Source of the DNA: Escherichia phage slur02
Length of the DNA: 64,000 nucleotides
Direction: 5' to 3' (one strand)
Sequence record: NC_028927.1
Numbering within the stretch: the first letter of the stretch is position 1; every line of letters starts with the position of its first letter. Under the pieces are notes generated by a model. That model did no database searches. It had not been told where the DNA came from and worked only from the letters and a program-made list of their open reading frames with translations. The translations under genes and the position numbers were made by a program. Below are positions 1 to 64,000 of this stretch, one piece after another.

Positions 1-8
1 GGAAAATA

Positions 9-36
9 AAAAAGGACTCCCGAAGGAGTCCTCAAC
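9..36 (-). terminator. rho-independent terminator hairpin (GGACTCC-CGAA-GGAGTCC) with T-run on minus strand
   Basis: Inverted repeat read directly at approx 13-30; A-run on + strand gives T-run on minus-strand RNA; just 3' of ORF 37..255; identical hairpin recurs at approx 54607-54624. Confidence 0.6.
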
Positions 37-255
37 TTATGCTTTCTGCTTACCAAAACGAGAAGCATCATCTCGAAGAACCGCACGTGCTCGGCGCATG
101 ATCTTCTCAACAGTTTGATTGATACGAGAGTTCGACCCACGCTTGTAACCAGCGCGTTTAGAATCACCAACTTTCTTTTCAACTGCTTTCTTTGCTTTAG
201 CTTGTTTTGCCATTATAAATTCTCTTTTAAATGAAAATGCAGGACTTATTGGCAT
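37..255 (-). CDS. small basic hypothetical protein (72 aa)
   Basis: ORF track; Lys/Arg-rich; SD-like AAGAG upstream; co-oriented with rIII; position of T4 30.x ORFs. Confidence 0.55.
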   Translation of the reverse strand: MPISPAFSFKREFIMAKQAKAKKAVEKKVGDSKRAGYKRGSNSRINQTVEKIMRRARAVLRDDASRFGKQKA

Positions 256-501
256 TGCCTGCGCAAGCCCTCAAAGGGGTACTTAGGTTTTGAATATTTA
301 CCGACAGGATAACCATAAACCTCGTCATCATACCACCAAGACTTACACAGATAACACTTTTCTGACGCATGATAGTAACATTCAAGAGGTACACCGTAAA
401 ACTGCCGGGGTCTTAAAACTATAATGATTTGCGAATCATTAATCAGACAGTTCGACGGCTCCTCGATTTAGCTCACACTAAGGCAGTGAATCTCCAATAA
501 A

Positions 502-750
502 TTACTTCAATGTTACCACAAAGTGACGAACTGCTTTTCGTGCAGCAGAAGCCAGAGGCTTAGCATACTTAAGTTCATCTTTTTCCTGAAGCTCAGCAGC
601 TAATGCAGTTTGAGCAGGATTCAGATGTTTGAAATAACGCAGGATTTCAAGAGCTTCGGCTTCAACATCAATAGATGCGCCATAGTTTTCGTGACCATTA
701 TTCCATGCGTTTCGTTGCAGTTCAAGAGCGTGTTGTAATTGTTTAATCAT
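502..750 (-). CDS. rIII: rIII lysis-inhibition accessory protein (82 aa)
   Basis: Length matches T4 RIII and sits next to gene 31; identification by synteny and size only. Confidence 0.65.
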   Translation of the reverse strand: MIKQLQHALELQRNAWNNGHENYGASIDVEAEALEILRYFKHLNPAQTALAAELQEKDELKYAKPLASAARKAVRHFVVTLK

Positions 751-876
751 TTAAAAATTCTCGTTAGAGATTAAAACTCGGTAGTCACGTTCTTCTGAAT
801 TTCATCTTCTTTCGACAGATCTCTCAGTTGTAGACTACCACATAGAATTGAAACTCAATTCATATTATTATTTATA

Positions 877-1212
877 TCACTTATAAAGACACGGAATAGC
901 TTTATAGTGACAGGTAACAAATTTTTGTTTAATTTCTTTTGGCTGCTTAAGACCCAGAGCTACAAAAGGATGCGGAACATTTCGAATTTGACCAACTGGG
1001 AGAGAAGTCAAATCACCAACTTCGCAGAAACCTTCAGGAACATCAGGACCGACAGAGTGAATTACACACAGTTCAGGAACTTCACCTTGAACACGTTTAC
1101 CGATAATAAGTCCTGATTCTGTAACTTCTTCATCACCGGCTTGTGCAGGTTCAGAAACTAAAATAACATATTCACCGACAGCACGAATTGGTAGCTGTTG
1201 TACTTCAGACAT
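877..1212 (-). CDS. 31: gp31 head-assembly co-chaperonin (GroES-like), 111 aa
   Basis: 111 aa as T4 gp31; sequence recalled as gp31-like; synteny rIII-31-cd. Confidence 0.85.
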
Positions 1213-1268
1213 CGTTTTTCCTTTTTGTTAACAGATGAGTTAATAATAACAAATAATTCTTAAAGCAT

Positions 1269-1577
1269 TTATTTACCAATAAATTGAAGCAAATGCTCAA
1301 CTTTCATACCATTAACAGAAATCAATTTGTCAATAGAAAAACCTCGCCATGCACCGAGCTCAACATCAAATACTGGAATCATATCCGTAGATTCTTTCCG
1401 AGTAGATTCAGTCAATTTACCGGTTTGCATGGTTGGCATAAAGTCTGCATCACGAGTACCTTTCATAGTACGAATAGTACCATCAGACTTTTCAAAAACT
1501 ACGTTTGAAACACCCATGGACAGTTTAGTTTTCAAAATTTCACGAATTGCTACTTTCTGCTCAGTTGTCAGTTTCAT
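1269..1577 (-). CDS. hypothetical protein (102 aa)
   Basis: ORF track; co-oriented, tightly packed between 31 and cd. Confidence 0.55.
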   Translation of the reverse strand: MKLTTEQKVAIREILKTKLSMGVSNVVFEKSDGTIRTMKGTRDADFMPTMQTGKLTESTRKESTDMIPVFDVELGAWRGFSIDKLISVNGMKVEHLLQFIGK

Positions 1578-1814
1578 TTATTTACCTATCACAGTTTTAA
1601 TATGAGTTGTTCCACGTTCTTTAAGGGTGGAAAGTAATTTTTGGCATTTTTCTAAATCAGATTTCCAACTATATGGTCTATCAATACTAGTCCAATCAGT
1701 TTTATAATACTGTTTCCATTTAGAGAAAAAATACTTCTTATACTCTACAGCAAATGAAATGTTCTCGTTAGAATAAGAACTAATTGCTGTGAGCTGTACC
1801 AAACGAAATTTCAT
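1578..1814 (-). CDS. hypothetical protein (78 aa)
   Basis: ORF track; abuts neighbours without gap. Confidence 0.5.
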   Translation of the reverse strand: MKFRLVQLTAISSYSNENISFAVEYKKYFFSKWKQYYKTDWTSIDRPYSWKSDLEKCQKLLSTLKERGTTHIKTVIGK

Positions 1815-2395
1815 TATTCACCACAGAATTCGTTGATATTTTCCCAATTTAACTTATTCAAGTTTTTCTTAGGAACATTAAACACTTCAATACCTGCATT
1901 TCGCAGAATATCATCCCAGCCAGGTTTATTTTTATCGTATGTTTCACAATAAACCAGCTTTTTAATTCCAGATTGAGCTATCGCTTTTGCACAATCTGGG
2001 CAAGGAGAAAGTGTTACATACATAGTAGCACCTTCAATAGAAGAACCATTTCGTGCAGCAAACAAAATCGCATTTAGTTCAGCGTGAATTTCATTTTTAG
2101 ACGACCATTCAGAGTGAGCGCTACGGTGTTCTTTCGCCAAGACAAAACGATCAGTTGAACCAAACGATACGCATTCAGGCTTATGACCTTGAATGATAGT
2201 ATGTTTAGGCTTGTTCAACAACCAGCCTTGTTCAGCAGCATAATCACAGCAATTCACACCACCAGCAGGTGAACCATTATATCCGGTAGAAATAATACGT
2301 CCATTCTTTTCAATTACTGCTCCTACCTTCCAGGAGCAGCATTTTGATTCTTGCGATACTAAATATGCAATTTGAAGTACTGTACTCGCTTTCAT
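1814..2395 (-). CDS. cd: dCMP deaminase (193 aa)
   Basis: 193 aa; cytidine/dCMP deaminase zinc motifs HAE...PCxxC visible (HAELNAI, SPCPDCAK); T4 cd position. Confidence 0.9.
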   Translation of the reverse strand: MKASTVLQIAYLVSQESKCCSWKVGAVIEKNGRIISTGYNGSPAGGVNCCDYAAEQGWLLNKPKHTIIQGHKPECVSFGSTDRFVLAKEHRSAHSEWSSKNEIHAELNAILFAARNGSSIEGATMYVTLSPCPDCAKAIAQSGIKKLVYCETYDKNKPGWDDILRNAGIEVFNVPKKNLNKLNWENINEFCGE

Positions 2396-2730
2396 TTCAT
2401 AATCACCAGATAAGCAGATTTAGCAGTTTCTACACGATAAATTTCGTGACGAAGTTTAGTTATACTTTTAATAACAGAACTAATTATATTCTGCCCATCT
2501 TTAAAGCGGTTTTTCTTATCAATAAAAATTGCGCCAACCAGCTTTTTGTGAAGCTCAACTGGATACTTCGTCACAATAATAGCATCATACACAGAAGGAT
2601 GAATACTATTCACTAGAGTGTCATTCATTAAAGTTATTCTAATGAACTGTGCTGTTTCAGAGTCAAGCGCTCTATGATCGCCAGTATCATTTTCAAGACA
2701 ATTATCAATTATATCAGTTAAATTCATCAT
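2392..2730 (-). CDS. hypothetical protein (112 aa)
   Basis: ORF track; 4-nt overlap with cd start (coupled). Confidence 0.5.
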   Translation of the reverse strand: MMNLTDIIDNCLENDTGDHRALDSETAQFIRITLMNDTLVNSIHPSVYDAIIVTKYPVELHKKLVGAIFIDKKNRFKDGQNIISSVIKSITKLRHEIYRVETAKSAYLVIMK

Positions 2731-2963
2731 AGTACGCCATACACCCTTTGTGCTTCAACTAATCCATCAAAATCCAATTTGAGATGTGTTATTTGATCAC
2801 CATCACCTGGATTCACAATTACTAATACTGAACGAGGAGTTTCGGTAATAACGCGAACCGATGTTTCTGGAAATCGTTCAGAAACCTTATTTACCAATTC
2901 CTGAGCAAATAGTTTAACTTTTTCTTGGAATTCTTTAACAGTAATTGGTTTTTCACTTAGCAT
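2727..2963 (-). CDS. hypothetical protein (78 aa)
   Basis: ORF track; overlapping stop/start with neighbours. Confidence 0.5.
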   Translation of the reverse strand: MLSEKPITVKEFQEKVKLFAQELVNKVSERFPETSVRVITETPRSVLVIVNPGDGDQITHLKLDFDGLVEAQRVYGVL

Positions 2964-3502
2964 GTTGATCCCAGCTCCTTACTTTCAACGTTTTTAACTA
3001 ATTTGACAGAAACTAATTCGGCATCTTGGGTAATCATTACCGGGCCTTCTTCATACTCTTCAAGATATTCTAGAGCTTTCTTTTTAGCTTCTTCCTTCGT
3101 ATCAGTTTGAGCATAGATATAAAACATGCAACCACCAGTAATACCTACTACTTTCCACTTAATTTCTTTATCAGTTTTAATTTCAAATTTACTGACAGAA
3201 TCATCTTTTTGAACTTCTTCGAAAAAATAATATTCTGACATATAAGTAATTGAAAATAGCGGGCTATCTTTATAGCATTCGCCCATTACATCAACAGCTT
3301 TATACCAGCAGTCATCAATTTCGCGTTTAATGCTAATAACATTCTTCGCGGGATCAATTTTTACTTTAAATGAATTTTCATCAATAAACTGGGCAATTCG
3401 TTTATTAGCCCCACAAGTTTCATTAAAAATATCTTTATATCCAGCTTTAAAGCGATAAACCTTATCTTCTTCAAACCATTCGCTCATTTTCAATTTCCTC
3501 AT
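2957..3502 (-). CDS. hypothetical protein (181 aa)
   Basis: ORF track; early promoter immediately upstream. Confidence 0.55.
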   Translation of the reverse strand: MRKLKMSEWFEEDKVYRFKAGYKDIFNETCGANKRIAQFIDENSFKVKIDPAKNVISIKREIDDCWYKAVDVMGECYKDSPLFSITYMSEYYFFEEVQKDDSVSKFEIKTDKEIKWKVVGITGGCMFYIYAQTDTKEEAKKKALEYLEEYEEGPVMITQDAELVSVKLVKNVESKELGSTC

Positions 3503-3517
3503 TTGTTTGGTAGAGCT

Positions 3518-3548
3518 ATAATATCACAACTCTACCGTAAAGTAAACT
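3518..3548 (-). promoter_or_regulatory. T4-type early promoter (GTTTAC-N18-TATTAT)
   Basis: Minus-strand reading acaGTTTACtttacggtagagttgtgaTATTATag seen directly (approx coords). Confidence 0.5.
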
Positions 3549-3549
3549 G

Positions 3550-3825
3550 TTAAATTGCTTTGAATTCTGATGTCTGTGATTCAAAGCGAATATCGCCTTT
3601 GATGACTAGCTCAGCATCAAGACCAAATACGACAATGATATGCGCAGAACCTGGATACAGCGTAATGGCAATAGAATCCACCTGGTCTGGAAGCAAAGTG
3701 TTCAATACATGAGTCACTTGAGCATGAATTCGAAGCTCGGCTGCGTTATCAAGCTTTTCAAACATATTATTAGCGATAATTTGGCTAAAAACTACTTCTA
3801 CGATTTTAGAATAAGTCGGAAACAT
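3550..3825 (-). CDS. hypothetical protein (91 aa)
   Basis: ORF track; co-oriented. Confidence 0.5.
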   Translation of the reverse strand: MFPTYSKIVEVVFSQIIANNMFEKLDNAAELRIHAQVTHVLNTLLPDQVDSIAITLYPGSAHIIVVFGLDAELVIKGDIRFESQTSEFKAI

Positions 3826-3827
3826 AT

Positions 3828-4020
3828 TTACCTCACATAATTTTCTTCAAGCCAATCAATAACATCCAACGCATTATCAAAAGTTGAACCATCTACTTTT
3901 TCTTCTGTTTCATAATCAAGAACATCTAAGCCTAATCTTCCGTTAACAATAGGCCATAAACAAAATAGATATTTCTTTTCTTTTTCAATTTTATCACAAA
4001 GACGATAAATCTTTTCTAGA

Positions 4021-4028
<8 letters not shown>
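3828..4028 (-). CDS. hypothetical protein (66 aa)
   Basis: ORF track; tight packing. Confidence 0.45.
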
Positions 4029-5443
<1,415 letters not shown>

Positions 5444-5677
5444 TTATTTTTTCTCAACCAATGATTGAATATAATCATGCAGGTCTTTAGATGCTTTACC
5501 CCACTTATTTTGATATTCATTTTTGAGATTAGCGCGTGATTGAGCTAATAAAACATCATTAGTTGGAGGTAAAGATTCTAATCGCTGAATCTGGCGTCCA
5601 TAAATCATTGCAGCCATCTCGGATTCATAAATCAATCCTTTAAGATGTTCAAATTGATGCCATGAAATCATTTGCAT
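5444..5677 (-). CDS. hypothetical protein (77 aa)
   Basis: ORF track. Confidence 0.45.
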   Translation of the reverse strand: MQMISWHQFEHLKGLIYESEMAAMIYGRQIQRLESLPPTNDVLLAQSRANLKNEYQNKWGKASKDLHDYIQSLVEKK

Positions 5678-5967
5678 TTATCCTCTTTTAACTCTTGACG
5701 ATAATAACATATCATAGTTTTCTGGTCATGTACATATCGTTTTACATCATTAAGCCAAATACGAAATTCCTGGGAATCTTCAAATGGCATACCGACCCAA
5801 GCTTTACCATCAATAACTTTAACTTGCCAAGATAGTTTAGCTTCATCATATGACTTTATCTGCACAGGCCAATTAGGATGAACTGTTTCTTTCTTTACTT
5901 CTAGAGGCTTTGTCGAACAACCAACTAGAAGACCAATAGATAATATTACTGCTGATAGTCTAATCAT
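5668..5967 (-). CDS. putative lipoprotein (99 aa)
   Basis: N-terminal signal peptide with lipobox LLVGCS seen in translation. Confidence 0.55.
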   Translation of the reverse strand: MIRLSAVILSIGLLVGCSTKPLEVKKETVHPNWPVQIKSYDEAKLSWQVKVIDGKAWVGMPFEDSQEFRIWLNDVKRYVHDQKTMICYYRQELKEDKCK

Positions 5968-6317
5968 TTAGAAAGGTCCTGGATGTCTTCTACGAACTTG
6001 TTGAAGGAGTTATTGATTTGTTTTTCAACCAATCCTGGCTTATGAGCCACCACATCCGCCTTCTTTGCGTCTTTGCGCAGTTTTTCATTTTCACGCTCAA
6101 TAGCAGCAATTGCCTCACGATTTTTATTATTCATCGCATCAATATAATTATACTGAATTCGCAAATTATTTAATGCTAAAGCGTTTTCATTGGCCGTTTT
6201 TGTAATTTCTACAACAGACGTTTCTAATCTTTCAATTTTGTTTTTTAAAATTAAAGAAGTTCCGCCCAATGCAATTACAATTAATAGCAAGCCTGTTGTC
6301 ATATTACTTAATTGCAT
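5964..6317 (-). CDS. hypothetical membrane-anchored protein (117 aa)
   Basis: N-terminal hydrophobic helix followed by charged, coiled-coil-like sequence. Confidence 0.5.
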   Translation of the reverse strand: MQLSNMTTGLLLIVIALGGTSLILKNKIERLETSVVEITKTANENALALNNLRIQYNYIDAMNNKNREAIAAIERENEKLRKDAKKADVVAHKPGLVEKQINNSFNKFVEDIQDLSK

Positions 6318-6814
6318 AAAGTTTTAATAACCTCTATAATATCGTCTTGAGAAAGACCATTAATTAAAATATGATGTTCAGCCGGAGATTTAGAAATTTT
6401 AAAGCATGCCTCAACATCTTCTGCCATATCCGATGCGCTACGATTTGGATTACTAATTCCAAGACGATGTTTTCCCGTTAAAGGATTAACGATGATATAG
6501 CATTTACAGCTATTGATATGAACATTAGGTTGAGTCTGATTAATGAACACTTCACAATCATACTTAGCGAGTTGATTTTCTAAAAAGACTTTCATCTCTT
6601 CAACCGCATCAGGAAGCATATCACGGGCTTGCTCAAGACGACGATTTCGATATTCTTTAATGGTCGTTTTCCGCTTGACTTGCTTAGCTAAATCTTTCTT
6701 AAGATCGGTGATATATCCAACTCGACGATTTCCTTTAAATACAGAAATCCCATCTGTAGTATCACCGTATGCTTCAACGACCATTTCAGTAGTAATAAGC
6801 TGCAAATCCATCAT
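6308..6814 (-). CDS. alc: probable Alc (host transcription terminator on dC-DNA), 168 aa ORF
   Basis: Size and position (between pseT region and rnlA) match T4 alc; no motif confirmation. Confidence 0.5.
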   Translation of the reverse strand: MMDLQLITTEMVVEAYGDTTDGISVFKGNRRVGYITDLKKDLAKQVKRKTTIKEYRNRRLEQARDMLPDAVEEMKVFLENQLAKYDCEVFINQTQPNVHINSCKCYIIVNPLTGKHRLGISNPNRSASDMAEDVEACFKISKSPAEHHILINGLSQDDIIEVIKTLCN

Positions 6815-6842
6815 AAAGTCCTCATGTTATGTCAGTAAGATT

Positions 6843-6872
6843 ACTATAACACAACACGAGGGACTTGTAAAC
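6843..6872 (-). promoter_or_regulatory. T4-type early promoter (GTTTAC-N18-TATAGT)
   Basis: Minus-strand GTTTACaagtccctcgtgttgtgtTATAGT in the rnlA-alc gap (approx coords). Confidence 0.5.
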
Positions 6873-6875
6873 AGC

Positions 6876-8463
<1,588 letters not shown>

Positions 8464-8470
8464 AATAAAA

Positions 8471-8486
8471 TGGGCCTTGCGGCCCA
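8471..8486 (-). other. GC hairpin (TGGGCC-GCAA-GGCCCA) between nrdB stop and denA start
   Basis: Perfect 6 bp stem with tetraloop read directly; U-rich 3' flank on minus-strand RNA; lies within about 10 nt of the denA ATG. Confidence 0.5.
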
Positions 8487-8490
8487 CTCC

Positions 8491-9669
8491 TTAAAAATAT
8501 TTTTTAAAACTCATCATAACTTTATCATCAACGTCATTATCAATCTGTGCTACAAGATAAGATGACAGTTCTACTTCTTGCGGCGCGGATTGAACATTAT
8601 CAGAATTAAGATATTCACGAATCCAAGGATATGGATGTTTAACCGGAGCATCGGTAATTGGGCATGGAAGACCACACTGTTTCATACGAGATACAGTTAA
8701 GTAATCAATAAAGCTCCACATGCTATTTGTATTTAATCCAGGAACATCGCCATCTTTAAATAAATGAACTGCCCAATCTTTTTCTTGGCGGTTAACTTCC
8801 ATGAAAATATCAACTGCTTCTTGTTCACACTCTTTGGCAATTTTAACCCATTCATCACCATCCGTGCCAAGTTGAAGTTGACGAATAATATATTGTGTAC
8901 CTTTAAGATGAAGCTGCTCATCACGTGCAATGAACTTCATAATCTTGGCATTACCTTCCATGATTTCCATGTTCTTATGGAAGTTAAAGGTACATGCGAA
9001 AGATACATAAAAACGAATAGCTTCCAATGCGTTGATTACGTGTAGGCAGAGGTAAAGAGAGCGCATTAGTTCACGTTTCCAATACATTTCATGCTCTATG
9101 GCATCTTTAATATCATCTTCGTCTGCATTAATTTCTTTTTGGTATTCGATATCAGCTTTAGCGTTTTCCCAATAACGAGTTTTAATCAGAACATCATCAT
9201 AATAACGTCCAATGGATTCAGCACGTTTCATAATAGCTTCATCTAATACAATTTCATCAAATACCTTCGATGGATCAGTATAAAGATTTCGCATGATATG
9301 TGTATATGAACGACTGTGAATAGTTTCACTAAAAGTCCATGTAGCAACCCATGTATCAAGACTTGGGTCTGAAATTAACGACATAAGTACAGCAGATGGT
9401 GCACGACCCTGAATGCTATCCAAAAGTGATTGATACTTCAGGTTATTAGTAAAAATATCTTGCTGATATTGAGGAAGCTTGTTAAATTGCGCAGCATCCA
9501 TCATTAAGTTTACTTCTTCGGGACGCCAAAAAAATGATAAAGATTTCTCAATAAGTTCTTCAAATACTCTATGTCGTTGAATATCATATCGAGCTAAACC
9601 CAATCCAGAACCAAAAAACATCGGCTCAGTCAAAATATTAACAGGGGATGTATTAAAAACTGTACTCAT
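8491..9669 (-). CDS. nrdB: ribonucleotide reductase small subunit (NrdB)
   Basis: 392 aa continuous ORF (no intron) in the denA-nrdB-nrdA arrangement of T4. Confidence 0.95.
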   Translation of the reverse strand: MSTVFNTSPVNILTEPMFFGSGLGLARYDIQRHRVFEELIEKSLSFFWRPEEVNLMMDAAQFNKLPQYQQDIFTNNLKYQSLLDSIQGRAPSAVLMSLISDPSLDTWVATWTFSETIHSRSYTHIMRNLYTDPSKVFDEIVLDEAIMKRAESIGRYYDDVLIKTRYWENAKADIEYQKEINADEDDIKDAIEHEMYWKRELMRSLYLCLHVINALEAIRFYVSFACTFNFHKNMEIMEGNAKIMKFIARDEQLHLKGTQYIIRQLQLGTDGDEWVKIAKECEQEAVDIFMEVNRQEKDWAVHLFKDGDVPGLNTNSMWSFIDYLTVSRMKQCGLPCPITDAPVKHPYPWIREYLNSDNVQSAPQEVELSSYLVAQIDNDVDDKVMMSFKKYF

Positions 9670-10307
9670 TTAGAATCCTTAAATTTACATTTATCATAAT
9701 GCCATCTTAAAGCATTGCCTTTATTAACTTTCTTGCCACAATGCGGACAAGGCGGATACTCTGTACCTTGCTTAGTTCTCAAAGAAATCAAATCACGGGT
9801 TTCTTTAGTATGAGGAACATCTCTTGTCGGAGAGATTGTACCATACATCGGATTAAGCACGCCGACTTTAGCAGCAGCTATATTCTTTTTAGCTTCTTCG
9901 GTTTTAGGTTTTCTCATGCGAGCTAAATGCTCTTTGGTAAATTTCCTTCCTTTAAGGGCTCTACTTATCTTTTCTCTGGTTTCCATAGAAACTTCACGTC
10001 CTGTAGCAGCTTCAGATAAACGTCGTCTACCTAATTCGTACAGTTGAGAAGAAATTTTATATGAGCGATTTTTACCAGTCAAGCACATTAAACCAAAAGC
10101 TTTCTTTAATCCTGGGGTGTCATATATTTTACATAAAAGCCAATGAGCTATAAAATGCTCTCTACCTGTTAATTCAACTAAATTTTCTTTATCATCAGAA
10201 CCTCCCATACATCTAGGGATTATATGATGTGTCTCTTTATATTCAGATAAAGGTTCCCGAGCCTGAGCTCGGGAAATTAGGTCATTATAGATTTTTTGAT
10301 AATTCAT
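9666..10307 (-). CDS. mobE: HNH endonuclease, freestanding homing-endonuclease-like (mobE-like), 213 aa
   Basis: HNH motif HHIIPRCMGGSDDKENLVELTGREHFIAHW; wedged between nrdA and nrdB with overlapping boundaries as for T4 mobE. Confidence 0.75.
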   Translation of the reverse strand: MNYQKIYNDLISRAQAREPLSEYKETHHIIPRCMGGSDDKENLVELTGREHFIAHWLLCKIYDTPGLKKAFGLMCLTGKNRSYKISSQLYELGRRRLSEAATGREVSMETREKISRALKGRKFTKEHLARMRKPKTEEAKKNIAAAKVGVLNPMYGTISPTRDVPHTKETRDLISLRTKQGTEYPPCPHCGKKVNKGNALRWHYDKCKFKDSK

Positions 10308-12571
10308 TACAATTTACACGCTGCACAATCTTCAGCTTTTGGAGTTTCTATTTCATAATCATCAGTACCAGAACCATCGCGGGTATTATGATAATAGAAA
10401 TTTTTTCCGCCAAAATACCAAAAATACAAAAGGTCATCAATCATTATTGACATTGGAACCTTGCCTTTAGGGAAGATTTGGGGGTCATAGTATGTATTCG
10501 CCGAAGCTGATTGACAAACCCATTTCAGCATAATAGCTACCTGCGTAAGATAAGGTTTATTACCTTTCTTAGCTAATTTCCATGTATAGTCGTAAAGGTC
10601 TATGTTATGCTCAATATTGGGCACGACTTGATTAAAGGAGCCCTCTTTTGATTCTTTAACAGAGACTGGTCCACGTGGAGGCTCGATACCGTTTGTACTG
10701 TTAGAAACTTGGGAAGATGACTCACATGGCATAAGTGCTGATAATGTGCTATTACGGATGCCAAAGAGCTTAAGGTCTTCCCGCAGCGACGACCAGTCAC
10801 AAACGTATTTTGGAGCTGCGATTTGGTCAATCTTTTTATTGTACCAGTCGATAGGTAATTCGCCTCGAGACCAACGAGTGTCTGAATAATATTCGCAAGG
10901 TCCTTTTTCTTTGGCGAGCTTAATGGATGCTTTAATGAGTCCATACTGTAATCTCTCAAATAGTTCATGTGTTAAATCGTTAGCATCTTCATAAGAAGCA
11001 AAGTTACTTGCCAGCCAAGCTGCATAGTTAGTAACACCTACACCAAGGTTTCGACGCTTTTTAGCTTTTTCTGCTTCAGGAACTGGATATCCTTGGTAAT
11101 CCAAAAGATTATCAAGAGCACGAACTTGAACTTCTGCTAATTCATTAATTTTATCTTGGTCTTGCCAATCGAAGTTATCCAGCACAAATGCAGATAACGT
11201 GCACAATCCAATTTCAGCATCAGGGCTATTCACATCATTTGTTGGAATAGCAATTTCACAGCACAAGTTACTCTGACGAATAGGTGCCTTTTCACGAATA
11301 AACGGAGTATAGTTATTCGTATTATCAATGAACTGCACATAAATCCTTGCTGTTCCTGAGCGTTCAGTCATGAGCAATTCAAATAGTTCACGGGCTTTAA
11401 TACGCTTTTTGCGAATATTAGGGTCTTTTTCTGCTGCTTCGTATAATTCACGGAAACGGTCTTGGTCTTTAAAATAAGAATAATAAAGCTCGCCACCCAT
11501 TTCATGCGGACTGAACAAAGTAATGTAGTCGTTCTTTCCAAAACGTTCCATCATTAGATCATTCAGTTGAACACCATAATCCATATGACGAATGCGGTTT
11601 TCTTCTACACCTTTGTTATTTTTCAAAACAAGAAGATTTTCAACTTCCAAATGCCAAATAGGATAATAAGCAGTAGCAGCGCCGCCACGAATTCCACCTT
11701 GTGAGCATGATTTAACAGCAGTCTGAAAATGTTTCCAAAAAGGAATAACACCAGTATGGCGTACTTCACCCATGCCAATCTTAGAACCTTCGGCACGAAT
11801 CATACCAACGTTAATACCAATTCCAGCACGTTTGGAGATATATTCAACAATTGAAGCGGAAGCCTTATTGATAGACTTTAATGAATCACCTGCCTCAATA
11901 ACAACACATGAACTAAACTGTCGAGTCGGAGTACGACAACCAGCCATAATAGGAGTTGGTAATGAAATCTGTCGAGTAGATACTGCTTCATAAAAACGGA
12001 TAACGTGTTTTAATCTATCAACAGGTTCATCTTGATGCAGTGCCATTCCAATAGTCATAAATGCAAACTGTGGAGTTTCATAAATTTGACCAGTGGTTTT
12101 ATCTTTAACTAAATATTTTTCTTTTAATTGCATCGCCCCGGAATAAGTAAATTCCATATCCCGCTCGTGCTTAATTTTTGATTCTAAAAATGTAATTTCT
12201 TCTGCTGAATATTTTGACAATAATTCAGGGTCATATTTACCTGCATTTACACAATAAGAAATATGGTCAATAAATGAACGTGGTTCATACTGCCCATAAA
12301 CATGCTTACGAAGAGCAAACATTAAACAGCGTGCAGCTACATATTGATAATCAGGCTCTTCAACCGAAATAGAATTCGCAGCAGCCTTAATGACAATAGT
12401 CTGAATATCATCAGTTGTCATTCCATCACGGAGATAAGATTTAATATTTTCATATAATTCATAAGGATCTACTGATGTTCCTTCAGCTGCCCAAGATAAA
12501 ACTTTAATAATTTTTTGTGGGTCAAAGCTCTGAGAAACACCACTACTTTTGATAACATTAATTAATTGCAT
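10307..12571 (-). CDS. nrdA: ribonucleotide reductase large subunit (NrdA), 754 aa
   Basis: 754 aa as T4 NrdA; class I RNR large-subunit sequence; synteny. Confidence 0.95.
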   Translation of the reverse strand: MQLINVIKSSGVSQSFDPQKIIKVLSWAAEGTSVDPYELYENIKSYLRDGMTTDDIQTIVIKAAANSISVEEPDYQYVAARCLMFALRKHVYGQYEPRSFIDHISYCVNAGKYDPELLSKYSAEEITFLESKIKHERDMEFTYSGAMQLKEKYLVKDKTTGQIYETPQFAFMTIGMALHQDEPVDRLKHVIRFYEAVSTRQISLPTPIMAGCRTPTRQFSSCVVIEAGDSLKSINKASASIVEYISKRAGIGINVGMIRAEGSKIGMGEVRHTGVIPFWKHFQTAVKSCSQGGIRGGAATAYYPIWHLEVENLLVLKNNKGVEENRIRHMDYGVQLNDLMMERFGKNDYITLFSPHEMGGELYYSYFKDQDRFRELYEAAEKDPNIRKKRIKARELFELLMTERSGTARIYVQFIDNTNNYTPFIREKAPIRQSNLCCEIAIPTNDVNSPDAEIGLCTLSAFVLDNFDWQDQDKINELAEVQVRALDNLLDYQGYPVPEAEKAKKRRNLGVGVTNYAAWLASNFASYEDANDLTHELFERLQYGLIKASIKLAKEKGPCEYYSDTRWSRGELPIDWYNKKIDQIAAPKYVCDWSSLREDLKLFGIRNSTLSALMPCESSSQVSNSTNGIEPPRGPVSVKESKEGSFNQVVPNIEHNIDLYDYTWKLAKKGNKPYLTQVAIMLKWVCQSASANTYYDPQIFPKGKVPMSIMIDDLLYFWYFGGKNFYYHNTRDGSGTDDYEIETPKAEDCAACKL

Positions 12572-12888
12572 AAGTCCTCAACTTGAAAATCGTCTTTAAA
12601 CAATCGGTTAACTATATGAGCTATTATATCACCATGACACGGCTTTGGTTTACATGTGCATCCTAGCCTCATTCCACGTAAAGGCTCTAAATGTGCTTTA
12701 GTTATTTCTCCGGATTTAATTCGACGTATAAAATCTTTTTTGAATAATTCAATGGCAGCCTCCCGGCTGCCAGCATCTTTACCGACGTGATTTCCCCAAA
12801 ATGTACCGCGGTGAATATTAACATCAAAGTCGGATTTGTATTTATTCACTACCCGGCATAGACGGCCCGGTTGGTAATAATTCTTCAT
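12562..12888 (-). CDS. hypothetical protein (108 aa)
   Basis: ORF track; overlaps nrdA start; position of T4 nrdA.x ORFs. Confidence 0.5.
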
Positions 12889-13105
12889 ATTGTTTTTCCG
12901 TTAATACAGTAATATCATAGTAACAATCGGAAGAAGTTTTAACTGTGGAAATTTTATTGTCAAAATACTCACGAGTCATTTTATGAGTATAGTATTTTTT
13001 ACCATAAATGGTAATAGGCTGTTCTGGTCCTGGAACTTCTAACTCGCTTGGGTTAGGAAGTGTAAAAAGAACGGCACCAGAAGTATCTTTAAATCGTAAA
13101 ATCAT
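12842..13105 (-). CDS. hypothetical protein (87 aa)
   Basis: ORF track; overlaps neighbours. Confidence 0.45.
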
Positions 13106-13962
13106 ATTGCCATTTTCCCTTTAATTGCTGGATGCGATTCATAATTTTCAAGGATAAAATCTTTCGGTTTCATGTATTCAGTTAACCAGTAAAGCTGTGT
13201 TTCGGTGTCACAATTTCCAAACTCTATAGGCCAATCAATTTTAAGTTCACACAGTTCTTTAGGCTCACGACGTAAAATTTCTTTACATTGCTCAGTATGA
13301 TTCATATAGATGTGAGTATTACCACCAGAAAATATCAAATCTCCTGGGATAAGATTACACATCTTAGCCACAATATGCGTCAAGGCAGCGTACGAGGCAA
13401 TGTTGAATGGCAAGCCCAAGAAAACATCTACACTTCTTTGGTACCATTGTAAATCAAGATAACCATTACGCACATTAAACTGATAGAACATATGACAGGG
13501 CGGTAATGCCATTTGATTGATTTCAGCTGGATTCCATGCTGAAACGATTTGACGTCGATCAGTTGGTAATTTTTTAATACGATCAATAGTTTCAACTAAT
13601 TGATCCACACCACCGAAATCACGCCATTGTTTACCGTATATAGGACCAAGTTCACCACTATGATATCCTAGGTCTTTAGCCTGGTTTTCATAGTTATCGT
13701 CCCAAATAGTTTTACCTTGAATAAGACTACCATGAGTGCGAAGACGTAAATCATTAACATTGGTAGAACCGGAAATAAACCATAAAAGCTCAGCAACGCA
13801 TGCATTCCAGGCGAGCTTCTTAGTTGTTACTGCAGGAAAACCTTTGGTTAAATCCCAACGCAATTTAGTACCGAACAGAGCAATTGTTCCTGTGCCCGTT
13901 CGGTCATCGGTTTCATAGCCATTTTCAAAAATGTCTTTAATTAAATCTTGGTATTGTTTCAT
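13102..13962 (-). CDS. td: thymidylate synthase (286 aa, intronless)
   Basis: 286 aa continuous ORF; ThyA-like sequence; no intron. Confidence 0.95.
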
Positions 13963-14006
13963 TTAGTACCTTATATAAATTATAATACATTTTATGAAGC
14001 TAATAA

Positions 14007-14354
14007 TTAATACGGTTTAGCATCAAATTTTCTCTCAATTTCAGGCGTGAAATATAATTCTTTACCGCGTTTGGAAAAGCGACCAATAATATGATAATTA
14101 TTCTCATCAAACGTAATATTACCAATATCCATAGCTTTCAACCAAATATCGATATTTCTATCCAGCTTTATGTCAAAATTCCAATACGGAGAACTATTAC
14201 CGAAAATACTACAAGCGGATTCAGTGAAACAGCTACTATAAATCTTGTCTTTAGGAACTACTAATTGATAGACACCTTTAATAAACTGAGGACCTTGCCA
14301 TTTTGGCTGTTTCTCGTCTTTTTCTAATAGAATAGGGTAATAATTAAAATTCAT
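14007..14354 (-). CDS. hypothetical protein (115 aa) inserted between td and frd
   Basis: ORF track; co-oriented; occupies a gap that is absent in T4, where frd and td overlap. Confidence 0.5.
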   Translation of the reverse strand: MNFNYYPILLEKDEKQPKWQGPQFIKGVYQLVVPKDKIYSSCFTESACSIFGNSSPYWNFDIKLDRNIDIWLKAMDIGNITFDENNYHIIGRFSKRGKELYFTPEIERKFDAKPY

Positions 14355-14373
14355 ATTTCCGCCACGCGTTATT

Positions 14374-15200
<827 letters not shown>

Positions 15201-15211
15201 ATTATCTCCTA

Positions 15212-15544
15212 TTAAAAAGGATCAGGAACATATCCGCTAGCTTTAATCATTTTAATTAACGTTAACATTCCTTTGTTAACTGCTCGTGAGATTTCATCAA
15301 AAACTTCATCACTAAAAAGTTCTAACACGCCCTTCTGAACTTTTAATTTACAGCCAACAATTTCTTCATCGCCTATAGTAAATTCATTACCACCAATTCC
15401 ACCGAAAAACTTAATTACACCAGTTAACTGTCTTCCACGAGAATATGGGTCGTGTGATAAAGTAATATGAGTCACCCCGGGTACAGTTTTAAATTGGCAG
15501 CGAATATTTACTTGTGAAATTCCAGTTACATGAATATCAGACAT
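15212..15544 (-). CDS. hypothetical protein (110 aa)
   Basis: ORF track. Confidence 0.5.
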   Translation of the reverse strand: MSDIHVTGISQVNIRCQFKTVPGVTHITLSHDPYSRGRQLTGVIKFFGGIGGNEFTIGDEEIVGCKLKVQKGVLELFSDEVFDEISRAVNKGMLTLIKMIKASGYVPDPF

Positions 15545-15554
15545 AATATTTTCC

Positions 15555-15797
15555 TCAAATAGACTTTTTCACAATTTTCCAATCAGCTTTAAACTGATCG
15601 ACGTCAGAGTGATAAATCCAAAATCCTGCGCTTTCTCCGTCTTCATAAAGAGGACATCCATCGCATTCATCTTCCCACCCCATATCGCGTAAAAGGTGTT
15701 CAGCTTTTTCAACAAGCTCAGAATCTTTACCGATGATATTAAAATACCATTTACCTCTAACTTCTGAATCTTTGATGCTCTGGCGTTGTAATCTCAT
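15555..15797 (-). CDS. hypothetical protein (80 aa)
   Basis: ORF track. Confidence 0.5.
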   Translation of the reverse strand: MRLQRQSIKDSEVRGKWYFNIIGKDSELVEKAEHLLRDMGWEDECDGCPLYEDGESAGFWIYHSDVDQFKADWKIVKKSI

Positions 15798-15908
15798 TTT
15801 ATTCTCCTTAGCAAGCTTTAATCAAAAGATATAAACAGACCAACATAACTGCTGCCATAATATAAGGTGCGAACATTTTCTTTTCTCCATTAGTTTTGAT
15901 AGGGTAAT

Positions 15909-15936
15909 AGTATCACACTACTACCCTTCTGTAAAC
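15909..15936 (-). promoter_or_regulatory. T4-type early promoter (GTTTAC-N18-TACTAT)
   Basis: Minus-strand GTTTACagaagggtagtagtgtgaTACTAT; the -35 overlaps the stop of the upstream ORF (approx coords). Confidence 0.5.
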
Positions 15937-16316
15937 TACTTTTTGAAAGTTTTTCGCAAAAGTTCAATGATTTCATCTACATTGTTTTCGTCAACAACGC
16001 AGTGAATTTTTGTTACGCCAGAAACCTTGTCTTTGACTTCATCTTCTTCAGAAGTCGGTTCTTTATACTCACGAAAACAATGAAATTCATCTTCGCAAAT
16101 TTCTAAAAGTCTATCTTTGAGGTAAAAATGCTTTCCATTTGCGCATTCAATGTGTTTTACTGCTTTATATCCATTAGCGACGGAAACTTCTTTAACTTCA
16201 AACCATCCGCCATTCTCTCGAATGGCTTTAACTATTGATGAATTAGAACGTGGGCTATAATTAATAAATGTATCAATAAGTCTTGGAACAAGTTCATACT
16301 TTTTACCGGTATACAT
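15936..16316 (-). CDS. hypothetical protein (126 aa)
   Basis: ORF track. Confidence 0.5.
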   Translation of the reverse strand: MYTGKKYELVPRLIDTFINYSPRSNSSIVKAIRENGGWFEVKEVSVANGYKAVKHIECANGKHFYLKDRLLEICEDEFHCFREYKEPTSEEDEVKDKVSGVTKIHCVVDENNVDEIIELLRKTFKK

Positions 16317-16360
16317 TACGGTTTCCTCATTTTAATAGGGGCTTGATAGCCCCTTGATAA

Positions 16361-16591
16361 TTATTGTTCAATCAGTCCCATGTAAAATTCTGCGTCTTCA
16401 GAATCCATGCCATCACAATATTCATTAGCCATAAAGCGGGTGAGGTCTTCAAGAGGACCTTCAATGACAATAGAAAAATTGCAATAATTGGGATCATCGT
16501 GAATACTTGTGATACTAAGCTCAGGATAACGATTACGAATAATTTCTTCAATATATTCAAAATCAACAATGTCAATATCAACTTTAGCCAT
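16361..16591 (-). CDS. hypothetical acidic protein (approx 76 aa)
   Basis: Track ORF 16361..16654 trimmed to the internal Met (MAKVDIDIV) preceded by AAGAGGAAAATAAT, because an early promoter occupies the 5' part of the track ORF. Confidence 0.45.
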
Positions 16592-16634
16592 ATTATTTTC
16601 CTCTTTAATCATCAGCAGTATTGCCGATAGTTGT

Positions 16635-16664
16635 ATAGTACCATGGAAGGACAAGGATGTAAAC
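16635..16664 (-). promoter_or_regulatory. T4-type early promoter (GTTTAC-N18-TACTAT)
   Basis: Minus-strand cGGTTTACatccttgtccttccatggTACTATAcaactatc; immediately downstream of the gene 32 terminator (approx coords). Confidence 0.55.
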
Positions 16665-16689
16665 CGTTTTGTGAAAAAATTTTTGAAAT

Positions 16690-16716
16690 AAAAAAGGGGA
16701 CCTCTAGGGTCCCCAA
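16690..16716 (-). terminator. rho-independent terminator after gene 32 (GGGGACC-CTAGA-GGTCCCC + T-run)
   Basis: Perfect 7 bp GC stem with T-run on minus strand, directly 3' of gene 32. Confidence 0.65.
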
Positions 16717-16736
16717 TTAATTAGTAATGTAATCTA

Positions 16737-17645
16737 TTAAAGGTCATTCAAAAGGTCATCTAGGTCCGTGTCATCAGCACTAGATGAACTACCAGAGCTT
16801 GAGCTCATAAAATCATCTTCAGTTTTTGTATTGAAGTCATCAACATTGAATGCATCCAAATCATCAGCAACTTTATCAGCTTTCTTAGCAGCAGTTGCAG
16901 CAGCACCGCCCATCACAGCAGTTCCCATAACTTGACCAAATTTAGTGCTCAGTTCTTCAAACGATTTGAATTTATCTTTAGAAGTCATTTCAGAAAGGTC
17001 AACCATTTGTTCGAACAGTTCTTTCTGGAAAGATTCATCATCAATGTTTGGAATCGCAGATTGATTCAGGAATTTAGATTCGTCGTAGTTACTAAATCCA
17101 GAAACTTGTTTAACTTTCAGTACAAAGTTAGCACCTTCCCACGGACAAGTTACATCAACTGGAGTTTCACCCATTTCAACATCAACCGCAATCATTGCAT
17201 TGATTTTATCCCAGATTTTCTTACCGAAACGGTATTTAAATACTTTACCTTCGTTTTCTGGAGCAGCTGGGTCTTTTACTACAAGAATGTTAGCCCAGTA
17301 AGAAGTTTTACGTTTAACAAGACTGTACTCTTTATTGTCAGTGTTGTACAGATCATTTTTACTGATGTACTGACATACTGGGCAAGAATCGTAATCACCG
17401 TGGGTAGATGAACAGTTTTCAATATACCATTTACCATTTTTCTTGAAACCGTGATTTACAAGAATTGCGAATGGTGCTTGTTCATCATTTTTAGACGGAA
17501 GAAAACGAATTACTGCTTGACCATTACCCGCATTGTCGAGTTTCAGTTTCCACTCGCCTTTATCTTCAGAAGAAAAACCACCTTTATTTCCAGCCAGTTT
17601 AGCCATTTGTGCAGCGAGTTCAGCAGTAGATTTACGTTTAAACAT
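16737..17645 (-). CDS. 32: gp32 single-stranded DNA-binding protein
   Basis: 302 aa ORF; gp32-like sequence with acidic Ser/Asp-rich C-terminal tail; synteny frd-32-59. Confidence 0.95.
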
Positions 17646-17700
17646 TTTTATTTCCTTTTTAATTTAATTAACAGTTGGTGCTATGACGATGTATGACCTC
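17646..17700 (-). promoter_or_regulatory. gene 32 translational operator (structured leader plus A/U-rich UUAAA repeats before the start codon)
   Basis: mRNA-sense ...gaggucauacaucgucauagcaccaacuguuaauuaaauuaaaaaggaaauaaaaAUG read directly; matches the known autoregulatory leader architecture of T4 gene 32. Confidence 0.6.
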
Positions 17701-17745
17701 ATAGCTGGTCAGTGAGATAATTATAATCTATTTATAATAAGCAAT
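17700..17745 (-). promoter_or_regulatory. overlapping late (TATAAATA) and middle (MotA box TTGCTTA, 12 bp spacer, TATAAT) promoters for gene 32
   Basis: Minus-strand aattGCTTAttataaatagatTATAATtatctc; TATAAATA present on the transcribed strand (approx coords). Confidence 0.5.
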
Positions 17746-18398
17746 TAATACTTGCAAGATTTCACAGTTTCAATGAAAACATTTTTAGCTTTCTGTGAAT
17801 CAATATTTAAAATTTTTCTATAAGCCTTTAACTTTATAGAATAATTATTCCAGACTAAATTATCAGTCTGTTCATCATGTTTATCAATTATATTTAAAAA
17901 CGAATCAAGCAAGATAAACGTCTCAAACGAAATTATGTTCGATTGCAGAAGTTTAAAAATATAACTTGACTGAACTTTTGGATTATATTCAAAGATTTCT
18001 TTAAAAGCAGAAACTTCAACTTTTTTACTAAAATAATAAATGTTGCGAATATCTTCTTCAAACTTAAATTTAATTTGCTTTAAGCGTCCGATATATTCAC
18101 GATAAAACACAAGTGCATCAGCGTCAGAGATGTCACCAATCCAAGCATCTTGGTTAGCAACAAGATTGCTTATAAAGATTAAAGCAAGTTCCTTTAATTT
18201 ATATTTTTCTGATAACTTCTGGAAAAAATACTTATCCCTTCGCTTTTGATAAGCGGCATCAGACACCCGCATGCACCAATTATACTTAATAACATCATAC
18301 TTTCCATTCATATGCTGTTTTATCATTAAGTATAATTTATAAACTGATTTACCATCAATGTATCTTTCACCACCAGCAGGCATGCGGAGTTTAATCAT
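17745..18398 (-). CDS. 59: gp59 helicase-loading protein (217 aa)
   Basis: 217 aa as T4 gp59; synteny 32-59-33. Confidence 0.9.
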   Translation of the reverse strand: MIKLRMPAGGERYIDGKSVYKLYLMIKQHMNGKYDVIKYNWCMRVSDAAYQKRRDKYFFQKLSEKYKLKELALIFISNLVANQDAWIGDISDADALVFYREYIGRLKQIKFKFEEDIRNIYYFSKKVEVSAFKEIFEYNPKVQSSYIFKLLQSNIISFETFILLDSFLNIIDKHDEQTDNLVWNNYSIKLKAYRKILNIDSQKAKNVFIETVKSCKY

Positions 18399-18733
18399 AG
18401 TAGAAAATCTAATGTATTAGTTTTTTCACAACGAACAACAGAAGGACGTAAAAGATTTTCGTCGATAGCTTCTGACTGAATTTTTTCAATTATACCCGAA
18501 GGAATAAATTTAGCAAATTGAGTTTCAGGAATAGAGTTTTCTTCCAAGAATGCTGTCGTAGCTTCAAGATAACTCATTCCAAACTCTTCTACCATTTTTT
18601 CAATAATAAATCCATTTTCTTGGCGGTCAAGAAGCTTTGCAATTTCATCCTTTTCTTTCTTAATTGAAAGTTCTTTTTCTGAAAGACCGGTCTCATCGAC
18701 CGGACGAATATCATTTAGAGAAAACTGTGTCAT
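18395..18733 (-). CDS. 33: gp33 late-transcription co-activator (approx 112 aa)
   Basis: Track ORF trimmed to Met4 (MTQFSL) to give the 112 aa of T4 gp33; synteny. Confidence 0.8.
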   Translation of the reverse strand: MTQFSLNDIRPVDETGLSEKELSIKKEKDEIAKLLDRQENGFIIEKMVEEFGMSYLEATTAFLEENSIPETQFAKFIPSGIIEKIQSEAIDENLLRPSVVRCEKTNTLDFLL

Positions 18734-18980
18734 AAAGTTCAACTACCTCTTCAGTTTCAGCTTCAAACACATCACGGTTATCTTTATGATACAAAGCTAA
18801 TAGACGATTAAACATCTTACCATCAACACCAAGTTCATCTTTGGCACGAATTCGAATATCTTTAATCAGTTCATTATAACCGGAAATTTTCAGTTTATGA
18901 TCAGATGCTTCTTTAATAAATTTAGCCAAGTCTTCGCCGTGGATAGCTTCATCAAATTCAACCATTTCTTTTTTAGCCAT
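18711..18980 (-). CDS. dsbA: DsbA dsDNA-binding late-transcription protein (89 aa)
   Basis: 89 aa; position between 33 and rnh as in T4. Confidence 0.8.
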   Translation of the reverse strand: MAKKEMVEFDEAIHGEDLAKFIKEASDHKLKISGYNELIKDIRIRAKDELGVDGKMFNRLLALYHKDNRDVFEAETEEVVELYDTVFSK

Positions 18981-18988
18981 TATTCACC

Positions 18989-19906
18989 TCAAAATTCATT
19001 AATGCTATTAGTTAATTTAGAAAGACCCGCTTTTACAAAATATGAATAAATTTTGCCACGCGGTGGTAATTTATATGAATTATAGTAATTCACAATGTTT
19101 GAAGCAATATTATCAGGAATATAATCAAAATCAATTAGAACTAAATTTTCTTTATAACGATTATATTCAGATTCTGTGAGAAGCACCTTAGCTTGCTCAC
19201 GGTCATTAGCAATAGCTTCAACGATTGAAGTTTTCATTGAAGGAGTTCGTTCACCTTCAACTCTGGTAAACCAAAAGTCAGATCGTACTTTAACTGAAGC
19301 AACGTTATCCTTTTTGTCGCCTTTAAGGATTTTAGTCATACAGTCAATTTCAGCAGAACCGCTTTTAATTTTAACCCATTTCTTATGCATCGGTGACCAT
19401 TGCTTAACATTTGGGTATTTGTGAAGCTGTGTAAAGTCACCATCCGATGAAATGATTAAAATCTTGTGTCCTTCTAAAGAGAACTTTTTAACAAGAACAG
19501 CAATGTGGTCATCTGCTTCATACTTATCAATATCCATAACAATGTATGGCATATAAGCTTTCAATTCATCTATAACTTTATGACTAGATTCAAAATAACC
19601 TTCCCAGTCCCAAGTCGATTCTTCTCGTGCTTTTCCACGGTTTTTCTTATAATAATAAGCAAAATCACGGCGCCAGTATCCAGATTTCGCGTTATCAATA
19701 CACAGTACAATTTTAGTGTATCCAAGCGTTTTTGCTTTTTTGACATTAAACTTAATTGAGTTCAATATCAAATGACGAACCATTGATAAATTAATTTTTT
19801 CTTTATCTGGGAAGTTTACCAAAGCAGTTGAAAGCGCAATTTGACTAAAGTCAATAAAGCAAATTCCTTCTTTGTAATCTTCATCCAGCATCATTTCTAA
19901 ATCCAT
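18989..19906 (-). CDS. rnh: RNase H / 5'-3' exonuclease (FEN family), approx 305 aa
   Basis: Start trimmed to Met6 (MDLEMML), preceded by GAGG; 305 aa as T4 Rnh; synteny. Confidence 0.9.
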   Translation of the reverse strand: MDLEMMLDEDYKEGICFIDFSQIALSTALVNFPDKEKINLSMVRHLILNSIKFNVKKAKTLGYTKIVLCIDNAKSGYWRRDFAYYYKKNRGKAREESTWDWEGYFESSHKVIDELKAYMPYIVMDIDKYEADDHIAVLVKKFSLEGHKILIISSDGDFTQLHKYPNVKQWSPMHKKWVKIKSGSAEIDCMTKILKGDKKDNVASVKVRSDFWFTRVEGERTPSMKTSIVEAIANDREQAKVLLTESEYNRYKENLVLIDFDYIPDNIASNIVNYYNSYKLPPRGKIYSYFVKAGLSKLTNSINEF

Positions 19907-19936
19907 ATGAACCTCGTTCAATTAGTGAGATTTCTA

Positions 19937-19965
19937 TTATATACCATCCAAATCTTAAAGTAAAC
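19937..19965 (-). promoter_or_regulatory. candidate early promoter for rnh (GTTTAC ... TATATAAT)
   Basis: Minus-strand GTTTACtttaagatttggatggTATATAATag; spacer length approximate. Confidence 0.45.
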
Positions 19966-19968
19966 AAG

Positions 19969-19976
19969 TATAAATA
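19969..19976 (+). promoter_or_regulatory. late promoter TATAAATA for gene 34
   Basis: Exact TATAAATA on + strand about 35 nt upstream of the gene 34 ATG. Confidence 0.6.
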
Positions 19977-20010
19977 CTTATTATTGAAAACACAATAGGA
20001 GCCCGGGAGA

Positions 20011-23000
20011 ATGGCCGAGATTAAAAGAAAGTTCAGAGCAGAAGACGGTCTGGACGCAGGTGGTGATAAAATAATCAACGTAGCTTTAGCTGATCGTACC
20101 GTAGGAACTGACGGTGTTAACGTTGATTACTTAATTCAAGAAAACACAGTTCAACAATACGATCCAACTCGTGGATATTTAAAAGATTTTGTAATCATTT
20201 ATGATAACCGCTTTTGGGCTGCTATAAATGATATTCCAAAACCGGCAGGAGCTTTTAATAGCGGACGCTGGAGAGCATTACGTACCGATGCTAACTGGAT
20301 TACGGTTTCATCTGGTTCATATCAATTAAAATCTGGTGAAGCTATTTCAGTTAACACCGCAGCTGGTAATGATATTACATTTACTTTACCATCTACCCCA
20401 ATTGATGGTGATACTATCGTTCTCCAAGATATTGGAGGAAAACCTGGAGTTAACCAAGTTTTAATTGTAGCTCCGGTGCAAAGTATTGTAAACTTTAGAG
20501 GTGAACAGGTACGTTCAGTACTAATGACTCATCCAAAGTCACAGCTAGTTTTAATTTTTAGTAATCGTCTGTGGCAAATGTATGTTGCTGATTATAGCAG
20601 AGAAGCTGTAGTTGTAACACCAGCAAGTCTATATCAGGCGCAATCTAATGATTTTATCGTACGTAGATTTACTTCTGCTGCACCGATAAATATTAAACTT
20701 CCAAGATTTGCTAATCACGGCGATATTATTAATTTCGTCGATTTGGACAAATTAAATCCACTTTATCATACAATTGTTACTACATACGATGAAACTACTT
20801 CAATACAAGAAGATGGAACTCATTCTATTGAAGGCCGTACATCGATTGACGGTTTCTTGATGTTTGATGATAATGAGAAATTGTGGAGATTGTTTGACGG
20901 GGATAGTAAAGCACGTTTACGCATTATAACGACTAATTCTAATATTCGTCCAAACGAAGAAGTTATGGTATTTGGTGCGAATAACGGAACAACTCAAACA
21001 ATTGAGCTTCAGCTTCCAACTAATATTTCTGTTGGTGATACTGTTAAAATTTCCATGAATTACATGAGAAAAGGACAAACAGTTAAAATCAAAGCTGCAG
21101 GTGAAGATAAAATTGCTTCTTCAGTTCAATTGCTGCAATTCCCAAAACGTTCAGAATATCCGCCTGAAGCTGAATGGGTGACTGTTCAAGAATTAGTTTT
21201 TAACGGTGAAACTAATTATGTTCCAGTTTTACAACTTGCTTATATAGAAGATTCTGACGGAAAATACTGGGTTGTACAACAAAACGTTCCAACCGTAGAA
21301 AGAGTTGATTCTTTAAATGATTCTACTAGAGCAAGATTAGGCGTAATTGCTTTAGCTACACAGGCTCAAGCTAACGTCGATTTAGAAAATTCTCCACAAA
21401 AAGAATTAGCAATTACTCCAGAAACATTAGCTAACCGTACTGCTACAGAAACTCGTAGAGGTATCGCAAGAATAGCAACTACTGCTCAAGTGAATCAGAA
21501 CACCACATTCTCTTTTGCTGATGATATTATCATCACTCCTAAAAAGCTGAATGAAAGAACTGCTACAGAAACTCGCAGAGGTGTTGCAGAAATTGCTACT
21601 CAGCAAGAAACAAACGCAGGAACAGATGATACAACCATCATTACTCCTAAAAAGCTTCAAGCTCGTCAAGGTTCTGAATCATTATCTGGTATTGTAACTT
21701 TTGTATCTACTGCAGGTGCTACTCCAGCTTCTAGCCGTGAATTAAATGGTACGAATGTTTATAATAAAAACACTAATAATTTAGTTGTTTCGCCAAAAGC
21801 TTTGGATCAATATAAAGCTACTCCAACGCAACAAGGTGCAGTAATTTTAGCAGTTGAAAGTGAAGTAATTGCTGGACAAAGCCAAGAAGGATGGGCAAAT
21901 GCGGTTGTAACGCCAGAAACGTTACATAAAAAGACATCAACTGATGCAAGAATTGGTTTAATTGAAATTGCTACGCAAAGTGAAGTTAATACAGGAACTG
22001 ATTATACTCGTGCAGTCACTCCTAAAACTTTAAATGACCGTAGAGCAACTGAAAGTTTAAGTGGTATAGCTGAAATTGCTACACAGGTTGAATTCGACGC
22101 AGGCGTCGACGATACTCGTATCTCTACACCATTAAAAATTAAAACCAGATTTAATAGTACTGATCGTACTTCTGTTGTTGCTCTATCTGGATTAGTTGAA
22201 TCAGGAACTCTCTGGGACCATTATACCCTTAATATTCTTGAAGCAAATGAGACACAGCGTGGTACACTTCGTGTAGCTACACAAGTTGAAGCTGCTGCAG
22301 GAACATTAGATAATGTTTTAATAACTCCTAAAAAGCTTTTAGGTACTAAATCTACTGAAGCACAAGAAGGTGTTATTAAAGTTGCAACTCAGTCTGAAAC
22401 TGTGACTGGAACGTCAACAAATACTGCTGTATCTCCAAAAAATTTAAAATGGATTGTGCAGAGTGAACCTACTTGGGCAGCTACTACTGCAATAAGAGGT
22501 TTTGTTAAAACTTCATCTGGTTCAATTACATTCGTTGGTAATGATACAGTCGGTTCTACACAAGATTTAGAACTGTATGAGAAAAATAGCTATGCAGTAT
22601 CACCATATGAATTAAACCGTGTATTAGCAAATTATCTGCCGTTAAAAGCAAAAGCTGTAGATAGTAATTTATTGGATGGTCTAGATTCATCTCAGTTCAT
22701 TCGTAGGGATATTGCACAGACGGTTAATGGTTCACTAACCTTAACCCAACAAACGAATCTGAGTGCCCCTCTTGTATCATCTAGTACTGCTACGTTCGGT
22801 GGATCAGTCACAGCAAATAGTACATTAACTATTTCTAATACTGGTACGTCTTCTTCTCGATTTACATTTGAGAAGGGTCCTGCTTCTGGTAGTAATGCTG
22901 ATTCTGCACTGCATGTTCGTGTATGGGGTAATAAGTACAGCGGCGGTTCTGATGTAACTCGCGCAACGATTATAGAATTCTATGATGCATCCGGCACTCA

Positions 23001-23883
23001 TTTCTATTCTCAAAGAGATACGTCAAATAATGTGTTGTTCAACATTTTAGGTACGATGCAATCAGTCCATGCTAACGTTCGTGGTGTTCTGAACGTTACA
23101 GGTGTCTCAACGTTTAATAGTTCAGTTACTGCTAATGGCGAATTTATCAGTAAATCGTCGAATGCTTTTAGAGCAATAAATGGTGATTATGGATTCTTTA
23201 TTCGCAATGATGGATCAGTAACGAATTTTATGCTTACTGCATCCGGTGATCAGACCGGTGGATTTAATGGATTACGTCCTTTATCTATTAATAATGCATC
23301 TGGTCAAGTAACGATTGGTGAAAGCTTAATCATTGCCAAAGGTGCTACTATAAGTTCAGGTGGTTTGACTGTTAACTCGAGAATTCGTTCTCAAGGTACT
23401 AAAACTTCTGATTTATACACTCGTGCGCCAACGTCTGATACTGTAGGATTCTGGTCAATCGATATTAATGATTCAGCTACTTATAACCAGTTCCCAGGTT
23501 ATTTTAAAATGGTTGAAAAAACTAATGAAGTGACTGGGCTTCCATACTTAGAACGTGGCGAAGAAGTTAAATCTCCTGGTACATTGACTCAGTTTGGTAA
23601 CACACTTGATTCGCTTTACCAAGATTGGATTACTTATCCAACGACTCCAGAAGCACGTACCACTCGCTGGACACGTACATGGCAGAAAACCAAAAACTCT
23701 TGGTCAAGTTTTGTTCAGGTATTTGATGGAGGTAACCCTCCTCAGCCGTCTGATATCGGTGCTTTACCATCTGATAATGCTACAATGGGGAATCTTACTA
23801 TTCGTGATTTCTTACGAATTGGTAATGTTCGCATTATTCCTGACCCAGTGAATAAAACGGTTAAATTTGAATGGGTTGAATAA
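20011..23883 (+). CDS. 34: gp34 long tail fiber proximal subunit (1290 aa)
   Basis: 1290 aa (T4 gp34 is 1289); internally repeated modules (TATETRRG..IAT, IEIATQSE, etc.); first gene of the 34-38 fiber operon. Confidence 0.95.
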   Translation: MAEIKRKFRAEDGLDAGGDKIINVALADRTVGTDGVNVDYLIQENTVQQYDPTRGYLKDFVIIYDNRFWAAINDIPKPAGAFNSGRWRALRTDANWITVSSGSYQLKSGEAISVNTAAGNDITFTLPSTPIDGDTIVLQDIGGKPGVNQVLIVAPVQSIVNFRGEQVRSVLMTHPKSQLVLIFSNRLWQMYVADYSREAVVVTPASLYQAQSNDFIVRRFTSAAPINIKLPRFANHGDIINFVDLDKLNPLYHTIVTTYDETTSIQEDGTHSIEGRTSIDGFLMFDDNEKLWRLFDGDSKARLRIITTNSNIRPNEEVMVFGANNGTTQTIELQLPTNISVGDTVKISMNYMRKGQTVKIKAAGEDKIASSVQLLQFPKRSEYPPEAEWVTVQELVFNGETNYVPVLQLAYIEDSDGKYWVVQQNVPTVERVDSLNDSTRARLGVIALATQAQANVDLENSPQKELAITPETLANRTATETRRGIARIATTAQVNQNTTFSFADDIIITPKKLNERTATETRRGVAEIATQQETNAGTDDTTIITPKKLQARQGSESLSGIVTFVSTAGATPASSRELNGTNVYNKNTNNLVVSPKALDQYKATPTQQGAVILAVESEVIAGQSQEGWANAVVTPETLHKKTSTDARIGLIEIATQSEVNTGTDYTRAVTPKTLNDRRATESLSGIAEIATQVEFDAGVDDTRISTPLKIKTRFNSTDRTSVVALSGLVESGTLWDHYTLNILEANETQRGTLRVATQVEAAAGTLDNVLITPKKLLGTKSTEAQEGVIKVATQSETVTGTSTNTAVSPKNLKWIVQSEPTWAATTAIRGFVKTSSGSITFVGNDTVGSTQDLELYEKNSYAVSPYELNRVLANYLPLKAKAVDSNLLDGLDSSQFIRRDIAQTVNGSLTLTQQTNLSAPLVSSSTATFGGSVTANSTLTISNTGTSSSRFTFEKGPASGSNADSALHVRVWGNKYSGGSDVTRATIIEFYDASGTHFYSQRDTSNNVLFNILGTMQSVHANVRGVLNVTGVSTFNSSVTANGEFISKSSNAFRAINGDYGFFIRNDGSVTNFMLTASGDQTGGFNGLRPLSINNASGQVTIGESLIIAKGATISSGGLTVNSRIRSQGTKTSDLYTRAPTSDTVGFWSIDINDSATYNQFPGYFKMVEKTNEVTGLPYLERGEEVKSPGTLTQFGNTLDSLYQDWITYPTTPEARTTRWTRTWQKTKNSWSSFVQVFDGGNPPQPSDIGALPSDNATMGNLTIRDFLRIGNVRIIPDPVNKTVKFEWVE

Positions 23884-23891
23884 GAGGTATT

Positions 23892-25007
23892 ATGGAAAAA
23901 TTTATGGCAGAGTTTGGACAAGGATATGTCCAAACGCCATTTTTATCGGAAAGTAATTCAGTAAGATATAAAATAAGTATAGCGGGTTCTTGCCCGCTTT
24001 CTACGGCAGGACCATACGTTAAATTTCAGGATAATCCTGTCGGAAGTCAAACATTTAGCGCAGGTCTTCATCTAAGAGTTTTTGACCCTTCCACCGGAGC
24101 ATTAGTTGATAGTAAGTCATATGCTTTTTCGACTTCAAATGATACTACATCAGCTGCTTTTGTTAGTTTCATGAATTCTTTGACGAATAACAGACTTGTT
24201 GCTATATTAACTAGCGGAAAGGTTAATTTTCCTCCTGAAGTAGTATCTTGGTTAAGAGCTGCAGGAACGTCTGCTTTTCCATCTGATTCTATATTGTCAA
24301 GATTTGACGTATCATATGCTGCTTTTTACACTTCTTCTAAAAGAGCTATTGCATTGGAGCATGTTAAACTAAGTAATAGAAAAAGCACAGATGACTATCA
24401 AACTATTTTAGATGTTGTATTTGACAGTTTAGAAGACGTTGGAGCTACCGGGTTTCCAAGAAGAACATATGAAAGCGTTGAGCAATTTATGTCGGCAGTT
24501 GGCGGAACTAATAACGAAATTGCACGTCTACCAACTTCAGCTGCGATAAGTAAATTATCTGACTATAATTTAATCCCTGGTGATGTTCTTTATCTTAAAG
24601 CACAGTTATATGCTGATGCCGATTTACTTGCGCTTGGAACTACAAATATATCTATCCGTTTTTATAATGCATCGAATGGATATATTTCCTCGACACAAGC
24701 TGAGTTTACCGGGCAAGCTGGGTCTTGGGAATTAAAGGAAGATTATGTGGTTGTTCCAGAAAACGCTGTCGGATTTACGATATATGCACAAAGAACAGCA
24801 CAAGCGGGTCAAGGCGGTATGAGAAATTTAAGCTTTTCTGAAGTGTCAAGAAATGGTGGCATTTCAAAACCTGCTGAGTTTGGCGTCAATGGTATTCGAG
24901 TTAATTATATCTGTGAATCTGCTTCACCTCCGGATATAATGGTACTTCCTACACAAGCATCGTCTAAAACTGGTAAAGTGTTTGGGCAAGAATTTAGAGA
25001 AGTATAA
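23892..25007 (+). CDS. 35: gp35 long tail fiber hinge/connector (371 aa)
   Basis: Size and position as T4 gp35; SD AAGAGG upstream. Confidence 0.9.
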   Translation: MEKFMAEFGQGYVQTPFLSESNSVRYKISIAGSCPLSTAGPYVKFQDNPVGSQTFSAGLHLRVFDPSTGALVDSKSYAFSTSNDTTSAAFVSFMNSLTNNRLVAILTSGKVNFPPEVVSWLRAAGTSAFPSDSILSRFDVSYAAFYTSSKRAIALEHVKLSNRKSTDDYQTILDVVFDSLEDVGATGFPRRTYESVEQFMSAVGGTNNEIARLPTSAAISKLSDYNLIPGDVLYLKAQLYADADLLALGTTNISIRFYNASNGYISSTQAEFTGQAGSWELKEDYVVVPENAVGFTIYAQRTAQAGQGGMRNLSFSEVSRNGGISKPAEFGVNGIRVNYICESASPPDIMVLPTQASSKTGKVFGQEFREV

Positions 25008-25012
25008 ATTGA

Positions 25013-25036
25013 GGGAGCCTTCGGGTTCCCTTTTTC
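25013..25036 (+). terminator. rho-independent terminator after gene 35 (GGGAGCC-TTCG-GGTTCCC + TTTTT)
   Basis: Hairpin plus T-run on + strand read directly. Confidence 0.6.
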
Positions 25037-25038
25037 TT

Positions 25039-25046
25039 TATAAATA
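25039..25046 (+). promoter_or_regulatory. late promoter TATAAATA for gene 36
   Basis: Exact TATAAATA about 24 nt upstream of the gene 36 ATG. Confidence 0.6.
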
Positions 25047-25069
25047 CTATTAAAATAAAGGGGCATACA

Positions 25070-25732
25070 ATGGCTGATTTAAAAGTAGGTTCAACAACTG
25101 GAGGCTCTGTCATTTGGCATCAAGGAAATTTTCCATTGAATCCAGCCGGTGACGATGTACTCTATAAATCATTTAAAATATATTCAGAATATAATAAACC
25201 ACAAGCTGCTGATAACGATTTCGTTTCTAAAGCTAATGGTGGTACTTACGCCGCGACCGTTCGATTTAATGGAGGAGTACATGTTCCTACTATAGGTAGT
25301 AGTCAACAGTGCGGTGTTTATCCAGGTAACGGTGATGCAGCTACTTTTGCTATGGCAAATATTGACATCGTTTCATGGAATGGTATTGGTTTTAAATCAT
25401 CACAAGGTTCAGCAGACCGAACTGTTGTAATTAATGCACGTAATGGTGATATTAGTACAAAAGGCGTTGTGACAGCAGTAGGTCAAATAAGAAGTAATGC
25501 AGTTTCTCCTGTATCAGCAAATGACCTTACTAGAAAGGACTATGTTGATGGAGCAATAAATACTGTTACGGCAAATGCGAACTCTAGAGTGTTACGATCT
25601 GGCGACACTATGACGGGTAACTTAACCGCACCAAACTTTTTCTCGCAGAATCCCGCATCTCAACCTTCACATGTTCCACGATTTGACCAAATCGTAATTA
25701 AGGATTCTGTTCAAGATTTCGGCTATTATTAA
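25070..25732 (+). CDS. 36: gp36 long tail fiber distal connector (220 aa)
   Basis: Size and position as T4 gp36. Confidence 0.9.
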
Positions 25733-25740
25733 GAGGACTT

Positions 25741-28700
25741 ATGGCTACTTTAAAACAAATACAATTTAAAAGAAGCAAAACCGCAGGTGCACGTCCTGCT
25801 GCTTCAGTATTAGCCGAAGGTGAATTGGCTATAAACTTAAAAGATAGAACAATTTTTACTAAAGATGATTCAGGAAATATCATCGATCTAGGTATTGCTA
25901 AAGGCGGTCAAATTGATGGAAATGTAACTATCAATGGTCTTTTGAGGTTAAACGGTGATTATGTACAAACAGGTGGAATGACCGTAAATGGACCTATTGG
26001 TTCTACTGATGGCGTAACTGCAAAAGTTTTCAGATCTACACAGGGTTCATTTTATGCAAGAGCAACAAACGATACTGCAAATGCCCATCTTTGGTTTGAA
26101 AATACAAATGGCTCAGAACGTGGCGTTTTATATTCAAAACCGCAGTCTGAAAATGAAGGCGTAATTACAATGCGTGTTCGTCAAGGAACCGCTGCGGGAG
26201 CTCAAAATTCAGAATTTCATTTCATTTCTACTGATGGAGGTATCTTCCAGGCACGTAAGTTAACTGCTTTAACTTCTATTAGTACACCAACTATTAGTGT
26301 TAATTTAATTAATCATGATTCTAAATCATTTGGACAATACGATTCACAATCTTTGGTTAACTATGTTTATCCTGGAACCGGTGAAACAAATGGTGTAAAC
26401 TATCTTCGTAAAGTTCGCGCTAAGTCCGGTGGTACAATTTATCATGAAATTGTTACTGCCCAAACAGGCCTGGCTGATGAAGTTTCTTGGTGGACTGGTA
26501 ATACACCATTATTTAAACTATACGGTATTCGTAACGACGGTAGAATGATTATCCGCAATAGTTTGGCCATTGGTACTGTGACACAAGGGTTTCCGTCAAG
26601 TGATTATGGCAATGTTGGGGCACTAGGAAATATATTTCTTGCTTTAGGTGATAATGGAACTGGTCTAGTTTATAGAAAAACCGGGGTATTTGATTTCGTT
26701 GGTTCTGGTTTATCTTTGGCATCTATTACTCCTGATAGTTTCCGTAGTACCCGTAAAGCAATTTTTGGTCGTTCCGAGGACCAAGGTACAACATGGATTA
26801 TGCCTGGCACTAATGCTGCTTTCTTGTCTGTTCAAACACAAGCTGATGAAAACACTGCTGGAGATGGTCAAACCCATATTGGATATAATTCTGGCGGAAA
26901 AATGAACCACTATTTCCGTGGTAAAGGCAAGACTAATATTAATACTCAAGAAGGCATGGAAGTTAATCCGGGTATTTTGAAATTGGTAACTGGCTCTAAT
27001 AACGTACAGTTTTATGCTGACGGAACAGTATCTTCAATACAAAGAATTAAATTTGATAACGGATTAGTTCTTACTGGTGCTAGACCCGACGGTATTCAAC
27101 TTGACGCTCCTACAACAACAGATGGCACTAAAACTATATTGTGGGCCGGCGGTACTCGCCCAGGTCAGAATAAAAGTTATCTATCTATCAAAGCATGGGG
27201 TAACGCCTTTAACACATCTGGCGATCGCGCTCGTGAATCAGTTTTTGAAGTAGCTGATGGACAAGGTTATTATTTTTATGCGCAGCGTGTAGCTCCTGCG
27301 GCAGGTTCAACAACTGGAGTAGTTCAATTCAGAATTGCTGGAGCATTATTAACTGGTGGGGGTATTACATCATCTGGTTCTATTGTTACTGAATCAAGTT
27401 TAGTTGCCAATAATGGCATGTCAGTAAATGGTCAGGCTAAATTTGGCGGAACAGCAAACGCATTGAGAATTTGGAACGCCGAATATGGCGCTATTTTCCG
27501 TCGTTCAGAAAGTAACTTTTATATTATTCCAACCAATCAAAATGAAGGCGAAAGTGGAGACATTCACAGCTCTTTAAGACCTGTTAGAATAGGATTAAGC
27601 GATGGCATGGTTGGGTTAGGAAGAGATTCTTTTATAGTAGATCAAAATAATGCTTTAACTACTATAAACAGTAACTCTCGCATTAATGCCAACTTTAGAA
27701 TGCAATTGGGGCAGTCGACATATATTGATGCAGAATGCACTGATGCCGTTCGTCCAGCCGGTGCAGGTTCATTTGCTTCGCAAAATAATGAAAACGTCCG
27801 TGCTCCGTTCTATATGAATATTAATCGCACAGATACAAGTACTTACGTTCCAATTGTTAAACAGAGATACGTACAAAATAATAGTTGCTATTCTATTGGT
27901 ACTTTAATTAATGGCGGTAATTTTAGAGTTCATTATCATGAAGGTGGTGATGGCGGTTCAACTGGTGCGATTATAAAGGATTTAGGCTGGGAATTTAACA
28001 AAAATGGTGATTTTTACTCTCCTGGTAAATTAGGTGCTGGAAATATTCGTATCGGAACAGACGGTAATATTACCGGTGGTTCTGGTAACTTTGCTAACCT
28101 AAATACGACTTTAAACCGTAAAGTAACTACCGGCTGGATTAACTATTCTTCTGTAAGCGGTTGGTATAAATTGGCAACAGTAACTATGCCTCAAGGTGTA
28201 GCTACGGTCCAATTTAAAATAACAGGCGGTTCCGGTTTTAACGTTGGTATTTTCGAACAAGCAACAATTAATGAAATTGTATTACGTTCTGGTAATAATA
28301 CACCTAAAGGAATTAACGGTGTTTTGTGGCAACGTGAAACAGATGCTATTAAAGATATTGCGTATATTAATACCTCAGGCGATGAGTATGATGTTTATAT
28401 TAGTTGTGGCACTTATTTAAATAGACTTACCATAGAATATAGCACTTCAGAAAATGCTTCTGTGGTAGTTCATGGATTATATGGGCCTACGCAATCACCG
28501 GTAGAAGAGCTTCCTGTAGATATTGTTAAAGGTCGTGTTTTTAAACTTCTTAATAATAGCTCAGGCGTTTTTGACGCGGGTAGTTCTAATATTTCTACAA
28601 ATGCAACTTTTGTGGCAAATACTACTATAGGATACCGTCACAAATCTAACGGCGACGAAAGTGGCTCTGCAGCTGCTCTGTTTTATAATGATGGTACTAC

Positions 28701-29562
28701 GTTCCACATATTATTAACAGATAAAAATACCGATACTGATAAAACTAAAGCCTCGGGTTCTTATAATAGCTTGAGACCTTTTTCTATCAATATCGCTTCA
28801 GGTAAAGTAACTATTTCAAACTCTATGAGCGTTTCTGGGGTATCAGAGTTTTATAATGGCCTTAACATCAAAAATAATGGAAGCATTAACTTTGATAAGT
28901 CTGGTGCTAACCCGAGAAATATGAGAATATTTCATGCTGGCGATGCTTCTCGCGGTAACCGCATTGAAATTGCAGATGAAACTAACTATATTGCTTACTT
29001 TGAAAAAACTCCAGGTGGAGCTAACCGCTTTGTAGTAAATAATGCTACTGTAGCTGGTGTTAATCAAATGAATTCATTTGGTATTAACATCAATAACGCG
29101 CTTGGTGGAAATAGTATAGCATTTGGTGATAATGACACAGGTATTAAGCAAAACGGCGATGGATTATTAGACATTTATGCGAATGGTGTGCAAACGTTCC
29201 GTTTTCAAAACGGTGATTTGTACTCATATAAAAATATAAATGCCCCAAACGTTTATATTCGTTCTGATATTCGCTTAAAATCTAATTTCAAACCTATCGA
29301 AAATGCACTTGATAAAGTTGAAAAACTCAATGGTGTCATTTATGATAAAGCTGAATACATCGGTGGAGAGGCAATTGAAACTGAAGCGGGTATTGTAGCT
29401 CAAACGTTACAAGACGTTTTACCAGAAGCCGTCCGTGAAACAGAAGACAGCAAGGGTAATAAAATACTCACTGTTTCTTCTCAAGCCCAGATTGCTCTTC
29501 TGGTTGAAGCTGTGAAAACGCTTTCTTCTCGTGTAAAAGAACTTGAATCTAAACTTATGTAA
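25741..29562 (+). CDS. 37: gp37 long tail fiber distal subunit with C-terminal intramolecular chaperone domain (1273 aa precursor)
   Basis: Position after 36; C-terminal approx 98 aa shows the autoproteolytic chaperone signature S-D-x-x-x-K (SDIRLK) and helical tail. Confidence 0.9.
29266..29559 (+). other. predicted self-cleaving C-terminal intramolecular chaperone domain of gp37 (cleavage after Ser1175)
   Basis: [32 protein letters not shown]... resembles peptidase S74/endosialidase-type chaperone domains; T2 gp37 is known to be C-terminally processed. Confidence 0.6.
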
Positions 29563-29566
29563 AAGA

Positions 29567-29590
29567 GGGCTTCGGCCCTCTAAGGATTTT
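29567..29590 (+). terminator. weak terminator-like hairpin (AGAGGGC-TTCG-GCCCTCT) between 37 and 38
   Basis: Hairpin read directly; 3' T-run is interrupted (aaggattttt), so readthrough is likely. Confidence 0.4.
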
Positions 29591-29592
29591 TA

Positions 29593-30378
29593 ATGGCAAT
29601 TGTAGGTGTTCCTGGCTGGATTGGTGAATCTGCCGTGAATGAAACTGGACAACGTTGGATGGATGCTGCAATGAGAGCAGTCCGTGTTTCAGTTCCCGGT
29701 TGGATGAGCTCAATGGCCGGACAATCTAAAGAAGTATATTATAGCATTGGTGCTAGTAATTCTTATAATAAAGATACATTAATAAACTGGATAAAAGCCC
29801 AAGGCAGTACTCCTGTTGTTATTACTATTACAGGAAATATTGTTTCTCAATCTACTGGTGTTCCATGCTTAGATTTTCCTAGCTCATTAACTAATGCATA
29901 CGTGACACTTAATATCAATTCAGGCGTGCATGTTTGGGGCCGTGGCGGGAATGGCGGAAATAACTCTGCCGGTGGAGCAGGAGGAACTGCAATAAATAAT
30001 GGAATTGGAACTAGATTGCGTATTAACAACAATGGTGTTATCGCAGGAGGCGGTGGAGGCGGTGGAGGCGGATATTATTCTCCTTTTTCACAAATGAAAT
30101 TGACTTTTGGCGGTGGCGGCGGTCGTCCATTTGGTGCTGCTGGCGGGTCTGCTAATATGGAACAGGGCGCTACTGCTGGTACTATTTCTGCACCTGGTAA
30201 AGGGTCTGTCAATGGTATCTATAATGGCGGGAATGGCGGTGATGCTGGTGCCGCAGGTGGTAAATGTAATATTCGTGGGCAAGGATCAGAATATAACGGC
30301 GGTGCGGCCGGTAAAGCTGTTACTGGTAATGCTCCAACTTGGACTAAGGTTGGTACAATATATGGTTCAAGAGTATAA
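29593..30378 (+). CDS. 38: gp38 receptor-binding adhesin, T2-type with glycine-rich motifs (261 aa)
   Basis: Conserved N-terminus MAIVGVPGWIG; several poly-Gly motifs (GGGGGGGGGYY, FGGGGGRPFG) separated by variable segments; 261 aa versus 183 aa T4 gp38. Confidence 0.85.
   Translation: MAIVGVPGWIGESAVNETGQRWMDAAMRAVRVSVPGWMSSMAGQSKEVYYSIGASNSYNKDTLINWIKAQGSTPVVITITGNIVSQSTGVPCLDFPSSLTNAYVTLNINSGVHVWGRGGNGGNNSAGGAGGTAINNGIGTRLRINNNGVIAGGGGGGGGGYYSPFSQMKLTFGGGGGRPFGAAGGSANMEQGATAGTISAPGKGSVNGIYNGGNGGDAGAAGGKCNIRGQGSEYNGGAAGKAVTGNAPTWTKVGTIYGSRV
30046..30072 (+). repeat. 9-bp tandem repeat (ggaggcggt)x3 encoding poly-Gly in gp38
   Basis: Read directly; second shorter Gly-codon tract at approx 30109-30123. 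Confidence 0.7.
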
Positions 30379-30410
30379 TTTTTGAATAAATATCCTTAAA
30401 AGGAGGGTCT

Positions 30411-31067
30411 ATGGCAGCACCTAGAATATCATTTTCGCCCTCTGATATTCTATTTGGTGTTCTAGATCGCTTGTTCAAAGATAACGCTACCGGGAAAGTT
30501 CTTGCTTCCCGGGTAGCTGTCGTAATTCTTTTATTTATGATGGCGATTGTTTGGTATAGGGGAGATAGTTTCTTTGAGTACTATAAGCAATCAAAGTATG
30601 AAACATACAGTGAAATTATTGAAAAGGAAAGAAATGCACGCTTTGAATCTGTCGCCCTGGAACAACTCCAGATAGTTCATATATCATCTGAGGCAGACTT
30701 TAGTGCGGTGTATTCTTTCCGCCCTAAAAACTTAAACTATTTTGTTGATATTATAGCATACGAAGGAAGATTACCTTCAACAATAACTGAAAAATCACTT
30801 GGAGGATATCCTGTTGATAAAACTATGGATGAATATATAGTTCATTTAAATGGACGTCATTATTATTCTGACTCAAAATTTGCTTTTTTACCAACTAAAA
30901 AGCCTACTCCCGAAATAAACTACATGTACAGTTGTCCATATTTTAATTTGGATAATATCTATGCTGGAACGATAACCATGTACTGGTATAGAAATGATCA
31001 TATAAGTAATGACCGCCTTGAATCAATATGCGCTCAGGCGGCCAGAATATTAGGAAGGGCTAAATAA
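30411..31067 (+). CDS. t: holin T (218 aa)
   Basis: 218 aa; single N-terminal TM segment and large periplasmic domain; follows gene 38 as in T4. Confidence 0.9.
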   Translation: MAAPRISFSPSDILFGVLDRLFKDNATGKVLASRVAVVILLFMMAIVWYRGDSFFEYYKQSKYETYSEIIEKERNARFESVALEQLQIVHISSEADFSAVYSFRPKNLNYFVDIIAYEGRLPSTITEKSLGGYPVDKTMDEYIVHLNGRHYYSDSKFAFLPTKKPTPEINYMYSCPYFNLDNIYAGTITMYWYRNDHISNDRLESICAQAARILGRAK

Positions 31068-31340
31068 TTATTTGTTCGTATACATCTCTAGATATCGATA
31101 TACACCCTCAAAACCCTCGTTGAATTCGTCGATGAGGGTTTTCTTATCTTCTTGAGTTAATTCAGAAACAATTTTACGGAATGAATTCTGATTTAATTTT
31201 CTACCTTCATGCGTTACTCCAATCTCATTCAGAAATGCAATAAAATTAGCACGATTCTCAACAATATCTTCTCTGGAAAATTTAATCAAAATAGACGCAA
31301 CAGTAATAATTTCACGAACTGTATCAATGTTTTTATTCAT
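31068..31340 (-). CDS. asiA: AsiA anti-sigma70 factor (90 aa)
   Basis: 90 aa; sequence recalled as AsiA (MNKNIDTVREIITVASILIKF...); synteny. Confidence 0.9.
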   Translation of the reverse strand: MNKNIDTVREIITVASILIKFSREDIVENRANFIAFLNEIGVTHEGRKLNQNSFRKIVSELTQEDKKTLIDEFNEGFEGVYRYLEMYTNK

Positions 31341-31352
31341 TAACTATACCAC

Positions 31353-31505
31353 TCAATTAGTTGACTTTGTTATAATATCATCAGACGCTTGATTTGTAAA
31401 CTGGTCTGTGTTATTTTCTTCAAAAATTTTTTCTACGAATTCCTTGAACGACTTACGTTCCTGAGCTACATTATGCTCGATTACTTTTTCAAGATTATGA
31501 CTCAT
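31353..31505 (-). CDS. possible small ORF (approx 50 aa) between arn and asiA
   Basis: Hand translation MSHNLEKVIEHNVAQERKSFKEF...; its ATG overlaps the arn stop (ATGA); below the track length cutoff. Confidence 0.3.
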   Translation of the reverse strand: MSHNLEKVIEHNVAQERKSFKEFVEKIFEENNTDQFTNQASDDIITKSTN

Positions 31506-31780
31506 TCGAAATAATCTTCAATTTCATAATCATGGACGTAAATCATTATAGTTTTTAATACATCATCAATACTTTTTCCTGGAGCTGGAATTACGTAGAA
31601 ATATCCTGCTTTTGAGAGGTCTTTATAAGTTCCAATCAAGAAATCATTATTCTCAAGATGTAGTTCTTCAACTAATTCATTAACAATTGAATGGTATAGG
31701 TTTGGTAGAAACTTATATAGCTTTTCTAGAATATCAATTTTGATTGTGTATTGAACCACGGATTGAGAATCAATAATCAT
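31502..31780 (-). CDS. arn: probable Arn (anti-restriction nuclease, McrBC inhibitor), 92 aa
   Basis: 92 aa and adjacent to asiA as in T4; acidic protein; no motif confirmation. Confidence 0.55.
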   Translation of the reverse strand: MIIDSQSVVQYTIKIDILEKLYKFLPNLYHSIVNELVEELHLENNDFLIGTYKDLSKAGYFYVIPAPGKSIDDVLKTIMIYVHDYEIEDYFE

Positions 31781-31863
31781 AGACCTTCCCCTTATGTTTC
31801 TGTTTGCGATTAGATTCTTTAAACGCTTTCTTCTTATCCTTATGAACAGAAGCTTTATTAAAA

Positions 31864-32082
31864 TTATGTTTTGCGACTAAATTGTTCATAGTGCTGAATT
31901 ACCTCTCTTAAACATTTGCATGTGAATGAGAACTTTTTAGCTACACCACATTCAAATATATGTTCTCTTAAATCACGCGTATCAGTATATCCCATCTCAA
32001 CAATAAAATGCCTTATTAGATTTTTATCTTTATCATTGAGAGAATTAAAATAATCAGATTTTGAATTAATTTCCCTGGCCAA
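31864..32082 (-). CDS. hypothetical protein (72 aa)
   Basis: ORF track; co-oriented. Confidence 0.5.
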   Translation of the reverse strand: MAREINSKSDYFNSLNDKDKNLIRHFIVEMGYTDTRDLREHIFECGVAKKFSFTCKCLREVIQHYEQFSRKT

Positions 32083-32362
32083 ATTGAATCACCTTCAGTT
32101 GACGTTTTAATTCTTTTATCATCTCTTCGTTCATCGCAATATAAAGATCGCGTAAAGCAGGTTTTAGCATTCCATTTGCTGGAGAACTAAATGGACATAC
32201 ATAATCTTTTCCTACGAGCTTTTTGGTGAATTCCATATTACAGAACTTAAACCCCGGTTCATTGGTATAAATTCCCCAATTAGTTGACATCATTTTATTG
32301 GCATATTCTAGTGCCTGGATTTGATTCATAATTCCATCAATTTGAAACTTTTTAATATTCAT
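32066..32362 (-). CDS. hypothetical protein (98 aa)
   Basis: ORF track. Confidence 0.5.
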   Translation of the reverse strand: MNIKKFQIDGIMNQIQALEYANKMMSTNWGIYTNEPGFKFCNMEFTKKLVGKDYVCPFSSPANGMLKPALRDLYIAMNEEMIKELKRQLKVIQFGQGN

Positions 32363-32823
32363 TAGTAAAGGTCCTCAGAGTAAAGTTCTTTTTCACTACC
32401 ACCACGTTCAATACGTACTTGTCCAGCGTAAGTTGCAATAATCATTGCTTCTTCACGTGTCCAATAATTACTATATTGGTCAATAAACCCTTGGTCATCA
32501 TTACAAACTTGTTGAGTAACTAATTGAGGTTTAACTACATCTAAAACTTCTGCCATATCTTTAGAATAATGACGAGCACCTGGAATAATAAGAGTTCGTC
32601 CATCTTTTAATTTAAAACGGTTGGCTGCACAAACAATTCGTCGTTGATACTTTTGGTTTTCATCCCAATACGCAGTCTGCCAACAGATTTCAGGAACTTC
32701 TTTCAGAATATCTTCTTCTGTGCATTTATAACCATGCGCTTTAAATTTTTCAACAAGACTTTCTGGAGTTTCACGAGATAAAGGCACATTCAGCATTTTT
32801 AAACGATTAATAAATGGGTTCAT
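32362..32823 (-). CDS. hypothetical protein (153 aa)
   Basis: ORF track. Confidence 0.55.
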
Positions 32824-33149
32824 TTAAACCATCCTTTAATACGTTGCCACAAAGTTTTCTGTTGAGCTTTGTTAACACCAATTGAGCGAATAACTGGTTG
32901 AGATTCCTGGAATTCTTTATAATCAGCAAGGTAAATTTCGTAAGCTGCATCCGTAAATGAACTTATCGCCGCCATAAAATTATTGCGAATACCTACTGGA
33001 GCATCTTTACTTTCACGAATAATCATGTATTTACCAGTCTTAATCTTTACGATAGTTCCAAGATAAGCTCCATGGTACCAGATGTCCCACCCCTCTTGAG
33101 TGGGTTCTGCACAACGACGAAGTTCATTAACAATTTCTAACTTGTTCAT
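32820..33149 (-). CDS. hypothetical protein (109 aa)
   Basis: ORF track. Confidence 0.5.
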
Positions 33150-33159
33150 TATTTATTCC

Positions 33160-33795
33160 TCACAGTTCAGATGCTACGGTGATTACTGCTTCAATGTTTT
33201 CTGCCGAGCGTTTAATGTCAAGATACACATTACCGTTTTTAGCGATTTTACATGACATTCCGATATCAGTAAATTTCTGAATATGATGTTCCATCATTTT
33301 GTATCCAAAAATTCGCATATTTCCATTGTTGTTAATTTCAAAATTGCGAATTCCGTGAGTGCGTTTTTCTAAAATAGCAAGATAGTTACTGCGGTAAGTT
33401 TCAACCTTTTTAAGAACAAATCCATTTTCATCTAAAAGTTTTAACATGAAGTCTTTATCTTCTTCCATATCGGAAGTAATCTCACGAGCTTTACGAGTCG
33501 CCCGTTTTTTCAGTAGTTCAGGAGCATTTTCCTGCGCATATAAAGTTGCTGCATTTGAAATAATATCCTGAGCTTCACCAGTAATGATTAATCCATCACC
33601 AGATTTCTCCACCAGGCCTTTTTTAATCAATACCCCAATATTACTATTAACTACTGCGTTACCTAAATCTGGATGCACCTCACGAACTTCTGCAGCTGTA
33701 ATGAAATCTTTCTTAGCAATAGTAATTAAAATCGCAGCGGTTTTTTCATTCAGAACATCGTTAGAAGCTTTGATGATGTAAGTTACTTTAGACAT
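33160..33795 (-). CDS. motA: MotA middle-transcription activator (211 aa)
   Basis: 211 aa as T4 MotA; synteny with 52. Confidence 0.9.
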   Translation of the reverse strand: MSKVTYIIKASNDVLNEKTAAILITIAKKDFITAAEVREVHPDLGNAVVNSNIGVLIKKGLVEKSGDGLIITGEAQDIISNAATLYAQENAPELLKKRATRKAREITSDMEEDKDFMLKLLDENGFVLKKVETYRSNYLAILEKRTHGIRNFEINNNGNMRIFGYKMMEHHIQKFTDIGMSCKIAKNGNVYLDIKRSAENIEAVITVASEL

Positions 33796-33836
33796 TTTCT
33801 AATCTCCGTAATTCTGTATCAGTAGTTGATAGTTGT

Positions 33837-33866
33837 ATAGTACCACAGTATGCTTTGGTTGTAAAC
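33837..33866 (-). promoter_or_regulatory. T4-type early promoter for motA (GTTTAC-N18-TACTAT)
   Basis: Minus-strand GGTTTACaaccaaagcatactgtggTACTATAcaactatcaactactgatacag; near-identical to promoters at 16635 and 37703. Confidence 0.55.
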
Positions 33867-33875
33867 CGTTTTGTG

Positions 33876-33916
33876 AAAAAAATTTTAAAATAAAAAGGGA
33901 GAGCCAAGGCTCTCCC
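33876..33916 (-). terminator. terminator hairpin (GGGAGAGCC-AAGG-CTCTCCC) + T/A-rich run
   Basis: 8 bp GC stem read directly, immediately upstream (on minus strand) of the motA early promoter. Confidence 0.6.
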
Positions 33917-33921
33917 TAAAA

Positions 33922-34071
33922 TTACTGCATGACTGTGATAACTGTCATGATAACACGTTGAATTCCGAACGCAAGAAGACCTCCTGCTACGGCTGGAACA
34001 ACGCCTAAACCCGCCAGTAAAATGCTACCGGATACTAATGCAGCGCTTGTAATACCAATGAATGGACTCAT
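33922..34071 (-). CDS. possible small hydrophobic protein (approx 49 aa)
   Basis: Hand translation MSPFIGITSAALVSGSILLAGLGVVPAVAGG...; ATG overlaps gene 52 stop (ATGA); below track cutoff. Confidence 0.4.
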   Translation of the reverse strand: MSPFIGITSAALVSGSILLAGLGVVPAVAGGLLAFGIQRVIMTVITVMQ

Positions 34072-35396
34072 TTGATTTCCTCTAAATCTTTAGTGTATTC
34101 AGTAACTACATCAGTAGTTTTCCAATATTCGTTTTCTTCTTTCTTAGCTTTAGCTTCTTCAGCAAGTTTCTTCGCTTCATCGGAAGTCATATGAAAAATA
34201 TTCATTCCAACTAGTTTATCAACATAAGAAGAATACATATCGATTTTCGAAAGTTCTTCGGTCAGTTCTTTACGAGTTTTACCTTGTACAACAATTTCAC
34301 CTGAAATTACTTTCTTAATGAAATGTGCCTTGGCAAAGGCTAAACGAAAAGCTGACTCAGTTTCTTTGATTTTGTTATCAATTCGTTTTTGGACATAAGT
34401 TTTACGAACTTCAACAAAGTCTTTAATTAAATCGACTACGTTATCGTAAACTTGTAGCTTTCCTTTCTCATTAATAACGGTAATATTTTGGGAACGACGC
34501 TCAATCAACCCAAAGTCTTTCATAATTTTTGCATGGCGTTCTTCTTCATTATCGCTCAAAGAATATTCTTTACGGAATTTAACTTTAAAGCCAAAACCAT
34601 GCTCACCACAAGCATCATCCCATGTAATGAAGCCTTTATCTTCAAGTGGGTCTAAGATTTTACTCACATAAGTTTCACGATCATACTTATACGGAATCTC
34701 AGTGATGTGCATTTGAGTTCGTGAAGTAAACTTATATGTTCCACGAATTTCATATTGTCCATCAATTTCAACGACTTCACCACGAAATTCTGGGAATTCT
34801 ACCTTCGGTTTAGTTACTTTCTTTCCTTGAAGAGCTTGTAGTACAGCTTTCTTGACAGAAGAAACACTATGAGGAAGAATGTAAGTTGCATAACCAGTTG
34901 CAATACCGGAAACGCCATTAAGAAGAACAGTAGGAATAATAGGCAAATAGAAAGCAGGCGGAATGTGTTCTTTATCTTGATGTACCGGAGCATACTCAGT
35001 ATCTTTATATACGTTATAGAAATTTTTACTTACACGAGCAAAAATATAACGACTTGCTGCTGCTTTTTGGACAGTACGAGAACCAAAGTTTCCTTGACCA
35101 TCTAACAGAGGAAAGTTATTATTCCAAGTGTTAGCCATCAAAGCACCTGCGTCTTGCGCAGAGTTTTCACCATGATGATATCCAAGGTCCGCTACACCAC
35201 CTGCAATAGAAGCGAGTTTGTGAAACTTATCTTTATTTCCTCGTGCCAAATCAAGAGCTCGAGCAATAACAAATCGTTGAACTGGCTTAAATCCATCAAT
35301 CATATTTGGAATAGCACGATTTTCAACCGTGTACATAGCATAAGCCAATGCTTCATTATCAATGATACTTTTTAAATCGCGATTATTCAGTTGCAT
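34068..35396 (-). CDS. 52: gp52 DNA topoisomerase II medium subunit (442 aa)
   Basis: 442 aa; GyrA-like cleavage-domain motifs (PVQRF, active-site AAxRY region). Confidence 0.9.
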   Translation of the reverse strand: MQLNNRDLKSIIDNEALAYAMYTVENRAIPNMIDGFKPVQRFVIARALDLARGNKDKFHKLASIAGGVADLGYHHGENSAQDAGALMANTWNNNFPLLDGQGNFGSRTVQKAAASRYIFARVSKNFYNVYKDTEYAPVHQDKEHIPPAFYLPIIPTVLLNGVSGIATGYATYILPHSVSSVKKAVLQALQGKKVTKPKVEFPEFRGEVVEIDGQYEIRGTYKFTSRTQMHITEIPYKYDRETYVSKILDPLEDKGFITWDDACGEHGFGFKVKFRKEYSLSDNEEERHAKIMKDFGLIERRSQNITVINEKGKLQVYDNVVDLIKDFVEVRKTYVQKRIDNKIKETESAFRLAFAKAHFIKKVISGEIVVQGKTRKELTEELSKIDMYSSYVDKLVGMNIFHMTSDEAKKLAEEAKAKKEENEYWKTTDVVTEYTKDLEEIK

Positions 35397-35400
35397 AAAT

Positions 35401-35541
35401 TTACCATACTAGTGAATGTAGTGCCATAATAACATCAGAAATGAAAAGCACGACTTGAATTAATCCGAACATTATTCCGTAATATAATGCTATCAATAAA
35501 ATAGCAAGGGCTAATGAATAGCCCAAGATTTTCTTAATCAT
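35401..35541 (-). CDS. possible small membrane protein (approx 46 aa)
   Basis: Hand translation MIKKILGYSLALAILLIALYYGIMFG...; start overlaps the stop of the upstream small ORF (TAATG); approx coords. Confidence 0.35.
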   Translation of the reverse strand: MIKKILGYSLALAILLIALYYGIMFGLIQVVLFISDVIMALHSLVW

Positions 35542-35692
35542 TAGTAGATAACAACACAAATGTTAAATATGCACACATACCCTGAGCTAAAGCTTGCGAA
35601 AACACACTGCTGGCATCAATACAGATAGTTAAAACACATGCTACTATCCAACAAATAAATGAAATAACTCCTAATAATTTTGCAATATTCAT
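35541..35692 (-). CDS. possible small membrane protein (approx 50 aa), perhaps the ac-like ORF
   Basis: Hand translation MNIAKLLGVISFICWIVACVL...; position of T4 ac (52.1); approx coords. Confidence 0.35.
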
Positions 35693-35699
35693 ATTTTCC

Positions 35700-35780
35700 T
35701 CACTGGTGTCCGAAGACGCCTTTGGTTTTAAGATTGTTACGATAGAACTGCATCACGTGTTCGTTGTGGAAATTACTCAT
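35700..35780 (-). CDS. stp: Stp peptide (26 aa)
   Basis: Hand translation [26 protein letters not shown] matches recalled T4 Stp; start overlaps ndd stop. Confidence 0.7.
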
Positions 35781-36238
35781 TAATATGCCTGCAAAACAAA
35801 TTTAAAGTTATCAGCCAACATACGGTTCATTTCTTCAAGTGTTTGATACTCAGAATGATGATTACGAGTAAACGCTAAAGCTAACTGTCCTTTTCCAAAT
35901 CCCGTCGTCAGAGGTTTCATCTTAGAAGCAGGCAGATAAAATACTGTGTATGGAACATTGTTATTTGCAATAGTACGTGCAAGTTGAGACCGACGCTGGC
36001 GAATATGACTTAGAACCGCACTGAATCCTTGCTTAGAACGCTGATTACCTACATAAAATCGTGCAGACACACATGGATTACTAAATGGACGACCATCTAA
36101 TTTACTTACTAAAAAGTAAAATCCAGGTTTAGATAAAATATCTTTATGCGGAGTTCCTAAAAACCATTCACCACCCTTGATTGTACCAATAACAGTTGCG
36201 CCTGCATTATTCAGATCAGTAACAGTCATGTATTTCAT
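35780..36238 (-). CDS. ndd: Ndd nucleoid disruption protein (approx 152 aa)
   Basis: Track ORF trimmed to internal Met (MKYMTVTDL) preceded by GAGGAAATTAAT; size and position as T4 ndd. Confidence 0.75.
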
Positions 36239-36298
36239 ATTAATTTCCTCTAAATTATTTTCTACTCCAAGGCCGCATAAATACACACGGCCATTAAA

Positions 36299-36514
36299 TT
36301 AATCGTCGCAGTCGACGCTCAATTCCCAAAACTCTTCTACAGTATAAGTTTCAGTATCATTTTCAATACAGAAACGTTCATTACTGTTATTTGCTAAAGT
36401 AGCGTTAACTGTCATTTTCTCGCTGGTGCTCTTAAGAGGTGAAATACGAATTAACTGATCACCGTTATCTAAACAGAAAATTTCACCAACTTTTACATCT
36501 TTAAAGATTTTCAT
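36299..36514 (-). CDS. hypothetical protein (71 aa)
   Basis: ORF track. Confidence 0.5.
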   Translation of the reverse strand: MKIFKDVKVGEIFCLDNGDQLIRISPLKSTSEKMTVNATLANNSNERFCIENDTETYTVEEFWELSVDCDD

Positions 36515-36630
36515 AATTCACCTCAAGGAGTATAAAATCCAAATGCAGTTGTTGACCATCCCATCCAATACGGAAAAATTTGCACCAATGTAAAACATAA
36601 GAATATAAAACCAAATGTTTAGTAAATTCA

Positions 36631-36849
36631 TTATTTTACACCATTCCAAATTGTTTCAACCACAGATTTTAAACCATTTTGATGAATATCAATTCCGACT
36701 ACTGTCATCAAATAGATTCCAACTACAACTGAACCTAAGGCAAAAATCAGCATGAAAATGAATAAAGCCGGAAAAATATTATCGAAAAACCATTCAATAA
36801 ATGTAAAAGCACTGCGTTTACGCTTCATATTTTCCTCACATAAATCCAA
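36631..36849 (-). CDS. hypothetical small membrane protein (72 aa)
   Basis: ORF track; hydrophobic core. Confidence 0.5.
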   Translation of the reverse strand: MDLCEENMKRKRSAFTFIEWFFDNIFPALFIFMLIFALGSVVVGIYLMTVVGIDIHQNGLKSVVETIWNGVK

Positions 36850-36949
36850 AGTAAACGTTTAATACATCAATCATTAAAACGATTGGGAATATACTCAAAA
36901 CTATTAGTATTATAACTACATTCCATATAGCTTTAATAATCTTTTTCAT
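36836..36949 (-). CDS. small membrane protein (approx 37 aa)
   Basis: Track ORF 36836..37084 trimmed to the internal Met (MKKIIKAIWNVVIILIVL...) preceded by GGAGGAACAGAAA, because an early promoter lies in the 5' part of the track ORF. Confidence 0.4.
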   Translation of the reverse strand: MKKIIKAIWNVVIILIVLSIFPIVLMIDVLNVYFGFM

Positions 36950-36977
36950 TTTCTGTTCCTCCGTAGTTGATAGGGTA

Positions 36978-37007
36978 ATAATACCACGGAAGAACAGTCC
37001 TGTAAAC
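36978..37007 (-). promoter_or_regulatory. T4-type early promoter (GTTTAC-N18-TATTAT)
   Basis: Minus-strand tTGTTTACaggactgttcttccgtggTATTATtaccc (approx coords). Confidence 0.5.
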
Positions 37008-37192
37008 AACTTTTTTAAAAATATTCGTAATAAATGTGAATACCAACTACTACCGCTGAAACCTGTGCAACCCACCACGCACAAGCAATAAGTACAGAAT
37101 TCATAATTTTCATAATAACCTCATCACAAAAGTAAATGTTAAACAAATTACTGGAATACTAATTAACCAAACAAAACACCACCATAGTGAAC

Positions 37193-37465
37193 TCATAGCT
37201 CAATCTCAGCGATTTTCATTTCATTACTATTAATAGCCGCTTTAAGACTATCTGAAAGAATTACATTCCAGTGGTCATTCATATGACCATTAATTAAGCG
37301 TGTAATTTCTTCTGGAGTTGAAAAATAAGGCGTATCAGACTCCCAATGCGATAATCCTAAGCGAGTATAAATCATACCTTCATCATCGCTAGAATATTCA
37401 ACTGACACAAACTCATCAGTTATTTTATGTTTAGCGTAATAAAATTTAAATTTCATTTTACTCAA
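37193..37465 (-). CDS. hypothetical protein (90 aa)
   Basis: ORF track. Confidence 0.5.
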   Translation of the reverse strand: MSKMKFKFYYAKHKITDEFVSVEYSSDDEGMIYTRLGLSHWESDTPYFSTPEEITRLINGHMNDHWNVILSDSLKAAINSNEMKIAEIEL

Positions 37466-37680
37466 TAATCCGCTAAAAGATCGACGATTGCATCACGAAG
37501 ACACTTATTCGCAATACGTTTAAGAGCAATTTCAGTTTCTGGAGCATTTTGAATAATCATCGAATTCAACTCAGCCTCAGCAAACTGAAGTTCTTTAACT
37601 AGTTCAGCTTTATATTTCCCTTGCCCTTTCTTAGCCTTTGCCCGTTTTAATTCAGCTGTAGTAAACATTTTATTCTCCAA
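37462..37680 (-). CDS. hypothetical protein (72 aa)
   Basis: ORF track; early promoter upstream. Confidence 0.5.
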   Translation of the reverse strand: MENKMFTTAELKRAKAKKGQGKYKAELVKELQFAEAELNSMIIQNAPETEIALKRIANKCLRDAIVDLLADY

Positions 37681-37702
37681 ATCCGTATCAGTTGATAGTT
37701 GT

Positions 37703-37732
37703 ATAGTACCACAGTCCTTGTGGTATGTAAAC
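37703..37732 (-). promoter_or_regulatory. T4-type early promoter (GTTTAC-N18-TACTAT)
   Basis: Minus-strand cagTTTACAtaccacaaggactgtggTACTATAcaactatcaactga with AT-rich upstream element. Confidence 0.55.
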
Positions 37733-37750
37733 TGTTTTATGAAATTTTTT

Positions 37751-38308
37751 TTAAATAGAAAGATACCATCCGTTGTAGTTGCTTTTTCTTACAACCTTAC
37801 GAAGGTCTTCTCTGTCACCGATGAACTTCGGAGTGTACTGGATGACACCTGGATGAATTTCTTTAGTGTTGAATATAATTATACAGTCCGCGACTTGATG
37901 ATTTAGAATGGGCCCTAGATTTATTCCAGAACCGTATGGATACTCTCCGCTGCATCCTGTTGTTACAGAAATCCAACGTGAGTCAGTTTGGTGTGTCTTA
38001 ACTTCTACACGAAGCCCGCAGTATCTTGGATGCGCCAATACATCCCATGCGTATGTATACGGGTCATTAACATCTTCTTGACCTTTATTAACATATCCGC
38101 TTAGCCAATCTGCCACAAAAAACTCTGCGTACACAGCGATACGACATCTTTCGATAACTTCTGCTTTATCCTGGTTCGGGTTTTGTTTTAAAGAGTATCT
38201 TGCTGTATCAGCAATTTTGACCTTCATTTCACTAGTCAAGTCACTGTTCGATAGGGTAAATGTCGGAATCTGAAATAGTCTCTGTAAACCCGGATTCGTT
38301 TTCTGCAT
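37751..38308 (-). CDS. denB: endonuclease IV (DenB), 185 aa
   Basis: 185 aa as T4 DenB; position next to rIIB. Confidence 0.8.
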   Translation of the reverse strand: MQKTNPGLQRLFQIPTFTLSNSDLTSEMKVKIADTARYSLKQNPNQDKAEVIERCRIAVYAEFFVADWLSGYVNKGQEDVNDPYTYAWDVLAHPRYCGLRVEVKTHQTDSRWISVTTGCSGEYPYGSGINLGPILNHQVADCIIIFNTKEIHPGVIQYTPKFIGDREDLRKVVRKSNYNGWYLSI

Positions 38309-38570
38309 TTAGACTTTCCTTTTTGCCGCTGAGATAGGCGTTATATACTTTAAGAGTACCATAATAAATTCGGTCATTTTCATCTAAAGACTCGCGGTCA
38401 AGTTCATCGAGCTCCTTTTTATCCATGACTATAACATCATTACAGTAAAGAAACCCAAGTTTTTCGTGACCAAACTCAAATTTATTACAGTACACAATAT
38501 TAGCGTGATGATTTCCGTGCAGTTTAATCTCTTTTATGTCGGAATCACCGATATTCATACAATAAATCAT
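38241..38570 (-). CDS. hypothetical protein (109 aa), 3' end overlaps denB start
   Basis: ORF track; 68-nt out-of-frame overlap, start uncertain. Confidence 0.45.
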   Translation of the reverse strand: MIYCMNIGDSDIKEIKLHGNHHANIVYCNKFEFGHEKLGFLYCNDVIVMDKKELDELDRESLDENDRIYYGTLKVYNAYLSGKKESLNAENESGFTETISDSDIYPIEQ

Positions 38571-38584
38571 AATTTTTCCTTAAA

Positions 38585-38606
38585 ACAAAAGGGCCGAAGC
38601 CCTTTA
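38585..38606 (-). terminator. terminator-like hairpin (AAGGGC-TTCG-GCCCTT) + T-rich tail
   Basis: Read directly downstream of ORF 38609..38803. Confidence 0.5.
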
Positions 38607-38608
38607 TT

Positions 38609-38803
38609 TTACTTGAATTGTGCAATTCTTTTCTCTAGACATTCAGCATAAGATTTCATTGAGATGAACTGTGAAAGTAGTAGTTCTTGCTCAACTGCAC
38701 TAACTGTTAGAAACTTTGCGCTTTCTAAAAATTTGTTCAGTGCATTAATTTTGAGCATTAATTGATCGTATTCTTCTTTTACTCGTGCTTGATAACCTAA
38801 CAT
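38609..38803 (-). CDS. hypothetical protein (64 aa)
   Basis: ORF track. Confidence 0.5.
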   Translation of the reverse strand: MLGYQARVKEEYDQLMLKINALNKFLESAKFLTVSAVEQELLLSQFISMKSYAECLEKRIAQFK

Positions 38804-38831
38804 AATTTTCCTTAGTTAAGGGACGAAGCCC

Positions 38832-39770
38832 TTATTTAAATTGTTCAGTAACGTCTTCAACTACTTCGTATTGGCAGGTACGCATTTTAGCGTCGTTGTA
38901 ATCAATCGGAATTGATACTACATCGCGAGGATGTACTTTAACTTTTACAACTCGGCTGGTTGAACTGCCAAAGTGACGAATATAAGATTTAGAACACACA
39001 TGCAGACCACGAGAACAAGTTTGTGTATCATCGTCATTCACACGAGTACGTGGCATTTTAACTACTTTACCAGGACTGTTATCAAAGGTGTTTGAGTGAC
39101 AGTCAAAGTAATTGCTGCGAACTACTTTCCAAGCATAGAAGTAACCATCTTCTGTAATTTCAATATCGTTTGCTACCAAGAAATCAAAGAGTCGAGATAC
39201 AGCTTTTTGGCTTGGGTTTTCCAACAGATTTTCCAAGAACGGAAAATAAAATTCAAAGTTTTCGCCTTTTTCCATCGAGTCAAGAATACGATCAACCAAA
39301 CCAGACCGCAATTCGATATTTTGATAGAACAAGCTTCCACCTTCAATTCGAACATCACCGGAAATATATTTTTCAACAGCGCGACGAACATTAATTTTTT
39401 GTGCAGCTTCTTCCAGCTTATCCGCTACAAGCAGATTAAGAATTTCCTGGAAGTTTGAATGAGTATTAGGAGTTGCGTTATAAGTTACACCGTCAACAGT
39501 AATTGAAATGAATTTTTTAGATGCATTCCAAATAATGTCAGATTTAGCAACTGGAGCAATAACTGCATCGCTATTAACTTTAACTGTAATATCACCGCTA
39601 ATAGTAACTTTAGAGCGTTTAGCTTCTTCAGCATTTTTCAAAACACGACGGATTGTGTCAACTGATACATCCTTCCAATAAGCCAATTCCTGTTGGGTGT
39701 AATTACCGCTTGAATACAGTTTAACAATTTCAGCTTGTTCGTTTTTGGTCAGGCATTTAATATTGTACAT
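38832..39770 (-). CDS. rIIB: rIIB (312 aa)
   Basis: 312 aa as T4 rIIB; directly follows rIIA. Confidence 0.9.
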   Translation of the reverse strand: MYNIKCLTKNEQAEIVKLYSSGNYTQQELAYWKDVSVDTIRRVLKNAEEAKRSKVTISGDITVKVNSDAVIAPVAKSDIIWNASKKFISITVDGVTYNATPNTHSNFQEILNLLVADKLEEAAQKINVRRAVEKYISGDVRIEGGSLFYQNIELRSGLVDRILDSMEKGENFEFYFPFLENLLENPSQKAVSRLFDFLVANDIEITEDGYFYAWKVVRSNYFDCHSNTFDNSPGKVVKMPRTRVNDDDTQTCSRGLHVCSKSYIRHFGSSTSRVVKVKVHPRDVVSIPIDYNDAKMRTCQYEVVEDVTEQFK

Positions 39771-39781
39771 AATTTTCCTTA

Positions 39782-41959
39782 TTAGGCCGCAAGGGCCTTC
39801 ATAGTTTTAGCGATTTGGGAAACTTCATCATCACTTAAAGAGTTGCGATAACCGATGAAGTCGGAAACAATACGGAATTTCTTGGTAAACTCAGCAACCA
39901 TTTTATCACTGTTTTTTGAAGCATTATTTGATAATACATCAAAAAGATTAGTTACTGTCCAGATGTCATGACCAATGGTATCTTTTCCACCATTAAAATA
40001 TACACCGCGCAATGAACTAACTATATTAGCGAGTCGTGTATATTCTTCAGAAACTTCATCTGTGCTGAAGTACTTCATCATAAAATCTAGTTCAGGATAC
40101 TTGATAATTTTATCAATATATCGTTGAGCTGAACTTGAATAACCTACGTACTTATCATAATCTACATCATCAAAAGCATCTACATATAAATCGCGCAAAG
40201 CTTCAAAAATACATTGGCACTGACCGAGTTCTTTTACCTTTTTCTGCAAAAGCGGACGAATAACATAAAACTCATTAATGCCAATAATATTAGCCATACG
40301 AATCAAAATATTCATAGATGGATGACAAAGAGATGTAGTACCATCCATAGAGAAAATATCAGAACGATGCATATACGCTACATAACCAGTAATTTCATCT
40401 GCTTCTGATGTGAGCGTAAATAATTCCTCTTTTTCCCAGCGCCCGTCTTTAATTTCAAACTTAAATGCTGTAGCAGCTTTAGGACGAGGAGCTTTACTTT
40501 TAACTACCTTTGGAATATAGCTTTTAACTAAAGCTTCAATTTCTGACAAATAATGAATGTTAACTTCATCACTTTCAAACATCGCCATAATATCAGGGAG
40601 TAAATCAATCTGCGATTCTACTTCTGGATTAATAAACAGAAGACGCTCATTATGATGAATATTCAGAGTGTTATTAAATTCACTATCATCTAACGCACGT
40701 GCTAATCCACGGACAATATTAACACGATTTTTAATATTATCAATAACGATATTAATTTTTGTTGTATTAATACCAAACAGACGATAACTTGATGCAACGG
40801 CTGAAGTTTCATGACTTTGCTTAATGCGCTTCAGTCGAGGGTCAAGATTTACTTCATACACAACTCCCGCGTTGCATAACTTACTGTCAGGTTCAAACAT
40901 GCTCTGCATCTTTTTATATGACAGATTTTTAGTCGTGAATTTGACTGAATTGCTAATCATATAATCTCGAGCAGAATACCCCATCTTCATCAATTCACGG
41001 TATGTATGACGAGGAGATGTAGATTCTTTAAATCGTTTTACATCTTCATTAAATGCTTTCTCACTGAGTTCTTTAACTCGTTCAATAATATTTTTACGAG
41101 TACGATCATCCAGTGAAAGAGCCTCGCGAGATGGAGCAATATCAAGCGAACCCATTGGAAACTTAATGTAATTCACTTCATTGCGGATGCTTAACCAGTT
41201 ACGGTCTCTAATAACACCATCGATAGGATAAACAATACCGCCGTAGATAGCATATAATCCACCACGATCTGGCCAGTATCTTTCTGGATTTACACCGTAA
41301 TAATCATCAAAATCCGGAAAATAATCAATTTCGCGGTCAAGACCATTAATGATAGCCAAATCTTTGAACGGTCGCATGATATAAGAAACTTCATAAGCAA
41401 AGTTTCTAAAGTCTTTTTCTTCAACTGGAACTACGATTTCAATACCAGTTTTATCATCTGGACCCATTTCTTTTACGAATGTAGGTTTAATCTGTGGACC
41501 ATCACCATCCATATAAGCTACATAACCACGAATTTCACCTTTATGATACGAAGTAATACTAAATGTATCAGTATAACTAAACGGAGATTTAGAACCTAAA
41601 CCAAATCCGCCAATGAAATCGTTAGATTCAGCCTTAGATGAACTGAAGTATGAATTATACAGACCAGGAGAATTATCATCACCCTGAATATCAAAATCAC
41701 TCATACCGGGACCAAAATCTCGGCAAACAAATCGTGGATCTAAACGTCCAGGAACTTGTATGATAAATTTTTCAGGATTTCCATTGAGTGCATGGGCATC
41801 AATCATGTTGGTAATCAATTCACGGACTACTGCGCGAATTTTGTTTGTATACAAATCAGATGACAGAATTTTAAATACTTTAGGAGATGCTGTGATGCTA
41901 AATGCTTTTGATTTAGAACCATTACCAAGAATTGTTTCTTTTTCAGTGGTGATAATCAT
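39782..41959 (-). CDS. rIIA: rIIA (725 aa)
   Basis: 725 aa as T4 rIIA; N-terminal ATPase-like (GHKL-type) region. Confidence 0.9.
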
Positions 41960-41969
41960 AATTTCCTCA

Positions 41970-42173
41970 TTAATTCATATTACGCTTAATAACTTCAGCA
42001 ACTTCTAGTAGTTCATCTTTAGTTGCGGTGTCGGATTGAATTTTATCTCTAATATCTTTAAAGCGGTTTTTAAACTCTTCGGCTTCTCCCATATCGAAAA
42101 AGCGTTGAATAATTCTATATTCTCGATGAACTGCTTTATCAAAAAGTTCTAAATTTACTTTATATGATTTCAT
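41970..42173 (-). CDS. hypothetical protein (67 aa), rIIA.1-like
   Basis: ORF track; between gene 39 and rIIA. Confidence 0.55.
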
Positions 42174-42197
42174 TTCAATATCCTCATTTGCCCAATT

Positions 42198-42227
42198 AAT
42201 TATACCACATCCTTGTGGTAAAGTAAA
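42198..42227 (-). promoter_or_regulatory. T4-type early promoter (GTTTAC-N18-TATAAT)
   Basis: Minus-strand cagtaGTTTACtttaccacaaggatgtgGTATAATtaatt right after the gene 39 stop. Confidence 0.55.
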
Positions 42228-44048
42228 CTACTGGCTCATCCATTCTTTACGAAGGTCAGCATTATCTCCCATGAGCATTTCAAAAAGCTCTTTCCAGTTC
42301 TCAGGAAGTTTAACAACATCATATACTGGATTTTGAATCATCTCACGATATTCAGATTTTTCCAAAGAGCCAAGTCCTTTAATATAACGGATGCTATGTT
42401 TAGGTAGAGCATCTTTGGCACTCTCATATTCAGCGACTGTATAAAACCATTCTTGTTTTTTACCGACCTGAGCGATGATTACCGGAGTTTTGACAAAGCG
42501 AATTCGTCCTTGCTCAAACAATTCTGGCCAATTACTAAAAAACCCGAGCAGAGAAGGATAAATGCTTCCTAGACCATCATGGTCAGCATCAGTCATAATA
42601 GCAATATTGCGATAATTCAAGTTTTCAGCTTTTTCACCAAGAACTAGACCAGTGATTGCGCAAATATCAAATAGTTCTTTGTTTTTAAGCATATCAGCAT
42701 ATGACATACCCCAACTGTTGAGAACTTTACCACGCAATGGATAACCACCATGAAGTTCTTTATCACGAACATCAATAAGATATCCGATAGCCGAATCACC
42801 CTCAGTCAGGAAAAGAGTAGTGTCAGCATCTTTACCACAAAGATTCGCTTTGATATGTTTATGAACTTTAGCTTTAGAAGCCTTTTTAGCTGCTTTAGTT
42901 TCAGCTGCTTTTTCTGCTGCCAATTTACGGGCCAAGGCAGCTTCAATAATTGGCATCAAAATAGCTTCATTATTTAGAATAGCGCGTGAAATCTTTTTAG
43001 CATCAAGCTGAATATGACTACGAATTTCGCCAAATGGAGAAGTCAAACGCTCTTTAGTTTGAGAATCAAATCGCATGTTTTTCATATCACGAACAAACAT
43101 AACGATAGTCAAACATTCTTTAACACGTGCTTTAGTTACATCAATTTTGAATTTACGTTTGATTTGTGGAATAAGGTCTTCACAAATATCATCCATAACG
43201 CAGTCAATGTGATGGCCACCATTCTTAGTGTGAATGTTATTCACATAAGTTAATTGACGAAATCCATCCGGTGAACGACCAACCGCAATAGAACAATTTT
43301 CTTGTTCTTGAACAATAGCATGTTCATCATACTGTCGTGCATATTTCTTAAAATTGCCCTGAACCTTTTTACCATTAAAGGTAAATTGAATATCAGGATA
43401 AACAACAGCAAGTGTCTGGAGACGATCTAGTGTAATGTCAAGATAAACTTGGGACAGCTCATTAGTTTCAAATGACATAAAATCAGGAATGAAAGTAACA
43501 CGAGTTCCTTTCCATTTTCCAGGAATAGTTTCCCAGGATTTATTTTCCATGCCATTTGAACAACGAACTACAATATTATTTTGACCATCGCCAGTTTCAC
43601 CGACAAACATCACAGAAAAAATGTTAGTTAAACTAGAACCAACACCATTCATACCACCGGTGACGCGTTCTTTATCATCACCAAAGTTACCACCTGCTTT
43701 TGGAATAGTCCAAGCAGCAACTGGGCCAGGAATTTCTTCACCGGTAGGTGTTTTAACCATCGCTTGTGGAATACCGCGACCGTTATCTTCAACTGTTACC
43801 TGATTATTTTTAATGGTAACATTAATTTTATTTGCGAATTTAAACTTAGTACGAATACCTTCATCTACTGAGTTATCGATAATTTCATCAATAAGCTTAA
43901 CAAGACCAGGTACATACTGAACACTTTCCCATTTACCAAACAGAAAGCGCTCATGCATTTCATTAGCTGAAGAGCCAATGTACATGCCGCTACGCTTTTT
44001 GATATGTTCAATATCGCTCAGAATTTTAATTTCATTCTTAATCATCAC
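42228..44048 (-). CDS. 39: gp39 DNA topoisomerase II large (GyrB-like ATPase/Toprim) subunit, uninterrupted 606 aa form
   Basis: GHKL ATPase and Toprim motifs (EGDSA); 606 aa, about the length of T4 gp39 plus gp60 combined. Confidence 0.9.
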   Translation of the reverse strand: MMIKNEIKILSDIEHIKKRSGMYIGSSANEMHERFLFGKWESVQYVPGLVKLIDEIIDNSVDEGIRTKFKFANKINVTIKNNQVTVEDNGRGIPQAMVKTPTGEEIPGPVAAWTIPKAGGNFGDDKERVTGGMNGVGSSLTNIFSVMFVGETGDGQNNIVVRCSNGMENKSWETIPGKWKGTRVTFIPDFMSFETNELSQVYLDITLDRLQTLAVVYPDIQFTFNGKKVQGNFKKYARQYDEHAIVQEQENCSIAVGRSPDGFRQLTYVNNIHTKNGGHHIDCVMDDICEDLIPQIKRKFKIDVTKARVKECLTIVMFVRDMKNMRFDSQTKERLTSPFGEIRSHIQLDAKKISRAILNNEAILMPIIEAALARKLAAEKAAETKAAKKASKAKVHKHIKANLCGKDADTTLFLTEGDSAIGYLIDVRDKELHGGYPLRGKVLNSWGMSYADMLKNKELFDICAITGLVLGEKAENLNYRNIAIMTDADHDGLGSIYPSLLGFFSNWPELFEQGRIRFVKTPVIIAQVGKKQEWFYTVAEYESAKDALPKHSIRYIKGLGSLEKSEYREMIQNPVYDVVKLPENWKELFEMLMGDNADLRKEWMSQ

Positions 44049-44089
44049 TTATCCTCGTTTGGTTTCGGGAATATTATACTCCAGTAATC

Positions 44090-44113
44090 ATAAAGCTAAA
44101 GGCCCGAAGGCCT
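44090..44113 (-). terminator. hairpin (AAGGCC-CGAA-GGCCTT) flanked by A/T runs
   Basis: Read directly just 3' of ORF 44115..44384; flanking runs allow function on either strand. Confidence 0.5.
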
Positions 44114-44114
44114 T

Positions 44115-44384
44115 TTATTTAAAACGGATAGTCGAATCCTTGAAGAATAGACCAGAACATACTGTTCCTTCTACTTTCTGCCCAGTAGGTCCAACAGCAC
44201 GAAATCCAGTGTGTTGGAAATCATTTTCAGAGCAACCGAACCAGTTATATCCAGTGATTTCAATATTAGTAAAACCGCTTGAAGATAAAACTTTGGTTGC
44301 ATTATCAGCATCAGTACATCCTACTAAAGATACTGCTAATACTAATGCTGCAATAGAACGATTAATATATTTCATAATTTTCAC
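44115..44384 (-). CDS. putative lipoprotein (89 aa)
   Basis: Signal peptide with lipobox SLVGCT. Confidence 0.55.
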   Translation of the reverse strand: MKIMKYINRSIAALVLAVSLVGCTDADNATKVLSSSGFTNIEITGYNWFGCSENDFQHTGFRAVGPTGQKVEGTVCSGLFFKDSTIRFK

Positions 44385-44752
44385 TTAAATTTAATGGCTT
44401 GAAGAAGACTAATAATTCTCAAGCGACTTCTTTCATCTTTAACTGTAAAAGAAAGAGGGTCACCAGATTTCATAGTAATAGTACATTCAAAATCAAAATC
44501 TTCGGGAACTTCTTCGAATAGGTCAAATTCTTCATCATAAATTAGAACATTACTCTGAAAACTGTGAAGAATTTTTCCATCATTTCCAGATGCTGTACTA
44601 ATCATTGTAACATTATTACCTTTCATATCTTCAACGATAAATTCGCTTGTAGATATTACATTACTAATAGAACCATTCCTATAAATAGCAGAAAATAGAT
44701 ATTTCTTTTCTTCACCTTCGCGAATACGATACTTCTTACCGATTTTAAACAT
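44381..44752 (-). CDS. hypothetical protein (123 aa)
   Basis: ORF track; 4-nt overlap. Confidence 0.5.
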   Translation of the reverse strand: MFKIGKKYRIREGEEKKYLFSAIYRNGSISNVISTSEFIVEDMKGNNVTMISTASGNDGKILHSFQSNVLIYDEEFDLFEEVPEDFDFECTITMKSGDPLSFTVKDERSRLRIISLLQAIKFK

Positions 44753-44754
44753 AA

Positions 44755-44931
44755 TTACCCTTTAAGTAAGTCGTAAAAACCGCCATTCACATGCTTAGGA
44801 GCAGAAGGCCGACGAGTAGACAGACGATGACATTTAGGACAAACATCATTTTCTCGTTCAGAAATCTTTTTAATTTTTTCATATTCATGCCCGCAATCTT
44901 CGGATTGGCATTTATAATCATACATTGGCAT
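44755..44931 (-). CDS. small zinc-ribbon protein (approx 58 aa, FmdB-like CxxC...CxxC)
   Basis: Hand translation MPMYDYKCQSEDCGHEYEKIKKISERENDVCPKCHRL...; SD AAGGA upstream; below track cutoff. Confidence 0.45.
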   Translation of the reverse strand: MPMYDYKCQSEDCGHEYEKIKKISERENDVCPKCHRLSTRRPSAPKHVNGGFYDLLKG

Positions 44932-44933
44932 AA

Positions 44934-45353
44934 TTATTCCTTAAAGTGTGCTTTCAACATCTGATACAAGGACCATGCCTGTTCATTATTTTCAATAGTA
45001 ACTTTCATGACCGGGAATTCTGTGAAATCTTCTATTTGTTCTTGCTCTTCCTGCTTTTGCTCTTCGGACGCTTGATATGGATTTCCAACTTCGTCAAAGA
45101 ACTCTGCTTCATTCGTGGAGAGCCAGATAAAGTTTTCATCAAGGATATCACCGCCTGTTGCGTATCCAACCGTGCCAGTAGATGTCACAATTTTAGTAGG
45201 ACGACTGAGATGGTCAACATCTAAAATTTTAAAAGGTTCCATACCTAAACGTCGTGCGTAGATTCCGTTATCAGTATGGTCTTTAATAAAAGCTTCTTGA
45301 GCTTGTTTATTTTTAAATTGATACCATTTATTAACTTCAAATCTAATAGCCAT
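44934..45353 (-). CDS. hypothetical protein (139 aa), possibly goF-like
   Basis: ORF track; size close to T4 goF, not verified. Confidence 0.5.
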
Positions 45354-45568
45354 TAATAAATTTCCTTCCAGTAAGTTGTACCGTCTTCAGTGATTTCACG
45401 GAATACACCATAAATCGGTTGTTTATCACCAACCTTTTCATACACATAAACCGAAGTCAAGTGAGTAAACTTGATGGTGTGTTCCTTTTGAACTACTACC
45501 AAATCTGGATCGAATAATACATCTTCAAATTCGTCATTAGTACAATTCTGAACAATTTTACGTTTCAT
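45353..45568 (-). CDS. hypothetical protein (71 aa), possibly cef-like
   Basis: ORF track; size and position only. Confidence 0.5.
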
Positions 45569-45581
45569 TACAATTTCCTCA

Positions 45582-45863
45582 TTAATTAAACAGTGGAGCG
45601 ATGCGTTTCAGAAGAGTAGCAGCACCTTTGGCGAATTTTACATCATGAAAAACAGTTTCTTCTTCCGTTACAACACGAGCTTTAATGTTTTCACAATCCC
45701 AATTTTTGCGAACAATCTTCAAAAGCTGCAGTAAATCTTTACATTCAGCAATATCGATAACACATCCACGAGAATCTTCCATTATCGCACGATAACCGTA
45801 AGCCATACCATAATCGTTGAAAGATTGCTCGATGATAATTAAGTTTTCCATTTTATTCTCCAA
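45582..45863 (-). CDS. hypothetical protein (93 aa)
   Basis: ORF track. Confidence 0.5.
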   Translation of the reverse strand: MENKMENLIIIEQSFNDYGMAYGYRAIMEDSRGCVIDIAECKDLLQLLKIVRKNWDCENIKARVVTEEETVFHDVKFAKGAATLLKRIAPLFN

Positions 45864-45873
45864 GTTGTTTTCT

Positions 45874-45918
45874 GTATCAGTAGTTGATATTGATATAGTA
45901 CCATAATCAACTACTGAT
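45874..45918 (-). promoter_or_regulatory. early-promoter-like -10 (TACTAT) bracketed by a perfect 13-bp inverted repeat
   Basis: atcagtagttgat ... atcaactactgat read directly with TACTATA between the arms; no canonical GTTTAC -35. Confidence 0.4.
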
Positions 45919-45948
45919 GTATATAGTTTTATGAAAAAATTTTAAACT

Positions 45949-46437
45949 TTATGCATAGAGAGCATTGCTATAGTGTTTAATCCAACTTTCAGGAATGACT
46001 TTGTATGTTCCTAAAAATACCACATTGTATAACTTAACGCCATCTTCTACCCATTGATCGGTAATATATCCACACATAGCACGAGTATAAGCAGCCTTTC
46101 CATCATCTTTGATAAATTTAAATTCGCAAGGAGCAATGAACTTAATAGCTTGACCGAGTTTCCACTTAAAGTCTACGCCTACATGTGAAGTATCAATCGT
46201 TTCAATTACTTTAGCAGGAACAGCTTTCAAAAACGCAGATTCAAGAAATTTCGCACGAACATAGCCAAACTGGGGTTTAGACTTTCCATCTTTAGGAATG
46301 ATACGCACTTTTACTTCAGAATCTTCATCTTTAACGCCATGTTTAAGCTGAATGCTTACAATTTCGACCAATTTTCCTGCTGCTTTAGAGCGGGATTTAT
46401 CAGATACACGAGCTAATTCACCAATATTAATAATCAT
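45949..46437 (-). CDS. hypothetical protein (162 aa), possibly MotB-like
   Basis: ORF track; 162 aa matches T4 MotB size; shares a C-terminal motif with the next ORF. Confidence 0.5.
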   Translation of the reverse strand: MIINIGELARVSDKSRSKAAGKLVEIVSIQLKHGVKDEDSEVKVRIIPKDGKSKPQFGYVRAKFLESAFLKAVPAKVIETIDTSHVGVDFKWKLGQAIKFIAPCEFKFIKDDGKAAYTRAMCGYITDQWVEDGVKLYNVVFLGTYKVIPESWIKHYSNALYA

Positions 46438-46510
46438 AGTTATTTCTCACTTGTTAAAAAGATTTTATACTCCGCGGGACCATTATACTCTGGTCCCAAG
46501 AGTTTGTAAA

Positions 46511-46948
46511 CTAGCTTACACGAACATTAATCACTGCGCTGCGAGGAACTACGGAGTACTCTCCAGCATGAACTACATTAAGAAGTTCAACGCCATCTTC
46601 AATCCACTGGTCAGTTACCCAACCGCCAATCGGATTCGCGAATGGACGACGAATATAAACTGCCTTACACAACAAATCAGTCGGGTCTTCAGGTTTTTCA
46701 ATTTCTGTCAATAGACTAAAATCTTTTTCATAAATAATAAGCGGTGATACCATTCCATAATAGTTTCTAATTTCAATATACATCATACCGATAAGAATTC
46801 CGCTATTAACACTAATAACAGTAAAAGGATATCCGCCAGTTAAACCAAGAAGTTCACAAAACTTATTATGAGCTGTATTAGACAGTACCGAAAAATTCTT
46901 AATTTCATCAAATTTTTTCAATTGATAAACAGCATTATTTTTAATCAT
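46511..46948 (-). CDS. hypothetical protein (145 aa), C-terminal paralog of the preceding ORF
   Basis: Shared motif W/Y-x-TDQW-I/V-EDGV-x-L-x-NVV seen in both translations. Confidence 0.5.
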   Translation of the reverse strand: MIKNNAVYQLKKFDEIKNFSVLSNTAHNKFCELLGLTGGYPFTVISVNSGILIGMMYIEIRNYYGMVSPLIIYEKDFSLLTEIEKPEDPTDLLCKAVYIRRPFANPIGGWVTDQWIEDGVELLNVVHAGEYSVVPRSAVINVRVS

Positions 46949-46958
46949 AATTTTCTCT

Positions 46959-47462
46959 TTAATCTAAGGTAATAAAGCCTTTTAATTCGGCATGGGATTT
47001 GCGGAACATTACTTGGTGCCCACCAATGATAACTTCATCTTCAGGAACTTCGTATACAGCAAGATAAAATCCTTTAGAAGCTAATTCTTCACGCTCTTCT
47101 CGTGTGAACCATCTCATCATATCATATTCACTAGCGAAAGCAAAATGATAAAGAGCTATAAACCATCCTGGAATATAGTGATCTACGCCTACATATTCCT
47201 CTTTCTCAAATTTAGTATTAATTGCTATATTAGCATTTTTAACTAATAATTTGTCTTCGCGCGGAAGAGGAATTCTTTTGTTATCATTACTATGATGTGT
47301 AAAATTAGGTCTATCATAACCTACGTGTAATAACCACTCTTCGCTCCATGAATCTATTATACTCCTGTATGGCGTTATTTGAACACAAAGATTTCGACGT
47401 ATTGTTATAGCATCTTCACAATTAAGAATACTAAACGATGATTCAACACGGTAAATTTTCAT
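46959..47462 (-). CDS. hypothetical protein (approx 167 aa)
   Basis: Track ORF begins at a non-ATG codon inside the promoter; trimmed to the internal ATG (MKIYRVESS) preceded by GAGGATAATAAA. Confidence 0.5.
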   Translation of the reverse strand: MKIYRVESSFSILNCEDAITIRRNLCVQITPYRSIIDSWSEEWLLHVGYDRPNFTHHSNDNKRIPLPREDKLLVKNANIAINTKFEKEEYVGVDHYIPGWFIALYHFAFASEYDMMRWFTREEREELASKGFYLAVYEVPEDEVIIGGHQVMFRKSHAELKGFITLD

Positions 47463-47490
47463 TTTATTATCCTCAGTAGCTATGGTGTTA

Positions 47491-47520
47491 TAATACCACA
47501 ACTAACCGAGGAAGTAAACA
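47491..47520 (-). promoter_or_regulatory. T4-type early promoter (GTTTAC-N18-TATTAT)
   Basis: Minus-strand GTTGTTTACttcctcggttagttgtggTATTATaacacc. Confidence 0.5.
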
Positions 47521-47525
47521 ACTTT

Positions 47526-48209
47526 TTATCGTTTTGTTGGAAGAGATAGAGGATCGCACTCTTCCTCTGACGGAGCATCTTCAAGACCCATAGCATATCG
47601 CAAAGCATACTTCATCATCAGGATGTCTTTCGCACAATCATGAATAGAATCATGCGCAACGAATCCATCTAAAGTTCCCTTTGGAAGAGGACATGTAGTC
47701 ATATCACGAACAAGCAGAAGTGCTTCAATTCTGGTACGAATATCACGCTGATTCCAGAATTTACAAGGTTCTAACTTAAACGTATCAAGCTCATTCTCAG
47801 AAACGCCATTAAGACGTTGAATATCGCGAATGAGATCGACTAAAATTGGAAAATCAAACGACATTCCACGGCACCAACCTTGAGATTTCCAAGGATCGAT
47901 ATTATGCGCATTGATGTAATCATTAAATTTTGCAATACCATCGATAGTGCTTACATCTTCATCTGATGGTGCAATATTTTTTCGAGCTTCAGGAGATTGA
48001 TTTTTCCACCATTCGATAGTGCTTTTAGTAAAAAGACGATGTCCCTTTTGGCTTTTTAAATCAAACTTGATTTTAATGCCGCGTGAAACTAATTCATCAA
48101 AGGATTCAACTACTTCTGGATTAGGGTCAAAGGCAATAACAGCCAAATCAATAACAGCTGCCTTTTCACCGCTTCCCATTGTTTCAAAATCTATAATAAA
48201 ATCAAACAT
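47526..48209 (-). CDS. dexA: exonuclease A (DexA), 227 aa
   Basis: 227 aa as T4 DexA; DEDD-type exonuclease-like N-terminus (FDFIIDFET). Confidence 0.85.
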   Translation of the reverse strand: MFDFIIDFETMGSGEKAAVIDLAVIAFDPNPEVVESFDELVSRGIKIKFDLKSQKGHRLFTKSTIEWWKNQSPEARKNIAPSDEDVSTIDGIAKFNDYINAHNIDPWKSQGWCRGMSFDFPILVDLIRDIQRLNGVSENELDTFKLEPCKFWNQRDIRTRIEALLLVRDMTTCPLPKGTLDGFVAHDSIHDCAKDILMMKYALRYAMGLEDAPSEEECDPLSLPTKR

Positions 48210-48484
48210 TAAATTTTCCTCGCTAAATCGCGAATTTGACCTACAGTATAATCTTGGATATAAACTTTATTAATGGGCTCATCAATAAATTTTGCCATAG
48301 ATTCAATATCTTTTTGTATCTCTTCAAGACTGTATACTATCTTTAAAGCTTTTTCGCGAATAGTAACATTATCAGGTCCTGGATTTTCCTCAATGACAGC
48401 TTTGACATTTGTCATAAGAGATTTAAACTGATGCAAACTTAATTCAATCATTAATAATCGCCTTATAAAGATGGCTAATTTCAC
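48209..48484 (-). CDS. hypothetical protein (91 aa)
   Basis: ORF track; weak similarity to the adjacent 86-aa ORF (tandem paralogs). Confidence 0.5.
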   Translation of the reverse strand: MKLAIFIRRLLMIELSLHQFKSLMTNVKAVIEENPGPDNVTIREKALKIVYSLEEIQKDIESMAKFIDEPINKVYIQDYTVGQIRDLARKI

Positions 48485-48704
48485 CTAAAATGTAATCACT
48501 GATTGTAACAGTTTTTACTTCACCACAAAAGAATTCTAACGCAATCAAATCTCGTTCAATTTCTTCCAATTGAAGCATTAACTTGCCTGATTCAATTTTT
48601 ACATTTCTGCGATTTTTACTATAAGCTATTTCATATATTTCGCTCACTTTATCTTGAAGTAGATAAAACTGGTCTTTAGTTATTTCCACGAATAGCTTCC
48701 TCAA
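48444..48704 (-). CDS. hypothetical protein (86 aa)
   Basis: ORF track; overlaps neighbour by 41 nt. Confidence 0.5.
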   Translation of the reverse strand: MRKLFVEITKDQFYLLQDKVSEIYEIAYSKNRRNVKIESGKLMLQLEEIERDLIALEFFCGEVKTVTISDYILGEISHLYKAIIND

Positions 48705-48710
48705 ATTTAA

Positions 48711-50030
48711 TCATACGTAAAACACATCATAACGACCACGAGTGACACCAACATAAAGAAGCTGCTGAGCTAGTTCAGCATCTGCATAATGAATACAAGG
48801 CGTATAGATAAAAGCACGGTCTACAGACATACCCTGAGCTTTATGGAATGTTGACGCAGGAAGTGCTTTCACTTTACTAAACTGTGATTTAGCATCCCAA
48901 AAATCACTCCACGGAGCTTTTCCACCTTTATTCCAATTTTTGTAAGTTTCTGCCGTTTTACCTAAAAATAAGTTAAACTTATACAGCTCTTCATCAGATG
49001 AAATTATTTTAATCTTTTCACGATAATATTCATCATCGCCGTAAGTTTCTACTGTTAAATCCCAATGACGAATTAGATATTCTCCAGAAACACCACGAGC
49101 TTTAACAAAGGTTGATGTATACTCTGCTTCTATAATACGAACTAATTGTCCGTTATTAAAAATAATTTCTGACACAGGCTTTCCATCAATTTTATATGTT
49201 TTAATTAATGGTTCCTGCATTACAATAATTTCACCGACAATAAAATCTTTATCAGTTTCAAAAATCTTTTTACGAATAATGCTATTTAACTTATCAACAG
49301 ATTTATTCGTAAATGCCATTACGCGATTTTCAAACAAATCATCTAGTGATTTGACGATTGAAAAATAATTTACCATAAAATCGCGTAAAGCGGTATCACC
49401 GGTAAATCCACGTACTCCATGACCGTCAACAACTTTATCATAAATCCACTTACCGTTACGAACGTCAGTAGCTACATCAATAATAGGAGCATTACTGCGT
49501 TTAACTTCAGTGAGTTCACACTGATAAAAGTCTTTGTGTGTAAAGAACGGACTGATATAAGCAGTGTTTTCTCCTGGGTCAACAGGTCTAATTTGCTTAT
49601 TATCGCCTATTCCAATTATAGTACACCATGGTGGAATAGTTGAAAGCAGAATTTTAAATAGCTTTCTATCATACATTGACACTTCGTCGCAGATTAATAC
49701 CCTGCATTTAGCTAAATCTGGTACTTCCTTCTGCTCAAAAAGAACATTTTCTTCATATGTTACTGGGTTAATTTTAAGAATACTATGAATAGTACTTGCT
49801 TCTTTCCCTGATAGTTTTGAAAGAATCTTTTTAGCTGCATGAGTAGGAGCTGCTAAAATAATACCAGTTTCACCCGTAGATATTAAAGCTTCAATGATGA
49901 ACTTAGTAAGAGTAGTCTTACCGGTACCGGCAGGTCCATTAATAGTTACATGGTGTTTCTTTTCTTTAATAGCCTTCATAATAATGTTAAAGGCATTTTT
50001 CTGGCCTTCGGTCAAATCATCAAATGTCAT
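48711..50030 (-). CDS. dda: Dda DNA helicase (SF1B), 439 aa
   Basis: Walker A GPAGTGKTT; 439 aa as T4 Dda. Confidence 0.9.
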   Translation of the reverse strand: MTFDDLTEGQKNAFNIIMKAIKEKKHHVTINGPAGTGKTTLTKFIIEALISTGETGIILAAPTHAAKKILSKLSGKEASTIHSILKINPVTYEENVLFEQKEVPDLAKCRVLICDEVSMYDRKLFKILLSTIPPWCTIIGIGDNKQIRPVDPGENTAYISPFFTHKDFYQCELTEVKRSNAPIIDVATDVRNGKWIYDKVVDGHGVRGFTGDTALRDFMVNYFSIVKSLDDLFENRVMAFTNKSVDKLNSIIRKKIFETDKDFIVGEIIVMQEPLIKTYKIDGKPVSEIIFNNGQLVRIIEAEYTSTFVKARGVSGEYLIRHWDLTVETYGDDEYYREKIKIISSDEELYKFNLFLGKTAETYKNWNKGGKAPWSDFWDAKSQFSKVKALPASTFHKAQGMSVDRAFIYTPCIHYADAELAQQLLYVGVTRGRYDVFYV

Positions 50031-50338
50031 CGTAAATTCCCTGCAATTGGTATACTAACAATACGCCCAGTATCTAAAATTCGCTGATATAATCTTTGCG
50101 TGTCTACATCAGGCTTAACATGTTTAACTTCTATTTTATTAAACCAAAATTTACGTGGGGTCTCAACTAATCTCGGAATTCCCATACCTAAAGCTAGTCG
50201 ATACTGCTCTTTAAGAGTAGTAAATACTTTATCAGCAATCTCCCTTTCAAAAAATACAGCAGGACGATGTTCATCAAGTGGAACTGGCGCTGTAAATCCG
50301 TCTTTGTCTCGGTAAACTATCGCATATACATAAACCAT
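50027..50338 (-). CDS. hypothetical protein (103 aa), dda.1-like
   Basis: ORF track; 4-nt overlap with dda start. Confidence 0.55.
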   Translation of the reverse strand: MVYVYAIVYRDKDGFTAPVPLDEHRPAVFFEREIADKVFTTLKEQYRLALGMGIPRLVETPRKFWFNKIEVKHVKPDVDTQRLYQRILDTGRIVSIPIAGNLR

Positions 50339-50339
50339 A

Positions 50340-51086
50340 TTATCCTCGGATAAGTTTAAAAATTGAACAATTTAGCGGGTATCCTCTTTTCAGTTTAAGT
50401 TTATCAATAAAAGACAAATTTTGATACCGCTCTACACCTTGAATAATTTTATCACACATATCATATTGCATTTCTGCTTCTGACAGCTTTTTCACAATTT
50501 TCCAATCCGAGCCTTTAAGAAGAACGTTCAATTTAACAACTTCAGCGCCTTCTGCTATGCGAGAACCATCAATACGTGCTTTAAGTGCTATAATCCTTAG
50601 CTTAATGTCAGAGGTCTGTTTTGATTTAGAAAGCTGAGAAATGTGTTCAATTCGGTTTTCACGTTTTTTCTGTATAGCTTTAATTTGATTATAAGTCTTT
50701 TTGATTTTAGCCCATTTCTTTTCATCTAAATTTAGTTTATGAACTTTTTTCGCAGATGAACGACCAATTCGCAAAGCAAATAAATCACGCTTTTCAATCA
50801 ACTCTTCTAAAGTATAATCAGAACGAAATGTATTATACTTTTTCTTTACTGCAATAACATTCCCTTTAATGTATCCAACGTTATTATCAAAACGTTCTAA
50901 TGATAATTTCTCTCCTTCAACACGATTATCAAAAGGTTCTCCTGAGTAAGCACAAACTTTCTGATCTAAAATGTTCTTAATGTAATTGAAGTCTAAGTTA
51001 AAATCTTTAGAACGTCTTTTTGCAGATGCCTGGGTATGCTCTAGACGACGTTTAATTTTACGAATTTGGTTATTAGACAGCTTCAT
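50340..51086 (-). CDS. srd: probable Srd (sigma-like decoy protein), 248 aa
   Basis: Size and position between dda and modA as in T4; basic protein. Confidence 0.6.
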   Translation of the reverse strand: MKLSNNQIRKIKRRLEHTQASAKRRSKDFNLDFNYIKNILDQKVCAYSGEPFDNRVEGEKLSLERFDNNVGYIKGNVIAVKKKYNTFRSDYTLEELIEKRDLFALRIGRSSAKKVHKLNLDEKKWAKIKKTYNQIKAIQKKRENRIEHISQLSKSKQTSDIKLRIIALKARIDGSRIAEGAEVVKLNVLLKGSDWKIVKKLSEAEMQYDMCDKIIQGVERYQNLSFIDKLKLKRGYPLNCSIFKLIRG

Positions 51087-51121
51087 ATTTTTCTCACATC
51101 TTACGGACGGTTAACTACTTA

Positions 51122-51152
51122 TACTATAACATTTTTACTTTAACTTGTAAAC
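51122..51152 (-). promoter_or_regulatory. T4-type early promoter (GTTTAC ... TATAGT)
   Basis: Minus-strand aaaGTTGTTTACaagttaaagtaaaaatgtTATAGTat upstream of srd. Confidence 0.45.
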
Positions 51153-51208
51153 AACTTTATGAAAAATGCTTTAAAACTTTCATGGTATAATGAATCTAAG
51201 TCCTTCCA

Positions 51209-51811
51209 TTATAGATTAAATCCTTCAAAATCAAGAGTATAGATAGTGTATGTTGAATACTTTTTGTATTCATATCTATCTGCAATTCTAAATACACTTC
51301 CAGCTGGTATCATTACTTCTTGTTCATCTGAAACTAATTCCATATTACGATAACGATGACTATCCGGAAACTTAAAGTTTGGATTGTATTCTTTACAACG
51401 TAGAGCTTTTATAGCATACTCCTGGAAATTGAATACCATAGGAGCTTTGAATTCAAAAATAACTTGTGTGTTATATTCTAAACCAGAAGCAAAATGTAGA
51501 GCTATATTTTTATCATATGAAGCTGATACTACTTTATCAAATGTAATAATATCAATTCCTTGATTTAATATTTGTTTAGTCTCAACTGGAACACCTCTCC
51601 AAAGAGGTTTATCGTTTGGAACCAAACGAGATTTGATTATTTCATTTAACCAAGTATGGTCATCTGGCTTATTAGTAATACAATGAATTAAAAGTTCAAT
51701 TTCAGATAAATTAAACCCTTCAGAAAGTAATTCTTCACGAATAGAAGCACGCACCGATGCATCCATTGATTTTATTTTAAAATCTTTTAGTTGCATTACT
51801 GAGTATTTCAT
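51209..51811 (-). CDS. modA: ADP-ribosyltransferase ModA (200 aa)
   Basis: ART R-S-EXE signature (WRGV ... SAS ... EQEVMIP); 200 aa; paralogous to the adjacent ORF. Confidence 0.75.
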   Translation of the reverse strand: MKYSVMQLKDFKIKSMDASVRASIREELLSEGFNLSEIELLIHCITNKPDDHTWLNEIIKSRLVPNDKPLWRGVPVETKQILNQGIDIITFDKVVSASYDKNIALHFASGLEYNTQVIFEFKAPMVFNFQEYAIKALRCKEYNPNFKFPDSHRYRNMELVSDEQEVMIPAGSVFRIADRYEYKKYSTYTIYTLDFEGFNL

Positions 51812-52431
51812 TCAACTACCTCAATATCATAAACTTTAAATGTTCCAAATGAATCGTGTAATTTTTCTTTTGAAATAGAAGTTATTTTATACTTTCCAAT
51901 TGGAATCATCCATTCTTGTTCACGCACAATCATCATTAAGTTATCAGTACGCTCTGAATCTAATCCATCAGTATCTTCATACGTGTACTTAAACTCAGTA
52001 TTAGGAGAAGAAAGTATAATATCGCTGATATGGTCAGAATAATTAAAAGCTTTATTAGTTTTTAAGCGAAGTATTATTTTAGTAAAATATTCAGCGTAAG
52101 AAAAAGAACATGCTGTGAGCAAACTAGTAGTAAATGAATCTACCCTGTTCGTTGAAAACACTTCTCCAACTTGTAAATCTTTAATAAGTTCTTCTGTTGA
52201 TTTTGATATACCACGATATAACTGATAAGGCGATTTAGTTAAATGCTTTTTAATGATTTTATTCAACTGTCTGTGAAGAGCTTCATTCTTTTTGGCTTCC
52301 ATACATTGCCAAAGAACAGACTGCTCAAAGTCAGTAAATTTTTCACAGACCTTTTTATACATATCATATTGAAAATCAACGCTTTCAGCTTTTATAGATA
52401 ACTGTTCAACATCTGCAAGATTAATAATCAT
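51808..52431 (-). CDS. modB: ADP-ribosyltransferase ModB (207 aa)
   Basis: ART signature (YRGIS ... STN ... EQEWMIP); 207 aa. Confidence 0.75.
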   Translation of the reverse strand: MIINLADVEQLSIKAESVDFQYDMYKKVCEKFTDFEQSVLWQCMEAKKNEALHRQLNKIIKKHLTKSPYQLYRGISKSTEELIKDLQVGEVFSTNRVDSFTTSLLTACSFSYAEYFTKIILRLKTNKAFNYSDHISDIILSSPNTEFKYTYEDTDGLDSERTDNLMMIVREQEWMIPIGKYKITSISKEKLHDSFGTFKVYDIEVVE

Positions 52432-52458
52432 GATAGCCTCCGTATACTTCAGAAGCTA

Positions 52459-52487
52459 TCATATCATCGTTAGAAAGGAAAGTAAAC
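52459..52487 (-). promoter_or_regulatory. T4-type early promoter (GTTTAC-N17-TATGAT)
   Basis: Minus-strand aaaGTTGTTTACtttcctttctaacgatgaTATGATag upstream of modB. Confidence 0.5.
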
Positions 52488-52498
52488 AACTTTTTGAA

Positions 52499-52681
52499 TT
52501 ATTTTGCCCAGGGAGCCCAGGGCGGAGGGTCAAGATGGTATGAAGCTAGTTCTTCTAGAAGAGCATCTGGGGCTTCAATTCCATAATTCTGTAATACTAT
52601 ACGGTACTCTTTCTTATAATCACTAGAATCATTCTGGATATTCGTAGAATGATTATCTTCTAACATCTCAAATAAATCCAT
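52499..52681 (-). CDS. hypothetical protein (60 aa)
   Basis: ORF track. Confidence 0.45.
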   Translation of the reverse strand: MDLFEMLEDNHSTNIQNDSSDYKKEYRIVLQNYGIEAPDALLEELASYHLDPPPWAPWAK

Positions 52682-52689
52682 ATTAATTC

Positions 52690-53160
52690 CTAGCGATAAA
52701 AACCAAATTGACGATTAGCTTCAATAATCTTTCTTTCTTCTTCGGACATTCTCCAGCGTAGTCCAACATCAAAATGAGCCCAGACCATCTTAACGAATGC
52801 ATTTATATCTTTAATATCTTCAATAATGAATGTTTTACTTTTAGAAGGTTGACTCGCTAATTTAACTTTATCGTCTTCAAACAGGTCAAAAAGACCATAT
52901 TCATGAGCTCTTTTATAGCCTTTAATAGTTAAAGCTTCAGAAGAAGAAAACGGTGAATCAGTATTCTGCAAAATATCTTCAGTATGCTTTATAATTAGAA
53001 TAACATTTTCTGGGTATTTTCTTTCTTTTATATCTTTAATTAAAATATCCGGATTTTCTGCTAAAGGAATAATTAATGAGCACTTTTTGTCAAGTGTATT
53101 TACTGATTTACCTTCTTTAGACATAAATTCTATTGAATAATGTTTTGCTACTTCAATCAT
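52690..53160 (-). CDS. hypothetical protein (156 aa)
   Basis: ORF track; mrh-region position, unverified. Confidence 0.5.
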
Positions 53161-53313
53161 GTGATTTCCTCTTGCCTACTAATGGGCCGTCAGGAATTTT
53201 GTTTTCCTGGATATATTTCTCATTTTCTTCCATCATTTTACTGCCAATTTTAAGAAGCAAATCCAGTGCTTCATTTGCTTTAGCTTTAGCCTCTTCCAGC
53301 GTCATATCTTTGT

Positions 53314-53517
53314 TCACGATTTATCCCCATAGATGTCTCTCATCAATTTAAGCGCTGAGCGTTCTAATTTCTTTTCTTTCTCAGCACTAATCATTGATTT
53401 CATCCATTCTTCCGATTCGTTCTGCATTTCTTTATTTGCTTGTTCAACCCAACCATCATCAATGTACATTGAGTTTGGTCTATTGAACCATTCAAGCATT
53501 TTCTTCAGAACTTTCAT
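53314..53517 (-). CDS. hypothetical protein (67 aa)
   Basis: ORF track. Confidence 0.45.
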
Positions 53518-53989
53518 TTGTTTTACCTAAAACAACAGTAGGAGCATCATCAAATTCATGAATTTTTAGCAAATTTGGATGTAAACTATTCCATACAGAA
53601 GAAATAAAGTATGATAAAGCATCTTCACTCACAATTATAAATTTATTTCCTTTATCTATTTTCCAGCTATATACTGAATCATACGAATAGAAAGATAAAG
53701 GTTTATCATTATATTGTTCTGCGCTAACATTGATGTATTCGGATTTAGTAAATGCTTCAATTGCTCTAAACGGAATATTTGGTACAGTTTCAATAATTCC
53801 GATCTTTTTAAGTTTTATTTCAGCATCTTCTGGAACTGGCATTGAAACAAAATTTTCTACGAGATACATTGGGTCACAATAACCCTTATCAATCATTACT
53901 GCTACGGTAATTGGAACGTCTTTAGCAAACGACATACTATTACTGCTAATATACATTTCAAACAAAATCGCTTCCATAATTTTCCTCAA
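53492..53989 (-). CDS. hypothetical protein (165 aa)
   Basis: ORF track. Confidence 0.5.
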
Positions 53990-54327
53990 TCACAAGATGT
54001 AGATGAACAACTAGAATCACAAGAATTTCCACATGAATCGCCCGTCAATACATGAACAGGAACATTAGTGTCATATGAATCAGAACTAGACTGTGTATTC
54101 TGCGTATTAGATGATGTAGTAGGTGTTGACCAGCGCCAAGGATTTTTATAATATTCTTGGGCTTCTTCATAAGTCATAGTAACTGCTTCTACTGTTCCAT
54201 CTCCCATATAAACATATTCAACTACAGTTAAAGGAAGATAGTCATTTGAAATAGGAACTACACCTTCTCCAGGAGTCGTAGAGAAAAAATCTTTAAAGAA
54301 ACTTTTAAACCAATTAAAGATAAACAT
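53986..54327 (-). CDS. hypothetical protein (113 aa) with Cys/Ser-rich C-terminal tail
   Basis: Translation ends ...[18 protein letters not shown]. Confidence 0.5.
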
Positions 54328-54533
54328 TACAAAAAGCCTCTTTTGAATTCGACTTGCTTATCGCCATAATCATATCGAATCTCTGCGTTAAATTCAACAG
54401 AACCATCTGCGTACATCATAAATGAATGCACAACAACTTCTGTAGACCATGGTTGCAATTCATATTTCTTCATTACATGCCGTGAAATGATAATATCTAA
54501 ATCTTCATTTGGTTTAATCCAACGATTTAACAT
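54327..54533 (-). CDS. hypothetical protein (68 aa)
   Basis: ORF track. Confidence 0.45.
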   Translation of the reverse strand: MLNRWIKPNEDLDIIISRHVMKKYELQPWSTEVVVHSFMMYADGSVEFNAEIRYDYGDKQVEFKRGFL

Positions 54534-54558
54534 AGTGCTCTCCTCTATAAGATAATTT

Positions 54559-54588
54559 TATTATACCATACTCATTTTGGAAAGTAAA
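54559..54588 (-). promoter_or_regulatory. T4-type early promoter (GTTTAC-N18-TATAAT)
   Basis: Minus-strand ccgGTTTACtttccaaaatgagtatggTATAATaaa immediately after the soc terminator. Confidence 0.55.
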
Positions 54589-54600
54589 CCGGTAAAATGA

Positions 54601-54625
54601 AAAAAGGACTCCCGAAGGAGTCCTT
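54601..54625 (-). terminator. rho-independent terminator after soc (GGACTCC-CGAA-GGAGTCC + T-run)
   Basis: Identical sequence to the hairpin at window positions approx 13-30. Confidence 0.65.
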
Positions 54626-54629
54626 GAAA

Positions 54630-54875
54630 TTATTCACCAGTTACTTTCCACAAATCTTCATTTGCAGCAATCCATTCAGTACGTTGATTTTCTTCATATA
54701 CTGTAGAATACGCTGCTTTTTCTGAAGGGAATGTCTGGTAATGAGCGCCAGAAATTTTGTGAACATCAGAATAAAGAGGGAAAGCTACAGAAATTTCCTT
54801 TCCTTCAATTTTCTTATTTCCATCTAATTTCTGCTCAAATGTTTTGATATTAACATAACCGCGAGTACTAGCCAT
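54630..54875 (-). CDS. soc: Soc small outer capsid protein
   Basis: 81-codon ORF; sequence recalled as T4 Soc (MASTRGYVNIKTFEQKLDGNKKIEGKEISVAFPLY...). Confidence 0.9.
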   Translation of the reverse strand: MASTRGYVNIKTFEQKLDGNKKIEGKEISVAFPLYSDVHKISGAHYQTFPSEKAAYSTVYEENQRTEWIAANEDLWKVTGE

Positions 54876-54891
54876 GTAATTCTCCTTTTAT

Positions 54892-55101
54892 TTAAATTAC
54901 AAGACTATTTATAATAAATTCTTGCGGAACGTTAAAATACCCAATTTTAGTTAATATAACAACATCACCGTTAATAATTACCGGAGAATAATCGGCTGGA
55001 GCATTAAACTTCCAGTGGGCTCTAATATTATATCCATCAGAACCAAATGCTCGACTAGCAGGTCTACCGGCTTTTTGCCATGCATAAAAATCAAATTTCA
55101 T
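54892..55101 (-). CDS. hypothetical protein (69 aa)
   Basis: ORF track; occupies the slot where T4 carries segF. Confidence 0.5.
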   Translation of the reverse strand: MKFDFYAWQKAGRPASRAFGSDGYNIRAHWKFNAPADYSPVIINGDVVILTKIGYFNVPQEFIINSLVI

Positions 55102-55301
55102 TTTGAATGCTCTATAATTAATTTTAAGGCTTCTTCATGCAACCACTTACCTGGTATATGTCCAGTTTTAATTGTGTGAGCTTTGCGGAGCTGATTAGAT
55201 AAGAGCTCACATATGAGCTCTTTGTCATAATTTTTAAATAGCTGGTCAATACGTTTCTTGCGGGCTTTCTTAAGCTGACGTTTATTTAAACGAGCCATCA
55301 A
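55098..55301 (-). CDS. hypothetical basic protein (67 aa)
   Basis: ORF track. Confidence 0.5.
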   Translation of the reverse strand: MMARLNKRQLKKARKKRIDQLFKNYDKELICELLSNQLRKAHTIKTGHIPGKWLHEEALKLIIEHSK

Positions 55302-55816
55302 TAACCTCGGTCTTGACGAGCAAAGTTTTCAGCATTTTTCAGATAATAAAGTTTAAAGATTTCTTCAGCCGTAAGACCGAGACCTTGGAACATGTTCAGA
55401 ACGAAATGAAGAATATCAATCATTTCGAATTTAATTTCCAACTGGTCTTGTGGAGACAAATCAGTAATTAGAGTTTCACGACGTTCACCATGCTGTGACT
55501 TCCAAGGTTTCCATACAGCAGATGCATCTTTTTCACCATTGCTCATACCGCCAAGAGAAGTCAGAAGTTCACGGAATTCATCATCAATGTAATCTTTCTG
55601 ATTACGCAGCCAATCAACAACTTCGCCTGCAGTAGCCAAATCATCAGGATGACGGTTATATTCAGGTTTATCTTTAGCTAAACGAATCTGCAGAGATTTC
55701 TGCATGTCAAGCATTACCTGCAGCGGGTCTTTTTCATCACCGAGAATATCCCAATATTCATTTTGAGCTTTATCAGCGCCTTCAATCAGTTGTGAACATT
55801 CATTAAAATATGCCAT
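55298..55816 (-). CDS. 56: gp56 dCTPase/dUTPase (MazG-like), 171 aa
   Basis: Track ORF trimmed to Met32 (MAYFNECSQL), preceded by AAGGAAAAATA; 171 aa as T4 gp56. Confidence 0.85.
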   Translation of the reverse strand: MAYFNECSQLIEGADKAQNEYWDILGDEKDPLQVMLDMQKSLQIRLAKDKPEYNRHPDDLATAGEVVDWLRNQKDYIDDEFRELLTSLGGMSNGEKDASAVWKPWKSQHGERRETLITDLSPQDQLEIKFEMIDILHFVLNMFQGLGLTAEEIFKLYYLKNAENFARQDRGY

Positions 55817-55887
55817 TATTTTTCCTTTCAATTCATGGGTTAGTAGATTAATTATACAATAAATATATAAAGCAATAAGGAGGACAT

Positions 55888-56088
55888 ATGGTACAAAAAT
55901 TAATGGCACTTGTTGATGCCATAAAAGGTAATAAAAAACGTATAGCTTTTACTATTTCTGCTATGGTAGGAATTTTACTCTGGAACTTTATTTTATCACC
56001 TGTTGCAATTGCACATGGTATTAATATTCCAGTAGTTACTCTTGATACATTCGTAGATTTAGCATTTGCTTTAGTTGGGTTAATTTAA
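55888..56088 (+). CDS. small membrane protein candidate (66 aa), plus strand, convergent with gene 61
   Basis: Strong SD AAGGAGG 5 nt before the ATG; two hydrophobic segments; stop codon overlaps the gene 61 stop on the opposite strand. Confidence 0.45.
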   Translation: MVQKLMALVDAIKGNKKRIAFTISAMVGILLWNFILSPVAIAHGINIPVVTLDTFVDLAFALVGLI

Positions 56089-57113
56089 ATCTTAGCATAT
56101 TTAGATAGCCGCATTTTAGCCATCAACCCCTGGGCAATATTATTTTTCATATATTCCATAATTTGTTCAGGGGTTGCACCTTCCTTTCTAATCATATCAT
56201 TAACATCTTTTGATTTCCAGGGAGATTTATCCCAAAACATAACCCTTTCTCCTGCATCAACTAATTTAGTCATTCGCTTAATAGTGTCAGGATGACGAGG
56301 TTCATTATCTAAAACCCACACTCGTCTATCTTTAAATGGAACAACTTCTAGGTCTAATTGACCACCCGTAATAGCTATACCATTTTCAATAAAAAGTGAA
56401 TCTATAGGTCCTTCTAGAACATATACATCACCATCTTTAACTCGTTCGACTCCATAGATTTTTGTTGCTTCAGGATAAGCTTTGATAGTGATATATTTTT
56501 GGGGAGCATCTTTCTTTAATGCACGTCCTTGAAAAGACTCAGCTTTTCCATTAGCATTATAAATTGGAATAACAAGACGAGGCTCAGGTATTTCCTTTTT
56601 ATATGTTCCCGGTGCTATGCTATTAACTAATTTAGGCCATTCAGTTGTAAACCAAAGATATTTCCATTTATCCTTTGGAATACAACGAGCTTTTACATAT
56701 TTTATAATTGGATGGTCTTCCGCCAGTTTATCTAATCTAACACATGACGGAAGAGATTTAATTATTTTCTTCTCAGGTTGTTTAGGAAGTTCTTTAGGTT
56801 TTTCTACTGGACGACTTTTACCTTTTTCTTTTCTTATTTCAAAGATATACTCACGATATAAATCAGGTTCAAACTCCTTTAAATATATTCCGATTGGTGC
56901 ATGATAGTTACAGTTATAACAATGAATATTTCCTTCATTATTATCACCATAATACCATCCACGAGCTTTATTCTGGTCGGTTTTTGAATCTCCACAAACA
57001 GGACATCTAAACCGTAATTTAAAAGTTGAACTATTATTTACTTGTGTGAATTTAGGTAAATGAGCTAATGCACGGTATGCAAACTCATTATCAATCCAAG
57101 GTATTGATGACAT
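56085..57113 (-). CDS. 61: gp61 DNA primase (342 aa)
   Basis: N-terminal zinc ribbon CPVCGDSK ... CYNC; Toprim region; 342 aa as T4 gp61. Confidence 0.9.
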   Translation of the reverse strand: MSSIPWIDNEFAYRALAHLPKFTQVNNSSTFKLRFRCPVCGDSKTDQNKARGWYYGDNNEGNIHCYNCNYHAPIGIYLKEFEPDLYREYIFEIRKEKGKSRPVEKPKELPKQPEKKIIKSLPSCVRLDKLAEDHPIIKYVKARCIPKDKWKYLWFTTEWPKLVNSIAPGTYKKEIPEPRLVIPIYNANGKAESFQGRALKKDAPQKYITIKAYPEATKIYGVERVKDGDVYVLEGPIDSLFIENGIAITGGQLDLEVVPFKDRRVWVLDNEPRHPDTIKRMTKLVDAGERVMFWDKSPWKSKDVNDMIRKEGATPEQIMEYMKNNIAQGLMAKMRLSKYAKI

Positions 57114-57115
57114 TT

Positions 57116-57278
57116 TTACTCTTCTTTTTCTTTAGATTCCTCTTTTTTCTTTTTAGGAATCTGTTCAGGGCCTTTATTTACTACAGCGCCTGACGTTGTT
57201 CCAATAGAGATATTTTCAGGATTACCACCTGAATCTCCAGCGACCATATCTTCTTTAATAAATTCTTTATATGTTTTC
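57116..57278 (-). CDS. possible small protein (approx 54 aa), 61.1-like
   Basis: Hand translation MKTYKEFIKEDMVAGDSGGNPENISIG...; stop lies 2 nt before the gene 61 ATG; below track cutoff. Confidence 0.35.
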
Positions 57279-57328
57279 ATATTAACCTCTATTCATAAAA
57301 GCATTAAAAATTTGGTCATCAATAGATG
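57279..57328. repeat. direct repeat copy 1 (approx 46 bp)
   Basis: attaacctctattcataaaagcattaaaaatttggtcatcaatagat, near-identical to the copy at approx 57639. Confidence 0.8.
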
Positions 57329-57638
57329 GAATAGCAACCTTTTCGGCATCATTTAGCAAATCATTAATTTCATCAGATAGCATAACACATGTGCCTTTAT
57401 TTCCTGTAATTGTTACTGCACAATTACGAACGTTTTCTTTATCAAATTTTAGGTTAATATTTTCGTAGTGAAAATCCTTTAATGCCGAATATATCTTTAA
57501 AATGAAATTGTCTTTTACTACAATAAACCCAACTTCACTATTAAAACGTGGTTCATGGAAACTGTAATAAACCTTTTCATCTATGAAATCGTATGAAATT
57601 TTTTCCATTTTTAAATATGAAAATTCAGAACTATACAT
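57282..57638 (-). CDS. hypothetical protein (118 aa), paralog of the C-terminal half of the next ORF
   Basis: Shares motif YxSF...VG-F/I-x-VKDN-x-I and an identical C-terminal tail SIDDQIFNAFMNR with ORF 57640..58266. Confidence 0.5.
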   Translation of the reverse strand: MYSSEFSYLKMEKISYDFIDEKVYYSFHEPRFNSEVGFIVVKDNFILKIYSALKDFHYENINLKFDKENVRNCAVTITGNKGTCVMLSDEINDLLNDAEKVAIPSIDDQIFNAFMNRG

Positions 57639-57686
57639 ATTAATCTCTATTCATAAAAGCATTAAAAATTTGGTCATCAATAGAAA
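57639..57686. repeat. direct repeat copy 2 (approx 46 bp)
   Basis: attaatctctattcataaaagcattaaaaatttggtcatcaatagaa; one mismatch to copy 1. Confidence 0.8.
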
Positions 57687-58266
57687 CATTTACTTTAGAC
57701 TGTTTTTCAGATGGCAATTCATATCCACATATTACAATTTTATGATCAATATCAAAATACACAGAAGCAATATGATTAATGATATTTTCAGTGAAGTCTA
57801 AATCGACATCAATATCTTTTTGACCAAATCCCAGAGGATAAATAATGCGAGTAATTCGATTATCTTTAACAAAGATTCCACCGACATACTCTGTACTGCG
57901 TTTAAAGTCTACACGCCGACGAAATGAAAAATATTCAGGCTCTTTATGAGCTCGGCTCATAGGACACAACGAATAACTAGAATAAGAGATGTCAAATCCT
58001 ACGCCTTCGATATGAGCCAAAGTGTCATGATTAAACCAATTATAATCGTACGCCAAATCCATTAGATTATAATATGTAAAAGGCACCGGATTAACATCAT
58101 TAGTCACAAGCATGTAATTAGCAACTGCTATAATTTCATTGTTTTTAACGAATACAAACCGTGATTGATGCGAATGACCTGGACCCGCGTTTTCACGATT
58201 AATGATATAACACTGGGCACCTTTATATTTGTATGTATCTTTGCACTTGTGCATTTGATAGAGCAT
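57640..58266 (-). CDS. hypothetical protein (208 aa) with internally repeated FVKxN domain, 61.2-like position
   Basis: Internal repeat RFVFVKNNEIIAVANY / GGIFVKDNRITRIIY; C-terminus duplicated in the adjacent ORF. Confidence 0.55.
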   Translation of the reverse strand: MLYQMHKCKDTYKYKGAQCYIINRENAGPGHSHQSRFVFVKNNEIIAVANYMLVTNDVNPVPFTYYNLMDLAYDYNWFNHDTLAHIEGVGFDISYSSYSLCPMSRAHKEPEYFSFRRRVDFKRSTEYVGGIFVKDNRITRIIYPLGFGQKDIDVDLDFTENIINHIASVYFDIDHKIVICGYELPSEKQSKVNVSIDDQIFNAFMNRD

Positions 58267-58559
58267 TATTCACCTACCACTTCAGCGATGATATTTTTGT
58301 TATTAAAGTTTTTATCGCAATACAGAACATAATTATACTGCATTACACCACCAGACTTAAGTTGTTTTTGCACTTCAGCTTTCATTTCAGGGCGATCGCG
58401 CTCAACGATATTCATAATATCTGCTTCAATTTGAGTTTCAACTTCAGTCTGATCCGCAGTCATAGACCATTCGCACAAATCTTTATCATAACCTGCCATA
58501 GCAGGCTGAGCAGCACAAGAAGCTAAAGCAAAAATTGTGGCAAAGATAAATTTTTTCAT
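58266..58559 (-). CDS. sp: Spackle (Sp) periplasmic superinfection-exclusion protein, 97 aa
   Basis: Signal peptide MKKFIFATIFALASCAAQPAMA; 97 aa as T4 Sp; position between 61 and 41. Confidence 0.8.
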   Translation of the reverse strand: MKKFIFATIFALASCAAQPAMAGYDKDLCEWSMTADQTEVETQIEADIMNIVERDRPEMKAEVQKQLKSGGVMQYNYVLYCDKNFNNKNIIAEVVGE

Positions 58560-58587
58560 GATAATCTCCTCAGTAATTTATGTTTAT

Positions 58588-58617
58588 ATAGTATCTCAAT
58601 TTCCAACAAAAGTAAAC
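58588..58617 (-). promoter_or_regulatory. T4-type early promoter (GTTTAC-N18-TACTAT)
   Basis: Minus-strand acTGTTTACttttgttggaaattgagaTACTATataaac upstream of sp. Confidence 0.5.
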
Positions 58618-58619
58618 AG

Positions 58620-58919
58620 TTATTTTAAAACTTCTGCGTAATCACATGTTACAAACTGTTTCTCTAGCTTAACGATCTTACGAAAATACCTTTTACACTG
58701 ACGAATCTGTCGCTTCGTAGGACGTACAGCAAACTTAATAAATTCCACTCGACCAAATGGAGGACTTTCTTCTGCTGGAATATCTAACACCAATTCCCAC
58801 GTATCTGCAATAAGTGCTTTGAATTGCGTATTTTTCCTGACGTTATACGGAGTAGGTTTAAATAAAACAATATGCATATTATCCTCGGCAATCCACTTCA
58901 CATACTTTCTTGTCATCAA
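58620..58919 (-). CDS. hypothetical protein (99 aa), 61.4-like
   Basis: ORF track. Confidence 0.5.
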   Translation of the reverse strand: MMTRKYVKWIAEDNMHIVLFKPTPYNVRKNTQFKALIADTWELVLDIPAEESPPFGRVEFIKFAVRPTKRQIRQCKRYFRKIVKLEKQFVTCDYAEVLK

Positions 58920-59061
58920 TGAAAGCTTTAACTAATGCTTTATTAACTTCAGCATACTGAGTAGTAACCCATTGAACGTCATCTTTCATCATTGTGGTTT
59001 CTTTAGTAAACATGCTTTCATTCTTAAACCACCCCATAAAAACTACCTTTACCAATTCCAT
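58879..59061 (-). CDS. dmd: Dmd (discriminator of mRNA degradation; antitoxin against RnlA/LsoA), 60 aa
   Basis: 60 aa; sequence recalled as T4 Dmd (MELVKVVFMGWFKNESMFTKE...); next to gene 41. Confidence 0.8.
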   Translation of the reverse strand: MELVKVVFMGWFKNESMFTKETTMMKDDVQWVTTQYAEVNKALVKAFIDDKKVCEVDCRG

Positions 59062-59080
59062 AACAATCTCCTCATTTAAC

Positions 59081-59110
59081 CAACAAGACTACTATACCAT
59101 AGTCTCGTCA
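59081..59110 (-). promoter_or_regulatory. T4-type early promoter (GTTTAC-N18-TATAGT)
   Basis: Minus-strand ttaGTTTACaagctgacgagactatggTATAGTagtc upstream of dmd. Confidence 0.5.
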
Positions 59111-59119
59111 GCTTGTAAA

Positions 59120-60547
59120 CTAAAATTTTAATTCATTCGCCAAAGCATCTAACTGAGCTCGAGTGGATTCATTTCTTTGATAGCGATTCTGCTCAGCCTG
59201 AATCTGTTGTGAACCTGCTACTTCACTCACTTCAGTTGGAGTAGAATCTTGTTCAATTTCTACCCATTTCTGATTTCCCTTTTGAACACCCATCAAAAAC
59301 TTATTCCACTTATTCTTATCGCCATATCGTGATTTGATTTGCTTAATGAGTTGTTGTTCAGCAGCTGCTAGCTCCTCAGTTTCAATGACCGCAAGCATAA
59401 AATCGGCTGTTGCTGGAAGACCAGCAGATTCTGCAATATCGCTCATGTTAACATCAGAAGAATCCCAAGCCTGTTTGCCGACCTGTGCTGCAGTCCAAAG
59501 AACAGTTTCGGTTTCAACAGCCAGAGCACGCAATTCCTCTGCAATAGCTTTAACAGTTGTGTAACTATTTTCTGAATAAACTCTAATGCGGCAAGATTTA
59601 CAAATACCTAGATAGTCGACAATAATGATTGTTGGAACAAAATTCTTTTTGAGCTTCAATTCATTCAAGAGAGACCTGAATGTATTAGCATCTGCTCCAC
59701 CAGTAGGATACTGTTTAACGATTAAACGACCAAGAGTAGATTTCTCACGCCATTTTTCCATTTTTCCTTTATACTCAGCGTAAGAAATATGCCCATCATC
59801 AATGTCATCAAGAGAAACATCAAGCATATTAGCATCAATACGTTTCGCACAGACTTCTTCAGCCATTTCCATGGAAATGTAAAGAACGTTATGACCAAGC
59901 TGCAAATAATCTGCTGCCAATGAACACAATCCTAATGACTTACCAACGTTAACGCCAGCCATTAAAACGTTCAGTGTTCCAGTCTCAGCTCCGCCTTTAG
60001 TAATTTTGTTTAGAATTCTGAGTTTAAATGGAACCTTACGAGCTTTATTCATATAAGATAGCCAACGCGCTTCATAGTCATCCATCCAATCATGACCAAC
60101 GTAGCTATCAAATGAAATTGATAATGCTTGGCGCATGATGTCAGGAATAGCACCAACATCCGGCATTTTCTTATTTCGTTTTTCCGGAGGAAGCTCAGCA
60201 TTAGTTTGAATTTCGATTATTTTAGACGTAGCATTAAACATCGCCCTTTGCTGAACATATTTTTCTGTTTCTTTTATTAACCAACTGTGGTCTTCCGGAG
60301 AATCAGCTAGTTTTGAAATAAGTGTTTTTACACCAGAATATTCTGTTTCAGTAAATGAACTATTTTCTAATGCAACATTTAACGCATTAATAGATGGAAC
60401 GCTATGATACTCATTAACATGAGATTTAATTAATTTGAATGTATTTTTAGCTGGACCACTTTCAAAATATTCTGAATCCATATATGGCCAAACTTTTGAA
60501 AAATAAGCTTGATCAAATATGAGATGAGAAAGAATAATTTCTACCAC
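59120..60547 (-). CDS. 41: gp41 replicative DNA helicase (DnaB-like), 475 aa
   Basis: Walker A GVNVGKS; 475 aa as T4 gp41. Confidence 0.95.
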   Translation of the reverse strand: MVEIILSHLIFDQAYFSKVWPYMDSEYFESGPAKNTFKLIKSHVNEYHSVPSINALNVALENSSFTETEYSGVKTLISKLADSPEDHSWLIKETEKYVQQRAMFNATSKIIEIQTNAELPPEKRNKKMPDVGAIPDIMRQALSISFDSYVGHDWMDDYEARWLSYMNKARKVPFKLRILNKITKGGAETGTLNVLMAGVNVGKSLGLCSLAADYLQLGHNVLYISMEMAEEVCAKRIDANMLDVSLDDIDDGHISYAEYKGKMEKWREKSTLGRLIVKQYPTGGADANTFRSLLNELKLKKNFVPTIIIVDYLGICKSCRIRVYSENSYTTVKAIAEELRALAVETETVLWTAAQVGKQAWDSSDVNMSDIAESAGLPATADFMLAVIETEELAAAEQQLIKQIKSRYGDKNKWNKFLMGVQKGNQKWVEIEQDSTPTEVSEVAGSQQIQAEQNRYQRNESTRAQLDALANELKF

Positions 60548-60556
60548 ACTTACTCC

Positions 60557-60919
60557 TTAAAAGAATTTAAATTTTTTCTTTGACCTTTTATTAAATGCAT
60601 CTTGCAGTTGCATTGTAATACATTTTTCTACATGAGGAGCTAACTCAGCTTTTCTTTCTTGGTCAAGAACAGCAAAGTCCATTACAACCTTTCCATCAAC
60701 CCAATCCAGTTTTGTTACATACACTATATGTGTAGAACCGTCTTCTAGTTTAATGACAATCTCCTGGATAACATTTTCCATGGCAGATTTAATTATCTTA
60801 AGAGATTCATTAAAAAGACGTTCTTTTCTTTCTTCTTCCCCCTCCGAAGAGGGGGATTCATCGATAATTTCTAGATCTAAATCTAAATCATCTTTATTCA
60901 TTAAATTCTTCCATATCAC
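60557..60919 (-). CDS. 40: gp40 head vertex assembly chaperone (120 aa)
   Basis: Size and position between uvsX and 41. Confidence 0.7.
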   Translation of the reverse strand: MIWKNLMNKDDLDLDLEIIDESPSSEGEEERKERLFNESLKIIKSAMENVIQEIVIKLEDGSTHIVYVTKLDWVDGKVVMDFAVLDQERKAELAPHVEKCITMQLQDAFNKRSKKKFKFF

Positions 60920-62075
60920 TTAACTGTTCGAGGTCAGTTTCTAAATCAGCAGCTGATTTACTTTTACTTTCTGGAGATTTAAATTTTTCAACCTTTGAGT
61001 TAATCAATTCATCAACTTCAGCTTCAACAATTTCATTACTATCAATAGCACCTAACTGATAAGCACGTTTAATAGCATCTCGGAATGGTTGATGCTTAAA
61101 TAAAGGACCCCAGAATGTAGTGCAGTTGGTATCTTTTGCACGCCAAGATTTTTCTTCGCGAATCATCTCGCCGGTTTCTTCATCAAGAAATTCGCGAGCA
61201 TACCAGCCATTTTTTGGTTTTACTACAAATCCTAATTCTAGAGCCATATCTAACAATCCAGAATAAGGATCGATACCACCGTCAAATTTAACATCAATAA
61301 AGAATTTACTTTTTTCTTTAACGGTACGAGATTTTTCTACATTTAGAACAAATTGATACCCCTGAAGATCAGAACCATCTTTAATCTGGCGTTTACCGAT
61401 AATGAATACGGTATCAGCCGAATACATTACGCCTGTACCACCTGTCATCACGGTTTTACTAAACATTTCAATTGTTTCAATTGTATGGTTAACCGCAACA
61501 CATGGAATATTTTTAATGCTAAAATAAGGAGTAACAATACGGAATAATGACTTCAGTGATTTAGCACGAGTCATATCTGCCACAGATTTTTCATTCAAGG
61601 CATCTTCCGTTTCTTTCTTAGAAGCCATATTACCGATTGAGTCGATGAATACAATAACCTTTTCACCACGCTCAATAGCTTCAAGCTGATTCACCATGTC
61701 AATTTTCAGTTGTTCAACTGACTGGATTGGTGTATGAATTACTCGTTCCGGGTCAACTCCCATGGATCGCAAATAAGCTGGAGTAATACCAAATTCGCTA
61801 TCATAGAATAGACAAACCGCGTCAGGATATTTGTTCAAATATGCCGCAACCATAGTCAAAGACATATTTGATTTAAAGTGTTTAGAAGGCCCTGCGAAAA
61901 TAGTTAAACCAGACTGCATACCGCCATCAATCGCACCAGAAATAGCGATATTAAGCATTGGGATTTTTGTACGGATTACATCCTTTTCATTAAAGAATTT
62001 AGATGTAGTCAGTTCAGCAGTCATTTTAGAAGTGGAAGCTTTAATCAAACGGGATTTTAAATCTGCAATAGACAT
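60894..62075 (-). CDS. uvsX: UvsX recombinase (RecA-like), 393 aa
   Basis: Walker A GPSKHFKS; RecA fold motifs; acidic C-terminus. Confidence 0.95.
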   Translation of the reverse strand: MSIADLKSRLIKASTSKMTAELTTSKFFNEKDVIRTKIPMLNIAISGAIDGGMQSGLTIFAGPSKHFKSNMSLTMVAAYLNKYPDAVCLFYDSEFGITPAYLRSMGVDPERVIHTPIQSVEQLKIDMVNQLEAIERGEKVIVFIDSIGNMASKKETEDALNEKSVADMTRAKSLKSLFRIVTPYFSIKNIPCVAVNHTIETIEMFSKTVMTGGTGVMYSADTVFIIGKRQIKDGSDLQGYQFVLNVEKSRTVKEKSKFFIDVKFDGGIDPYSGLLDMALELGFVVKPKNGWYAREFLDEETGEMIREEKSWRAKDTNCTTFWGPLFKHQPFRDAIKRAYQLGAIDSNEIVEAEVDELINSKVEKFKSPESKSKSAADLETDLEQLSDMEEFNE

Positions 62076-62152
62076 TCATTTTTTCCATAGGCATCATTAT
62101 ATTTTCCTCACTGGTTAAAGATAGAGTAATTATAACACAATAAATTTAGGCA

Positions 62153-63001
62153 TTAATCAACTGCTATTGGATGAATAGCATTAAACTTATGAAATGCTTC
62201 TGATTTTTCTTTACGCGAAACACACATGCGAAGAACCTTTAGTGGTTCATCTTCTTCACCCAACGATTTTCGTTTTTCAATATTCGATGTTTTCCAACGA
62301 GCTTGCTCTGGAAACTCTCTATTGATTTGCTCAAGCGCTCTATTATGTTTAGAATTACTGCGAATTGAACTACATCCGCCAGGAGCTTGTGCTTTTCCAG
62401 ATACAACCAGATATTTGAACAAGGCCAAATGCGGATAACCTTGATTAATTAAATTGAGAAATGCATACATATCTTCGCATAAATCAATTTTTCCATACCC
62501 AATTTGTTCTGTCGTAAGTTTTCCGAGGTCATACCATGTATTCGTGAATCCATATGAATTTTCACGATAATTACCCCAAGATGAAGTAATTTTAAAAATA
62601 GGTAGACGAGCATGGCCATGATAATACCCGCAATCCATAGCATCCTCAACATATTGAATCAATTCATAGAACTGTTCACGAGTCAATTGATTAATTTTAT
62701 CTACACAACGACGATCATCTCTTTTTCGCATTGAACTCATACGAATAGTAGTATCATCGTCAATCATCCAAATTCGTTGACCTGCATACATATCAGTAAT
62801 TGCTTTACGAGTTCCAGCAATTCCATTTACATCATCAGGAATAGTTATAATTTTAGCTCTAGACCCATAGGCATCATAATAAGCTTTTTCTTCGTGTTCA
62901 CGTACTACAATATGTGGTTCATAATCAGTCGGAAACATATCAAGGGCAGAAACTGCCCCTACACGTTGATAGCTTGGAATTACGAATTGAATCATTTCCA
63001 C
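62153..63001 (-). CDS. glycosyltransferase, candidate beta-glucosyl-HMC-alpha-glucosyltransferase of T2/T6 type (282 aa)
   Basis: Occupies the bgt slot between uvsX and 42 but is 282 aa, not the 351 aa of T4 beta-gt; acidic DDD motif (IWMIDDDTTI) typical of nucleotide-sugar transferases. Confidence 0.55.
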   Translation of the reverse strand: MEMIQFVIPSYQRVGAVSALDMFPTDYEPHIVVREHEEKAYYDAYGSRAKIITIPDDVNGIAGTRKAITDMYAGQRIWMIDDDTTIRMSSMRKRDDRRCVDKINQLTREQFYELIQYVEDAMDCGYYHGHARLPIFKITSSWGNYRENSYGFTNTWYDLGKLTTEQIGYGKIDLCEDMYAFLNLINQGYPHLALFKYLVVSGKAQAPGGCSSIRSNSKHNRALEQINREFPEQARWKTSNIEKRKSLGEEDEPLKVLRMCVSRKEKSEAFHKFNAIHPIAVD

Positions 63002-63732
63002 TCACCGTTATAATCTTTTTTCACAATATGAGTTTCGCCAGTATTCCACCAATGATCAACCAAGTAAAAATGACGAGAATATACATGAAGACTTCCAACA
63101 TTCCATATAATAGAACCTGCTTTATACTGACGAGTTGAATCGCCTGCATTCAAATCAGATACTAATTTATCTAATACGTATTTTTGCCATGCATAATCAT
63201 TACGGAATCCGAAGACCACGTCATTTGAGCGCATGCTTACTACTGCATTGACTTTCTTATCACGAATCAGGTATTGTACTGTATTAGTACACATGAAATC
63301 TGACATGCCATCTTTATTGTAGTCAAATTGCATGGATGGACGAGTATAAATCATGATACCACGTCGAGAATCAGGGTTTTGACCAAGTTCAGCTAAACAC
63401 ATATCATACTGGGCATAGTTATCTTCTGACCAAATAGCCCAACCATAATTTGAGTTAATTTCACCTTTAGAAGATGCTACCTGCTGCCAAATCTTTGGTG
63501 TTTCACCTGGAATATCTTTAACAAACAAGCTTTTAGATTTATACCATTCAAGTTCACGCTGAATGTATTCATCATTAAGAGCGCCAAAAATAAACGGTTC
63601 ATCTGCTACAAATGATGCGCCAATAATTTCAATAGTTTTAACACCAGTTTTATCAACTACGAAATCTTTTTCTTTTAATGCAATCCCCAAATGAAGACGG
63701 ATTTCTTCAACTGTCATAGAGTCATTAATCAT
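62992..63732 (-). CDS. 42: gp42 dCMP hydroxymethylase (246 aa)
   Basis: 246 aa as T4 gp42; thymidylate-synthase-like fold. Confidence 0.9.
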   Translation of the reverse strand: MINDSMTVEEIRLHLGIALKEKDFVVDKTGVKTIEIIGASFVADEPFIFGALNDEYIQRELEWYKSKSLFVKDIPGETPKIWQQVASSKGEINSNYGWAIWSEDNYAQYDMCLAELGQNPDSRRGIMIYTRPSMQFDYNKDGMSDFMCTNTVQYLIRDKKVNAVVSMRSNDVVFGFRNDYAWQKYVLDKLVSDLNAGDSTRQYKAGSIIWNVGSLHVYSRHFYLVDHWWNTGETHIVKKDYNGEWK

Positions 63733-63739
63733 TTAAACC

Positions 63740-63889
63740 TCAATTGATACATTCATATTTAACTTGTAACAGTAATAAGCTCCAACCTAAAATAATAGTT
63801 GGAATCATAAGAGGAACCGTTACACTATAGTATATACTTATTATAACCATCAAGATTAAAAGCAACACTGTTATAATTTTGCTTTTCAT
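63740..63889 (-). CDS. possible small membrane protein (approx 49 aa) upstream of gene 42
   Basis: Hand translation MKSKIITVLLLILMVIISIYYSVTVPLMIP...; below track cutoff; imm-region position. Confidence 0.3.
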   Translation of the reverse strand: MKSKIITVLLLILMVIISIYYSVTVPLMIPTIILGWSLLLLQVKYECIN

Positions 63890-64000
63890 TCCTTCTCTCT
63901 GATGATAATTACCTGATTTAGTTGTGCAGACTTTTTAGTTTCACCCGCAATTGACCAAATAAATGTAATAAACCAACCAATAATTGACCAGTTAAACAGT

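Follow-up and report, generated by a model that had tools for sequence, protein, structure and literature searches.

The gap between genes 56 and 61 of the phage studied here holds a small open reading frame (ORF) on the strand opposite to all of its neighbors, which raises the question of whether this frame is a gene, when its product would be made and what it might do, and whether its presence has anything to do with the dam methyltransferase gene that T4 carries at the same site. The window (the whole stretch of DNA that was analyzed, 64,000 nt) is a circular permutation of the genome of Escherichia phage slur04 (NC_042130, Tequatrovirus), with 100% identity in every stretch compared. Compared at its positions 1 and 53488, the window maps to NC_042130 from record position 113685 onward and then to positions 1–10513; ∼127 nt at the record end are unaccounted for and may represent a terminal repeat or an assembly junction.

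Identity of the Plus-Strand ORF

A sequence-only reading of the window had described a gap of approximately 270 bp containing a 66-aa plus-strand ORF, oriented against every flanking gene and ending in a stop codon that overlaps the stop codon of gene 61 on the other strand. This description agrees with what we found: the gap runs from 55817 to 56084 (268 bp, from the ORF list and the sequence), the flanking genes all lie on the minus strand, and the two convergent stop codons (56086–56088 on the plus strand, TAA, and 56085–56087 on the minus strand) overlap within a palindromic TTAA (Table 1). Its near-perfect Shine-Dalgarno (SD) motif, AAGGAGG, is also present, with a spacer to the start codon one nucleotide shorter than the 5 nt that had been given.

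Table 1. Features of the gene 56–61 interval and its flanks, in window coordinates.
Feature	Position	Strand	Remarks
Gene 56 (dCTPase), left neighbor	55298..55816	−	ORF list, slur04 annotation
Predicted MotA-dependent middle promoter of gene 56	55851..55874	−	Sequence reading, pattern search
AATAAATA, predicted gp55-type late promoter	55858..55865	+	A(−13) variant of TATAAATA; ends 22 nt before ATG
Shine-Dalgarno AAGGAGG	55877..55883	+	4-nt spacer (ACAT) to ATG
dam.1 CDS	55888..56088	+	ATG start, 66 aa plus stop
Terminator-like hairpin (AUGGCAU..GUGCCAU) and U-run	55893..55922	−	Downstream of gene 61; stem 55922–55903
TTAA, overlapping convergent stops of dam.1 and gene 61	56085..56088	both	Sequence
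Gene 61 (DNA primase), right convergent neighbor	56085..57113	−	ORF list, slur04 annotation

Judged by sequence comparison, the ORF is the T-even gene dam.1, which we read as a true, conserved protein-coding gene. It was already known, being annotated in slur04 (FDJ55_gp008, hypothetical protein, in RefSeq) and named in one T4 record, that of T4T (HM137666), as dam.1, “hypothetical protein Dam.1” (T4Tp032, ADJ39749.1); the RB10 record carries “dam.1” as a note, and the RB32 counterpart is RB32ORF030w. The slur04 protein is 97% identical to T4T Dam.1 and matches PHROG 2024, a family of unknown function, at E = 4.1e-31 (residues 2–66 on positions 1–65 of the 65-position profile). By tblastn, Dam.1 was found in 696 phage records, including T4 at 97% identity. 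In the library of papers that was searched, dam.1 is not mentioned under any of its identifiers. The ORF is neither peculiar to slur04 nor tied to the loss of dam, as T4 itself carries it. We assign a probability of roughly 0.6 to the joint reading that dam.1 is coding, is transcribed late and yields a single-pass inner-membrane product, with slur04 merely being without the accessory gene dam.

Coding Evidence

The coding tests compared the nucleotide sequences of 18 copies, drawn from Tequatrovirus, Mosigvirus, Gaprivervirus, and Karamvirus; IMG/VR scans yielded seven loci. None of the 18 copies, across the four genera, has an interrupted plus frame, and over seven within-genus pairs the pooled pN/pS was 0.19 for the annotated frame, compared with 0.67 for the +1 and 2.73 for the +2 frame. 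Variable columns fall mostly at third codon positions (9/3/13, 7/0/12, and 2/2/9 at positions 1/2/3), and the length variants of 63 and 62 aa are in frame. Synonymous divergence (dS) is saturated between genera, yet the core WNF..P...AHG..P.V.L is kept, and every T4-like lineage examined retains the start codon together with a strong SD (AAGGAGG, TAAGGAG, or TAGGAGG). Because the frame is open in every copy and purifying selection is specific to it, the openness of the dam.1 ORF is far beyond chance. Estimates of dN/dS for the same genome pairs ranged from 0.11 to 0.42 in dam.1 vs. 0.00 to 0.08 in the primase gene; by this measure dam.1 is constrained, but faster-evolving than its neighbor.

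The opposing view, that the frame is open by accident and the DNA is conserved only for a gene 61 terminator and a gene 56 promoter on the minus strand, takes its strength from the gap itself, which does bear a terminator-like hairpin and a MotA-type promoter on that strand, and from the curated T4 reference, which leaves the ORF unannotated. The hairpin is embedded in dam.1 codons 6–12, with a folding energy of −8.2 kcal/mol (z = −2.2), and is kept among Tequatrovirus phages whether or not they have dam. It is absent from other genera, however, whereas the protein is conserved in six. Plus-frame-specific selection, frames that stay open despite saturated synonymous divergence, and the retained start codon and SD also speak against an accidental ORF, which we rejected on the coding tests (frame-specific selection, open frames, and dN/dS) and consider very improbable. 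The gap had no matching family in Rfam. The hairpin stem is palindromic, so that a plus-strand mRNA can form it too.

We also considered that the selected frame might be antisense, continuing the frame of gene 61 past its stop codon as a read-through extension of the primase. The antisense frame that shares wobble positions with dam.1 (55888–56085, minus strand) runs without a stop for 66 codons in slur04, T4, and Mosigvirus, and its pooled pN/pS was 0.26. A low ratio is nevertheless expected wherever third positions are shared with a real gene, and the plus-strand ORF contains no Tyr codons, one His, and one Gln, so that few antisense stops are possible to begin with. Since such stops do interrupt the antisense frame in eight copies (five from Tequatrovirus, both from Gaprivervirus, and CkP1), we regard it as the usual mirror-frame artefact, and give primase read-through a negligible chance of being the selected product.

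Predicted Late Promoter and Overlapping Minus-Strand Signals

The sequence-only reading had reported that no exact late promoter lies upstream of the ORF. This is correct for TATAAATA, no exact copy of which occurs upstream of dam.1, but the variant AATAAATA in the gap had been missed. A list of 50 T4 late promoters (PMC2988020) includes 32 exact copies of TATAAATA; the commonest variant, with A at −13, accounts for nine more. Within the window (128 kb, both strands), AATAAATA occurs at six sites vs. 13.7 expected, with at least six sites in 100 of 100 shuffles. TATAAATA occurs at seven sites vs. 9.9 expected, and one copy is located just upstream of soc, which we take to be a late gene in T4. 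The under-representation of both octamers is consistent with selection against stray late promoters.

T4, slur04, Mosigvirus, Gaprivervirus, Jiaodavirus, and one further locus (L034) have a shorter match, NATAAATA, whose end is 16–22 nt away from the ATG; it is conserved amid otherwise unrelated upstream sequence, and can stand to either side of the minus-strand MotA box. The full octamer is GATAAATA in T4 vs. AATAAATA in slur04 and also in Mosigvirus, and CATAAATA in Gaprivervirus, Jiaodavirus, and L034; Karamvirus and Gelderlandvirus have ATTAAATA at the octamer site, with a mismatch inside the heptamer. The annotation of phage Lutter marks GATAAATA at the same place as a promoter. NATAAATA was not found in the non-T4 relatives of Dam.1. 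By the strand-polarity rule in PMC2988020, and with an octamer that in slur04 deviates from TATAAATA at a single position and is placed for transcription to start just upstream of the SD, dam.1 is probably transcribed late, with the caveat that the octamer is a variant and not the consensus. With the T4 late genes served by gp55, gp33, and gp45, dam.1 shares the late-only strand polarity, the commonest single deviation (A at −13), and a short leader with a strong SD; it differs from them in that its octamer is non-consensus, is itself predicted, and is overlapped by a predicted divergent middle promoter.

This putative middle promoter of gene 56, recognized by the consensus known for T4 middle promoters, comprises a MotA box (TGCTTTA, 55874–55868), an 11-nt spacer, and a −10 element (TATAAT, 55856–55851). 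A similar MotA box is present in Gaprivervirus and also, as judged by alignment, between dam and gene 56 in T4. In slur04 the late octamer sits within the spacer of the middle promoter, so that part of its conservation could serve the minus-strand promoter there; in Mosigvirus and Gaprivervirus it sits outside that spacer, which speaks for conservation of the octamer on account of the plus strand. The interval would thus be tightly packed on both strands, with a predicted late promoter inside a middle-promoter spacer and a predicted minus-strand terminator inside plus-strand codons.

A late plus-strand transcript might matter as RNA, running antisense into gene 61 and shutting down primase synthesis late in infection, with the peptide secondary. 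No plus-strand terminator was found within 500 nt after the ORF, dam.1 and gene 61 converge with overlapping stops in four genera, and late antisense transcription across early regions is known in T4 (PMC2988020). Set against these points are the constraint at the protein level, the conserved SD, and the relatives of Dam.1 in non-T4 phages and prophage-like islands, where there is no convergent primase gene. They show that the protein itself is selected, which is compatible with an additional antisense role, and we consider it improbable that the transcript is the main product of the locus.

Predicted Structure and Topology of Dam.1

An AlphaFold2 model of Dam.1 built on a 26-sequence alignment (pLDDT 83.7) predicts helices at residues 2–12, 16–42, and 52–63, of which the second is a long transmembrane (TM) helix and the third a short C-terminal one. 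Of the two hydrophobic segments noted in the sequence-only reading, the first corresponds to the predicted TM helix, but the second falls away as a membrane segment: helix 52–63 is too short to span the membrane, bears D53 and D57, and is non-hydrophobic in subtypes B and C. Across 25 family members, 121 Lys and Arg residues lie N-terminal to the TM core vs. 13 on its C-terminal side, and the C-terminal part is net acidic (40 Asp and Glu). Under the positive-inside rule, the bias of basic residues toward the N-terminal part points to a single-pass inner-membrane protein with an N-in/C-out topology. The N-terminus, an amphipathic helix with a KGNKKR cluster, is predicted to be cytoplasmic, and G44..P48 to form a periplasmic loop. 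Residues W32, N33, P38, G44, P48, and G64 are invariant among the 26 T4-like sequences; in the wider family P38 alone is invariant, and N33, G44, and P48 are each conserved in >90%.

Combined with the preferred reading of dam.1 as a late gene, this model would have late transcription from the predicted promoter followed by translation from the strong SD, leaving the basic N-terminus in the cytoplasm and an acidic C-terminal stretch of ∼24 residues in the periplasm. The conserved features would then be a polar W-N pair in the middle of the membrane and a G..LP..(D/E) motif just outside it, and Dam.1 could act at the envelope late in infection, for example by tuning lysis or its timing through contact with another membrane protein.

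Distant Relatives

An exhaustive profile search of 1.84 billion representatives recovered 20 clusters only, all of proteins of 33–82 aa, and a fold search against viral structures returned family members only. Some of the relatives come from genomes of E. coli, Raoultella, and Cronobacter, where they occupy the margins of prophage-like islands. At such loci in E. coli and Raoultella (L025–L029), the Dam.1-like gene is near alkA and a MASE1-PAS-GGDEF gene and belongs to a conserved module of lysozyme, GIY-YIG, ∼196-aa, ∼106-aa, and Dam.1-like genes. In Raoultella, the module is followed by a RelA_SpoT-domain gene, possibly a toxic small alarmone synthetase carried as cargo.

Relatives in unclassified phages are situated beside endonuclease VII, within late tail/lysis regions, with a conserved ∼180-aa protein encoded after them and a ∼106-aa protein in most contexts; slur04 has no counterpart of either partner. 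Two loci (L030 and L031) have a tight co-directional run of Dam.1-like, 180-aa, 109-aa, and lysozyme genes, the lysozyme being 55% identical to the gene e-type lysozyme of slur04 and 43% to gp5, and adjoining a protein with a TM segment and a coiled coil that has a weak Rz-like match. The ∼180-aa and ∼106-aa partners were tried as spanins and rejected, as they have no TM segment and no lipobox. A general lysis cassette among the distant relatives was likewise rejected, with lysozyme in the operon only in L030 and L031.

Candidate Functions

A late accessory role at the envelope or in lysis is our tentative and frankly speculative suggestion for Dam.1, one that we hold to be possible although the odds are against it. 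A more specific version, in which the W-N pair and the periplasmic tail would act on an envelope protein of the host or the phage to tune lysis, lysis inhibition, or the integrity of the envelope and the small family is shared with unrelated enterobacterial phages, is somewhat more doubtful.

Could Dam.1 be a true holin homolog instead, equivalent to the last TM helix and tail of the GTA_holin_3TM/PHROG 3427 proteins and able to form lesions? Proteins P0116 and P0119 match the “holin” profile PHROG 3427 at E = 5e-4 and 2e-3 (positions 75–127 of 141), P0115 and P0116 reach E = 0.1 and 0.03 against the corresponding part of PF11351, one ortholog is named “Holin” in UniProt, and the L030/L031 operons link the family to an endolysin-type lysozyme. 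The PF11351 scores (13.6–15.3 bits), however, are far under the 24.8-bit gathering cut-off, neither Pfam nor NCBIfam has a family that matches slur04 Dam.1 itself, and tblastn recovered dam.1 homologs only. Because the same proteins match unrelated membrane proteins equally strongly (with E = 1.2e-3 for an MFS exporter, and with further matches to a porin and the TM helix of an acetylcholine receptor), we take the holin-family matches to be noise, and after searches of PHROGs, Pfam, NCBIfam, and PDB profiles and by tblastn we discounted them as evidence of homology.

The general properties of holins lead to a similar view. Class II holins, pinholins, and T4 gpT and RI are, like Dam.1, small, membrane-inserted, and probably late, and Dam.1 has the small size and at least one TM segment expected of a holin (66 aa, predicted TM 16–42). 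It differs from these holins and antiholins in having a single TM helix, where PF11351 proteins have three, and in its distribution of charge: a highly charged C-terminal tail is missing (the C-terminus reads VDLAFALVGLI), and the KGNKKR cluster is N-terminal. Nor does it show significant homology to them. In T4-like phages dam.1 has genes 56 and 61 as neighbors and no endolysin or spanin gene, and is not near e, t, rI, or rIII. The essential holin of T4 is gpT, and T4 lysis requires it, so Dam.1 is not sufficient for lysis. Dam.1 is not the essential holin, and we find descent from a holin family quite unlikely.

The envelope proteins Imm and Sp, encoded a few kb away in the 56–42 early region of T4, offer another model, that of a superinfection-exclusion or immunity-type membrane protein. 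Dam.1 resembles them as a small accessory protein of predicted envelope location, its family is confined to phages of enterobacteria, and its relatives at prophage edges lie among accessory genes such as that for the RelA_SpoT protein. Yet imm and sp belong to the early genes, lie on the early (minus) strand, and have known exclusion functions, whereas dam.1 is on the late-only strand, and a protein expressed late would come too late to exclude superinfecting phage for most of the cycle. Dam.1 has no sequence similarity to Imm or Sp either. We consider an exclusion function unlikely.

Locus Context and the Absence of dam

The sequence-only reading had mentioned a dam gene near this position in T4, its exact place being uncertain, and had supposed that, if it lay between genes 56 and 61 there, the present phage lacks it at that site; it had also proposed searching the genome for a dam homolog and comparing the interval across T-even phages. 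T4 does have dam there, its order being 56–dam–dam.1–61, and the slur04 order is 56–ORF–61. A tblastn search of the whole slur04 genome with T4 Dam found no dam (best E = 0.95, vs. 1e-176 for the T4 control). Across phage records, dam was found in 184, and dam.1 at ≥80% identity in ∼500 Tequatrovirus records; on these counts the missing dam of slur04 is an ordinary, common polymorphism. In T4 and slur04 alike, dam.1 is placed and oriented identically with respect to gene 61 and is preceded by one and the same SD and by an octamer of the late type. They differ in that dam (780 bp) and a further 112 bp separate gene 56 from dam.1 in T4, whereas dam.1 of slur04 abuts the gene 56 promoter.

Across six Tevenvirinae genera (Tequatrovirus, Mosigvirus, Gaprivervirus, Karamvirus, Gelderlandvirus, and Jiaodavirus), comparison of the interval showed a conserved ORF that runs toward the primase gene, with a constant dam.1–61 junction. 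The gene 56 side of the gap is variable: slur04 has nothing there, T4 has dam, Lutter has dam together with a 186-aa ORF, CkP1 has a 101-aa ORF, and L034 has three small ORFs. The 4-bp overlap of the two stop codons also occurs in F31, VR26 (second copy), and CkP1, and in KP179 an 18-bp gap between dam.1 and gene 61 takes its place. In Gaprivervirus, dam.1-family genes occur as a tandem pair whose members belong to different subtypes (VR26, L005, 2495–2692 and 2701–2901; also L019) and lie 8 nt apart. The first copy resembles the Tequatrovirus/Mosigvirus type and the second, which overlaps the primase stop, the Klebsiella-phage type.

The T4 Reference Annotation

T4 is the best-studied phage, yet the conserved gene dam.1 is missing from its reference records. 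The dam–61 gap is unannotated in NC_000866.4 and AF158101.6, although the ORF is intact there (∼17738–17938) and differs by one base from T4T and resequenced wild-type T4 (GCT to ACT, Ala25Thr). RNA-seq work based on NC_000866 omits dam.1 because the record does not annotate the gene; one T4 RNA-seq dataset that uses this annotation is an example. A 2025 antisense-oligomer paper does not cover T4. Studies that rely on the NC_000866 annotation are blind to dam.1, and its inclusion in the reference would cost little and be of modest importance. Our finding is correct but ordinary, and its main value lies in flagging this gap. Should the more specific of the functional readings above hold, Dam.1 would be an overlooked late inner-membrane component of T-even infection, absent from omics and mutant studies, and would define a small family that in unrelated enterobacterial phages is linked both to a lysozyme of endolysin type and to the conserved ∼180-aa partner.

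Other Observations in the Region

Comparison with L011, L018, and L019 divides gene 56 itself into two classes of alleles, with ∼72% amino acid identity and dS >1. Phages with differing gene 56 alleles have flanking primase genes that are 98–100% identical, and the allele classes suggest mosaic exchange at the locus. Some phages carry a SegF homing endonuclease gene in place of soc.1/soc.2 at the gene 56 locus. Upstream of gene 61.1, a 118-aa minus-strand ORF (57282–57638) is a partial paralog of the adjoining 208-aa gp61.2 (57640–58266, minus strand), with 34% identity over ∼100 aa (E = 9e-9), and both proteins have SIDDQIFNAFMNR at their ends; in T4 the 208-aa gene stands alone at this site.

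Follow-up and report, generated by a model that had tools for sequence, protein, structure and literature searches.

A 49-nt coding repeat at the 3' ends of adfA and a half-size AdfA-like gene bounds a four-state polymorphism in T-even phages

Why do two adjacent genes in the counter-defence region of a T-even phage, whose bodies are widely diverged, end in almost the same 49 nucleotides, and how does this shared DNA relate to the presence or absence of the two genes in other phages? We addressed this question in a 64,000-nt stretch of Escherichia phage slur02 (NC_028927.1; hereafter the window), in which the region concerned is 100% identical to that of Escherichia phage slur04 and 96-99% identical to those of hundreds of Tequatrovirus genomes.

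The repeat and its place in the locus

All genes of the locus are on the minus strand and are transcribed in the order 41, dmd, tifA/61.4, sp, adfA, ORF118, 61.1, 61:

59120-60547, minus strand: gene 41
58879-59061, minus strand: dmd
within 58620-58919, minus strand: tifA/61.4 homologue (Pfam DUF7279)
58266..58559, minus strand: sp (spackle; Pfam PF25676, E=1e-44), the upstream boundary of the variable slot, with a stop codon that overlaps the adfA ATG
57640..58266, minus strand: adfA (T4 gene 61.2), 208 aa, anti-DarT factor A (Pfam PF23813, E=3e-136)
57282..57638, minus strand: ORF118 (RB32ORF033c-like, phrog_4122), 118 aa, a single-domain AdfA-like paralogue
57116..57280, minus strand: 61.1, 54 aa, the downstream boundary of the variable slot
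56085-57113, minus strand: primase gene 61

The original prediction, made from the letters alone, had placed the repeat in a region with counter-defence genes, and the island of dmd, tifA and adfA bears this out. In T-even phages, amplification and deletion within this anti-TA island (dmd, tifA/61.4 and adfA/61.2) are driven by short-homology recombination (Srikant et al., eLife 2022, PMC9391042).

A repeat finder delimited two direct-repeat copies of 49 nt each (57278-57326 and 57636-57684), which are identical at 48 of 49 positions and spaced by 358 nt, and a pattern search allowing up to 3 mismatches located only these 2 copies in the 64-kb window (0 expected, 100 shuffles). On the coding (minus) strand either copy reads TCT ATT GAT GAC CAA ATT TTT AAT GCT TTT ATG AAT AGA G[G/A]T TAA T ATG. 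Thirteen codons are identical (SIDDQIFNAFMNR) and the 14th varies (GGT for Gly in ORF118, GAT for Asp in the 208-aa AdfA); TAA, a 1-nt spacer and an ATG follow, the ATG starting ORF118 after AdfA and 61.1 after ORF118. The first 35 nt of the repeat encode a conserved C-terminal amphipathic helix (S-I-D-D-Q-I-F-N-A-F-M-N), and the last 14 nt constitute a junction element, J, that combines a ribosome-binding site, the stop codon and the start codon of the next gene:

57636..57684, minus strand: repeat copy 2, with the last 14 codons of AdfA (SIDDQIFNAFMNRD), TAA, 1-nt spacer and the ORF118 ATG
57278..57326, minus strand: repeat copy 1, with the last 14 codons of ORF118 (SIDDQIFNAFMNRG), TAA, 1-nt spacer and the 61.1 ATG
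57636..57649, minus strand: J (TAGAGATTAATATG), with the weakened ribosome-binding site GAGA, the stop codon and the ORF118 start
57278..57291, minus strand: J (TAGAGGTTAATATG), with the ribosome-binding site GAGG, the stop codon and the 61.1 start

J is present at these two sites only; with no further copy in the window, it does not qualify as a generic T4 junction. The direct repeat had thus been recognised correctly in the original prediction apart from coordinates that were 2-3 nt off and a length that the repeat finder sets at 49 nt; the sequence confirms that it takes in the final 14 codons together with the stop and the start codon behind it, and the C-terminal tail said to be common to the 118-aa and 208-aa proteins is indeed so, with 13 codons identical and the last one differing.

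AdfA and its half-size neighbour

The 208-aa protein matches the Pfam model PF23813 'Anti-DarT factor A' over positions 1-210 of 211 (E=3e-136, 451.9 bits versus a cutoff of 27) and is 98% identical to its cluster representative and ~97% identical to T4 gp61.2. Its gene occupies the syntenic place of AdfA, with sp on one side and 61.1/61 on the other, in a region of 96.7% nucleotide identity to T4, where the orthologue is annotated 61.2. The sequence thus identifies the 208-aa gene as that of AdfA/gp61.2, an anti-DarT factor described by LeRoux et al. 2022 (cited in PMC11825919 and PMC9391042, both of which treat 61.2 and adfA as one gene). The suggestion, offered as speculative, that this ORF stands for T4 61.2 and has an anti-DarTG link was accordingly right and already in print.

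The features that relate AdfA to ORF118 beyond the tail are as follows:

58114..58161, minus strand: FVKxN hairpin motif 1 (RFVFVKNNEIIAVANY), AdfA N-domain, aa 36-51
57838..57882, minus strand: FVKxN hairpin motif 2 (GGIFVKDNRITRIIY), AdfA C-domain, aa 129-143
57489..57533, minus strand: FVKxN hairpin motif 3 (VGFIVVKDNFILKIY), ORF118, aa 36-50
57772..57774, minus strand: AdfA His165 codon, equivalent to RB69 AdfA residue 164 (by alignment and direct read)
57420..57422, minus strand: ORF118 Cys73 codon, aligned with AdfA His165 and invariant in the ORF118 family

His165 of the window's AdfA aligns with an Arg in the RB69-type sequence P0020, and His is the DarT1-neutralising allele; the offset from residue 164 of RB69 to 165 depends on an RB69 start codon inferred via primer 40 (PMC11257639). 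The R164H change permits RB69 AdfA to bind DarT1, and DarT1 binding and neutralisation have been published both for RB69 AdfA(R164H) and for ectopically expressed T4 AdfA; deletion of adfA from T4 gives no phenotype. AdfA is one of few characterised anti-DarTG factors. Compared by sequence with all PDB chains, AdfA yielded no match at E<=1 and hence no solved structure, and an exhaustive HMMER search of 1.84 billion representative proteins with the AdfA profile returned AdfA and fragments only; judged by such searches, the family appears confined to T-even-like phages.

In an AlphaFold2 (AF2) model of AdfA (pLDDT 70), an N-domain (~aa 1-104), a C-domain (~aa 105-194) and a tail helix (aa 196-205) are predicted. 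The order of five strands and a helix occurs twice in this model, both times with FVK[DN]N at the hairpin of strands 3 and 4, and the ORF118 model (pLDDT 81) has the same order, with five strands, a helix (67-78), a strand, a second helix (89-101) and a tail helix (106-115). The structure predictions proposed at the outset therefore give matching secondary-structure order for both AdfA halves and ORF118. The N-half and C-half of AdfA are related by a BLASTP E-value of 0.005 and an hhalign P of 4e-4, a weak sequence signal. A triplicated domain across the two genes is plausible on such weak statistics together with the predicted secondary structure, and an internal duplication in the 208-aa protein is likewise plausible, though less well supported than a common origin of ORF118 and the AdfA C-domain.

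ORF118 figures in GenBank as 'RB32ORF033c, similar to gp61.2', or as plain '61.2' in T2 and PP01. It belongs to phrog_4122, forms a tight family (5 clusters when grouped at 90% identity, none less than 74% identical) and has homologues in 297 phage records at >=60% identity; because of these 297 records and dN/dS values of 0.09-0.34 relative to four homologues, we count it, on sequence criteria, as a real gene under purifying selection. A literature search found no paper that deals with it.

Its similarity to the C-terminal half of AdfA, as originally proposed, persists in weaker form without the tail. Including the tail, ORF118 matches AdfA residues 109-207 by BLASTP with E=9e-9; with the tail removed, E=0.002. 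Against the Pfam AdfA model it aligns to positions 113-211 (E=2.3e-8, 34.1 bits versus a cutoff of 27), and it gives no match at E<=1 without the 14-residue tail; Pfam pre-assigns PF23813 to ORF118 clusters. When tail-less profiles were compared by hhalign, 39 columns around the FVKDN hairpin aligned at P=8e-4, with a low hhalign probability. Foldseek against a viral structure library connected the ORF118 model to an AdfA-type protein (E=7e-5) and to the 145-aa protein of VR25 (E=1e-4), and the reverse search connected the AdfA model to an ORF118-type protein (E=1e-3), all with models that include the tail helix. ORF118 is thus probably homologous to the AdfA C-domain beyond the tail, the signals from the body being weak but consistent.

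The two proteins have in common the C-terminal domain pattern, the tail and the slot. They differ in that ORF118 reaches only half the length and has neither the N-domain nor the two-domain, ~210-aa architecture of AdfA, being a single unit of five strands and helices that matches the C-terminal half of the model only; in that its Pfam match depends on the tail; and in that the AdfA specificity position is taken by the invariant Cys73, neither His nor Arg. More speculatively, ORF118 would be a stand-alone toxin-binding inhibitor; since it retains the AdfA C-domain helix with the DarT1 specificity residue, but with Cys in place of His/Arg, its target would then probably differ from that of AdfA. 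T2, which carries ORF118 only, is referred to in the literature as being without adfA, and published work reports that T2 without adfN fails to plate on DarTG1 cells, which argues that ORF118 does not neutralise that DarT1 at native levels. A small point of the literature is corrected here, in that the T2 that 'lacks adfA' has the half-size paralogue.

Other anti-DarT factors are AdfB of phage ICP1 and AdfN (T4 gp30.3), a NADAR protein and an enzyme that strips ADP-ribose off DNA; AdfA, by contrast, works by binding to DarT (PMC10760071, PMC11825919). They counter the same defence system, and T-even phages layer several anti-DarT genes, but no relationship of sequence or fold between AdfB or AdfN and AdfA/ORF118 was detected.

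How old is the pairing of ORF118 with adfA? Were ORF118 a recent tandem copy of the 3' half of 61.2, the repeat would simply be duplicated DNA that has yet to diverge. The tail (48/49 identical), the colinearity of ORF118 with the C-terminal half of AdfA and the absence of the gene from T4 all fit this account. The bodies contradict it, as aligned codons outside the tail are 42% identical in DNA and the proteins ~30% identical, and the same codon is used at no more than 9 of the 22 identical residues whose codons are degenerate, a chance level. Fast evolution of the body by positive selection (dN/dS >>1), which might reconcile such divergence with a young age, is not seen (0.09-0.34). Moreover, ORF118 occurs without adfA in 141 records, and homologues with 46-48% identity are found in Gaprivervirus (VR25, VR20), directly before a copy of the tail and adjoining a different tail-bearing gene. 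A young duplicate is very improbable. The divergence of the bodies and the Gaprivervirus homologues instead make the paralogy old, either older than these genera or dispersed by movement of the gene between them, and at the level of sequence ORF118 is an old, diverged, single-domain paralogue of the C-terminal half of AdfA in which only the 3' tail is young or homogenised. Of the 'recent tandem duplication or recombination' that had been envisaged, the recent duplication falls and recombination is the better half.

Four states of the slot between sp and 61.1

The interval between sp and 61.1 exists in four states among Tequatrovirus phages that are otherwise near-identical. The counts below come from junction-specific megablast queries, and the records include RefSeq/GenBank duplicates:

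AdfA then ORF118: 152 records (slur04, RB18, RB33, RB51, Sf21)
ORF118 only: 141 records (T2, RB14, PP01)
AdfA only: ~135-150 records, estimated from an evenly spaced listing of 538 matching records (T4, T6)
Neither gene: for example RB9 and G3F7

Copy number thus varies among relatives, a point on which the original prediction had hinged, and the 118-aa ORF proves on alignment to be an extra gene relative to T4. Scans of IMG/VR added few loci (15 and 7).

In a four-way alignment, T4 is shorter than the window by exactly 358 nt, which is one repeat unit, while in RB14 all of adfA is missing except for the final 14 nt of the tail. The sp stop codon is followed by exact J (TAGAGGTTAATATG) in ORF118-only phages, and by J with one mismatch (TAGAGGCTAATATG) in phages with neither gene, so that in RB9 this 14-mer alone separates the sp stop from the 61.1 start. 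Every indel boundary in the four-way alignment and the junction sequences falls at the tail or at J. The adfA deletion in ORF118-only phages shows no clean microhomology at its junction, the candidate TGAATA predicting a junction 4 nt shorter than that observed.

A comparable arrangement recurs outside Tequatrovirus. In Dhakavirus, a 145-aa gene with its tail is followed by the downstream gene, and in Gaprivervirus an ORF118-type cassette is inserted exactly behind the tail of the 145-aa gene. The tail peptide stands at the C-terminus of three families that have otherwise diverged, namely AdfA (208-216 aa, Tequatro- and Mosigvirus), ORF118 (117-119 aa, Tequatro- and Gaprivervirus) and the 145-aa family (phrog_8539, Dhaka- and Gaprivervirus). 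The 145-aa family is tied to AdfA by the tail, by synteny and by one Foldseek match (E=1.2e-4); by sequence, comparison with AdfA gave a non-significant hhalign P of 0.09-0.16, a BLASTP E of 0.057 and no Pfam match.

How the tails may be kept alike

Conservation of the peptide accounts for part of the tail identity. Under peptide conservation alone and the codon usage of the window, 5.6 of the 13 codons would be expected to differ, and the probability that none differs is ~3e-4; identity so far beyond the constraint on the peptide implies that the tails were most likely exchanged by recombination. The tails of the AdfA, ORF118 and 145-aa families in Mosig-, Dhaka- and Gaprivervirus carry several synonymous differences from the Tequatrovirus tail, hence its synonymous sites are free to vary, and they also vary between AdfA subtypes. 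The variants are distributed as haplotypes that the paralogues share: in Tequatrovirus, the Asp codons read GATGAC on the 208-aa AdfA and the 118-aa ORF118, and GACGAT on the 210-aa AdfA and the divergent 119-aa ORF118, and in Gaprivervirus the lineage states Lys, CGA, GCC and GACGAC are common to both tail-bearing genes. Exchange of tails between paralogues is the most likely explanation of these haplotypes and the one that fits them best, the informative sites being few. Tandems of the RB51 and Sf21 types have 2-3 nt differences between their two tails, which indicates that homogenisation is not continuous.

Purifying selection by itself, acting on the peptide and on the ribosome-binding site, stop and start codons without any recombination between paralogues, would treat the indel boundaries as the ends of surviving whole genes. 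It can draw on the invariance of the peptide in three families and four genera, on an AT-biased codon usage that raises codon identity position by position, and on the 2-3 nt by which the tails of some tandems differ. The joint probability for 13 identical codons weighs against it, as do the variation of the synonymous sites between genera and AdfA types and the synonymous haplotypes held in common by both paralogues; selection on coding content alone would moreover have to explain why J, absent elsewhere from the 64 kb, is kept behind sp after loss of the peptide-coding part and why the T4 difference equals exactly one repeat period. We regard this explanation as unlikely.

It is less probable still that the repeat is conserved as a nucleic-acid element, be it an mRNA hairpin for translational coupling or a recognition site for a protein or endonuclease. 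A small imperfect inverted repeat (UCUAUUGAUGA...UAUGAAUAGA) could form a hairpin that ends just before the ribosome-binding site, and the identity at synonymous sites above expectation would suit such an element, but the folding energies are ordinary (z = -0.2 to -1.4, with and without flanks, 22-81 of 200 shuffles folding as well) and the stem is changed without compensation in other genera. There is also no promoter or terminator signal: a scan of 56900-59200 for these gave counts as in shuffles, with none at the repeats.

We therefore favour, at a probability of about 0.78, the reading that two old AdfA-family paralogues share the repeat as their 3' end, with tails kept alike by recombination, and that the repeats act as crossover points for cassettes. 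Recombination or gene conversion between the paralogues would keep the tail DNA nearly identical, and the repeats would then be the sites at which cassettes are gained and lost. Crossing over between the two tails of a tandem would eliminate ORF118 (358 bp) and produce the T4 arrangement; if an AdfA-only phage and an ORF118-only phage recombined unequally at J, the tandem would result together with an empty slot, the RB9 state, as its reciprocal product. T4 is known to amplify and delete DNA via short homologies in the same region (PMC9391042). At all loci examined, the final two codons of the tail track the downstream gene and not the upstream one, being AGA-GGT before 61.1 and AGA-GAT or AAA-GGT before ORF118, where both variants weaken the ORF118 ribosome-binding site; this pattern fits a tail-to-tail origin of the T4 state, though it is no proof of it.

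The recombination reading resembles the published account of the anti-TA island (PMC9391042) in its neighbourhood and in the short repeats that lie behind gain and loss of counter-defence genes. There, however, dmd-tifA was amplified in the laboratory at homologies of 2-10 bp, whereas the repeat described here is natural, coding and 49 nt long, and together with its 14-nt end it bounds a four-state polymorphism of adfA and ORF118. The AdfA protein family and the region are already known; descriptions of a half-size paralogue as a family member in its own right, and of a four-state cassette polymorphism bounded by the tail and the 14-mer, appear to be lacking from the searchable literature.

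A second parallel is offered by PeSLs, which consist of a non-coding early promoter and a stem-loop. They were reportedly described by Arbiol and colleagues in 2010 as mobile regulatory cassettes in the hyperplastic regions of T4-type genomes, with repeats flanking small ORFs and modular shuffling proposed. The present repeat is likewise a short repeated sequence beside small ORFs in a T4-like genome, but unlike a PeSL it is mostly coding, specifying a peptide tail along with ribosome-binding site, stop and start, and has no promoter-like site and no significant hairpin.

The locus thus presents three size classes of protein with one common tail. More tentatively, and with the odds against it, the tail could have a dual role, as a docking or assembly helix of diverged toxin inhibitors and as a portable DNA recombination joint by which inhibitor 'heads' are swapped, stacked or dropped behind sp in co-infection, with ORF118 and the 145-aa protein as inhibitors of DarT variants or other toxins; this would amount to a small cassette system for counter-defence genes. 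As an idea on which we make no claim, the tail peptide might resemble clamp-binding C-terminal peptides. ORF118 and the 145-aa protein are in any case candidate inhibitors of DarT and other toxins, and natural knock-outs are at hand for genetics: T4 with AdfA only, T2 with ORF118 only, RB9 with neither and slur04/RB18/RB33 with both.

The repeat is also a hazard for genome assembly. An apparent triplication in Yersinia phage phiD1 (AdfA, ORF118, fragment, ORF118) was rejected as evidence of copy-number variation because Ns and an adapter-like GATCGG delimit the extra copy, and the record is seemingly mis-assembled at this point.

T2 and the ribosome-binding site ahead of ORF118

T2, which is described in the DarTG literature as naturally lacking a homologue of adfA (T4 gene 61.2, encoding the 208-aa anti-DarT factor AdfA), carries directly behind sp a 118-aa AdfA-like gene (MH751506: 18028-18384) that is 93% identical to ORF118, the half-size AdfA paralogue of the window. 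Comparison of the tail ends at window positions 57643-57648 and at the equivalent site across 12 tandem loci (AdfA followed by ORF118) revealed that in all tandem phages examined the last two codons of AdfA are AGA-GAT (Arg-Asp) or AAA-GGT (Lys-Gly), and either pair weakens the GAGG ribosome-binding site ahead of ORF118. This GAGG is intact in phages with ORF118 only, and every tail preceding 61.1 ends in AGA-GGT. The weakened site may serve to adjust how strongly ORF118 is expressed; alternatively, it may be a trace left by the events that produced these gene arrangements.

Mosaic, possibly shortened and apparently duplicated forms

To the 208-aa AdfA can be added a 210-aa type (loci L003 of RB51, L028 of Sf21, L007 and L034-L037, set against window 58100-58290), whose first ~170 nt, together with the end of sp, match Mosigvirus (RB69-like) sequence, while the 3' two-thirds are T4-like. 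This mosaic structure implies a breakpoint of inter-genus recombination within adfA. Two further arrangements are on record:

L005/L008 (VR25), L009 (VR20), L015-L020, L031 (Dhakavirus): 145-aa family (phrog_8539), directly behind sp
NC_027353: 17457-19739 (L032, Yersinia phage phiD1): in the record, AdfA and ORF118, followed by a tail fragment of 33 aa and another copy of ORF118

The 145-aa family has the same C-terminal tail as AdfA and ORF118, its N-terminal KNPNAQAY resembles KFPDAQCY of AdfA, and its middle resembles the hairpin of the AdfA C-domain. The family may thus represent an AdfA that has lost an internal stretch; sequence statistics for the family versus AdfA were not significant. 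The extra ORF118 of phiD1 begins directly after a repeat copy bearing 'GAAAACNGATCGGNNGA', that is, Ns and a GATCGG resembling the Illumina adapter, and more Ns lie inside the copy. The second ORF118 of phiD1 is thus probably a mis-assembly due to the 49-nt repeat rather than real copy-number variation.

Neighbouring genes and other short relatives

Just upstream in the window lie two counter-defence genes:

58620-59061, minus strand: homologues of tifA (61.4; Pfam DUF7279), a ToxN inhibitor, and dmd, an RnlA inhibitor

A strong sigma-70-like promoter match precedes dmd (59119-59091), and the search for terminator-like sites ahead of gene 61 gave none; the entire set may therefore be co-transcribed. 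Downstream, 61.1 (54 aa, window 57116-57280) matches the C-terminal third of the 155-156-aa family phrog_2086, which in Mosigvirus (L013/L026) occupies the place corresponding to 61.1; judged by this match, it is a further case here of a short gene resembling the end of a longer one. A 157-aa protein of Yersinia phage fPS-65 (BFVD A0A449C4E3), 97% identical to AdfA, is either a truncated AdfA allele or the product of a mis-called start codon.

Follow-up and report, generated by a model that had tools for sequence, protein, structure and literature searches.

The gene between uvsX and gene 42 of Escherichia phage slur02 is very probably a T2/T6-type beta-glucosyl-HMC-alpha-glucosyltransferase

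The window analyzed here is a 64,000-nucleotide stretch of the genome of Escherichia phage slur02 (NC_028927.1), in which the slot between uvsX and gene 42 holds a minus-strand gene that we identify below, with high confidence, as ba-gt (Table 1). The co-directional gene 42 lies directly upstream of it, while uvsX and then genes 40 and 41 follow downstream. The segment from 56000 to 64000 is 100.0% identical to the Escherichia phages slur04, slur11 and slur13 (Tequatrovirus), and many T2/T6-like phages match it at about 98%; over this 8-kb region the identity to TB37 and Some is 97.8-97.9%. The ba-gt product is labeled 'hypothetical protein' in the original slur04 submission and beta-glucosyl-HMC-alpha-glucosyltransferase in its RefSeq copy. 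The mapping offsets at the two ends of the slur04 record NC_042130 differ by 127 nt (an implied genome length of 167,171 versus 167,298 in the record), and it is probable that about 127 bp are repeated at the record ends or that the window is a differently assembled copy.

Table 1. Features of the ba-gt locus and its pathway partner in the window
Feature	Coordinates	Strand	Basis
ba-gt (ggt), probable beta-glucosyl-HMC-alpha-glucosyltransferase, TAGT family, 280 aa + stop	62153..62995	-	ORF, T2 identity, PHROG 842, PF20691
Gene 42, dCMP hydroxymethylase, 246 aa	62992..63732	-	ORF; annotation in relatives
ATGA overlap of the likely ba-gt start and the gene 42 stop (TGA)	62992..62995	-	sequence read
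uvsX recombinase; downstream edge of the slot, outside the pathway	60894..62075	-	ORF, slur04 annotation
R11 codon CGT, N-terminal IPSYQR motif	62963..62965	-	family-invariant; His in T2 only
D79-D80-D81 codons GAC GAT GAT, putative DxD metal/UDP-sugar-binding motif of a GT-A enzyme	62753..62761	-	invariant; fold
E174-D175 codons ('CEDMY'), candidate catalytic base of an inverting reaction	62471..62476	-	conservation
Gene 56, dCTPase/dUTPase, keeps cytosine out of phage DNA	55298..55816	-	slur04 annotation mapped; ORF present

In T4, the interval between uvsX and gene 42 accommodates a 351-aa beta-glucosyltransferase (b-gt), as the original prediction held, and also segA, a homing endonuclease gene that it had left out. 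segA (4571-5236 in T4 locus coordinates, between uvsX and b-gt) is missing here, where ba-gt is followed by a 77-nt spacer (62076..62152) and then uvsX; nor is a T4-type b-gt present in the uvsX-gene 42 slot. A promoter and terminator scan of 61900-64000 returned 14 matches against 10.0 +/- 3.6 in shuffled sequence, which is no excess. Close to the beginning of ba-gt, a perfect G+C-rich hairpin, GGGGCAG-UUU-CUGCCCU, occurs at 62941..62961 on the minus strand, covering codons 12-18 (34-54 nt into the CDS); folding lengthens it to about 15 base pairs, and the predicted fold of the 101-nt start region gives a z-score of -2.2. This 'terminator-like' element is conserved in four relatives (T2, T6, EL and RB14), with slight changes in Some and TB37; it is probably no terminator because it lies inside the ba-gt coding sequence, and it may have an influence on translation or mRNA stability.

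The minus-strand ORF at 62153..63001 was originally predicted to encode 282 aa; the ORF is real, and that length is what a reading from the GTG at 63001 gives in the ORF listing, but the protein is likely to be 280 aa long. Two codons 3' of the GTG is an ATG (62995) that opens an 843-nt CDS and is the start annotated in the relatives, namely the RefSeq version of slur04 (YP_009625265.1, with the same coordinates), T2, Some, TB37, EL, EH2, Bas44, RB14, teqskov and 303Ecol101PP. The motif GGTGAG is found a few bases 5' of this ATG. The same 4-nt ATGA overlap with gene 42 is annotated in T2, slur04, Some, TB37 and EL, and suggests translational coupling of the two genes. We hence rejected the GTG as a start, since the annotated relatives that were checked use the ATG with its overlap—the sole exception is the T6 record MH550421, whose annotation begins at Met20 because of an amber codon at position 10. 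Comparison of the ba-gt genes of the window and TB37 reveals 21 nucleotide differences and just one amino-acid difference, and therefore strong purifying selection. A homolog is encoded in 687 phage records, and on its sequence the ORF clearly reads as a genuine gene and not as a chance ORF.

Sequence comparison, the check suggested along with the original prediction, recovered near-identity to the T2/T6 enzymes and no similarity to T4 beta-gt. The protein is identical to the T2 beta-glucosyl-HMC-alpha-glucosyltransferase at 277 of 280 residues and to the T6 ORF at 275 of 280 (five differences). It matches PHROG 842, 'beta-glucosyl-HMC-alpha-glucosyltransferase', at 2.4e-89 and the Pfam TAGT family (PF20691, TET-associated glycosyltransferase) with 38.2 bits against a gathering cut-off of 27.5, with residues 5-209 aligned to positions 2-205 of the 205-position profile. 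T4 beta-gt has no detectable similarity to it (BLASTP E = 3.4), in keeping with the claim that the two are unlike; the T4 b-gt family PF09198 has no Pfam match in the protein, and NCBIfam has no model for it. A search of a large protein database returned only 11 clusters of homologs, reaching down to 28% identity (about 28-32% for the most distant member); it is therefore a narrow family at the sequence level, which yields a shallow alignment for structure prediction. Residues R11, D79, D80, D81 and D175 are among those invariant in the aligned homologs. The full best explanation, and a very probable one, is that the gene is ba-gt (ggt), whose product carries out the second step of DNA glucosylation in T2/T6-type T-even phages; this was the reading first proposed, and the alpha-gt of the slur04 record (see below) also speaks for it.

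The DDD-type motif recognized at the outset is indeed specified by GAC GAT GAT at residues 79-81. An AlphaFold2 model built on the alignment of the 11 clusters has a pLDDT of 70 and a pTM of 0.72; its N-terminal half is confident, while residues 126-150 and 202-211 are below a pLDDT of 50. The moderate pLDDT is probably due to the shallow alignment. In the model the DDD motif follows a predicted beta-strand (residues 74-77), as is expected of the DxD in GT-A enzymes, and the fold matches are likewise GT-A glycosyltransferases, with no GT-B enzyme in the top 60; the protein thus fits the GT-A plan of one Rossmann-like domain that binds the nucleotide sugar. An AF3-based study likewise placed the T6 TAGT among the GT-A enzymes, near GT2, in contrast to T4 alpha-GT and beta-GT, which are GT-B (Nucleic Acids Res 2026, gkag531). 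The likeness to GT2-type GT-A glycosyltransferases such as TarP (6H1J), BcsA and WrtF (9OMH) comes with 6-17% identity, and a PDB sequence search matched no chain; the enzyme considered here also differs from these in its predicted DNA-linked substrate. In the homolog alignment D175 is invariant and E174 is conserved in at least 90% of sequences, and comparison with the ED/TED motif known from GT2 enzymes makes this pair the candidate catalytic base.

From this, together with the neighboring genes, a pathway can be proposed. Gene 42, whose product forms hm-dCMP, and gene 56 would cause the phage DNA to be built with hydroxymethylcytosine (hmC), and alpha-gt would place an alpha-linked glucose on roughly three quarters of it. 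With UDP-glucose as the likely donor, ba-gt would then attach a second glucose to the first by a beta-1,6 linkage, in an inverting reaction that yields gentiobiosyl-hmC. On general knowledge of GT-A enzymes, the DDD motif presumably holds a divalent metal and the diphosphate; the N-terminal IPSYQR motif could contact the nucleotide, and fold and conservation point to E174/D175 as the likely base. T-even ba-gt is described as transferring a beta-linked second glucose onto alpha-glucosyl-hmC to form gentiobiosyl-hmC (PMC11078745; bioRxiv 2026.02.25.707755).

As the acceptor would be alpha-glucosyl-hmC, the phage needs both the hmC pathway and an alpha-gt. The latter gene is outside the window, about 12 kb past its end, and was examined in the identical public slur04 record only, where it is intact (20893..22095, 400 aa) and 91% identical to T6 alpha-gt. 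Because slur04 has alpha-gt, gene 42, gene 56 and ba-gt, the gentiobiosyl-hmC pathway appears complete, and because a T4-type beta-gt is lacking, beta-glucosyl-hmC is not expected. An arn homolog of 92 aa (31502..31780, minus strand) adjoins asiA, and its slur04 annotation is that of a McrBC restriction inhibitor; it would be a second layer of protection for the approximately one third of hmC left unglucosylated in T2/T6-type phages. The stretch between gene 56 and gene 61 (55817..56084) has no dam methyltransferase gene and holds just one small ORF, 55888..56088 on the plus strand (dam.1 in T6), and T6 has the same dam-less arrangement. In the Durham study, a Dam-like gene sets the EL/BGP/Geo group, with lower gentiobiosylation, apart from the TB37 group (PMC13390438).

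Among known systems, ba-gt of T2 and T6 is the same gene, with the same slot between 42 and uvsX, the same length of 280 aa, the DDD motif and a partner alpha-gt. The TAGT enzymes of TB37, EH2 and Some from the Durham collection lie in the same neighborhood, and for those phages the chemistry is known, with gentiobiosyl-hmC detected by LC-MS (PMC13390438). With T4 beta-glucosyltransferase (PF09198, PDB 1JG7) the protein shares the genomic interval, the UDP-glucose donor and a beta linkage on phage DNA, but its sequence is unrelated, its modeled fold is GT-A rather than GT-B, and it is predicted to act on alpha-glucosyl-hmC, not on bare hmC. The TAGT (PF20691) enzymes of other phages have in common with it the full-profile match and the IPSYxR, DDD and ED motifs; their hmC arises via a TET oxidase, whereas here hmC would come from the gene 42 route and the acceptor would be the sugar that it already bears. 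[quoted passage not shown] The gene strikes one as unlike T4 because it is the pairing in T4 that is the exception, and the arrangement is in reality the common state (PMC13216743). T4-like coliphages usually carry a T2/T6-type ba-gt, which makes the finding right but unremarkable: gene, product and consequences are already known as textbook T-even biology, and the gene is named in the slur04 RefSeq record.

At the level of individual residues, the protein has R11, I101 and P251 where T2 has H, V and S, and Y40, D55, I101 and R106 distinguish it from the T6 records. With respect to the TB37/EH2/RB14 consensus, T2 ba-gt (PV648363, locus coordinates 3007-3849) is distinguished only by R11H and P251S, and the window retains both consensus residues, P251 being encoded at 62243..62245. 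In the alignment, R11 does not vary even at 32% identity, and P251 is shared by 90% of the sequences. In a search with 32-mers that had the variant base inside every 28-mer word, both T2-specific codons were confined to 8 T2/SV76 records among 50,697 phage records; the Arg-11 version was found in the same context in 120 records, with other homologs carrying flanking polymorphisms that left them unscored. In GT-A enzymes, motifs of the IPSYQR kind contact the nucleotide, which would make R11H a candidate for a functional effect. It is conceivable, though we would put it at somewhat below even chances, that the contrast between T2 (~5% gentiobiosyl) and T6-like DNA (~70%) is caused by the T2-unique substitutions, chiefly R11H, with the window representing the wild-type consensus ba-gt. 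In that case T2 would represent a natural hypomorph, whereas a phage with this ba-gt would di-glucosylate its DNA fully.

Different ba-gt lesions are present in the two independent T6 genomes that are public. In MH550421 (locus coordinates 7138-7980) codon 10 is changed from CAG to TAG (Q10amber), and in AP018814/NC_054907 (locus coordinates 61-900) one GAT is lost from a T6-specific GAT GAT GAT run, turning DDD into DD. Both Q10 and the GAC GAT GAT codons are intact in the window. The 279-aa protein of AP018814/NC_054907, YP_010067197.1, was the TAGT query for PSI-BLAST in a 2026 study in Nucleic Acids Res. These lesions may reflect laboratory stocks that have drifted, slippage within the repeat or errors in sequencing.

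The extent of di-glucosylation is not readable from sequence, and our prediction rests on LC-MS of relatives. T2 DNA has ~70% alpha-glucosyl and ~5% gentiobiosyl forms, and T6 DNA ~3% and ~72%, respectively (bioRxiv 2026.02.25.707755; PMC13390438); in T6 without ba-gt, ~75% alpha-glucosyl-hmC remains (PMC11078745; bioRxiv 2026.02.25.707755). In TB37, EH2, Some and others, LC-MS shows about one third 5hmdC and two thirds alpha-gentiobiosyl-mdC with background alpha-glucosyl, and in EL, BGP and Geo a ratio of ~1:2:2, with ~40% gentiobiosyl in EL; the beta-glucosyl form was detected in none of TB37, EH2, Some, EL, BGP and Geo (PMC13390438). The protein considered here is that of TB37/EH2/RB14 except for V101I, and the enzymes of TB37, EH2 and Some are 1-3 residues off. 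As it corresponds to the consensus with one conservative change and is free of the T2 substitutions, we predict that the DNA of this phage is probably T6/TB37-like, assuming that the enzyme is ba-gt. Most likely, gentiobiosyl-hmC would then make up about two thirds and bare hmC about one third, with little alpha-glucosyl-hmC, and the composition would not be T2-like. The proposal that hypermodification differs from that of T4 accords with LC-MS of the phages one residue away (TB37/EH2), which have gentiobiosyl-hmC and no beta-glucosyl-hmC (PMC13390438).

The main rival to the T6/TB37-like pattern is an enzyme as weakly active as that of T2, which would leave mostly mono-alpha-glucosyl-hmC with a few percent gentiobiosyl-hmC and confer a T2-like sensitivity, for example to degradation by Brig1 in vitro. 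The protein is, after all, 99% identical to that of T2, a phage that carries the gene and yet has so little gentiobiosyl-hmC (bioRxiv 2026.02.25.707755; PMC13390438), and I101 is common to the window and EL, one of the phages with an intermediate composition (PMC13390438). The EL enzyme has 7 differences from the TB37/EH2/RB14 consensus and 6 from the window protein; EL reaches only ~40% gentiobiosyl and T2 ~5%, so small differences in sequence or expression matter. However, the window has neither R11H, at an invariant residue, nor P251S, and lacks six of the seven residues that separate EL from the consensus, while the TB37 and EH2 enzymes, from which it departs by V101I alone, go with DNA that is about two-thirds gentiobiosylated (PMC13390438). 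We consequently consider low activity unlikely and retain the T6/TB37-like pattern.

A divergent functional equivalent of T4 beta-gt, putting a single beta-glucose straight onto bare hmC, would account for the shared genomic slot and for the several records that label the gene 'putative beta-glucosyltransferase', and the TAGT family does include enzymes thought to glycosylate hmC directly. Against this, there is no sequence similarity to T4 b-gt, the model matches GT-A rather than GT-B enzymes, and LC-MS of TB37, EH2, Some and EL DNA detected no beta-glucosyl-hmC (PMC13390438). Moreover, T2 agt-null mutants lose glucosylation despite carrying ba-gt (bioRxiv 2025.10.21.683753), and ba-gt is therefore not known to act on bare hmC. 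Identity with the T4-type beta-gt itself was rejected on the BLASTP result and the GT-A fold matches, and even a functional equivalent appears extremely improbable. We assign a similarly negligible chance to a shifted donor or acceptor specificity, whereby V101I or the genomic context would direct another sugar or linkage and thus a modification other than gentiobiosyl-hmC. Nothing specific favors this beyond the use of other acceptors by TAGT enzymes of other phages, whereas V101I is conservative and also present in EL, whose DNA has gentiobiosyl-hmC (PMC13390438), and every invariant residue is intact.

A di-glucosylating ba-gt thus remains the preferred reading, and the altered sensitivity to restriction that was anticipated for it has documented counterparts in T6. 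T6 gentiobiosyl-hmC DNA resists the alpha-glucosyl-hmC glycosylase Brig1 in vitro (PMC11078745), and the deglucosylating BapA is unable to release glucose from it (bioRxiv 2026.02.25.707755). GmrSD-type enzymes still act on such DNA. By analogy, the DNA of this phage is expected to be resistant to Brig1 in vitro and to BapA, and to remain a target of GmrSD/BrxU-type enzymes. The finding has predictive value in that a phage with alpha-gt and ba-gt should carry gentiobiosyl-hmC and no beta-glucosyl-hmC. It bears on sensitivity to readers or removers of single glucoses, such as Brig1 and BapA, versus enzymes that tolerate any glucosylation, such as GmrSD/BrxU, and on how such DNA behaves in sequencing and restriction assays.
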